A stretch of DNA of 29,900 nt from Candidatus Liptonbacteria bacterium RIFOXYD1_FULL_36_11 (GTDB lineage: Bacteria > Patescibacteriota > Minisyncoccia > UBA6257 > XYB1-36-10), in the NCBI GenBank assembly GCA_001821375.1, contig MHLG01000017.1, positions 1-29,900 on the forward strand. Direction: 5' to 3'. Under the pieces are notes generated by a model, which was not told the origin of the DNA, ran no database searches, and was given only the letters and a program-made list of their open reading frames with translations. The stretch's first letter is position 1. The number at the start of each line of letters is the position of its first letter. The position numbers and the translations under genes were made by a program. Positions 1 through 29,900 of the stretch are shown here, piece by piece.

Positions 1-52
1 AAATAAAAGACTTTTTCTATAATAACTTGTTAATAAAATCTTTAATAACTCT

Positions 53-1414
53 TTAATCCTTGTAGATAATATCTTTTATTAAATTAATCTTTTGGTTTAA
101 TGTTATATTTTTTATTATTTCCTTATTTATTTTTTCACAGGAATAAATAGCGGTTGTATGGTCTCTCTTCCCCACCTTATTACCAATAAAAGGATAAGAC
201 ATTTTTAGAACTTCCCTTAACAAATACATTAATATTTGTCTTGGCTCTACAATTTCCTTTTTTCTTGATTTTCCTACTAAATCAATCACGGATACCTCAA
301 AAAAATCAGCCACCGCTTTTACTATCTTATTTGGGCTTATATTTTTATTAGCCTGGCTATTTTTACTTATTATTTCATCTAAAACACTATCGGTTATTTC
401 TATCCCCTTCTTCTCTTTTATAAAAATAAGCTTATTTAATATTCCCTCTATTTCTCTTATATTCTTTGTTAATTTTTGCGCTATTATATCTATTACTGTA
501 TTTGGTATTGTTTGTCCCATCTCGGAAAGTTTAGTTTTTATTATAGCCACCCTCATCTCATAATCAGGGTAAACTACATCAGCTATCATTCCTCCTTCAA
601 ACCTTGATCTTAATCTTTCATGTAAAGTTGGTAAAGCTTGCGGCGGACGGTCCGAAGATATAATTATTTGCTTATTTTCCCCGTATAAAGTGTTAAAAGT
701 ATGAAAAAATTCCTCTTCTGTTTTCTCTTTTCCTCCAATAAATTGTATATCATCAACTATTAAAACATCTATATCTCTGTATTTTTTCTTTATGTCGTCC
801 ATTCTTCTGTTTTTTATAGCCCAAACCACATCATTTATAAACTTTTCCGAAAAAACATACTTTACTCGCACCTTTCCTTTATAAAATGTATTAATTTCGT
901 TTCCTATTCCTTGTATTAAATGTGTCTTTCCAAGTCCCACTCCCCCATAAATAAAAAGCGGATTATATTTAGAACCTATATCCTTTACGACCGCCTGCGC
1001 CGCCGCGTATGCCAACTCATTTGAAGATCCTACGATAAAGTTTTTAAAAGTATATTTTGGGTTTAAATTAGTTACTGGATCTATTTTAAACTCTGGGAAA
1101 GGAGTTTGGGAAAAAGTTTCTAAAGGAGATTTTATTTTTTCCCCTGCTGTTGTCCCTTTAAATATATTTCCTTGTACTACAAACTCTATTTTTCTAGCTG
1201 AATCGTCTACATTTCTTAAAACCGCCAGGATATTCTTATAATATTTGTTTTCCACCCACTCTTTTGAAAAATTATTTGGTAAAGCTACCACAAAAACTCC
1301 CCCTTCCTGTTTATCTAAAAGCTTGCTACTTTTAAGCCATGTATAAAAATTAGCATGAGACACTTGTATCTCCATTTCTGAAAGAACTGAATTCCAAATT
1401 TTTTCAAATTCCAT
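53..1414 (-). CDS. dnaA: Chromosomal replication initiator DnaA
   Basis: NPKYTFKNFIVGSSN, Walker A YGGVGLGKTHL, Walker B LIVDDIQF, RLRSRF, C-terminal KRDHTTAIY DNA-binding domain; divergent from rpmH. Confidence 0.98.
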   Translation of the reverse strand: MEFEKIWNSVLSEMEIQVSHANFYTWLKSSKLLDKQEGGVFVVALPNNFSKEWVENKYYKNILAVLRNVDDSARKIEFVVQGNIFKGTTAGEKIKSPLETFSQTPFPEFKIDPVTNLNPKYTFKNFIVGSSNELAYAAAQAVVKDIGSKYNPLFIYGGVGLGKTHLIQGIGNEINTFYKGKVRVKYVFSEKFINDVVWAIKNRRMDDIKKKYRDIDVLIVDDIQFIGGKEKTEEEFFHTFNTLYGENKQIIISSDRPPQALPTLHERLRSRFEGGMIADVVYPDYEMRVAIIKTKLSEMGQTIPNTVIDIIAQKLTKNIREIEGILNKLIFIKEKKGIEITDSVLDEIISKNSQANKNISPNKIVKAVADFFEVSVIDLVGKSRKKEIVEPRQILMYLLREVLKMSYPFIGNKVGKRDHTTAIYSCEKINKEIIKNITLNQKINLIKDIIYKD

Positions 1415-1453
1415 ATTTTCGGAAAAATAAAATATTTAATTTTTATTGTTACT

Positions 1454-1482
1454 ATTCTACTCTTCTCTGTTTCAAACTTCAA
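1454..1482 (-). promoter_or_regulatory. Putative sigma70 promoter of dnaA (TTGAAG-17-TAGAAT)
   Basis: Minus-strand hexamers at 1477-1482 and 1454-1459 with a 17-nt spacer, about 40 nt upstream of the ATG. Confidence 0.45.
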
Positions 1483-1513
1483 AATACTCAAAATACCGTA
1501 AATGTTAATTTCT

Positions 1514-1522
1514 TGTGGAAAA
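1514..1522 (-). promoter_or_regulatory. Single DnaA box (TTTTCCACA)
   Basis: TGTGGAAAA on + matches the TTWTNCACA consensus; lies in the dnaA-rpmH intergenic region. Confidence 0.6.
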
Positions 1523-1625
1523 CTCATTTAAAATTTGCCTTTCTTCAACTTTAATGCTACATTTTTTAAAACAAGTCGATTATTACTTTTAAACTGACCG
1601 AAAAACTCCACCAACTCATTATTAT

Positions 1626-1760
1626 ATGTCTCAAACCTATAATCCTAATAAAAAAAAGCGCCAAAAAACCCACGGATTTTTAAAAAGGAAAAAAACTGCC
1701 ACTGGTAAGCGCGTTTTAAAGAGGAGGATGCAAAAAGGCAGAAAAAAACTCTCTGTTTAA
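1626..1760 (+). CDS. rpmH: 50S ribosomal protein L34 (44 aa; missing from the ORF track)
   Basis: Hand translation MSQTYNPNKKKRQKTHGFLKRKKTATGKRVLKRRMQKGRKKLSV; TY-P...R...HGF motif; canonical position. Confidence 0.97.
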   Translation: MSQTYNPNKKKRQKTHGFLKRKKTATGKRVLKRRMQKGRKKLSV

Positions 1761-1777
1761 GCATTTTTTCCTTATCT

Positions 1778-2128
1778 ATGCTTAAAAAAAGGCATAAACT
1801 TCCTATTTATCTTTTTTTATCCTTAAAAAGTGCCCTTAAAGTTATAAAAGGCGCTTTTCTTACTGTTAAAATAAAGGAAAACAACCTTTTGATAAGTCGT
1901 TTTGGCGTTGTTATTTCCTCTCGGTTTGATAAAAGAGCCGTCCATCGCAACTATTTAAAAAGAAAATTTTTTGATTTTTTTCGTCTAAATCTTAACAAAC
2001 TAGAAAAAGGATTTGATCTGCTTATTTACCTCTCCCCTTCCGTAAAATCTGATTTTTCTGAAGAAAAAATTTTAGAAGAACTTTCTTCTCTTCTAAAAAA
2101 ATCAGGTTTTTTAAAAATTAACAATTAA
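1778..2128 (+). CDS. rnpA: Ribonuclease P protein component
   Basis: RFGVVISSRFDKRAVHRNYLKR (RNR-type motif); synteny with rpmH. Confidence 0.93.
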   Translation: MLKKRHKLPIYLFLSLKSALKVIKGAFLTVKIKENNLLISRFGVVISSRFDKRAVHRNYLKRKFFDFFRLNLNKLEKGFDLLIYLSPSVKSDFSEEKILEELSSLLKKSGFLKINN

Positions 2129-2138
2129 AACTTTCTCT

Positions 2139-2849
2139 ATGTCTAACTTATATAATCAATTTTTCTTTCAGCCTCTTTTTAATGCTCTTATTTTTATTTA
2201 TAGCTACTTTTCTTTTGAAAGTCTTGGTTTAGCTGTTATCCTCCTCACTATCTTTATCAGAATTCTTCTCTTCCCCTTTTTTCATAAAAGTACAAAAAAT
2301 CAGATAATTATTCAGAAAATCCAACCCAAAATAAAAGAAATAATGGACAAGCATAAAGATAATAAAGAAGAACAAGTAAAAAAAGTTATGGAGATTTATA
2401 AAGAACATCAAGTTAATCCCTTTTCTGGATTTCTCCTTTTATTTATTCAACTTCCTATCCTTATTGCTTTATACCAAGTTTTTTATTATGGCCTTGCTCC
2501 CGAATCTTTTCACTATCTCTACTCATTTATTAGAAAGCCTGAAACTATAAACTTTATTTTTCTAGGCTTGATAAATCTAAAAGAAAAAAGTATTCTTATG
2601 GTTGTTTTGGCCGCTATTTTACAGTATTTTCAAGGAAAACTCCTTCTTCCAAAAAACAGTCAAAACAACAAAAAAGATCTTAGTTCTGCCGAAATAATGA
2701 GCCGGCAAATGGTCTTTTTCGGTCCAATTTTAACTATTCTTGTGCTTTCTAACTTACCGGCAGTCCTCGGTCTTTATTGGTCTGTTAGCTCCGCTTTTTC
2801 CATTTTTCAGCAAATCATCATTAATAAATCTTTAAAAAAACTAGATTAA
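2139..2849 (+). CDS. yidC: YidC/Oxa1 membrane protein insertase (short form)
   Basis: IILLTIFIRILLFP, QPKIKEI, NPFSGFLLLFIQLPILIALY, LYWSVSSAFSIFQQ; synteny. Confidence 0.95.
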   Translation: MSNLYNQFFFQPLFNALIFIYSYFSFESLGLAVILLTIFIRILLFPFFHKSTKNQIIIQKIQPKIKEIMDKHKDNKEEQVKKVMEIYKEHQVNPFSGFLLLFIQLPILIALYQVFYYGLAPESFHYLYSFIRKPETINFIFLGLINLKEKSILMVVLAAILQYFQGKLLLPKNSQNNKKDLSSAEIMSRQMVFFGPILTILVLSNLPAVLGLYWSVSSAFSIFQQIIINKSLKKLD

Positions 2850-2850
2850 A

Positions 2851-3288
2851 ATGAGTGAAATAAAAACAATTTTTGAAAAAATGTTAAAGCTTATGAGTGT
2901 AGGCGAATTTCATGTTGACGTTAATGAAGAAAATCACCGCTTAATCATCTTTTTTGAAAACGAAGATTTTATTATAAAAAAAAACTTACCCTTTCTTGTT
3001 AACGACTTAAACCATATCCTTCAACTTATTTCTAAAAAATCGTCCCTTCCTCCCTATTTTATAGATATAAATAATTATCGTTTAGAAAGAGAAAAAATAA
3101 TCTCCGAGCTTGCTAAAGCCGCCGCTAGAAAAGCTATTATGACAAAATCTGACATTTCTCTTCCGGCAATGAACGCTTACGAAAGAAGAATAATCCACGT
3201 GGAACTTTCTATGCGTCCCGATATTAAGACCGAATCCGAAGGTCTGGGACAAACTCGCCGTGTCATCGTTAAACCTATTTTAGATTAA
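2851..3288 (+). CDS. jag: Jag/KhpB-like R3H-domain RNA-binding protein
   Basis: DINNYR, LPAMNAYERRIIH (R3H), SEGLGQTRRV; follows yidC. Confidence 0.85.
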   Translation: MSEIKTIFEKMLKLMSVGEFHVDVNEENHRLIIFFENEDFIIKKNLPFLVNDLNHILQLISKKSSLPPYFIDINNYRLEREKIISELAKAAARKAIMTKSDISLPAMNAYERRIIHVELSMRPDIKTESEGLGQTRRVIVKPILD

Positions 3289-3300
3289 TTTTCTCAACGA

Positions 3301-3326
3301 AAAAACGCCTTGTGGGGCGTTTTTTT
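3301..3326. terminator. Bidirectional intrinsic terminator (jag/clpP)
   Basis: AAAAAACGCC-ttgtgg-GGCGTTTTTT between convergent genes. Confidence 0.85.
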
Positions 3327-3353
3327 ATTTGATAATGTTTTGCAATAATTCCT

Positions 3354-3950
3354 CTATTTCTTTTCTTTTCCACCTTGTCTTATTATCTCATCTACTAAAT
3401 TATATTTTTTTGCTTCTTCGGCGGTTAAATAAAAATCTCTATCCGTATCCCTTTCAATCTTTGAAATTGGCTGACTGGTATGTTTAGCTAAAATTTCATT
3501 CAGTTTTTGTTTTATCTTTAATATCTGCTTAGCTGTTATTTCTATTTCTGTTGCTTGCCCTTCCACCCCCCCCATTATTTGGTGTAGTAATATTTCAGCG
3601 TTTGGGAGCGACATTCTTTTTCCCTTTTTCCCCGCCGCAAGTAACACCGCCGCCATAGAAGCCGCCATTCCTACGCATACCGTGGAGACATCAGGCTTTA
3701 TAAACTGCATTGTGTCATAAATTGCCAGTCCTGCCGTCACTGACCCGCCCGGGCTGTTTATATAAATTTTTATATCTTTTTTAGGATCTTCGTGTTCAAG
3801 AAAAATTAGCTGGGCTATTACGGTATTTGCCATAGAATCATTAATCGGACCCCCTAAAAACACTATTCTTTCTTTAAGTAAACGCGAATAAATATCATAG
3901 GCTCTTTCCCCATACTGTGATTTTTCTATTACTGTTGGTATTAAATTCAT
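3354..3950 (-). CDS. clpP: ATP-dependent Clp protease proteolytic subunit
   Basis: [30 protein letters not shown] (catalytic Ser), LHQ, DRD. Confidence 0.98.
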
Positions 3951-4000
3951 AATTTTATTTTAATTAAAAACTTTTTTAAATTCAAATCTCTTTAAATTTT

Positions 4001-4033
4001 ACCCCGTTAAACTGATTTTTATTTAACTGGGGT
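4001..4033. repeat. 33-bp REP-like hairpin (family D)
   Basis: ACCCCGTTAAA...TTTAAC(T)GGGGT; homologous copy at 21332-21364. Confidence 0.75.
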
Positions 4034-5044
4034 TTATTCCTGCTCCTCTAAAAACTTAAAAACCTTCTCATTCTTTATTTTACCGAAAGTATAGTCATAT
4101 AATTTTTCCGTGTTTATATTTTTTCTCTCTGCTGGGCTTGTTTGCGTTAAAATTTTACTGGCTTCTTCTTTTATTTCTTCTTCTGAAATCTCAATATTTT
4201 CTTTTTTATAAACTGCGTCTATAACTAAATGCGCTCTTATTTCTTTTTCAGCTTTTTCTTTCAATCTTTCATCAAGTTTTTCTTCTTTTTCATAATATTT
4301 CTTTATATACTCTTCAAAACTTATTTTTCCTCCCTCAAGACTCTTTTTTAAATCACTCTTCATTCCCTCTCTCATCTTTTCCACCATAACTTCCGGTATT
4401 TCTATTTTTGCCTTTTTTAATATCTCATCAATTATTTTTGCTCTGTTTTTATCGCCTTCTCTTACTATTTTTTCCGCCCGTAAGCCTTCTTTTATGCTTT
4501 TTTTTAAATCTCCCACTGTTTTAAAATCTCCCATACTCTTTACTATTTCATCCGTCAACTCTTTTTCTTTCTCTAACCCCCTTGCTTCAATTAGCCACTC
4601 TATCGCTTTTTTTATCTCCTCTTCTTCCACTGTTATTTTTTTTATTTTTTCTTTTACCTCCTCATTTGCTCTCTTGGCAATTATTTTATAATCAGGAAGC
4701 TCTACTTCTGGAAATAAAGTCAGTTCCGCTTTAAAACTTAATCCTTCTTTATCTTCCTCAAATTTTACTTTTGGTGAATCTATTAAAATCCATCCATTTT
4801 CTTCTCCTACTTTTTTTAAGCTATCCTTTACCGCCTTTTCCGCCGCCTCGTTAAATATTTTTTCTTGGCTAATAAAATCTTTAGCTATTTCTTCCGGTGC
4901 CTGTCCTATTCTAAACCCTTTTATCTGCAATTTTTCTTTTTCTTTTATAAAAACCTCCTCTATATATTTTTCAAGCTCCTCTTTTTCTATTTTTACGGAT
5001 AGAGCAACCAACCCATTTGTTTTTTTTTCAAAACTCGTTTTCAT
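4034..5044 (-). CDS. tig: Trigger factor lacking the FKBP/PPIase domain
   Basis: KGFRIGQAP ribosome-binding signature, FPEVELPDYK, C-domain IEIPEVMVE; 336 aa; upstream of clpP. Confidence 0.88.
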   Translation of the reverse strand: MKTSFEKKTNGLVALSVKIEKEELEKYIEEVFIKEKEKLQIKGFRIGQAPEEIAKDFISQEKIFNEAAEKAVKDSLKKVGEENGWILIDSPKVKFEEDKEGLSFKAELTLFPEVELPDYKIIAKRANEEVKEKIKKITVEEEEIKKAIEWLIEARGLEKEKELTDEIVKSMGDFKTVGDLKKSIKEGLRAEKIVREGDKNRAKIIDEILKKAKIEIPEVMVEKMREGMKSDLKKSLEGGKISFEEYIKKYYEKEEKLDERLKEKAEKEIRAHLVIDAVYKKENIEISEEEIKEEASKILTQTSPAERKNINTEKLYDYTFGKIKNEKVFKFLEEQE

Positions 5045-5112
5045 AAGTCTTTTTATTTACTACTTTAAATTAGCGCTTTAATATCTAAAAAATTTAACTT
5101 AATTTTTATATG

Positions 5113-5253
5113 GACTGTCGCCAAATACGCCTGTGGTGAACTTATTAAATCCACTTTCGTTACAAAATTTATAAAATTATCCCGATTCTGCGAAGCAGAA
5201 TCAAGGATCCTCTATAAAATCAGGACAGTAAAAATAGTATTTGGCGATATGTC
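5113..5253. mobile_element. MITE-like element with imperfect terminal inverted repeats
   Basis: TCGCCAAATAC (5118-5128) and GTATTTGGCGA (5237-5247) are an 11-bp perfect inverted repeat; internal hairpin GATTCTGC-GAA-GCAGAATC (5184-5202). Confidence 0.45.
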
Positions 5254-5254
5254 T

Positions 5255-7264
5255 TTATAAGTATCTTGCTATTAAAAGTGCCACTATGCTCATTACCTTA
5301 ATTAACGGGTTTATAGCTGGCCCAGCAGTGTCTTTATACGGATCCCCTACCATATCTCCTGTTACCGCCGCTTTATGCGCTGGAGACCCCTTTCCTCCAA
5401 AATATCCTCCTTCTATATACTTCTTTGCGTTGTCCCAAGCCGCCCCTCCCGAGGTCATGGAAAGAGCCATAAAAAGACCGGAAACTATCGCTCCTATTAA
5501 AAATCCTCCCAGAGCTATTGGTCCTAAAAGAAACCCAACCAACATTACTGCAAAGAGCGGTGTAAGTGCTGGTATTATCATTTCTTTTATTGCCGCCTTT
5601 GTTACAATATCCACCGCTTTTTCATAATCTGGCTTTGCTTTATATTCCATTATCCCTTCTATTTCTCTAAACTGCCTTCTTACTTCTTCCACTACCGCTC
5701 CCGCCGCTTTTCCTACCGACTTCATTGAAAGAGAACTAAAAAAATAAGGCACTGCCGCTCCTAAAAATAATCCAGAAATCACGTAAGGGTCTTGTAATCC
5801 AAAGGCCGTATTTTTAGCAAACTTTAAAAGTTCTTCTAAATATACTGAAAAGAGTACTAAAGCCGCTAGTCCTGCTGAAGCTATAGCATATCCTTTAGTC
5901 ACCGCCTTTGTTGTATTACCAACAGCGTCAAGCGCATCTGTCACTTTACGCACGTCTTCTTCTGCTTCAGACATTTCTGCTATTCCTCCCGCGTTATCTG
6001 TAATTGGTCCAAACGAATCTATGGAAATTATAATACCTGCCACCGAAAGCATTCCTACTGCCGCTATGGCAATTCCATACATTCCAGCCAATGAAAAACT
6101 TATAAGCATCCCGGCGCAAATTACTATAATCGGTAAAACTGTTGCTTCCATTCCCACCGAAAGTCCCATAATAATATTTGTTCCATGTCCGGAGTTAGAA
6201 GCCTCCGCAATGCTTTTAACCGGCCTGAATTTTTTTGATGTATAGTAATCGGTTAATATAACCATTAAAATAGTTACCACTAATCCGACCACTGAAGAAT
6301 AAAAAAGATTTAAATAATTATTTGGAAAAAAAGCGCGCGCGGCAATATAAAATAATATTACTGAAATAATTAACGAACTCCATAATCCTTTATAAAGCGC
6401 CCCCATTATTTTTGTCGGGGAAAGCTGGTCTCCTTTTTTTCCTAACTTAACAAAAAATGTTCCTATTATTGAAGCTATTATTGCCAGCCCTCCTAAAACT
6501 AACGGAAACAAAGAATGAGCATTTGTTGATTCTCCGCCAAAATAAGCCATTCCTAAAAGTATAGCCGCTGTTAAAGTGACTGCGTAAGTTTCAAATAAAT
6601 CCGCCGCCATTCCGGCGCAGTCCCCTACATTATCTCCTACGTTATCCGCTATCACTGCTGGATTTCTTGGATCATCCTCCGGAATGTTTGCTTCTAATTT
6701 TCCTACAAGGTCCGCTCCTACATCTGCCGCTTTTGTAAAAATACCTCCGCCTAATCTTGCAAAAACAGAAATTAAACTTGCTCCAAAACCAAGCCCGATT
6801 AAAATCTCAACATTATATGTAGTTAAGTAAAAAGAAGCTACTACTAGTAATGCCAAAGCCACTACTAAAAATCCTGTTACTGACCCTGCCTTAAAAGCCA
6901 ATCCTAAAGCTTTCTGTGTTCCCTCTCTTGCTGCTTCCGCTGTTTTTGCGTTTGCTCTTACTGCCACATTCATTCCAATAAATCCTGCGAGCGCTGATGA
7001 TATTGCCCCCGCCGCAAATCCCATCGCTACCGGTAATTTTAAAAAGTACCAGATTAAAAGAAATAAAAATATTGCTACTACCGCTATCGTTTTATATTGT
7101 CTTGAAAGATAAGCCTTTGAACCTAAAAGTATCGCTTTTGAAATTTGGTTCATTCTTTCATTTCCTTTCGGTTGTTTTTTTATCCAAAGAACTAAAAACA
7201 AACTGTAAATAAGCGCTAAAGCTATTGGCGCGTAAATTAAAATTTTTATTAATCCTATACTCAT
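5255..7264 (-). CDS. hppA: Membrane-bound H+-translocating pyrophosphatase, K+-independent type
   Basis: [73 protein letters not shown]. Confidence 0.95.
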
Positions 7265-7296
7265 TTTTTATTTTAATTTTATTTTTTAATTAATTT

Positions 7297-8496
7297 TTAT
7301 TTTATTTCTTCTTCCTTTTTTACCGTCTCTTCTATTATTACACCCTCTGCTTTTCCTCCTTCTATTTCTTCTTCCGGCTTTCTTTCCGATCTCACGTCTA
7401 TTTTCCATCCGGTTAATTTTGCCGCCAGTCTCACATTTTGCCCCCCTCTTCCAATAGCTAAACTTAACTGATCTTCCGGCACAAACACTCTCGCCTCTCT
7501 TCTCCCCCCCATCTCAATTCTTGAAACTTTAGCTGGCGAAATAGAATTAGCTACATATTTTTCCGGATCTTCCGACCACTCTATAATATCTAATTTTTCT
7601 TGTCCCACTTCATTATTTACTGCCATCACCCTCGTCCCTCTCTGCCCGACAAAACTTCCCACTGCATCTATATTTTCATCTTTTGAATGCACTGCTATTT
7701 TTGTCCTGCTTCCCGCTTCTCTTGCTATTGCTTTTATTTCCACCGTCCCTTCTGCTATCTCTGGCACTTCTGTCTCAAAAAGTTTACTGATAAATTTTGG
7801 GTGAATTCTAGACAATACTACATTTGCTCCTTTTGAATCATTTTGCACTGTCTCTACATAAAACTTTAATCTTTCTCCTATCCTATAATGTTCACCTTGT
7901 ACTGACTCGCCGCCGAACATTATCCCCTCTGCTCTTCCCAAATCTACAAACACATTTCCCCTTTCAAATCTTCTCACTACTCCGCTTACTATCATCCCCT
8001 CCCTATCTTTGTATTCATTGATAATAGAATCCCTCTCAATCTCTCTTAATTTTTGTAATATGTTTTGCTTTGCTGTTTGAGCGGCTATTCTTCCAAAATC
8101 TTCCTCCGGTACTGGTAATGGAAAAATTATCTCTTCTTCAAGCTCTGCATTTTCTTTTATTTTTTTTGCCTCTTCCAAAAGAATATGTTTTTCCGGATTA
8201 TATCTTGGCAGAACATCTTCTTCTTGTTGTAAAAAATCTTGCGCTACCGCTTCGCCCTCTTCCTCCTCTTCTATTATTCTTACCGTACTTTCGTCAACTA
8301 CTATTTTTGTCTGCCAAAAACTGGTGTTACCCGTCTCAAGGTCAAGCTTCGCTTTTACTACTCCCCCTCTCAACCCGTATTCTTTTTTATACGCCGCCGC
8401 TAAAGAAGCTTCCACCGCTTCTAAAACTTTATTTTTATCTATCTTCTTTTCTTCGGCTATCTGTCCGATAGCTTTTGCTAATTCTTTTAAATTCAT
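7297..8496 (-). CDS. nusA: Transcription termination factor NusA (ATG at 8496 preferred over TTG at 8514)
   Basis: FGRIAAQTAKQ, S1 domain, IAREAGSRTKIAV, GQRGTRV, LSLAIGRGGQNVRLAAKLTGWKIDV. Confidence 0.97.
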   Translation of the reverse strand: MNLKELAKAIGQIAEEKKIDKNKVLEAVEASLAAAYKKEYGLRGGVVKAKLDLETGNTSFWQTKIVVDESTVRIIEEEEEGEAVAQDFLQQEEDVLPRYNPEKHILLEEAKKIKENAELEEEIIFPLPVPEEDFGRIAAQTAKQNILQKLREIERDSIINEYKDREGMIVSGVVRRFERGNVFVDLGRAEGIMFGGESVQGEHYRIGERLKFYVETVQNDSKGANVVLSRIHPKFISKLFETEVPEIAEGTVEIKAIAREAGSRTKIAVHSKDENIDAVGSFVGQRGTRVMAVNNEVGQEKLDIIEWSEDPEKYVANSISPAKVSRIEMGGRREARVFVPEDQLSLAIGRGGQNVRLAAKLTGWKIDVRSERKPEEEIEGGKAEGVIIEETVKKEEEIK

Positions 8497-8514
8497 ATTT
8501 TTATTATAAAGCAA

Positions 8515-8545
8515 TTTTTTAAAAAACTCGCCTTTACGCGAGTTT
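8515..8545 (-). terminator. Terminator-like hairpin in the nusA upstream region
   Basis: Minus strand AAACTCGC-gtaaag-GCGAGTTT followed by a long T run. Confidence 0.65.
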
Positions 8546-8558
8546 CTGATTCCTTATT

Positions 8559-8588
8559 AATATACACCTTTCTCTCCTCTTAAGTCAA
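8559..8588 (-). promoter_or_regulatory. Putative promoter TTGACT-18-TATATT upstream of the nusA hairpin
   Basis: Minus-strand hexamers at 8583-8588 and 8559-8564. Confidence 0.5.
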
Positions 8589-8683
8589 CCTTTTTCTTTT
8601 ACATATTTTAAGTATTAAAAAATATTTTTCTTAATAGTAATCAAGACGCTATTCTTTAACAAAGACATATTTAAACAAATTTG

Positions 8684-9079
8684 TCAAATACCAATATTCT
8701 TATAATGCCTTACCTTCACCTTTTTTTCGTTTACAACCACTGCCACAAGATCTATTCTCCACCCAGCATCTTTTACTAGCTCTGGATGCAAATTAGCATA
8801 AAACTCACATATTTTCTTTAATTTTATCAACTTAGCCTTTGTTAAGTTGTCTTCCGGACTTATCAACAGATTTGCCGAATTATCCCCAAAAGATTTGGCA
8901 TAAACTTTTATAGTCTTTACCTCAACAAAAACAAGAATTTTGCTAGTATTTATCGCTATAATATCAATTTCCCCAAACTTCTTTCCCCAATTCCTTTCTA
9001 CTAATTTATACCCAGATTCCTTTAGATATCCACAAGCCAGCTCTTCGCCTAATTTACCAATTTTTAAATGAAAAGCCAT
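8684..9079 (-). CDS. yraN: YraN/UPF0102 family PD-(D/E)xK nuclease-like protein
   Basis: GKLGEELACGYL, GEIDIIA, LVFVEVK, RIDLVAV. Confidence 0.9.
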   Translation of the reverse strand: MAFHLKIGKLGEELACGYLKESGYKLVERNWGKKFGEIDIIAINTSKILVFVEVKTIKVYAKSFGDNSANLLISPEDNLTKAKLIKLKKICEFYANLHPELVKDAGWRIDLVAVVVNEKKVKVRHYKNIGI

Positions 9080-9084
9080 TTCAG

Positions 9085-9563
9085 TGTTTCACGTGAAACA
9101 TTAAAATTAATTAAATTACTATGTTTTTCATTTTTATAAGTTTTACAACCCGAAAACCTTATAAAATCTACATCTAGTTAAAAAATGTTTCACGTGAAAC
9201 ATTTTTCTTAAATTTTCCAGTGTTTCACGTGAAACACTGGAAAATAAAAGACCCCTCATCTTACATCAAAAACCAACCCGAAAACCGCATAAATAAAGCA
9301 CGATGCTCCAAATTGTTTCACGTGAAACATTTTACAATATCTTAACACTGTTTCACGTGAAACACTAAACAGATGAAAAACCAAAAAATTACCCCTATAA
9401 ATTATTTTTTAATGTTTCACATGAAACATTAAAATTAAAAGTAAAATTGTTTTTTGATATAACTCTTAAATATTTAGTTTAACTTAGCAGGGGATAATAA
9501 AAACAAAAAAATTGTTTCACGTGAAACAATGTAAAATTTCTATCCAATGTTTCACGTGAAACA
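9085..9563. repeat. parS: parS array: 8 copies of TGTTTCACGTGAAACA (7 perfect, 1 with one mismatch)
   Basis: Sites start at 9085, 9186, 9221, 9314, 9349, 9413 (TGTTTCACATGAAACA), 9513 and 9548; matches the canonical ParB/Spo0J site. Confidence 0.92.
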
Positions 9564-9643
9564 TTTTTGCACTTCATTCGGCAATTGCCGAATTCCGAAC
9601 TAAAAAAATACGACTTTTCAGCCGTTTATTTTTTAAGATAAAA

Positions 9644-9801
9644 AATGTAGGTCTAAAACATAACTTCAGCGCTTTTATGCAACCCGGAAAACCCGGATGC
9701 ACATAAAAAACGCAAAACACAAGAAAGGCAAATAGATGAAAACCATCTACTATACCAATTATTATGTTTCTAAAATTATTAATTAATTTTAGACCTACAT
9801 T
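9644..9801. mobile_element. 158-bp MITE-like element with 15-bp perfect TIRs and a 6-bp flanking direct repeat
   Basis: AATGTAGGTCTAAAA (9644-9658) and TTTTAGACCTACATT (9787-9801); ATAAAA immediately outside both ends. Confidence 0.55.
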
Positions 9802-9879
9802 ATAAAAAGTACTAACTCTAAGATAGTAAAAACTTTTATTTAAATCAATGAAGATTTATAAGGTAATTATAAAAATCAG

Positions 9880-9951
9880 TGCGCGCTCAAGGGATTGAAC
9901 CTTGGACATTCTCGGTGTAAACGAGATGCTCTACCACTGAGCTAAGCGCGC
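9880..9951 (-). tRNA. trnV: tRNA-Val(UAC), CCA not encoded
   Basis: GCGCGCT/AGCGCGC acceptor stem, TCTCG-TTTACAC-CGAGA anticodon arm, GGTTCAATCC T arm. Confidence 0.95.
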
Positions 9952-9991
9952 TATATTTTTTAAAGAAACAATTATCTCAATCTATCAAATC

Positions 9992-11254
9992 TTAAAAAGA
10001 AAGTCCAACTACAATCCACCACATCATTTCTCCCGTTTCCATCGTCCAAAAAAAATGGTCAAACATCCCCATTATTAAAAATCCTAAAAGGACAGATTTT
10101 ATTATCCCTGCCTCTAAATATTTTTTTTCAAAATTATCTTCTTTTCTTTTTTTTAAAACCCCCTTTAAAGATAAAGCTAAAAATAAAACCAAGCCGATAA
10201 CTCCTGTTTCCACCGCCGCTAGTAAATAGATATTATGCGCCGGCTGCCACTCCCAAAAATTTTTCATTCCCGCTTTTTCATAAACTCCATTATAAAAAGA
10301 GTAGGGAACATAATTTCCCATTCCAATTCCCAAAAAATTTTCTTTTATAATTTCCACCGCCTGCTTAGTATAAGACATTCTCTCTATTACTGATTCTTGA
10401 TTTAGTGTAATTTTGGCGCGCGAGCCAGCTAAAGGAAAAACAGGAATAAAAGCCGCCATCATGGTAAACCAAAGCGAAGCTATAACTACGCTTCTTTTAA
10501 TATTATTTTTTTCTTTAATAATTGTTAAAGAAAAAAATAAAAGCGCTGCTATCCATCCCATCCACGCCGCTCTAGAAAAAGTTAAAACCACTCCTAAAGA
10601 AACAGCATATAAAAAAGCCAGTAGGGGAATGTTTATTTTTTCTTTTTTAACAAAAAAATAAGCAATCGCAAAAAATCCTAAAACTAAAAAAGCGCCTAAA
10701 ATATTTGGATGTAAAAATGTGCCGTATGGCCTTACTAAATCCACACCGGCTACACTCATTTTACTTATCCCGACTATTCCCACTCCAATTTTCTGTTCCC
10801 CTAAAAACCTTAATCCTATATGCGATTGCAACTTAAACTGCCAAAAAGCTAACACGGATTCTAAAACCGCCATTCCTCCAAAAATAGCAAATACTTTTTC
10901 TCTTTTTATTATTTTCTCTTTTAAAAGAATTCCGGCAACAATAGCTAAAAAAACATAAAGTGCTAATCTAAAAAATCTATAAACTGCTAAAAGTTTTAAA
11001 GGTGCAAAAATTATTGCCATTACCACGCTAGTCAAAAACAAAATTGCGAGCCAACTCACCTTATTGTAAAAAAAACTTTTTTTTAGCAGTAGCACCGCAA
11101 AAAATAAAAACGCTACTAAAAAAACATCACTTAAACAAAAAAACGCCGCCTCATATTCTTGAAACCCCGGTATAAATTTATAAGCCAAAACCCTATACCC
11201 CAAAGGAATAGCGGCAATAAAAAAATAAAAAAACACTTTTACTTTCTTTTCCAT
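9992..11254 (-). CDS. O-antigen ligase/Wzy_C family polytopic membrane protein
   Basis: Many TM segments; RPYGTFLHPNILG, LTFSRAAW, PAHNIYLLAAVETGVIG. Confidence 0.85.
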   Translation of the reverse strand: MEKKVKVFFYFFIAAIPLGYRVLAYKFIPGFQEYEAAFFCLSDVFLVAFLFFAVLLLKKSFFYNKVSWLAILFLTSVVMAIIFAPLKLLAVYRFFRLALYVFLAIVAGILLKEKIIKREKVFAIFGGMAVLESVLAFWQFKLQSHIGLRFLGEQKIGVGIVGISKMSVAGVDLVRPYGTFLHPNILGAFLVLGFFAIAYFFVKKEKINIPLLAFLYAVSLGVVLTFSRAAWMGWIAALLFFSLTIIKEKNNIKRSVVIASLWFTMMAAFIPVFPLAGSRAKITLNQESVIERMSYTKQAVEIIKENFLGIGMGNYVPYSFYNGVYEKAGMKNFWEWQPAHNIYLLAAVETGVIGLVLFLALSLKGVLKKRKEDNFEKKYLEAGIIKSVLLGFLIMGMFDHFFWTMETGEMMWWIVVGLSF

Positions 11255-11300
11255 TTTTTCGGCTCTTTTTGAAAATAAAATAGTTTTGCAACTATCTCAA

Positions 11301-12455
11301 TTAGTAATAAATTGCCGAATAAACTATTCCTAAAACAAAAATTACGAAAAGAAAAATCGCCGCCGCTAAGTTAACTCCTCTTCTGGCAAATAAATATGGC
11401 ACCATTCCTTTTTTTTCCATCTTTATCCAAACAGCGGATATTATTGCGCCCTCTAAAGCTAAAAATACTCCTCCCGCAATCGATACTATTCTAAAAAAAT
11501 TATTGAATCCCAAACATATTAAAAAAACCGGCAAAAAAATTACTGCTATATCCGCTACCCTCGTTTTTATATTTAAGTCCATTTCCATTATTTCTTTAAT
11601 GCTTAATCCTATAACAAAATAAGAACTTAAAATTGATAACAGTCCCGTTAAACTTATCAGAGCTGAAACAAAATAGGGGAGAGTAGTTATCCAAGCTAAC
11701 GGGTTTTCCATTAGTCCACCTCCCATTTTTAACGCTCCAATTATAAAAGCGAGATATGCCACCGCCGGCACTACTGTACCCCAAAAAATTACCTTCTTAA
11801 AGCCGACAAAAGAAATCTTATTTTCTTTATAATACTCTATTAATGCTGGCACTGCCGCTCTTCCTGAAAAAGAAAATAAAAAAGGGCCAAAAGGTAAAAA
11901 AAACAAAGCCCAATTTACACTGGGAATTTCTATTATTTTTTTTACTTCATTTGTAAAGCCCATTGAAAAAATAAAGAAAAATAAAATTGCCATCACTGTT
12001 GTTATCGCAAATTCAAACCTTGCCATCTTCTTAATACTCAAAAAAATTGCTGCTGATCCTAAAACCCAAAACAGTAATATAAAAATTTTTTCCTCTCCCT
12101 CCGGAAAAATTATTTTTAAAAAACTTTCTGCCAAGATTAAATAAACCATTAAAGTCATAACACCTCCCACGATCGCCGCTCCTATTGAAAGCCAAAACCC
12201 TATTTTCCCAAAATATTTTTCCGCATAACCGGCAAACTTAAATTTTTCCCTGTTTCTTAAAATAATATCAGCGTACATCGTGTGTAAAAAATAAAATATC
12301 AAAACAGAAGTAGCAATATAAAAAACTCCCGTTATAAAACCGGCCAAAGAAACAAAATAAGGCAAAGAAAAAACACCGGCGCCGATTATTGTGCTTGCTA
12401 ATAACGAAACAGGTAAAACAAACTTTTTATAAAAACTAAGCTTTAAATATTTCAT
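11301..12455 (-). CDS. Aromatic amino acid permease family (Mtr/TyrP-like) transporter
   Basis: LLASTIIGAGVFSLPY, about 11 TM segments, FSFSGRAAVP; ATG at 12455 overlaps the upstream gene. Confidence 0.8.
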   Translation of the reverse strand: MKYLKLSFYKKFVLPVSLLASTIIGAGVFSLPYFVSLAGFITGVFYIATSVLIFYFLHTMYADIILRNREKFKFAGYAEKYFGKIGFWLSIGAAIVGGVMTLMVYLILAESFLKIIFPEGEEKIFILLFWVLGSAAIFLSIKKMARFEFAITTVMAILFFFIFSMGFTNEVKKIIEIPSVNWALFFLPFGPFLFSFSGRAAVPALIEYYKENKISFVGFKKVIFWGTVVPAVAYLAFIIGALKMGGGLMENPLAWITTLPYFVSALISLTGLLSILSSYFVIGLSIKEIMEMDLNIKTRVADIAVIFLPVFLICLGFNNFFRIVSIAGGVFLALEGAIISAVWIKMEKKGMVPYLFARRGVNLAAAIFLFVIFVLGIVYSAIYY

Positions 12456-12750
12456 CTCCAACCCGCGCTCTTTTTAAAATTTTTATTCCAATTTTTTTTC
12501 CTTTTGGCGCAGTTTTCACTTTTTTATGGTCTATCTCTAAAGAAGAGATGACTTGTGAAAAAGAAGTTGTCGCTCCGGAAAATTTTACTTTTTCTCCGGC
12601 TTTAAACGGTTTTGAAAATTTTACTACCGCTACTTTTATTTTGTTGTAAAAATGAACCACTTTTCCTATTGGTTTTTCTAAAACTTTTTTTAGTTTTACG
12701 GCTTTAACTTTAATTTTGCTTTTTATTGTTGCTTTCTTAACTTTTGGCAT
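12436..12750 (-). CDS. Small basic protein with EF-Tu domain II / U32-peptidase C-terminal-like beta-barrel
   Basis: IGKVVHFYNKIKVAVV...GEKVKF...SLEIDHKKV...GKKIGIK...RVGDEIF; Lys-rich N-terminal tail. Confidence 0.7.
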   Translation of the reverse strand: MPKVKKATIKSKIKVKAVKLKKVLEKPIGKVVHFYNKIKVAVVKFSKPFKAGEKVKFSGATTSFSQVISSLEIDHKKVKTAPKGKKIGIKILKRARVGDEIFKA

Positions 12751-12751
12751 T

Positions 12752-13360
12752 TTATTTTAATGTGCCGTTTTTACTTTTATCTTTTTTAATTAACTCTAAA
12801 ACTTTTTCTAAAAGTTTTTTTGGGTCACTGTCATAAACTATCTTTCCCATTCCGCGATGCGCTTTTTCTGTTATTCCTTTTATCTCTTCCGCGATTCCTC
12901 CGCTGCCTGTTAAAATTCCTATCGGTTTATTATTTTCAAAAGCTATTGTGAATTCATTTAAAGTACCAATTCTTCCGCAAACTAAAATTATTGCATCGGA
13001 CGACCTCGTTAAAAGTAAATTTCTTCCTGTGTAATCAAATCCGGTGTAAATAATAAAATCGTGGTAATCAACCGGTAGGTGATAACTCTTAAGATGCGCC
13101 TCTTCGGAAACAGCCGGCGACATTCCGATAACCATCCCGCCGGCGATCTTCGCCGCTCTTGCCACCCAATAAGGCGCTCCGGTAGTCGCGCCGGTAATTA
13201 AAATTATTCCTTTTTCTGCCACCATCTTTCCAAGTTCTTCTGATTTTGCAAAAGCGCTCGGTGAGCAATAAGTCGTCTCCGCCGCTCCCGATATGGAAAT
13301 CTTTATTTTTGGCTGATAAATATATCTTAACTCTTCTCCGTTTTTATTTTTTTTATCCAT
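12752..13360 (-). CDS. LOG/SLOG family nucleotide-binding protein
   Basis: ISISG, ITGATTGAP, GRNLLLTRSSD, GRIGTLNEF (variant of PGGxGTxxE). Confidence 0.82.
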   Translation of the reverse strand: MDKKNKNGEELRYIYQPKIKISISGAAETTYCSPSAFAKSEELGKMVAEKGIILITGATTGAPYWVARAAKIAGGMVIGMSPAVSEEAHLKSYHLPVDYHDFIIYTGFDYTGRNLLLTRSSDAIILVCGRIGTLNEFTIAFENNKPIGILTGSGGIAEEIKGITEKAHRGMGKIVYDSDPKKLLEKVLELIKKDKSKNGTLK

Positions 13361-13432
13361 ATTTATAAGTTTATCACTTAAATATGCTTTTGTTGCGAAA
13401 GTAGAAATGGTATTTGACGATAGACCTTATTA

Positions 13433-14779
13433 TTATAACACATCTTCTTCTTTCTCTTTAGGAATTTCCGCTTCTATTGCAAACTCATCCATTATTTTTA
13501 CTTTTAAAGCCGCTGAATTTTCTTCATCGCCGTGCGTTATAAAAACTTTTCTTAATGTTCTCGTCATTGGTTTTAACCAAGCTAAAAGCTCTTCTTGGTC
13601 GGCGTGCGCCGAATATCCGCTAATGCTTTGTCTTTTACAATTTACCTCCACTTCTTTTCCGTATATCTCTACTTTTTCTGCTCCTTCTTGAATTTTTCTT
13701 CCTAAAGTTTCTTTTCCCTGATAAGAAACAAATAATATCCCATTTTTTTTGTCGCTTAAATAATTAAGCTCGTGCCTTAAAATTCTTCCCCCCTGCGACA
13801 TTCCCGAACCGGCAATTATTATTTTTGGCCCTTTCTTTTTTTCTATCTCTCGCGACTCTTCACTTGAAAGTGTTGTTTCTAATCCTGGAAAATTAAATAT
13901 TTCATCTCCCGTTCTTATTTCTTTTCCTACGTCTATTCTAAAAAATCCTTGATATTTTTTATAAATTGTCGTCAGTTTTATCGCTAACGGGCTATCCATA
14001 TATATCGGCACTCTTGGTATTCTCCCATTACTCACCAGCTCGTTTAACTCTACTAAAAGCTCTTGCGTTCTTTCCATGGCAAATGCCGGAATAAGCAATG
14101 TCCCGCCACCGTTTATCACTTCTTCTATAAAATCTTCCAGTAAATCCCTTCTTTTTTCAGCATCCTCGTGTATCCGGTTTCCATAAGTTGATTCTATAAG
14201 CGCGTAATCAGCTTCTTCAATCTCATCCGCTACTGGCATAATGGAATTATGTAAATTTCCCAAGTCTCCGGAAAATACAATACTTTTTCCCTCCGCTGTT
14301 ACTTTTATGCAAGCTGAACCTAAAATATGCCCGGCGTTAAAAAATTCTACGGAAAATTTCCCTAGCTGAAAAACTTTTTTATACTCAACTTTTTCCCAAA
14401 GGTCCATCAGCGCGTTTATATCTTTTGTTTCGTAAATTGGCTTCTCTCTTCTTTTTTCCGCTTCTTTTCTTAATATGTCTTCCGAGTCTAAAAGTAAAAG
14501 CTCTGTAAAATCTCGCGTTGGCGCCGTGGAAAAAATTTTATTGCGAAATCCCTCTTTATAAAGTTTTGGTAAAAGCCCGGTATGGTCTATGTGGGCGTGT
14601 GTTATTAAAACCGCTTTTATTTCCTTGGCGTCATAGGGTAGGGGAGTAAAATTTTTCTTTTCGCAGTAACTTTCTCCTTGTTCCATTCCGCAGTCTATAA
14701 GAATTTTTTCTCCGCCGGTCTCCAGTATAAAACTTGACCCGGAAACATTTTTTACTCCTCCTAAAAAAATTATTTTCAT
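13433..14779 (-). CDS. Metallo-beta-lactamase/beta-CASP ribonuclease (YSH1-like)
   Basis: THAHIDH, AGHILGS, FSGDLG, ESTYG, SAHAD, THGD motifs all present. Confidence 0.92.
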   Translation of the reverse strand: MKIIFLGGVKNVSGSSFILETGGEKILIDCGMEQGESYCEKKNFTPLPYDAKEIKAVLITHAHIDHTGLLPKLYKEGFRNKIFSTAPTRDFTELLLLDSEDILRKEAEKRREKPIYETKDINALMDLWEKVEYKKVFQLGKFSVEFFNAGHILGSACIKVTAEGKSIVFSGDLGNLHNSIMPVADEIEEADYALIESTYGNRIHEDAEKRRDLLEDFIEEVINGGGTLLIPAFAMERTQELLVELNELVSNGRIPRVPIYMDSPLAIKLTTIYKKYQGFFRIDVGKEIRTGDEIFNFPGLETTLSSEESREIEKKKGPKIIIAGSGMSQGGRILRHELNYLSDKKNGILFVSYQGKETLGRKIQEGAEKVEIYGKEVEVNCKRQSISGYSAHADQEELLAWLKPMTRTLRKVFITHGDEENSAALKVKIMDEFAIEAEIPKEKEEDVL

Positions 14780-14842
14780 GCCTTCTATTATACCTCAAAA
14801 TCAGCTCTCTTGATAAACACTGCCTTTTTTCTCCCGAAGTTT

Positions 14843-14953
14843 ACCCCGTGAAATCTATCCTATATTTCACCGGGGGTTATACCCCTACCTACCCTGCCTA
14901 CCGGCAGGCAGGCCGTGTATTTTTTCTATTTCACTGGGGTTTCCCGTGAAACA
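14843..14953. repeat. REP mosaic: family D hairpin, family C palindrome CCTGCCTACCGGCAGGCAGG, family D half-site with a degenerate parS
   Basis: 14843-14877, 14893-14912, 14927-14953; GGTTTCCCGTGAAACA at 14938-14953. Confidence 0.7.
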
Positions 14954-14984
14954 TTTACCACTTTCTAACTTTTTAAGTAATGTA

Positions 14985-15013
14985 TTGACACAACTTATAA
15001 TATATGCCATAAT
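14985..15013 (+). promoter_or_regulatory. Strong sigma70 promoter TTGACA-17-CATAAT with extended -10 (TG)
   Basis: Direct consensus match upstream of the ORFan cassette. Confidence 0.75.
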
Positions 15014-15051
15014 TCCAGCGTAAAATTGAACATTAAAAACTACATATTTTC

Positions 15052-15230
15052 TGTTTCTGCGTAGCTTTGAGTTGATTATTTTTAGTCATCTCTAAGCTAT
15101 GCGGGAACATTCGGTCTACTCGCGTAACTCATGGTTTTTTATGACGCCGTTATAAGGCGATTGAAATAAAAAGACCAAAAGGCCGCGTGCGGCCTCAAAA
15201 AAATTAATCGCCAAAAACAGCGAGAGGAGA
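15052..15230 (+). ncRNA. Putative structured leader or ncRNA of unknown family
   Basis: 25-bp hairpin at 15052-15109 with plus-strand-specific G.U pairs, a multibranch domain at 15113-15176, and a hairpin at 15180-15195. Confidence 0.5.
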
Positions 15231-15236
15231 AATGCA

Positions 15237-16082
15237 ATGTTTCAAGAGATAGGGGATTATTTTTTGAACATTTCAAGAAAGCTGGTGGAAAAATTAGAAT
15301 ATCACCAGCCGCAGTATTTTAAGTTTAAAAGTAATGTTGAAAAAAATGCCTCTTTCTTTGTAAAAGAAGAGGAAGGAAACAAATTTCCTTTAGTTTTTAA
15401 GGTTCGTCCAAAAAAAAGGAGGCAAATGGGTCCAAATTGTCTTCCTCAACCTAGTGATGTATTCCATGTATTTCTGAAATTTGAGAAAAAGGAGAGTTTT
15501 ACCGATGCTAACACCAACAGGGAATGCGAATCAAGAAATCGTCGGATAGTTTATATTTATCCGCATGAACCGCAGGGAAGAAGTAAGAAAAAAATTATTT
15601 CACGAGGAAGGCTTTGTTTCCAAGATTTAGGAAATTTAGACAGAGAATGTATAATTTTGCCAAAACCTCCTTTTATGGAGCATTTAAATGGAACACACAG
15701 ACGTGGATGTTTATGGATAGCGGAAGCAGAGCAAGGGTATAATTTACATATCTGTAAACGTGAAGATGAAGTTTTAAATAATGAGATAGTAAAAGTTTTT
15801 TTGGAGAGGGCAAAAAAAACACAATTTTTCGACGCAATGAGAATAGAATTGCCTGGCGTTACGAAACAGAGAGAAGATGAAGAAACTATTTGCTGTTATG
15901 ATAAAAGGCGAGATGATTCTCCTGTGGCACGAGTTAGGTATGTCCGCCGTGATTTAATAAAGGAAAGCGACGGCGTAAAAGTAAAAAGCTTTAGATTTTT
16001 TGAATTAAATAGTATTGATAATTCCATTAATACAAATACAATAAGATTCAAATTAACTGAAAAAGGGCTTGAAAAAATTTAA
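15237..16082 (+). CDS. Hypothetical protein (ORFan, 281 aa)
   Basis: Long ORF with GAGGAG SD 7 nt upstream, its own promoter and terminator; no family recognised. Confidence 0.75.
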   Translation: MFQEIGDYFLNISRKLVEKLEYHQPQYFKFKSNVEKNASFFVKEEEGNKFPLVFKVRPKKRRQMGPNCLPQPSDVFHVFLKFEKKESFTDANTNRECESRNRRIVYIYPHEPQGRSKKKIISRGRLCFQDLGNLDRECIILPKPPFMEHLNGTHRRGCLWIAEAEQGYNLHICKREDEVLNNEIVKVFLERAKKTQFFDAMRIELPGVTKQREDEETICCYDKRRDDSPVARVRYVRRDLIKESDGVKVKSFRFFELNSIDNSINTNTIRFKLTEKGLEKI

Positions 16083-16116
16083 AGCTCATTAAATAGACCT
16101 TAAAAATGTATTCTAT

Positions 16117-16143
16117 GCCCCTGTGATATTTACAGGGGCTTTT
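16117..16143 (+). terminator. Intrinsic terminator after the ORFan
   Basis: GCCCCTGT-gatattt-ACAGGGGC followed by TTTT. Confidence 0.8.
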
Positions 16144-16717
16144 ATTTTTTCGCTATGTTTTTTAAAGCCTCTTTCAACCTGCTCTCAAATTCTTTTATCT
16201 TCGGGTCTAACTCGCTTATTGCTTCTTTAACTTGGCTTCTATTATATCCTAAAGACATCAGTGCCTCTTCAATACTTGCGTCCGATTCCATCTTCTTTAC
16301 TCCCTCCATTGCTCCTTTTACTATTATTTTTCCTTTTAGCTCTAAAATCGCTCTCTCCGCTGTCTTCTTTCCTATCCCCGAAACTCTTGTTAAAAGTTCC
16401 GGTCTTCCTTCATTTATTGCCGATACTAAATTTTCTACTGTGGAAATGTTTAACATTGCGAGCGCTGTCTTTGGTCCTATTCCTGACACCGTTAATAATT
16501 TTTCAAAAACTTCCAACTCAAAAATTGAAATAAATCCGTATAAATCTAGACTATCTTCCTTTACTGATAAATGGCAAAAAAATTTTACTTCTTCTCCGCT
16601 TCTCGCCTCTTTTTTTGAATTTTCCGAGGTAAAAATTTTATATCCTATTCCGCCTGCGTCCACTACGCAGAATCCCGGCTCTTTTCCCTCCACTTTTCCT
16701 TTTATGTAATAAAACAT
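16142..16717 (-). CDS. ruvA: Holliday junction branch migration protein RuvA
   Basis: GGIGYKI, LYGF, LLTVSGIGPKTAL, VSGIGKKTAERAILEL, EEALMSLGY. Confidence 0.97.
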   Translation of the reverse strand: MFYYIKGKVEGKEPGFCVVDAGGIGYKIFTSENSKKEARSGEEVKFFCHLSVKEDSLDLYGFISIFELEVFEKLLTVSGIGPKTALAMLNISTVENLVSAINEGRPELLTRVSGIGKKTAERAILELKGKIIVKGAMEGVKKMESDASIEEALMSLGYNRSQVKEAISELDPKIKEFESRLKEALKNIAKK

Positions 16718-16764
16718 CTTTCTCTTATTATATACTATATGTTTTTCTTTTTCCTTTTTTAAAT

Positions 16765-16807
16765 AAAAAAACCCCCCACAGGAGAGGATAGGTCATCCTG
16801 CGAGGGA
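16765..16807 (-). terminator. Minus-strand terminator-like hairpin upstream of ruvA
   Basis: 12-bp stem TCCCTCGCAGGA/TCCTGTGGGGGG (3 G.U pairs) followed by T7. Confidence 0.65.
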
Positions 16808-16831
16808 ATAAATAAACAAAGGACTGATTTA

Positions 16832-16881
16832 ACTATAAGCAATTAAAAAACATTGTCAAATAATATAAAAAAGTGTATAAA
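16832..16881. promoter_or_regulatory. Overlapping divergent promoters sharing TTGTCAA
   Basis: Plus: TTGTCA(16853)-17-TATAAA toward tRNA-Ile; minus: TTGACA(16859)-16-TATAGT toward the 16765-16807 hairpin. Confidence 0.55.
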
Positions 16882-16898
16882 TATATACGTAAACACAG

Positions 16899-16973
16899 GC
16901 GCGCGTAGCTCAGCGGTAGAGCAGTCGTCTTATAAGCGACTGGTCCCTGGTTCAAATCCAGGCGCGCGCACCA
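16899..16973 (+). tRNA. trnI: tRNA-Ile(UAU), CCA encoded
   Basis: GCGCGCG/CGCGCGC acceptor stem, GTCGT-CTTATAA-GCGAC anticodon arm (TAT at 16931-16933), CCTGG-TTCAAAT-CCAGG T arm, A73. Confidence 0.93.
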
Positions 16974-17016
16974 ACTAGCATATTATTACCGGCAAACAAC
17001 AAAGCTGAAATTCGTC

Positions 17017-17044
17017 AAAAAACCCGCCTAAACAGCGGGTTTTA
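17017..17044. terminator. Bidirectional terminator overlapping the last ftsH codons
   Basis: AAAACCCGC-ctaaaca-GCGGGTTTT; ftsH TAG lies in the loop. Confidence 0.75.
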
Positions 17045-20000
17045 TTTTGCTAAAAATTTTATCTTTAGCAATATTTGTGTTTATCTTTATCCCGAATTTT
17101 TTTACTATTTCATAAAACTCATCCTGCTCTAAAATCTCTTTTTCTAAAAGCGTTTCCGCTACTTTATCTAAAGCCTTTCTTTTTTCTTTCATAATTTTCA
17201 TTGCCTTATTTAAAGCGTCGTTTATTAACATTGCTACTTCGCTGTCTATATTTTTTGCCACTTCTTCCGAATAATGCTTTCCCGTCATAATCTCTCTTCC
17301 TAAAAATATTGACTCGTCTCCATCTCCAACCGCTACCGGCCCCATTTTTTCACCCATTCCATATCTTGTCACCAAACTTCTTGCTAAATCATAAGCAACC
17401 CTCAGATCATTTGATGCTCCGGTTGTCACATCTTTAAAAACTGTTTTTTCGGCTGCGTATCCTCCCATCATCATTACAAGATCGGCTAAAAACTGTGCCC
17501 GGCTTTTTAATCTTCTGTCTTCTAGTGGAAGTTTCAAGGTGTATCCTCCCGCCATGCCGCGTGAAACTATGGAAATTTTATGCACCGGATCCGCCTCCGG
17601 CAAAACCGCCGCTCCGAGCGCATGCCCCGCTTCATGATAAGCTATTATTTTTCTTTCCTTGTCTGTTATTGTTAAGCTTCTTCTTTCCGGCCCTAAAATT
17701 ACCTTTTCCACTGAATCAAAAATATTTTGCAAAGTTATCTCTTTCTGTCCGTTTATTGCCGCGAGTATTGCCGCCTCATTCATTAAATTTGCCAGATCTG
17801 CCCCGGAAAAACCCGGCGTTCGCACTGCCACTTTTCTTAAATCAATACTATTTGCGAGTTTTTTATCCTTGGCGTGTATTTTTAATATTTCCTCTCTTTC
17901 ATTTATATCTGGCAAATCTAAAATTATCCGTCGGTCAAATCTTCCCGGTCGGAGGAGCGCTGGATCTAAGACATCGGGTCTGTTTGTAGCCGCGAGTATT
18001 ATTACTCTTGTGTTTCCTTCAAACCCGTCCATCTCTACCAGTATCTGATTTAAAGTCTGCTCTCTTTCGTCGTGTCCGCCACCAAGTCCCGCTCCTCTTT
18101 GCCTTCCTACCGCGTCTATTTCATCAATAAACAAAATAGAAGGAGCTGCTTTCTTTGCTATATCAAACGCATCGCGCGTGCGGCTGGCTCCTACTCCAAC
18201 AAACATTTCTACAAACTCCGAAGCGGACATATAAAAAAACGGCACCCCGGCTTCTCCTGCTACTGCTCGGGCGATTAGCGTATTATGGCTGACTATTCCA
18301 TTCGCTGTAAAAGAATGATTTTCTGGCACAGTGAAGTCGTAAACTTTTTCTTTCCCCTCGCTAATAGCCATTACTGGAGAAAAAAACAAATTTGCAGCTA
18401 ACAGCGACTTTAAATACTCCCCGGCTTTTGAATAAACTCCGCTTTTTTCATATTCTCCTACTAAAAACTTTAAGGAATTTCTTGAAATGCGTCCTCTCGT
18501 CTTAATTTTATTCATTATCTTTGATAATTTTTCTGTGCTTTTTCTAGCAGATTGTATATCTTGAAAACACCTTCCCATTGTATTGTTTGCATAAGGCAGC
18601 ACATCTACATTAGTGTTTCCCGTATTATGAGTAGATAAATAATTTTCCATTTTTTCTTGTTTTCTTTTAAGTCGAAAACCAATTTGATTAACAAACGGAA
18701 CTAAAGAAGTTCCAGAAACAAAAATCTCATAAACCGGATTCTTATGTTTTTTATCATTCCCGCTTTTTATTCTTCTTCCTGGCACTATCCCCATATTTAA
18801 AAGTAATGCTATCACCTGATTTGAAAGCGTCTTACTGACCGTGGCATATCCAAAAGTATATCGCTCAAAATATCCATCCGTGTCAAATAATCCCTGTAAA
18901 AAAGCCACCACCACTTCTTTTGGCGCCATCATAATAGAAGGAGGGATTGTCTTATCATAAGACAAAAGATAAGACATTCCTGAATAATACAAATCTTTTT
19001 TTACTTTCCAAGATGAAACCACGCTTGTTATTCCATCGCTTCCCATCCTCAAAGACACTTCCGGATATTGTTCAGAAATATACGAAGCAAAACAATATCT
19101 CAACTCTTCGTCAGTGGTCGTAAAACCAACTCTGTTTGAATGGCTTAAATTTCCGTCTCCTGTTAAAAGTCCCATTATATACGCTTCCTCTACACTTACT
19201 TCTCTTAAATTCCCAAACTGCTTATTATTAAATTTCACTGCTACTAAATCTCCCTCCTTTAAATCAGAAAGTTTTTTCCACTTTAAACAGCCATCTTTTT
19301 CCATCACTGCTATCGGATGCTCTGGCGTTCCTTCAAGCTCCATACCCTGCTTGAGAAAAATTTTCACCGTTTGTTGTTCTCCTAAATCATACCAATGGGA
19401 AGCCTTGCTCTCTTTAGCTTGGGCAGTCTTAAGGTTTATTGACAACACTGAAGCTCCTTCTACCTCTCCCGTTTCCTGATTTACAAAAAAATACTTTGGC
19501 ACATCCTTAATCGGTATTACCCCTTTGTTTGTTGTTACCAATGTTTCTCCCGTTACGCATTTCCCTGTCCCCGGTGATCCTACTAATAAAACCCCTCTCG
19601 GAATTTTTGCTCCTAAATCTGTAAACTTTTTTGGATTTTTTAAAAAATCCACTACTTCCTTAAGTTCTTGTTTTGCTTCCTTTAATCCTGCCACATCCCC
19701 AAAAGTCGTCTTATTTTTTTGCTGGTTGAATGATTTTAAATTTGATTGCCCGAAAGAAAAAGCTTGGTTCATCCCACTCTTCGCGTTCCGAAACATCAGC
19801 CAAAAAATTACCGCTATGGCAATAATCGGCAACATCGTCGGAATTAAAATACTTGCCCAAAAACTAAACCCGCTTTCTTCTTTAATCTCAAAAATCACCT
19901 CCTTTAATTTTTCCTGTGGCACCCCGTAATTTTTTAATGTTTCACTTAGTCCTGCTTCCGTTTCCTTCTTTGACCAGTATTCCTTACCGTCTCGCATTAC

Positions 20001-20183
20001 TATTTTTAAATCATTTCCGCTTACAGAAACACTTTTTACTTCTTCGGTCGTTATCCTTTCCGCTAGTTGATCAAGAGTAATAATCTCTTTTTTTCCCAAC
20101 ATATCCGTCGTTCCTGAAAAAGTTAAAGCCAAAAGCAAAAAAACAGCGAACGCCCACGCCAAATTTTTCAAAAGTAATTTCAT
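17028..20183 (-). CDS. ftsH: ATP-dependent zinc metalloprotease FtsH containing an intein (about 625 aa after splicing)
   Basis: 2 TM segments, TFGDVAG, GSPGTGK|intein|[27 protein letters not shown] motif, HEAGH zinc site. Confidence 0.97.
18282..19559 (-). mobile_element. 426-aa intein with LAGLIDADG homing endonuclease
   Basis: Cys1 (CVTGETLV), block B TPEH, GLLTGDG and GLFDTDG, block F VYDFTV, terminal SHN, Thr+1. Confidence 0.96.
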
Positions 20184-20192
20184 TGCTAAATT

Positions 20193-20221
20193 ATTATCAT
20201 TTTTTTCCTCAAAAAAGTCAA
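20193..20221 (-). promoter_or_regulatory. ftsH promoter TTGACT-17-GATAAT, near-leaderless
   Basis: -10 box ends 9 nt before the ATG. Confidence 0.6.
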
Positions 20222-20223
20222 TT

Positions 20224-20507
20224 TACCACGTGAAATAAAAATCTTTAGATTTTTAATTTGCAAAGCAAATTATTTCGCTAAAATTACCCAGCCTGCCGTA
20301 GACACAGCCGGAATCCAGTCCCGCTATCCACTTTTAACTTTATTCACCCTGTGAAATAAGATTTATTTTTAGTTATCTAACAAAATAAATTTTAATTTCA
20401 TCGGATGAAATTTATTTCACTAGGGTAAACTTTATTCACCCTGTGTAGTATAGTAACTACTACACGGGGTAAACTTTTCTGTCATTCCGGCGCAGGCCGG
20501 AATCCAG
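20224..20507. repeat. Mosaic of Y-shaped family D elements, a family C fragment and family A repeats
   Basis: 20224-20289 is homologous to 29163-29227; 20340-20429 three-way fold; 20431-20472 hairpin; GTCATTCCGGCGCAGGCCGGAATCCAG at 20481-20507. Confidence 0.75.
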
Positions 20508-20673
20508 CTCTTCCCTTACTTTTAATTGTTTTCTATTTGTATGATTCGCATGCATTCGTATATTAGTATCACTTTTTACTTTTAACCGTTAGATAACTTG
20601 CTTTTTTCCTTATTTTCTGCTTTAATATAAAAAGCTTTTTTAAAATAAAAACCTTAGAAAGGTGGTGGTAAAA

Positions 20674-21321
20674 ATGAAAGAAGCCGAACCGATTTCAGAG
20701 CTTCTTTCTGAGCTTAAAAACTTTCCCAGACCCGCAGGTATTTTTATAGATGGTCCAAATACTTTTGGAGCGTTAAGAGAATTAAACTGGCACATAAATT
20801 GGCGAAACTTTGCCGGTCTTATGAAAAATCTTTTTGGCCAAGATGTCAGTCTTTATTTTTGCACTGCCAACGACAGCAAAAACGAAGGGCAACAAAATTT
20901 TTTATCCATCCTTGAGGAGGTTGGTTTTAAAATTTTTCTCCAGGAAGTTGTAAAAAAAACTTCTAATCCAAATTTAAATTTTCTGAACTGGCTTTATAAT
21001 CCATACGCAAAAAAGTTTCCAAACAAAAATGGAAAAGATCACCGCGCTGATTTTTGTATAAATAAAGGAGATATAGATGCTTTTCTCGGGTTTTTGATCG
21101 GCAAATTTATGCCGCAATTTAAAACTTTAGTCCTTTTTTCGGGGGACTACAACTTTTTTCCCGTTGTTAAAAGTTGTATCAATGAGGGTAAAGAGGTGGT
21201 GATAATGTCTTTTAAATGCTCTCTAAGTTTGAAGCTAGCAAATTTGGCTTCAAAAGTTGTTTTTTTAGAGGAGCCCAATATAAAACCCTACTTAGTTCTT
21301 CAAAACCAATTCCGTAATTAA
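20674..21321 (+). CDS. NYN (LabA/DUF88) domain protein
   Basis: IFIDGPN, KGDID, LVLFSGDYNF, GKEVVIM; ATG at 20674 follows SD-like AAAGGTGG. Confidence 0.85.
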   Translation: MKEAEPISELLSELKNFPRPAGIFIDGPNTFGALRELNWHINWRNFAGLMKNLFGQDVSLYFCTANDSKNEGQQNFLSILEEVGFKIFLQEVVKKTSNPNLNFLNWLYNPYAKKFPNKNGKDHRADFCINKGDIDAFLGFLIGKFMPQFKTLVLFSGDYNFFPVVKSCINEGKEVVIMSFKCSLSLKLANLASKVVFLEEPNIKPYLVLQNQFRN

Positions 21322-21331
21322 ATTGAAATTC

Positions 21332-21364
21332 GCCCCATTAAATTGATTTTTATTTAATCGGGGC
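21332..21364. repeat. 33-bp REP-like hairpin (family D), second copy
   Basis: Differs from 4001-4033 at 6 of 33 positions. Confidence 0.75.
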
Positions 21365-21398
21365 TTTTTTTCGCTATTATTTTTTTAAAAAATTATTT

Positions 21399-21426
21399 AA
21401 AAGCGCCCCTTTCGGAGCGCTTTTTT
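21399..21426. terminator. Bidirectional terminator (NYN/rpsA)
   Basis: AAAAGCGC...GCGCTTTTTT between convergent genes. Confidence 0.8.
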
Positions 21427-21456
21427 ACTTTTTTTCTTCTCTTATTTTAGTTATTT

Positions 21457-22611
21457 CTATATTATTTTTTCTTCCTTCTTTTTTTCCTCTTCTTTTTCCT
21501 TTTCCTTCTCTACCTTCTTTATTTTTAATATCAATCTCTTTTCCTCCGGCTTTAGGACGTCTATTACAAACTCATAGCTTCTTCCTAACTCCAAAACATT
21601 TTTCATTTCTTCCACTCCACCAAACTCTGAAACATGAATTAATCCTTGCACAAGAGCTCCTTCTACATTTACAAAAGCTCCAAAAGGATTGTATTTAAAA
21701 GGAATTCCTTTTACTCTTTGCCCCTCTTTAAACTTTTCCTCTAACCCTTTCCACGGATCTGGCTTCAGCGCCTTTAAAGATAAAGACACCCTTCCTTCCT
21801 TTATGTCAGTTATCATCGCTTTTACCGACTCGTCCACTTTTACTATTTCTTTCGGATTTTCTACCAGTTTATGGTCTAACTCCGAAATATGTATCAACCC
21901 TTCAACTTCCGGATCGTTAACAAACCTTATAAAAGCTCCAAAGTCTGCCACCCCGGATATAATTCCGTCTACCACATCTCCCACCTTATATTTTTTTAAA
22001 AGCTCCTGCACATTTTCATCCGTTATTTCTCTTTCTGATATTATTAATTTATTTGCTTTCGGGTTTACGGTAATTATTTTTACTTGCAACTCTCCATCCA
22101 CAAACTTTTTTAATTCTTCTAATATCTTTTCTTTAAAATCTCCCACTCTTGGATAATGCTCGTTAGAAAGCTGTGATACTGGTAAAAAAGCTTTTATTTC
22201 TTTTATATCTGTCGTCAAACCGCCGGCATTTACTCCGGTTATTTTTACAGTAAAAGCCTCGCCGCTATCCTTCATTTCTTTAAGCTCTTGCCAAACTTTT
22301 TGCTTATCCGCCTCAGTTAATGAAAGCTCTATATAGCCGTTTTCGTTATCTAACATCGCCACCTTAGCAGTCATTTTTCTTCCTTGCTCTAATTCTCTTA
22401 TTATTTCTCTGGCATTTAAAAACTCTCTTCCAAACACTACGCCTGTTCCATATCTTCCTAAATTAAAGAATGCCTTACCTTTTTCCTTTCCTATAAACTC
22501 TGCCTCCACTAAATCTCCTTCCTTCAAAAAAACAAAAAGTTCCGGCTCCGCTTTCATAATGCCGGCAAACACCGAAATTTTCTTTGGTAATTTTTCTATT
22601 GTTATTGCCAT
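21457..22611 (-). CDS. rpsA: 30S ribosomal protein S1 (short, about 4 S1 domains)
   Basis: Repeated S1 domains: AFLPVSQLS, DFGAFI...EGLIHISEL, FGAFV...GLIHVSE. Confidence 0.88.
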   Translation of the reverse strand: MAITIEKLPKKISVFAGIMKAEPELFVFLKEGDLVEAEFIGKEKGKAFFNLGRYGTGVVFGREFLNAREIIRELEQGRKMTAKVAMLDNENGYIELSLTEADKQKVWQELKEMKDSGEAFTVKITGVNAGGLTTDIKEIKAFLPVSQLSNEHYPRVGDFKEKILEELKKFVDGELQVKIITVNPKANKLIISEREITDENVQELLKKYKVGDVVDGIISGVADFGAFIRFVNDPEVEGLIHISELDHKLVENPKEIVKVDESVKAMITDIKEGRVSLSLKALKPDPWKGLEEKFKEGQRVKGIPFKYNPFGAFVNVEGALVQGLIHVSEFGGVEEMKNVLELGRSYEFVIDVLKPEEKRLILKIKKVEKEKEKEEEKKKEEKII

Positions 22612-22613
22612 AT

Positions 22614-22652
22614 ATAATTCCTATTATATCCTGAGTTTTAACGAAGCACTAC
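22614..22652. repeat. Family B repeat (ATAATTCCTATTATATCCTGAG..CGAAG.ACTAC) in the rpsA leader
   Basis: Copies at 28031-28070, 29105-29144, 29283-29320 and 29361-29400. Confidence 0.8.
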
Positions 22653-22675
22653 ACATATAATTCATACAGCTAAAA

Positions 22676-22703
22676 AGTATACCTAAAAATCCTCCAATGT
22701 CAA
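22676..22703 (-). promoter_or_regulatory. rpsA promoter TTGACA-16-TATACT
   Basis: Minus-strand hexamers at 22698-22703 and 22676-22681. Confidence 0.6.
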
Positions 22704-22744
22704 AAAAATTTTCTTTTTTACCTCTATTTCTTTTTGTTTTTTTA

Positions 22745-22773
22745 TTGAAAACTTATCCAAATTAAACTATAAT
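22745..22773 (+). promoter_or_regulatory. Promoter TTGAAA-17-TATAAT
   Basis: -10 box ends 10 nt before the ATG at 22784. Confidence 0.7.
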
Positions 22774-22783
22774 AAAAAACAAT

Positions 22784-23398
22784 ATGATTCTCACTTATCA
22801 CGGAGACAACTTTTTTAGGGTGCAAAACGGCTCTTTTTCCTTGGTTTCCGACCCAACCAGCGACCGTATGAAGCCCAATATTATCCTAAAAACCATTATC
22901 AATCCGGAAAAAATAAGCGCTTTTTCCGATGCCGGCGCGCAAATTATAGACTCGGCAGGGGAATATGATATTTCTGGCGTGGAGATAAAAGGAATTCAAA
23001 TCATTTCCGAGTCCACTGAAAAATTTGCCAAATTTATTTTTTTAGTAAAAAACTTTGAAAATTTTCGCCTTTGTTTTTTAGGTCATCTTTCCGAACCGCT
23101 TTCTCCAGAAATTATTGATAAAATAGGGGAGGTGGATATTCTTTTTCTTCCTGTCGGTGATGCGCCTTTTCTTTCTGTTGATTCTGCGGTAAAAATTATT
23201 AAACAGCTGGAACCTAAAATAATTATCCCAGCCGTTTTAGCGGATGGCGCCGACAAAAAATTAGCCAAAGAGCTTGGCCGTGAACTGTCTTTGGAAAATA
23301 AATTAGTCCTTAAATTTAAAGATTTACCGGAAAAGGGGAGTCGTCTCGTTATCTTAAAGAATGAGATAATTACAAAACCATTTCGTAGCGAAATTTAA
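22784..23398 (+). CDS. MBL-fold (Lactamase_B_3-like) protein lacking the HxHxDH metal motif
   Basis: MILTYHG...DP, AGEYDISGVEIKG, CFLGHL, VDILFLPVG, IKQLEPKIIIP. Confidence 0.75.
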   Translation: MILTYHGDNFFRVQNGSFSLVSDPTSDRMKPNIILKTIINPEKISAFSDAGAQIIDSAGEYDISGVEIKGIQIISESTEKFAKFIFLVKNFENFRLCFLGHLSEPLSPEIIDKIGEVDILFLPVGDAPFLSVDSAVKIIKQLEPKIIIPAVLADGADKKLAKELGRELSLENKLVLKFKDLPEKGSRLVILKNEIITKPFRSEI

Positions 23399-23523
23399 GA
23401 TTTTTAGGCGAAGCGAGGAAAACAAATAAAATGATTTGTAGCCGTAGTAGAACTACGGTAAGAAGCATTTTATGATGTTTGACGAAGCTGCGGCCAAAAA
23501 GCTAAAATTGCAACAGGAATAGT
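23377..23523. repeat. 147-bp imperfect palindrome (MITE-like) centred at 23450
   Basis: Nested symmetric arms CCGTAGT/ACTACGG, ATAAAATG/CATTTTAT, AAACA/TGTTT, TTTTT.GGC/GCCAAAAA. Confidence 0.65.
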
Positions 23524-23537
23524 TTTGTAATTATCTC

Positions 23538-23882
23538 ATGAAAAAGGCGATTAAAAAATTTATTAGGGAACTGCAGGAATCAAGCGAAGAAAGAAAAACC
23601 CGTTGGCTTTATGGAAGTTCCGCGGTAGTTTTTGTTTTTGTTATGGTTTTTTGGGTTTCTTTTATTAAAATGGAAGTATCCTCTTCTTCCAATCTTAAAA
23701 ACATCAATGCTTTTGCCACTATTAAACTTGGTATGGAATCCACATATAATTCATTTATTAAAGCTGTAAAAAGTGAAAACATTTTTGAATTTTCCAAAGA
23801 AAAATATAATTTTGTTTTAGATGGTTTACCGAAAATAAAGATTTCGTCTTTTCCTAAAGATAAAAAAACAAACAATAAATAA
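23538..23882 (+). CDS. Hypothetical single-pass membrane protein
   Basis: 114-aa ORF with one TM (SAVVFVFVMVFWVSF); co-oriented upstream of gyrA. Confidence 0.7.
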   Translation: MKKAIKKFIRELQESSEERKTRWLYGSSAVVFVFVMVFWVSFIKMEVSSSSNLKNINAFATIKLGMESTYNSFIKAVKSENIFEFSKEKYNFVLDGLPKIKISSFPKDKKTNNK

Positions 23883-23901
23883 TTACCGGTAATTTTTCAC
23901 T

Positions 23902-26382
23902 ATGGAAGAAAAAAATTCTGACCCTAAAAAAATTTCGGATAATAATCTGAAAGAAGAAGAAATAACTAAAGAACTCAAAGAGTCTTTTTTAAGTTACTCT
24001 ATGTCGGTTATTGTGGATCGCGCTCTGCCGGATGTCCGTGACGGATTAAAACCTGTTCATCGCCGCATTCTTTGGGCGATGTGGGATTCCGGCCTTTATC
24101 ATTCCGCTAAATTCAGAAAATCCGCCAACGTCGTTGGAGAAGTTCTTGGCCGTTATCACCCACATGGCGATATGGCTGTTTATGATGCTATGGCGCGCCT
24201 TGCCCAGGACTTTTCTATGCGCTATCCCTTGATTCAAGGTCAAGGAAACTGGGGTTCTATAGATGGCGACTCTCCTGCCGCTATGAGATACACTGAAAGC
24301 CGCTTATCAAAAATTTCCCACGAAATTCTTCAAGATATAGAAAAAGAAACCGTTGATTGGAAACAAAATTATGATGCCAGCCGTCTTGAGCCAAAAGTCC
24401 TTCCCGCCAAACTCCCCAATCTTCTTTTAAACGGCACTATGGGTATTGCTGTTGGTATGGCGACAAGTATTCCGCCGCATAATTTAAACGAAGTGGTTGA
24501 CGCGGCTATTTTCCTTATAGAAAATCCCACCGCCGGCATTGAAGATTTAATGCAATTTATTAAAGGCCCGGATTTTCCGACTGGCGGCATTATTTATGGA
24601 AGAAAAAATATTGCCGAAAGCTATGCCACCGGGCACGGCGCTATTTTAACCCGCGCTAAAACAGAAATAGTTTCCCGAAAGGGAAAAGATAATCAGTTTG
24701 ATATTATCGTTACTGAAATTCCTTATCAGGTTAATAAATCAGACCTTATTAAAAAAATCGCCGATCTGGTTATTGAAAAAAAAATTGAAGGCATAAAAGA
24801 TATCCGCGATGAATCTGATAGGGAAGGTCTGCGTATTGTTATTGAGTTAAAAACAGATATTCCGCCGCAAAAAATATTAAACCAGCTTTTTAAACACACC
24901 GACCTGCAAAAAAACTTTAACTTAAATATGCTTGCTTTAGCTGACGGTCTCCAACCGCAAGTGATGTCCGTTAAGGATATTTTAAGTTTTTATTTAAAAC
25001 ACCGAAAAGAAAGTATCACCCGTCGCTCCGCCTTTGAACTTAAAAAAGCCAAGGAGCGCGCCCATATATTAGAAGGTTTAGATAAAGCCCTTTCTATTAT
25101 AGATAAGGTTATCACTACTATTAAAAAATCAGCTAATCGTGAAGAAGCTGAAGTTAATCTTATTAAAAATTTTAAATTTTCTGTTATTCAAGCAAATGCC
25201 ATTTTGGATATGCGCCTGCAATCATTAGCTTCTTTAGAAAGAAAAAAGATAGAAGATGAACTGAAAGAAAAGAAAAAAATAATTGCCGACTTGGAAATTC
25301 TTTTAAAAAGTCCGGCTAAAATAATGAAAATCGTGAAAGACGAGCTTGTTGATTTAAAAGAACGTTTTGGTGACGAACGCCGCACTAAAGTTGTTTCTGG
25401 AGAAGTGGACGATTTTAAAGAAGAAGATCTTATTCCGGAAGAAGAAACAATTATCACTCTTTCTGTTAAGGGCTACATTAAACGTCTGCCGCCCGACTCC
25501 TTTAAAAGCCAACGCCGCGGCGGCAAAGGCCTTATCGGTTCCGATATTGGCGACGAAGATATGGTTAGTTTGTTTGCCAACGCCAACACCCACGACAACA
25601 CCCTCTTCTTTACCGATAAAGGAAAAGTTTTTCAAACTAAAGTTTACGAAATTCCTCAAGCTAGCCGTGTTTCTAAAGGTAAAGCCATTAATAATTTTTT
25701 AGACATTCCTGCTTCCGATAAAATTAGCGCTATCATTTCTTATTCTGCTGATAAAACTGATAAAAATTTATCTGACAAGTTTCTGGTTATGGCGACTCGT
25801 AGCGGCGTGATAAAAAAGACGTCTCTGGAAGATTTTAAAAATGTGAGAAAAAACGGCATCATCGCTATTAATCTCAAAAAAGACGACGAGTTAAGATGGG
25901 TTGAACTTTCTTATGGCAAAGATGAAATTATTTTAACAACTGAAGGCGGACAAGCTATTCGTTTTAAAGAAACTGATATTCGTTCTATGGGACGTTCTTC
26001 AACTGGAGTTATGGCTATCAGGCTTAAAAAATCCGACAAAGTCAGCTCTATGAATGTTATTAGAAAAGATGAAGACATAAAAGAAAAAAAGCTTTTAGTT
26101 CTTATGGATAGGGGATACGGCAAACAAACATCACTTAAAGAATATAAAGTGCAGAAAAGGGGAGGCTCTGGCATAAAAACTGCAAAAATTACCGCTAAAA
26201 CCGGCCGCCTTATTGATGCTAAAATAATCTCCAATGAAGAAGAACTTTTTGCTCTTTCAGTTAAAGGGCAGATTATCAAAACCAAAATTAGCGAAGTTAG
26301 AACTGCTAGTCGCGCCACTCAAGGCGTCCGCGTTATGAATGTGGCGGAAGGAGATAAAGTCGCCGGCATCGTCTGCCTTTAA
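23902..26382 (+). CDS. gyrA: DNA gyrase subunit A
   Basis: [29 protein letters not shown] catalytic Tyr, GyrA-box QRRGGKG, beta-pinwheel CTD. Confidence 0.98.
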
Positions 26383-26507
26383 TTTTTTACTATCGCCTAA
26401 TTTTTTAACTAAGCTCTTTAAAAGTAAGCTCGGGAGAAGACTATTTTTATTTTCGCAAAATTGTATAATTAACTTGAAAGTATATAACTAGTAATTAACA
26501 ACTTTTC

Positions 26508-26689
26508 TTTCTTTATAAACTTTTGACTAGAGTTTTTTATTAAATATTAACTCCTTTTTCTGTCATTCTGAACTTGATTCAGAATCCAGTTCTTCTTCTA
26601 TTTTTTGATTTTTTTCATCCTTGTCTACCGGCAGGAAGACCGTTAAATAAAATCCTTTTTTCTTTATAAACTTTTGATTAGAGTTTTTT
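26508..26689. repeat. 31-bp direct repeat pair bracketing REP-like hairpins
   Basis: TTTCTTTATAAACTTTTGAYTAGAGTTTTTT at 26508 and 26659; GTCATTCTGAACTTGATTCAGAATCCAG at 26562-26589; family C variant at 26621-26635. Confidence 0.7.
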
Positions 26690-26741
26690 AATTAAAAATT
26701 AGTCATTAGAAATTAGTCACTAGTTATTCTATAATAATTTT

Positions 26742-28034
26742 ATGTCCAACTCTCGCCTCGCTATAATTTCTCTTTCTATTGTTTTAATTGTTTCTCTTTT
26801 TGGCGCCTTTTATTTTTTCCGCCGCGCCGACTTAGGCGCTAAAACTCCTCTTACTTTTTGGGGTGTCTACGACGACGCAGAATCTTTCTCTAGCGCTATT
26901 GCCGGCTTTCAAAAACTCTACCCGAACATCTCCGTAAATTATGTAAAAAAAGACGAGACTACCTATGAATCCGATCTTTTAAATGCTCTTGCTTTAGATG
27001 AAGCTCCAGACATTATAATGATTCATAATTCCTGGCTTCCTAAATATGCCAACAAACTTGCTTCCGCTCCCGACACCGCTGTTTCTATAAAAACTCTCCG
27101 CGACTCTTTCCCTGGAGTAGTAGAACAAGACTTTACCGCCAGCGGCAAAATTTTTGCTCTTCCTCTTAATCTTGATACTCTTGCTCTTTTCTACAACAAA
27201 AAACTTTTTAACTCGCAAAATATTGCTTTCCCGCCTGCCACTTGGGATGAGTTTTCTGACGATTCCGCAAAGCTTAAAAAAATAAACCAAGCGGGGAAAA
27301 TTGAACGCGCCGGCGCCGCTTTTGGCGGTTCCGCCGATAGCATCAATCGTGAAAGCGATATTTTAAGTCTTTTAATGCTTCAAAGCGGCGCCGCTATGGT
27401 AAAAGATGATTTCTCCGAAGCGAGCTTTTTCCACTCCGGAGAAAACGGCCAATATCCCGGCCAAAACGCTTTAAATTTTTATGTCAGTTTTGCTAATCCC
27501 AAATCTTCCAACTACACCTGGAACGACAATCTTCATTATTCCATTGACGCTTTTAGCGAAGGCTCTGCGGCAATGATGATAAATTACTCTCATAAGATAA
27601 ATGAAGTAAAAACAAAAAATCCTTTTCTTGATTTTGGCGTTGCCCCGGTTCCTCAATTAAAAGGCGCTGACATTCAGGTAAATTATCCTGATTACTGGGG
27701 CGCGGCAGTTCTTTCAAAATCAAAAAATACTTCCGCTTCCTGGACTTTTACTTCTTATCTTTCTCTTAATTTAGACGCGGCTAATTCTTATTTTCAAACC
27801 ACAAAAAGACCGCCGGCTTTAAGAAGCCTTATCTCTTCTTGTCAAAACGATCCGGATATCGGCTCTTTCTGTTCCCAATCTCTCTCCGCTCGCTCTTGGC
27901 CTAAGATTGATAATAATAAAATAGATATCATTTTTTCCGATATGATAAAATCAATCTTAAGTGGAAAACTTTCTTCTTCCGACGCTCTTCGTCAAGCCGA
28001 AGATAATGTTACTCTTCTTATGAAACAATTATAA
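26742..28034 (+). CDS. Extracellular solute-binding protein (family 1, sugar-type), N-terminally anchored
   Basis: LTFWGVYD, APDIIMIHNSW, FALPLNLDTLALFYNKKLF, PPATWDEF, FSEGSAAMMI, DFGVAPVPQ. Confidence 0.88.
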   Translation: MSNSRLAIISLSIVLIVSLFGAFYFFRRADLGAKTPLTFWGVYDDAESFSSAIAGFQKLYPNISVNYVKKDETTYESDLLNALALDEAPDIIMIHNSWLPKYANKLASAPDTAVSIKTLRDSFPGVVEQDFTASGKIFALPLNLDTLALFYNKKLFNSQNIAFPPATWDEFSDDSAKLKKINQAGKIERAGAAFGGSADSINRESDILSLLMLQSGAAMVKDDFSEASFFHSGENGQYPGQNALNFYVSFANPKSSNYTWNDNLHYSIDAFSEGSAAMMINYSHKINEVKTKNPFLDFGVAPVPQLKGADIQVNYPDYWGAAVLSKSKNTSASWTFTSYLSLNLDAANSYFQTTKRPPALRSLISSCQNDPDIGSFCSQSLSARSWPKIDNNKIDIIFSDMIKSILSGKLSSSDALRQAEDNVTLLMKQL

Positions 28035-28126
28035 TTCTTATTATATCCTGAGTTCTTAACGAAGGACTACGTATAATTTTTCAACTTTATAACTTTATAA
28101 ACTTTCAGACTTTATAAACTTACTAA

Positions 28127-29056
28127 ATGTTTTTTAAAAAAAATAATTTTATTGCCTTTTTTATTTTTTCTTTTATTTTTCTTTCTTTATTTTTTCCGGT
28201 TTTTTCCCTTGCCGCCGGTCTTTCCGGTCCTTTGGTAATCTGTGCCGACATAAATAACTGTAATTTTTGCGACCTTCTCCAAACTGCAAAAAACATTCTT
28301 GATTTCAGTATTCAACTTGCCTTTATTCTTGTCGTCGCCTACACCGTCTGGGGCGGCCTGCAAATTATGGTCTCCGGCGCTTTTGAAAGTCTTTATTCCA
28401 AAGGTAAAAAACTTATCACTAACGCCGCCATCGGCTTGGTTATTATTCTCGTCTCCTGGGTTTTTGTTGACCAACTGATTAGAGTAATGGTCGGTGGCAG
28501 TATTTTTCAAGGAAACTTCTCTGGCTGGGTCTGGAATGAAATTCCTTGCGATCTCAACAAAGTAGACCTCCCAGCTATAAGTAATTCTGGAAGCGGGACT
28601 GTTACTCCTGGTGGCGGAGGGTTTTCTGGTGGTCAAGAGTTGTGCAATAATCCCGCAAAACTTGCTGAAAAATATGGCGTTCCTTATCCGGTAAAAAACT
28701 CTTTTGATATTGACGCTATAATTGGTTGTGTTAATGGCTCGCTGAATAAAATGATAGACCAAAATCAAATATACACTTCTGATCGTGACCATCCTTTATG
28801 TAATTACACCAGAGGAGAAAAAATTTGTGGGGATTGCTCTCATAAAGTCTATTCTTGCCATTATGGAGGAATGGCAGGTCACATGGGAGTTCTCGCCGTT
28901 GACTTCAACGCCGCTGTTGGTATATCCGAGTCAAAACTCAATGACGAAATAAACAAAATTGCTCGAGCAGGCGATTGTGGAATAAGTATCTCAAACGTCA
29001 TATTTGAAGACGACCACACCCACATTAGCGCCCCTTCCTGTAACAGTAAATATTAA
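28127..29056 (+). CDS. CPR VirB2/TrbC-like pilin fused to a Cys-rich M15/LAS-like metallopeptidase domain
   Basis: Pilin part: LVIC..CNFCDL, WGGLQIM, KGKKLITNAAIGLVIILVSW; C-terminal SCHYGG, H-x6-D (HMGVLAVD), EDDHTH. Confidence 0.75.
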   Translation: MFFKKNNFIAFFIFSFIFLSLFFPVFSLAAGLSGPLVICADINNCNFCDLLQTAKNILDFSIQLAFILVVAYTVWGGLQIMVSGAFESLYSKGKKLITNAAIGLVIILVSWVFVDQLIRVMVGGSIFQGNFSGWVWNEIPCDLNKVDLPAISNSGSGTVTPGGGGFSGGQELCNNPAKLAEKYGVPYPVKNSFDIDAIIGCVNGSLNKMIDQNQIYTSDRDHPLCNYTRGEKICGDCSHKVYSCHYGGMAGHMGVLAVDFNAAVGISESKLNDEINKIARAGDCGISISNVIFEDDHTHISAPSCNSKY

Positions 29057-29070
29057 TCTTTCTCTTTCTT

Positions 29071-29414
29071 CTTCTGTCATTCCGGCGTAAGCCGGAATCC
29101 AGTTATAATTCCTATTATATCCTGAGTTCTTAACGAAGGACTACCTACTACTTTCTAAACTGTTTACCCTGTTAAATAAAATCCTTTGGATTTTAATTTG
29201 TAAAGCAAATTATTTAACAGGGTGAACTTTCAACTTTCTGCTTTTCTTCTTCTGTCATTCCGGCGAAAGCCAGAATCCAATTATAATTCCTATTATATCT
29301 TGAGCGTAGTCGAAGAACTATCTTTATTTCTGTCATTCCGGCGCAGGCCGGAATCCAGTTATAATTCCTATTATATCCTGAGTTTTTAACGAAGGACTAC
29401 CTACTACTTTCTAA
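29071..29414. repeat. BIME-like mosaic: three A+B composite units plus one Y-shaped D element
   Basis: A+B units at 29076-29144, 29254-29320 and 29332-29400; D element at 29163-29227. Confidence 0.85.
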
Positions 29415-29481
29415 CTTTATAAACTTTTAACTATCTTGTAATATCTTTGTTTTTCTTTTTCTTCTTGCTATAATTTCTTTA

Positions 29482-29900
29482 ATGTCATTTTTTCTCTCAA
29501 AAATTTTTTTAATAAATACCGCCCTCGCAGATGGAACCAGCAGTTCCATCACCATCTCTAATCCCCTCGGTTCTATCTCCACCATTCCCGGTTTAATAAA
29601 TAAAATAATAGATTTTCTCGCCACTTTAGGCATCCCTGTAGTTACTCTTCTTGTTATTTATGGCGGATGGCAAATATTGATCGCCGGCGGCAACGAAACT
29701 AATTTTACTAAAGGAAAAAACACTATAACTTACGCCGCTCTCGGTTACGGTATAGTTCTTATTGCTAAAGGCGTTTCAGGCTTAGTTGAATATATGCTGA
29801 CTGGAAGCACCACCCAAGCTACAATTGACGTCGGTGGTATTATATCCCGTTCTGCTAACTGGCTGTTAGGCTTAATGTTAGCTCTTTCTGTTATTATGGC
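29482..29900 (+). CDS. Tandem-domain CPR pilin, runs off the window (missing from the ORF track)
   Basis: Hand translation MSFFLSKIFLINTALADG...ISNPLG...INKIIDFL...IYGGWQILIAGGNETNFTKGKNTITYAALG...; a second pilin-like helix starts IDVGGIISRSANWLLG; TGcTATAAT lies 7 nt upstream. Confidence 0.85.
   Translation, partial: MSFFLSKIFLINTALADGTSSSITISNPLGSISTIPGLINKIIDFLATLGIPVVTLLVIYGGWQILIAGGNETNFTKGKNTITYAALGYGIVLIAKGVSGLVEYMLTGSTTQATIDVGGIISRSANWLLGLMLALSVIM

Follow-up and report, generated by a model that had tools for sequence, protein, structure and literature searches.

The sole ftsH gene of Candidatus Liptonbacteria bacterium RIFOXYD1_FULL_36_11 very probably carries, in its Walker A loop, a genuine class 1 intein with a LAGLIDADG homing endonuclease, i.e., a selfish mobile element. 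The gene lies in the 29,900-nt stretch of contig MHLG01000017.1 that was analysed (hereafter the window), where ORF calling identifies it as a single minus-strand reading frame encoding a precursor of 1051 aa (Table 1). Translation assigns 426 of these residues, 209-634, to the intein, which begins with CVTGETLV, ends with NGIVSHN and is directly preceded by GSPGTGK; the insertion point in the FtsH Walker A motif is GSPGTGK^T, the caret marking the position of the insert. The initial annotation had proposed a full-length homing-endonuclease intein at this GTGK^T junction, and its coordinates, length and junction prove exact by translation, Pfam and NCBIfam.

Profile searches separate the precursor into intein and exteins. 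Pfam recognizes Intein_splicing (PF14890, E 2e-20), LAGLIDADG_3 (PF14528, E 8e-17) and also PF05204 in the intein, and AAA (PF00004), AAA_lid_3 (PF17862) and Peptidase_M41 (PF01434) in the exteins. The NCBIfam models of the N-terminal (TIGR01445) and C-terminal (TIGR01443) intein splicing regions both score above cut-off on the precursor, and the FtsH equivalog TIGR01241 reaches 742 bits for the whole protein against a cut-off of 600. The features of an FtsH are all found, namely an AAA+ module, an M41 protease with HExxH (HEAGH) and two N-terminal hydrophobic segments, with the C-extein running in order through the pore loop MFVG, Walker B DEID, sensor-1 ATN, the AAA lid and the protease domain. 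Excision of the intein leaves a 625-aa FtsH collinear with intein-free homologues, the size that had been predicted at approximately 625 aa, and across the spliced junction GSPGTGK and the next 12 residues are the same as in an intein-free FtsH of the same family, which is uninterrupted there. The spliced (empty-site) DNA of the window's ftsH, computed as ...GGGACAGGGAAA^ACGCTAATC..., matches exactly the intein-free site given earlier and is the candidate target of the endonuclease.

Table 1. Features of the ftsH precursor gene and its intein in the window.
Feature	Position in the window	Strand	Basis
ftsH precursor ORF including the intein, 1051 aa	17028..20183 (stop codon included)	-	TIGR01241, 742 bits; sole M41 gene found
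N-extein, residues 1-208: two transmembrane segments, FtsH extracellular region, AAA+ start to GSPGTGK	19560..20183	-	collinear with homologues
Intein, class 1, residues 209-634, Cys1...His-Asn followed by Thr+1	18282..19559	-	profiles, conservation, model
N-terminal splicing (HINT) region, intein 1-110; block A Cys1; block B G77-T78-P-E-H81-P82	19230..19559	-	TIGR01445 (residues 1-84); invariant residues; beta-strand-rich model
LAGLIDADG homing-endonuclease domain and helical C-terminal extension, intein ~120-390	18390..19202	-	PF14528, PF05204; Foldseek
LAGLIDADG motif 1, intein 127-136, catalytic Asp135	19152..19181	-	Y127, G130, G134, D135 invariant
LAGLIDADG motif 2, intein 219-229, catalytic Asp228	18873..18905	-	F220, G223, F225, D226, D228 invariant
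C-terminal splicing region, intein 391-426; block F D408, H415; block G NGIVSHN (H425, N426)	18282..18389	-	TIGR01443; V406, D408, T410, H415, F417, H425, N426 invariant
C-extein, residues 635-1051, Thr+1 = Walker A Thr first	17028..18281	-	AAA 635-756, AAA_lid_3, Peptidase_M41 838-1026

The catalytic apparatus of both activities is intact. Inteins were cut from 119 homologous FtsH proteins and aligned, and conservation was read from 60 sequences of 33-60% identity. Cys1 and HN^T are each present in 119 of the 119 FtsH inteins aligned, HN^T having also been read in all 108 inteins parsed for the C-terminal junction, and the +1 residue is always Thr. In the 60-sequence alignment, Cys1 of block A and G77-T78-x-E80-H81-P82 of block B are invariant, as are the block F and block G residues listed in Table 1, bearing out the earlier statement that Cys1, TxxH, HN and Thr+1 are intact and extending it to the aligned relatives. 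The same holds for the two acidic residues of the LAGLIDADG motifs, Asp135 in GLLTGD135G and Asp228 in GLFDTD228G, both invariant in the 60 sequences. In an AlphaFold2 model of the intein predicted from this alignment (pLDDT 91.4, pTM 0.92), residues 1-110 and 391-426 come together as a beta-rich splicing domain, and between them lie an alpha/beta endonuclease core and a helical extension; residues 123-292 of the model display the pseudo-dimeric alpha-beta-beta-alpha-beta-beta-alpha secondary structure of LAGLIDADG endonucleases. Foldseek searches against the PDB retrieve PI-PfuI (1dq3, E 1.4e-25), TliVMA (7qss, TM 0.70), PI-PkoII and PI-SceI and, for the nuclease core, the free-standing I-DmoI (TMt ~0.7); PI-PfuI is also the best PDB match by sequence (E 1.9e-11). 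Collectively, these features make the window's element a bifunctional class 1 intein of standard type, its endonuclease being of the double-motif LAGLIDADG kind.

Constitutive class 1 splicing would be the best-supported mode of action. Following established intein chemistry, from which we infer the steps below, Cys1 (FtsH C209) would attack the Lys208-Cys209 bond in an N-S acyl shift aided by Thr78 and His81 of block B, and the N-extein would be passed to Thr+1 (T635) by transesterification. Cyclisation of Asn426, aided by His425, would then release the intein, and an O-N shift would generate a normal Lys-Thr bond, rebuilding GSPGTGKT in an active FtsH of 625 aa. Once released, or still within the precursor, the intein would serve as a monomeric double-motif LAGLIDADG nuclease (Asp135, Asp228) predicted to cleave ftsH alleles that lack the intein at their conserved P-loop DNA, and repair from an intein-bearing allele would copy the intein into the cut ftsH, i.e., homing.

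The host genome comprises 598,867 bp in 30 contigs and is 94% complete; the names carried by its closest proteins put it within Patescibacteria/CPR. A genome-wide profile search returned one intein-profile match and one Peptidase_M41 match, both of which are this ftsH gene; because it is the sole FtsH in a reduced 0.6-Mb genome, the precursor presumably must splice efficiently. As the genome is a 30-contig metagenome assembly, the insert might in principle be an assembly or binning artefact or the mark of a chimeric contig, but the probability of this is close to nil. The ftsH DNA of the window was detected in groundwater metagenomes, where an identical 6.3-kb contig of one run spans both intein junctions; a ~98%-identical strain, represented by a variant contig in a groundwater run of a different sample and study, likewise contains the intein, its frame open and both junctions included. 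Moreover, the reading frame runs through without a break, both junctions are exact, and the same architecture recurs in more than 100 independent assemblies.

A separate observation concerns the DNA upstream of ftsH. At positions 20448-20588 of the window, the summed contig depth reaches 44x in one of the four groundwater runs and 224-1451x in the other three, against roughly 2-10x for the neighbouring DNA. Within 20224-20603, contigs are joined in various ways, some skipping 153, 201 or 378 nt and some stepping back by 37 nt. This region seems to be a short repeat common to many genomes or copies, with a length that varies between strains.

The distribution of the intein among relatives is sporadic. 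Same-family and same-order genomes, 40 in all, gave ~35 FtsH matches, none of which has the intein; their flanks abut and the ORFs measure ~605-650 aa. Of 400 further genomes sampled evenly across the phylum, one contains the intein (E <= 1e-30), in an FtsH with the GK^C...HN^T arrangement and at 39% identity. These data bear on the suggestion of the initial annotation that splicing could gate FtsH. Spelled out, this would make the intein a co-opted post-translational switch whose redox-, metal- or temperature-conditional splicing controls the protease. Such a role would fit an insertion that, lying in Walker A, must presumably inactivate the ATPase of the precursor, and that sits in the only FtsH of the genome; conditional splicing is, in addition, documented for the Pho RadA and mycobacterial DnaB inteins (PMC4513877, PMC6195587). 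However, the intein is absent from every same-family or same-order FtsH examined and from 399 of the 400 other phylum genomes, arguing that no lineage-level function depends on it, and its distribution is that of a selfish element. The non-catalytic cysteines C91, C156 and C331 are not conserved in the alignment, so that Cys1 has no conserved disulfide partner. Neither a conserved cysteine suited to trapping Cys1 nor retention across the lineage, by which a conditionally splicing intein would be recognized, was found; the gating proposal thus gains no support, and we consider such a switch highly improbable.

Two loci of the same order were recorded alongside this survey. One FtsH ORF of 819 aa (G013:C3:73263-74261) is longer by ~200 residues, placed between query positions ~530 and ~517-551 and close to the post-pore-loop site described below; this stretch may be a mini-intein. 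The other (G010:C22:1773-2930) yields an intein-like match of 26% identity in a frame of 936 aa whose only stops are 11 in-frame TGA codons; TGA may be read as sense on this contig, the contig may be foreign to the bin, or the gene may be decayed.

Sequence comparisons and trees give evidence of horizontal movement. Intein-free FtsH proteins of the same family share 74-79% identity with the window's extein, whose core is 63-70% identical to the best intein-bearing FtsH; for 113 homologues that carry an intein, the similarity of the intein to the window's copy does not correlate with that of the extein (Spearman -0.07, computed on identities). The comparison of ftsH and intein phylogenies that the initial annotation had called for reveals conflicting trees. 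The intein tree splits into two deep, well-supported clades (clade I with 82 rows and clade II with 37) and places the window's intein in clade I, with P0003 and P0004 as its sisters; on the extein tree, the window's FtsH joins two intein-free family members with a support of 100, and the hosts of P0003 and P0004 are more distant FtsH lineages. When the clade I and clade II labels are placed on the extein tree, 22-24 switches are counted, 19-20 of them forced by strongly supported branches. Given the sporadic distribution, the uncorrelated identities and the tree conflict, the family has moved repeatedly between FtsH lineages, and the empty sites in relatives together with the extein placement imply that the window's lineage gained its intein after the split from the sampled relatives. 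This pattern is the footprint that a homing, horizontally moving element would be expected to leave. The idea that the intein may still be mobile stands for the intein family, through its sporadic distribution and the intein/extein tree conflict, and the support applies at that family level.

The time of arrival was approached through divergence and base composition. The nearest intein relatives are 60-61% identical to the window's copy, and GC content is 36.2% in the intein (GC3 30.5%), 35.2% in the window and 37-42% in the exteins. Foreign base composition as a signal of recent arrival was rejected, the intein having 36.2% GC against 35.2% for the window. Since the nearest intein is 61% identical and the GC of the intein equals that of the genome, the invasion appears not to be recent, so that the nuclease of the window's copy could have decayed at non-catalytic positions. 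Splicing might accordingly be kept with an inactive homing endonuclease, leaving the intein as a stranded passenger that is inherited only vertically and is retained because its deletion, unless precise, would ruin the essential Walker A motif. This would agree with the absence of any intein copy of more than 61% identity elsewhere in the protein-cluster search and the intein tree, with a base composition fully ameliorated to the genome, and with the SNPs listed for the ~98%-identical sister strain, 4 of 10 being non-synonymous in the intein (6 synonymous) versus 2 of 12 in the exteins (10 synonymous); in so small a sample, this SNP pattern could be no more than a hint of purifying selection. 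Yet the family keeps both LAGLIDADG motifs and both catalytic aspartates intact and without variation, the model gives the endonuclease domain high confidence, and the family has clearly moved between FtsH lineages. Degenerate endonucleases, moreover, usually shrink, yet 102 of the 108 parsed FtsH inteins fall into the 420-439-aa length bin. An inactive nuclease in the window's copy therefore appears unlikely to us, and a selfish intein that retains its homing endonuclease remains the preferred reading.

In the contigs of the four groundwater runs, which drop rare variants, no intein-free allele joining 18281 to 19560 was seen; the joints that were found have sides shorter than 30 nt and derive from conserved ftsH of other organisms. 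A gene-word share of 0.55-0.59 in three groundwater runs (the extein share is 0.595) was considered as a sign of an intein-free allele and was rejected, the value being attributed to fragmentary, low-coverage contigs.

The window's intein is a member of a very large, well-populated family, with hundreds of FtsH copies in public databases. The best 120 clusters of a word-indexed protein search are all intein-bearing FtsH with the insertion between extein residues 208 and 209, and Walker A FtsH inteins make up at least 119 protein clusters at 90% identity. A scan of one genome per GTDB species detected 405 intein relatives; among the best 80 of them, 34 occupy the FtsH Walker A site, so that at least 34 species genomes contain this intein, including Woesebacteria, Paceibacteria and two complete Pyrinomonadaceae (Acidobacteriota) chromosomes. 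The remaining loci of the best 80 are GK^C inteins in PhoH (15), MutS (19), DnaB (3) and other ATPases, with host identities confirmed by Pfam for one example each. In a library of 1.84 billion representatives, 389 intein relatives are found at E <= 1e-30 and 8653 at E <= 1e-3.

Several individual loci add detail. Full-length relatives of 26-37% identity (L051, L044, L071, L084 and similar) lie in the Walker A motif, as GK^C...HN^T or HN^S, of PhoH, MutS, DnaB and a SpoIIIAA/R3H-type ATPase; in the DnaB example, a further intein lies at DLRESG^C. A 4.27-Mb Pyrinomonadaceae chromosome (L018, OZ244585.1, 871-4104) encodes an FtsH Walker A intein that is 53% identical to the window's and closer to it than many CPR copies, which points to a putative cross-phylum transfer. 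Some FtsH proteins with a Walker A intein, 1460-1540 aa in length (P0004, P0018, P0019, P0040, P0041, P0044 and others), contain a second intein of ~450 aa (Ser1...HN), of which the window's FtsH has no counterpart. Of the 119 proteins, 17 have the second intein behind the pore loop (EMFVGVGA^S) and 4 have it in sensor-1 (ILAA^TN); the pore-loop and sensor-1 inteins are alike (SVTGDTP...P(I/V)LLHN), which suggests that they may represent one family at two FtsH sites. A far-reaching interpretation would make FtsH a major uncatalogued intein host outside the replication/repair network, with three sites (Walker A; post-pore-loop GVGA^S; sensor-1 AA^TN), and would further have P-loop intein splicing in single-FtsH ultra-small CPR bacteria be rate-limiting or stress-responsive, tuning membrane-protein quality control; taken as a whole, we find this quite improbable.

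Inteins are usually described as concentrated in proteins of replication, repair and nucleotide metabolism, and FtsH, a membrane quality-control protease, extends the list of hosts. Together with PhoH, MutS and DnaB, it provides a further example of the P-loop GK^T or GK^S attracting one broad LAGLIDADG intein family. For annotation, the intein explains entries of 1000-1500 aa named "FtsH" or "AAA family ATPase" in CPR genomes, and for tool-building it offers a mesophilic Cys1/Thr+1 intein along with a candidate endonuclease with a defined target. The element itself is an ordinary selfish element in a newly noted host; its chemistry and life cycle are textbook, and no concept is changed.

A full-text literature search found no paper describing an FtsH intein, a result that means not found rather than proven absent; in the papers naming both FtsH and intein, the inteins belong to PolB or RPB2, and FtsH is a separate product of the same genomes. 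Novikova et al. 2016 (PMC4760082) list LonB, RFC, MCM, DnaB and others as intein hosts in their main tables, from which FtsH is absent. The placement of FtsH outside the classical intein hosts by the initial annotation fits the searchable literature. The novelty of the find was to fall if many FtsH inteins had been described; none was found in papers, but the element is common in public sequence, as the clusters and species genomes counted above show.

Compared with known systems, the other FtsH Walker A inteins share with the window's copy the GK^C...HN^T junction, a length of ~420-440 aa and the same blocks and LAGLIDADG motifs, at 33-61% identity. Their carriers are mostly Patescibacteria MAGs (Paceibacteria, Kuenen-, Campbell-, Davies-, Ames-, Levy-, Blackburn-, Woese-, Kerfeld- and Peregrinibacteria), plus Pyrinomonadaceae (Acidobacteriota) chromosomes; the window's copy is distinguished by a family and order that are otherwise empty-site in all sampled members. 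PI-PfuI, the Pyrococcus furiosus RNR intein (1dq3), and TliVMA (7qss) resemble it in combining HINT and double-LAGLIDADG modules with an extra helical region of DNA-binding type, but they are archaeal and hyperthermophilic, reside in RNR and V-ATPase, and have only ~20% sequence identity to the window's intein. The P-loop is the commonest RFC-S intein site according to Novikova et al. 2016 (PMC4760082), and the NCBIfam RFC model aligns over the P-loop flank and the intein start of the window's FtsH; RFC inteins as its specific closest kin were rejected, the NCBIfam scores being 103 bits for DnaB, 91 for GyrA and 82 for RFC. In common with the P-loop Lys^Thr or Lys^Ser inteins of the archaeal RFC small subunit (site a), DnaB, PhoH and MutS, the window's intein is inserted after the Walker A Lys and uses the following Thr or Ser as the +1 nucleophile; whereas the P-loop inteins elsewhere have hosts in replication, repair or recombination, the host in the window is a membrane AAA+ protease.

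Follow-up and report, generated by a model that had tools for sequence, protein, structure and literature searches.

A VirB2-like pilin with a predicted Hedgehog/DD-peptidase-fold domain at the head of a Patescibacteria pilin array

The window analyzed here is a stretch of 29,900 nucleotides from an ultra-small groundwater Patescibacteria cell, and its three genes described below (the SBP, fusion, and second pilin genes) lie on the forward strand. An open reading frame at 28127..29056 encodes a protein of 309 aa plus stop, a fusion that is the lead pilin of a four-gene pilin array and carries a LAS-like domain. Upstream, at 26742..28034, is the gene for a membrane-anchored, carbohydrate-type solute-binding protein (SBP) of 430 aa (Pfam SBP_bac_8, 3e-26; SBP_bac_1, 2e-25). 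Downstream, a second pilin gene matching PF18895 (1.1e-7) runs from 29482 to the contig end at 29900, where it is cut; in other assemblies its product has 192 aa. A first-pass annotation of this DNA had placed the fusion gene in a cluster with the SBP and a tandem pilin, and both neighbors are indeed there. The second pilin is complete in four loci (L009-L012), where genes for two further pilins, of 112 and 127 aa, come after it; in the genome of the window these two genes sit on contig C26. The tandem array consists of four divergent pilins of 309, 192, 112, and 127 aa, located near the replication origin, and the fusion gene occupies a conserved chromosomal spot beside gyrA. The identical fusion protein was found on 23 public contigs, with the 192-, 112-, and 127-aa pilins downstream. 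The SBP is the only one found in the 94%-complete genome, and a search of the same genome for a BPD_transp_1 ABC permease returned none; the SBP is thus regarded as an orphan.

Read from its N-terminus, the 309-aa protein has a signal peptide and then a pilin hairpin of two helices, VirB2-like in type; a disordered Gly/Ser linker leads on to a Cys/His-rich domain of 140 aa. The signal peptide (residues 1 to ~29; 28127..28213) was identified by hydropathy, with a KK n-region and a hydrophobic core, and appears as helix 5-31 in the full-length AlphaFold model; signal peptidase would be expected to cut between SLA and AG. The pilin hairpin (residues 47-122; 28265..28492) is formed by two long hydrophobic helices, 47-82 and 87-122 (pLDDT 88-97 in the full-length model), which are separated by the short basic loop SKGKK. 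Pfam T4SS_pilin (PF18895) matches residues 53-115 with 33.5 bits against a cut-off of 26.6, and with 36 bits in a six-frame search of the genome, so that the N-terminal VirB2-like type IV secretion system (T4SS) pilin proposed at first pass was confirmed. The layout of T4SS_pilin proteins, a signal peptide followed by two hydrophobic helices with a short cytoplasmic loop, is present in the fusion protein by hydropathy and in the full-length model. Because the interhelix loop is basic, an out-in-out topology of the hairpin fits, and the modeled protein accordingly has its C-terminal domain facing the outside. A flexible linker (residues 123-169; 28493..28633; pLDDT 44-61) joins the two, and includes at residues 152-169 the Gly/Ser/Pro stretch SNSGSGTVTPGGGGFSGG, also noted at first pass. 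It is modeled as disorder, with pLDDT below 50 over residues 145-165 and a pLDDT of 59 for the opening 10 residues of the separate domain model. The remaining residues, 170-309 (28634..29053), form a predicted extracytoplasmic LAS-fold (Hedgehog/DD-peptidase-like) domain with eight conserved Cys, as judged from AlphaFold, VIA-align, neighbors in AFDB, BFVD, and the ESM Atlas, and conservation.

Homologs of this domain formed 202 clusters at E<=1e-3, and 144 at the stricter threshold of E<=1e-10. Within the records searched the family was found in Patescibacteria only, mostly fused to the pilin module: PF18895 was detected on 95 of 136 family proteins, and the N-termini were homologous to the pilin module in 109 of 152. 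A second N-terminal class in the family has a cytoplasmic charged region and one transmembrane helix, an arrangement that again places the domain outside. The distribution across the phylum is patchy, with the family present in 11 of 401 sampled genomes.

The AlphaFold model of the isolated domain (pLDDT 93.4, pTM 0.86) has four strands packed by two long helices. The LAS fold is an alpha/beta sandwich with a central antiparallel sheet, common to VldE, Hedgehog, DD-peptidase, and VanX/VanY. When the model was compared with solved structures using VIA-align, the highest Z scores were those of VldE (7.2 and 7.1), followed by Hedgehog proteins (6.0-6.5), ChiX (5.6), and the Streptomyces albus DD-peptidase (5.4). 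The 35 best re-aligned PDB chains were all LAS proteins (Z 5.4-7.1); VldE and the Hedgehog proteins superimposed over 83-98 residues at an rmsd of 2.6-3.1 Å, and the first non-LAS fold in the re-aligned list had a Z of 5.1. A wide search independent of Foldseek gave top matches that include VldE, ShhN, Hh, DacB, 1lbu, Ply500, LysB4, VanXYg, VanY, the T5 endolysin, and VanX, and the neighbors of the domain in AFDB, BFVD, and the ESM Atlas were mainly M15A, M15_3, MepK, VldE, and Hedgehog proteins. A LAS fold (Hedgehog/DD-peptidase, M15-like) is therefore the high-confidence prediction for the domain, which is the outcome of the structural check that the first-pass annotation had called for. Z scores below 8 can reflect a common arrangement, and the LAS scores are moderate and not decisive alone; the Foldseek E of ~0.1 for the domain neighbors and the middling maximum Z of 7.2 count against reading the domain as a LAS peptidase. 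A likeness to the HAD cap or trehalose-phosphatase was rejected, as these matches had Z no higher than 5.1, lacked shared motifs, and ranked under every LAS match. A chance open reading frame or motif was also rejected because the family is conserved and the fold is confident.

By sequence, the assignment to M15 made at first pass did not hold. The domain matched no Pfam family at E<=10 and no NCBIfam model, and it had no match among PDB sequences either with phmmer from the single sequence or with a profile. The single match in PHROGs was phrog_14093 (E 0.03), of unknown function. An hhalign comparison with the Peptidase_M15_3 alignment gave a probability of 6.7% and was used for collinearity only. 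That no M15, M23, or Hedgehog family model matched the domain significantly likewise counts against a LAS peptidase.

Conservation was scored over 154 aligned domains of 30-50% identity. C237, H239, S243, C244, H245, Y246, G247, D259, H297, and H299 are all retained, each in 95% or more of them. The candidate first metal motif, S243-C-H245-Y-G-G ... A257-V-D259 (28853..28903), is supported by this conservation (S243 and H245 in 151 domains each, D259 in 148) and by low-stringency hhalign, which aligns S243/H245 to the SxH of Peptidase_M15_3 and D259 to its D across a 7-residue gap. It corresponds to the SxHxxG...AxD signature of M15 and Hedgehog proteins split by 7 extra residues, and D259 lies within a strand, 257-262, in the AlphaFold models. 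LAS proteins have a second motif in their last strand, H-x-H (or E-x-x-H), which is present here as H297-T-H299 (29015..29023; strand 298-301 in the full-length model), with H297 in 150 domains and H299 in 147. Counting back from the aligned C-terminal ends, H299 is the equivalent of Shh H183 and VldE H375, and H297 that of H181 and H373. In VldE, H301, D308, and H375 bind Zn and are needed for activity (PMC11667670). From the conserved positions, H245, D259, and H299 are candidate Zn ligands, with H297 as the likely catalytic His. Together with a conserved Arg229, the SxH, D, and HxH residues make up the catalytic set of M15A/VldE-type enzymes in nearly every member.

The LAS/M15 hallmarks listed at first pass survive only in part. 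All seven residues (S243, H245, H252, D259, E294, H297, and H299) had been numbered correctly, and S243-x-H245, D259, and H297-x-H299 are conserved, but H252 is not, and E294 is Glu in 64 of 154 domains in the HMM alignment. Because most members have T or S in place of H252, the H252-x6-D259 element that had been taken for a canonical motif is a coincidence of one sequence. The conserved pair is H245...D259. The rule for LAS proteins is a first metal motif H-x(3-6)-D (SxHxxGxAxD in M15), whereas H245 and D259 are 13 residues apart, a departure that counts against a LAS peptidase. The wide spacing is attributed to a Cys-rich loop insert at residues 225-244 (28799..28858), C225-N-Y-T-R-G ... C234-x2-C237-x-H239-x4-C244, whose listed residues are each kept in at least 142 of the 154 domains. 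The gap in M15_3 faces this loop in the hhalign comparison, and residues 68-97 of the domain model are without helix or strand at a pLDDT above 95. The loop may be held by disulfides or may form a second, structural metal site. An analysis of Cys co-loss hinted only at a C201-C284 pairing (three joint losses), and no VKOR homolog was found in the genome. We consider the domain, on the strength of the models, a predicted unnamed and divergent branch of the Hedgehog/DD-peptidase fold, set apart by its unusual His-Asp spacing and by the Cys-rich insert.

The best structural match is the C-terminal MT3 domain of VldE (Spr1875), an L,D-endopeptidase of Streptococcus pneumoniae (PDB 9flh/9flm; PF26571; PMC11667670), which superimposed with a Z of 7.1-7.2 and an rmsd of 2.6-2.7 Å over 81-83 residues. 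The two domains have in common the LAS fold, an HxH motif placed in the last strand, and a His/Asp pair ahead of it. VldE is a small wall hydrolase that is likewise extracellular and held by a long disordered linker. VldE alone has the canonical H301-x6-D308, a LysM anchor, and a zinc-zipper loop, whereas the pilin-fused domain shows H-x13-D, carries eight conserved Cys and two Cys-rich inserts, and is anchored by a pilin; identity between them is just 17-22%, without a sequence-level match. Among the top fold neighbors is also Peptidase_M15_3/M15A (PF08291; phage endolysins and MepK-type endopeptidases), with an ESM Atlas TM of 0.54/0.63. The low-stringency profile alignment with Peptidase_M15_3 is collinear over the N-terminal helix, SxH, D, and H, but the last motif of M15_3 is a single His, in contrast to HxH of the pilin-fused family, and PF08291 is rare in the phylum (2 of 151 genomes).

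The Hedgehog Z scores given above were obtained with the N-terminal signaling domain in many Shh, Ihh, Dhh, and fly Hh structures; the bacterial Hh/DD-peptidases (MEROPS M15A) are represented by the S. albus Zn D-Ala-D-Ala peptidase (PDB 1lbu). The Shh motifs SLHYEGRAVDI and HIHCS resemble SCHYGG...LAVDF and HTHIS of the pilin-fused domain. The latter differs from Hedgehog and M15A proteins in that its first motif is split by the 7-residue insert, there is no HMM-detectable similarity, and it is bacterial, pilin-fused, and Cys-rich. Hedgehog is a ligand whose peptidase role is debated, and it illustrates that a LAS fold with a metal site can serve binding and not catalysis, which counts against a peptidase here. 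The domain could accordingly be a non-catalytic, metal-stabilized binding head, making the pilin an adhesin for a host ligand (a peptide stem, glycan, or protein) in which the His/Asp metal would be structural or ligand-bridging, Hedgehog-style. We judge this unlikely, but deserving of some weight. It gains from the Hedgehog domains being among the closest structural neighbors, from a general base that is not fixed at E294, and from the non-canonical spacing and Cys-rich insert, which would reshape the cleft. Pairing with an SBP and the sequence divergence of pilin arrays, as described in PMC12102498, would suit host recognition too. Against it stand the retention of SxH, D, HxH, and Arg229 in nearly every member and the L,D-endopeptidase activity of the nearest neighbor, VldE. 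Catalytic residues usually drift in pseudo-enzymes.

Gene neighborhoods were compared for 74 family loci, all in records whose name or size marks them as Patescibacteria, collected in a search with a 24-row sub-alignment; many loci come from Saccharibacteria MAGs. In 24 of the 74, the gene immediately upstream is an SBP gene in the same orientation, and the same holds for L029, L030, and L035; pilins follow downstream in 21 of these 24 SBP loci and gyrA precedes in 17, as in the window. At 12 other loci of the 74, the family gene is within 2.5 kb downstream of TraC-like and VirB4 genes, and in L028 and L031 it comes immediately after VirB4. At one locus, L033, the gene adjoining the family member encodes the pilin module fused to a subtilisin (Peptidase_S8).

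In Gram-positive T4SS, according to PMC12102498, the membrane-anchored wall hydrolase is usually encoded beside VirB4, and a placement right after VirB4 in this hydrolase slot is a further argument against a head that only binds. The hydrolases of Gram-positive conjugation systems (PrgK, TraG of pIP501, CwlT, and TcpG; "VirB1-like") are also extracytoplasmic on an N-terminal membrane anchor, but they use lytic transglycosylase, CHAP, or NlpC/P60 domains, with no LAS domain and no pilin hairpin; conversely, none of the Pfam domains for lytic transglycosylase, CHAP, or NlpC/P60 was found in the fusion protein. The VirB1-like trait of adjacency to VirB4 is seen at the 12 loci and at L028 and L031, whereas the gene in the window is not beside VirB4. 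According to PMC12102498, most Patescibacteria with VirB2 homologs are without VirB1.

VirB4 was not detected in the genome of the window; two VirD4-like ATPases were the only ones found, and the fusion gene is not beside them. This and the patchiness of the family count against a secretion-linked peptidase. A search of RNA-seq runs found none containing the stretch. Further wall hydrolases, three of M23 type and one CHAP, are encoded in the genome, and two of them adjoin a VirD4-like gene. With these present, the fusion enzyme is not needed to fill a missing-hydrolase gap in its own genome, and that role was ruled out. Such a context raises the question of a housekeeping wall-remodeling peptidase, such as a carboxypeptidase or endopeptidase of L,D or D,D type serving growth or division, for which the hairpin would be a mere anchor with no pilus or secretion role. 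The lack of a detected VirB4, the conserved spot by gyrA near the origin, and the LdcB/DacB carboxypeptidases and MepK among the fold neighbors agree with this, and a 150-aa head on every subunit would not be expected to fit a homopolymeric pilus. We nonetheless hold it to be quite unlikely, since presence in only 11 of 401 genomes would be unexpected for such enzymes, family members nearly always sit in pilin arrays or VirB4 clusters, and the hairpin is a true PF18895 pilin by score, like the downstream pilins in other assemblies.

The reading that we favor, at slightly better than even, is a zinc peptidase anchored by its pilin module and serving a secretion pilus by cutting peptidoglycan peptides, as the lead subunit of a VirB2-like array. 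The fusion protein would be exported by Sec, and its pilin hairpin would insert with both ends outside, so that the ~45-residue linker would hold the compact, disulfide-rich LAS domain on the outward side of the membrane. Zn would be bound via H245, D259, and H299 with H297 as the catalytic His, and the domain would cleave a peptide bond in peptidoglycan stems or cross-links. Through the local gap so opened, a secretion pilus or channel may cross the wall of the cell itself and perhaps, at a contact site, that of the host. The orphan SBP encoded upstream may be a partner, for example by holding glycan strands. Zn binding, the ligand assignment, the peptidoglycan substrate, incorporation into a pilus, and the SBP role are all steps that we infer. 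The first-pass annotation had pointed to the host cell wall as the target; cutting of the own wall for machine assembly would fit the post-VirB4 placement at least as well. Proteins in place of peptidoglycan are a very improbable substrate, whether for maturing neighboring pilins or the SBP or for degrading host surface proteins. The Peptidase_S8 fusion at L033 would be in line with such a protease, but the named fold neighbors of known activity all cut wall peptides containing D-amino acids, and the data analyzed gave no sign of a protein substrate.

The pilin module itself is that of the Patescibacteria VirB2-like arrays (PF18895) reported by Wang et al. 2023 (PMC10633639) and Quinonero-Coronel et al. 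2025 (PMC12102498). The available sections of both papers deal with plain pilins and mention neither a peptidase head on a lead pilin nor a dedicated upstream SBP, and we found no publication describing a LAS-headed pilin system. A T4SS and pilin array is essential in the sole Patescibacterium tested genetically, according to PMC10633639. The role of Patescibacteria T4SS and pilins, and how a pilus would pass a Gram-positive-type wall, are not known, and a pilus of these pilins has been raised only as a possibility, with none shown even for plain pilins (PMC12857230). The present conserved family, restricted to Patescibacteria in the records searched, joins the pilin module to a LAS-type head and is placed at the head of arrays or right after VirB4. 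As it leads a row of pilins and follows an orphan SBP gene, the protein in the window is a testable candidate for an enzyme that takes a pilus through the cell wall. For the wall-cutting step that is missing, the LAS-headed pilin thus offers a specific candidate, whose 140-aa soluble domain can be expressed and assayed.

A bolder extension of the pilin-anchored peptidase, which we offer as doubtful, is that the SBP, the peptidase-headed lead pilin, and the plain pilins make up one wall-penetration module. Here, the lead pilin would prime assembly and would therefore sit at the tip of a VirB2-type pilus of a monoderm cell, where the zinc peptidase would cut cross-links through the cell's own wall into that of the host, and the SBP would grip glycan strands or capture fragments. 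If true, such an enzyme-tipped secretion pilus would be a first defined step in how Patescibacteria reach into their hosts. The analysis also flags the orphan sugar-binding protein as a fixed partner of pilin arrays, and the solved structures nearest to it are binders of maltose, acarbose, and oligosaccharides.

The open reading frame at 28127-29056 (forward strand) was confirmed and encodes a protein of 309 residues. The first-pass annotation, whose residue numbers were all correct, had described this protein as a pilin joined by a Gly/Ser linker to a putative peptidoglycan peptidase. The N-terminal pilin was recovered by Pfam as a match to PF18895 (T4SS_pilin) over residues 53-115, scoring 33.5 bits against a curated cut-off of 26.6, and hydropathy indicated a signal peptide followed by two strongly hydrophobic segments separated by a short basic loop. 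The full-length AlphaFold model (mean pLDDT 85) has helices at residues 5-31, 47-82, and 87-122, and the Gly/Ser linker lies inside a stretch modelled as disordered (residues 123-169, with pLDDT below 50 for 145-165). Residues 170-309 form a well-ordered C-terminal domain.

This C-terminal domain found no match in sequence searches of Pfam, NCBIfam, or PDB, and PHROGs offered one weak match (E 0.03), whose family has no known function. The domain was examined as a model built from an 82-sequence alignment (pLDDT 93.4, pTM 0.86), which contains four strands together with two long helices and a Cys-rich loop of 30 residues (model residues 68-97) that is confidently modelled without regular secondary structure. 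A Foldseek-independent scan of 48,161 PDB chains placed the C-terminal domain of VldE, an L,D-endopeptidase of S. pneumoniae, at the top (Z 7.2), followed by ShhN (6.3) and fly Hedgehog (6.2), then DacB/LdcB and the S. albus Zn DD-peptidase (both 5.4), with Ply500, LysB4, VanXYg, VanY, T5 endolysin, and VanX further down. Foldseek against PDB gave E-values only near 0.1; when its best 1000 chains were re-aligned to the model, the top 35 were all LAS proteins (Z 5.4-7.1), the first other fold being a HAD cap (Z 5.1), and VldE and the Hedgehog proteins superposed with an rmsd of 2.6-3.1 Å over 83-98 residues. Among AFDB clusters, the protein's own model and one uncharacterised protein came first, and most of those that followed were named "Peptidase M15A C-terminal domain" (E from 5e-3); neighbours in BFVD and ESM Atlas were M15_3 (TM 0.54/0.63), VldE, and MepK. 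Because these neighbours are consistent, and in view of the motifs, we read the predicted structure as a true, though divergent, LAS fold, as had been proposed, with scores that are moderate.

When 1.84 billion cluster representatives were searched exhaustively with phmmer, the domain matched 202 clusters at E ≤ 1e-3, 144 of them reaching E ≤ 1e-10. It is nearly always at the extreme C-terminus of proteins ranging from 83 to 1852 residues, and its distribution is patchy, with 11 of the 401 genomes sampled from the phylum encoding it; canonical Peptidase_M15_3 is even scarcer (2 of 151 genomes). Among 154 domains aligned by HMM (30-50% identity), cysteines 173, 201, 225, 234, 237, 244, 284, and 305 were each present in at least 141, as were T217, N226, T228, G230, H239, S243, H245, Y246, G247, G251, G254, D259, H297, and H299; R229 was conserved in 128. 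Of the motifs originally picked out as LAS/M15 hallmarks, S243-x-H245, D259, and H297-x-H299 were thus retained, but H252 and E294 were poorly conserved. Since position 252 is mostly Thr or Ser and position 294 is Glu in just 64 domains, the motifs "H252-x6-D259" and "E294-x2-H297" are in part chance features of this one sequence.

When residues are counted backward from the C-terminal ends of the structural alignments, H299 corresponds to Shh H183 and VldE H375, and H297 to H181 and H373, respectively. In VldE, zinc is bound by H301, D308, and H375, and activity requires H373 (PMC11667670). A low-stringency hhalign comparison with the Peptidase_M15_3 profile was statistically weak (6.7%) but collinear across the whole domain, placing S243/H245 on the SxH motif, followed by a 7-residue gap, D259 on the ligand Asp, and H299 on the ligand His. 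From the C-terminal counting and this pairing, the putative metal site likely comprises H245, D259, and H299, with H297 as the catalytic residue. The His-Asp spacing of 13 violates the classical LAS rule, H-x(3-6)-D. The insert stretch, C234-x2-C237-x-H239-x4-C244, might be linked by disulfides or bind a second metal in a structural role. With Hedgehog proteins among the closest structural neighbours, a rival reading is that the pilin carries a Hedgehog-like binding head.

The window is a complete 29.9-kb contig from a 0.6-Mb genome that is 94% complete, and its genes include dnaA, yidC, nusA, gyrA, and an intein-bearing ftsH (17028-20183). Its gyrA lacks an intein; in the closest relative, the gyrA upstream of the solute-binding protein and fusion genes (L029, 2733-6575; L030, 372-4214) has an intein with a LAGLIDADG endonuclease. 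A 281-residue ORF at 15237-16082, on the strand opposite to its neighbours, had no Pfam match. Longer contigs of other assemblies encoding the identical protein bore out the proposed clustering of the fusion with a solute-binding protein and tandem pilin, the full order being gyrA, solute-binding protein, fusion, and pilins of 192, 112, and 127 residues. The window ends within the second pilin gene of the array (29482-29900; 192 residues in other assemblies), and the third and fourth lie on contig C26 of the same genome (3989-4794), where their upstream genes differ from those in the examined loci L009-L012. This suggests either an assembly break at a repeat-rich spacer or strain variation. 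The solute-binding protein (26742-28034, forward strand) is of the maltose/oligosaccharide type. Because searches of the genome yielded no other such protein and no BPD_transp_1 permease (a family detected in 14 of 14 control genomes), it appears to be an orphan binding protein associated with the pilin array and not with a transporter.

Pattern scanning, with each species represented by one genome, retrieved 74 loci of relatives, nearly all from records whose titles name Patescibacteria lineages; other automatic labels are attached to a few. A pilin N-terminus was present in 65 of the 74 proteins, and PF18895 was matched in 95 of 136 family proteins. A second N-terminal class has a charged cytoplasmic region and one transmembrane helix, which likewise places the domain outside the membrane. 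A solute-binding protein of 410-467 residues is encoded directly upstream on the same strand in 24 loci, with pilins downstream in 21 of these and gyrA upstream in 17. In 12 of the 74, the family gene lies within 2.5 kb downstream of TraC-like and VirB4 genes, and VirB4 is immediately 5' of two further family members.

The best-supported reading is that the fusion is a pilin-anchored, extracytoplasmic, putative LAS-type zinc peptidase tied to the VirB2-like pilin system of Patescibacteria. The domain would most likely cut peptidoglycan peptides, allowing a pilus or channel to pass a wall, which may be the cell's own or the host's; a protease directed at proteins is a rival to this, as is a housekeeping wall peptidase for which the hairpin serves merely as an anchor. 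Gram-positive systems have a hydrolase slot after VirB4, which a wall-cutting role for the family fits, and such a role also agrees with the report that VirB1 is missing from most Patescibacteria having VirB2 homologues (PMC12102498). A simple "missing hydrolase" role in the genome of the window is counted against by the CHAP and M23 hydrolases that exist there, two adjoining a VirD4-like ATPase, and by the failure to detect VirB4 in this 94%-complete assembly. A 150-residue head on each pilus subunit seems sterically unlikely, and we infer that the protein more plausibly sits at the tip, serves as a minor subunit, or resides in the membrane. Neither a peptidase-headed lead pilin nor an upstream solute-binding protein is described in the papers on pilin arrays that were searched, and we class the protein as an undescribed fusion of two known parts, the fold and the pilin module, in which the metal motif is atypical.

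Elsewhere in the genome, contig C10 (locus L112, 2-9379) begins inside a gene for a VirD4/TraG-like ATPase, after which come genes for a Germane-domain protein, a PsbP-like protein, and two secreted enzymes, a CHAP hydrolase and an M23 peptidase of 1312 residues. The group may constitute a second wall-hydrolase cluster associated with secretion. Contig C29 also encodes a VirD4-like ATPase (14767-16422), behind a 442-residue membrane protein without a Pfam match. A fifth pilin-like gene (locus L006, contig C27, 30180-31247, minus strand) encodes 355 residues with a weak PF18895 match (23 bits) and, at the C-terminus, a long extension distinct from the LAS domain. Adjoining another family member (P0004, locus L033) is a gene for a 1611-residue protein (3379-8214) with a T4SS_pilin module and a Peptidase_S8 (subtilisin) domain, and approximately 2 kb downstream is a reverse transcriptase and bAvd pair, typical of diversity-generating retroelements.
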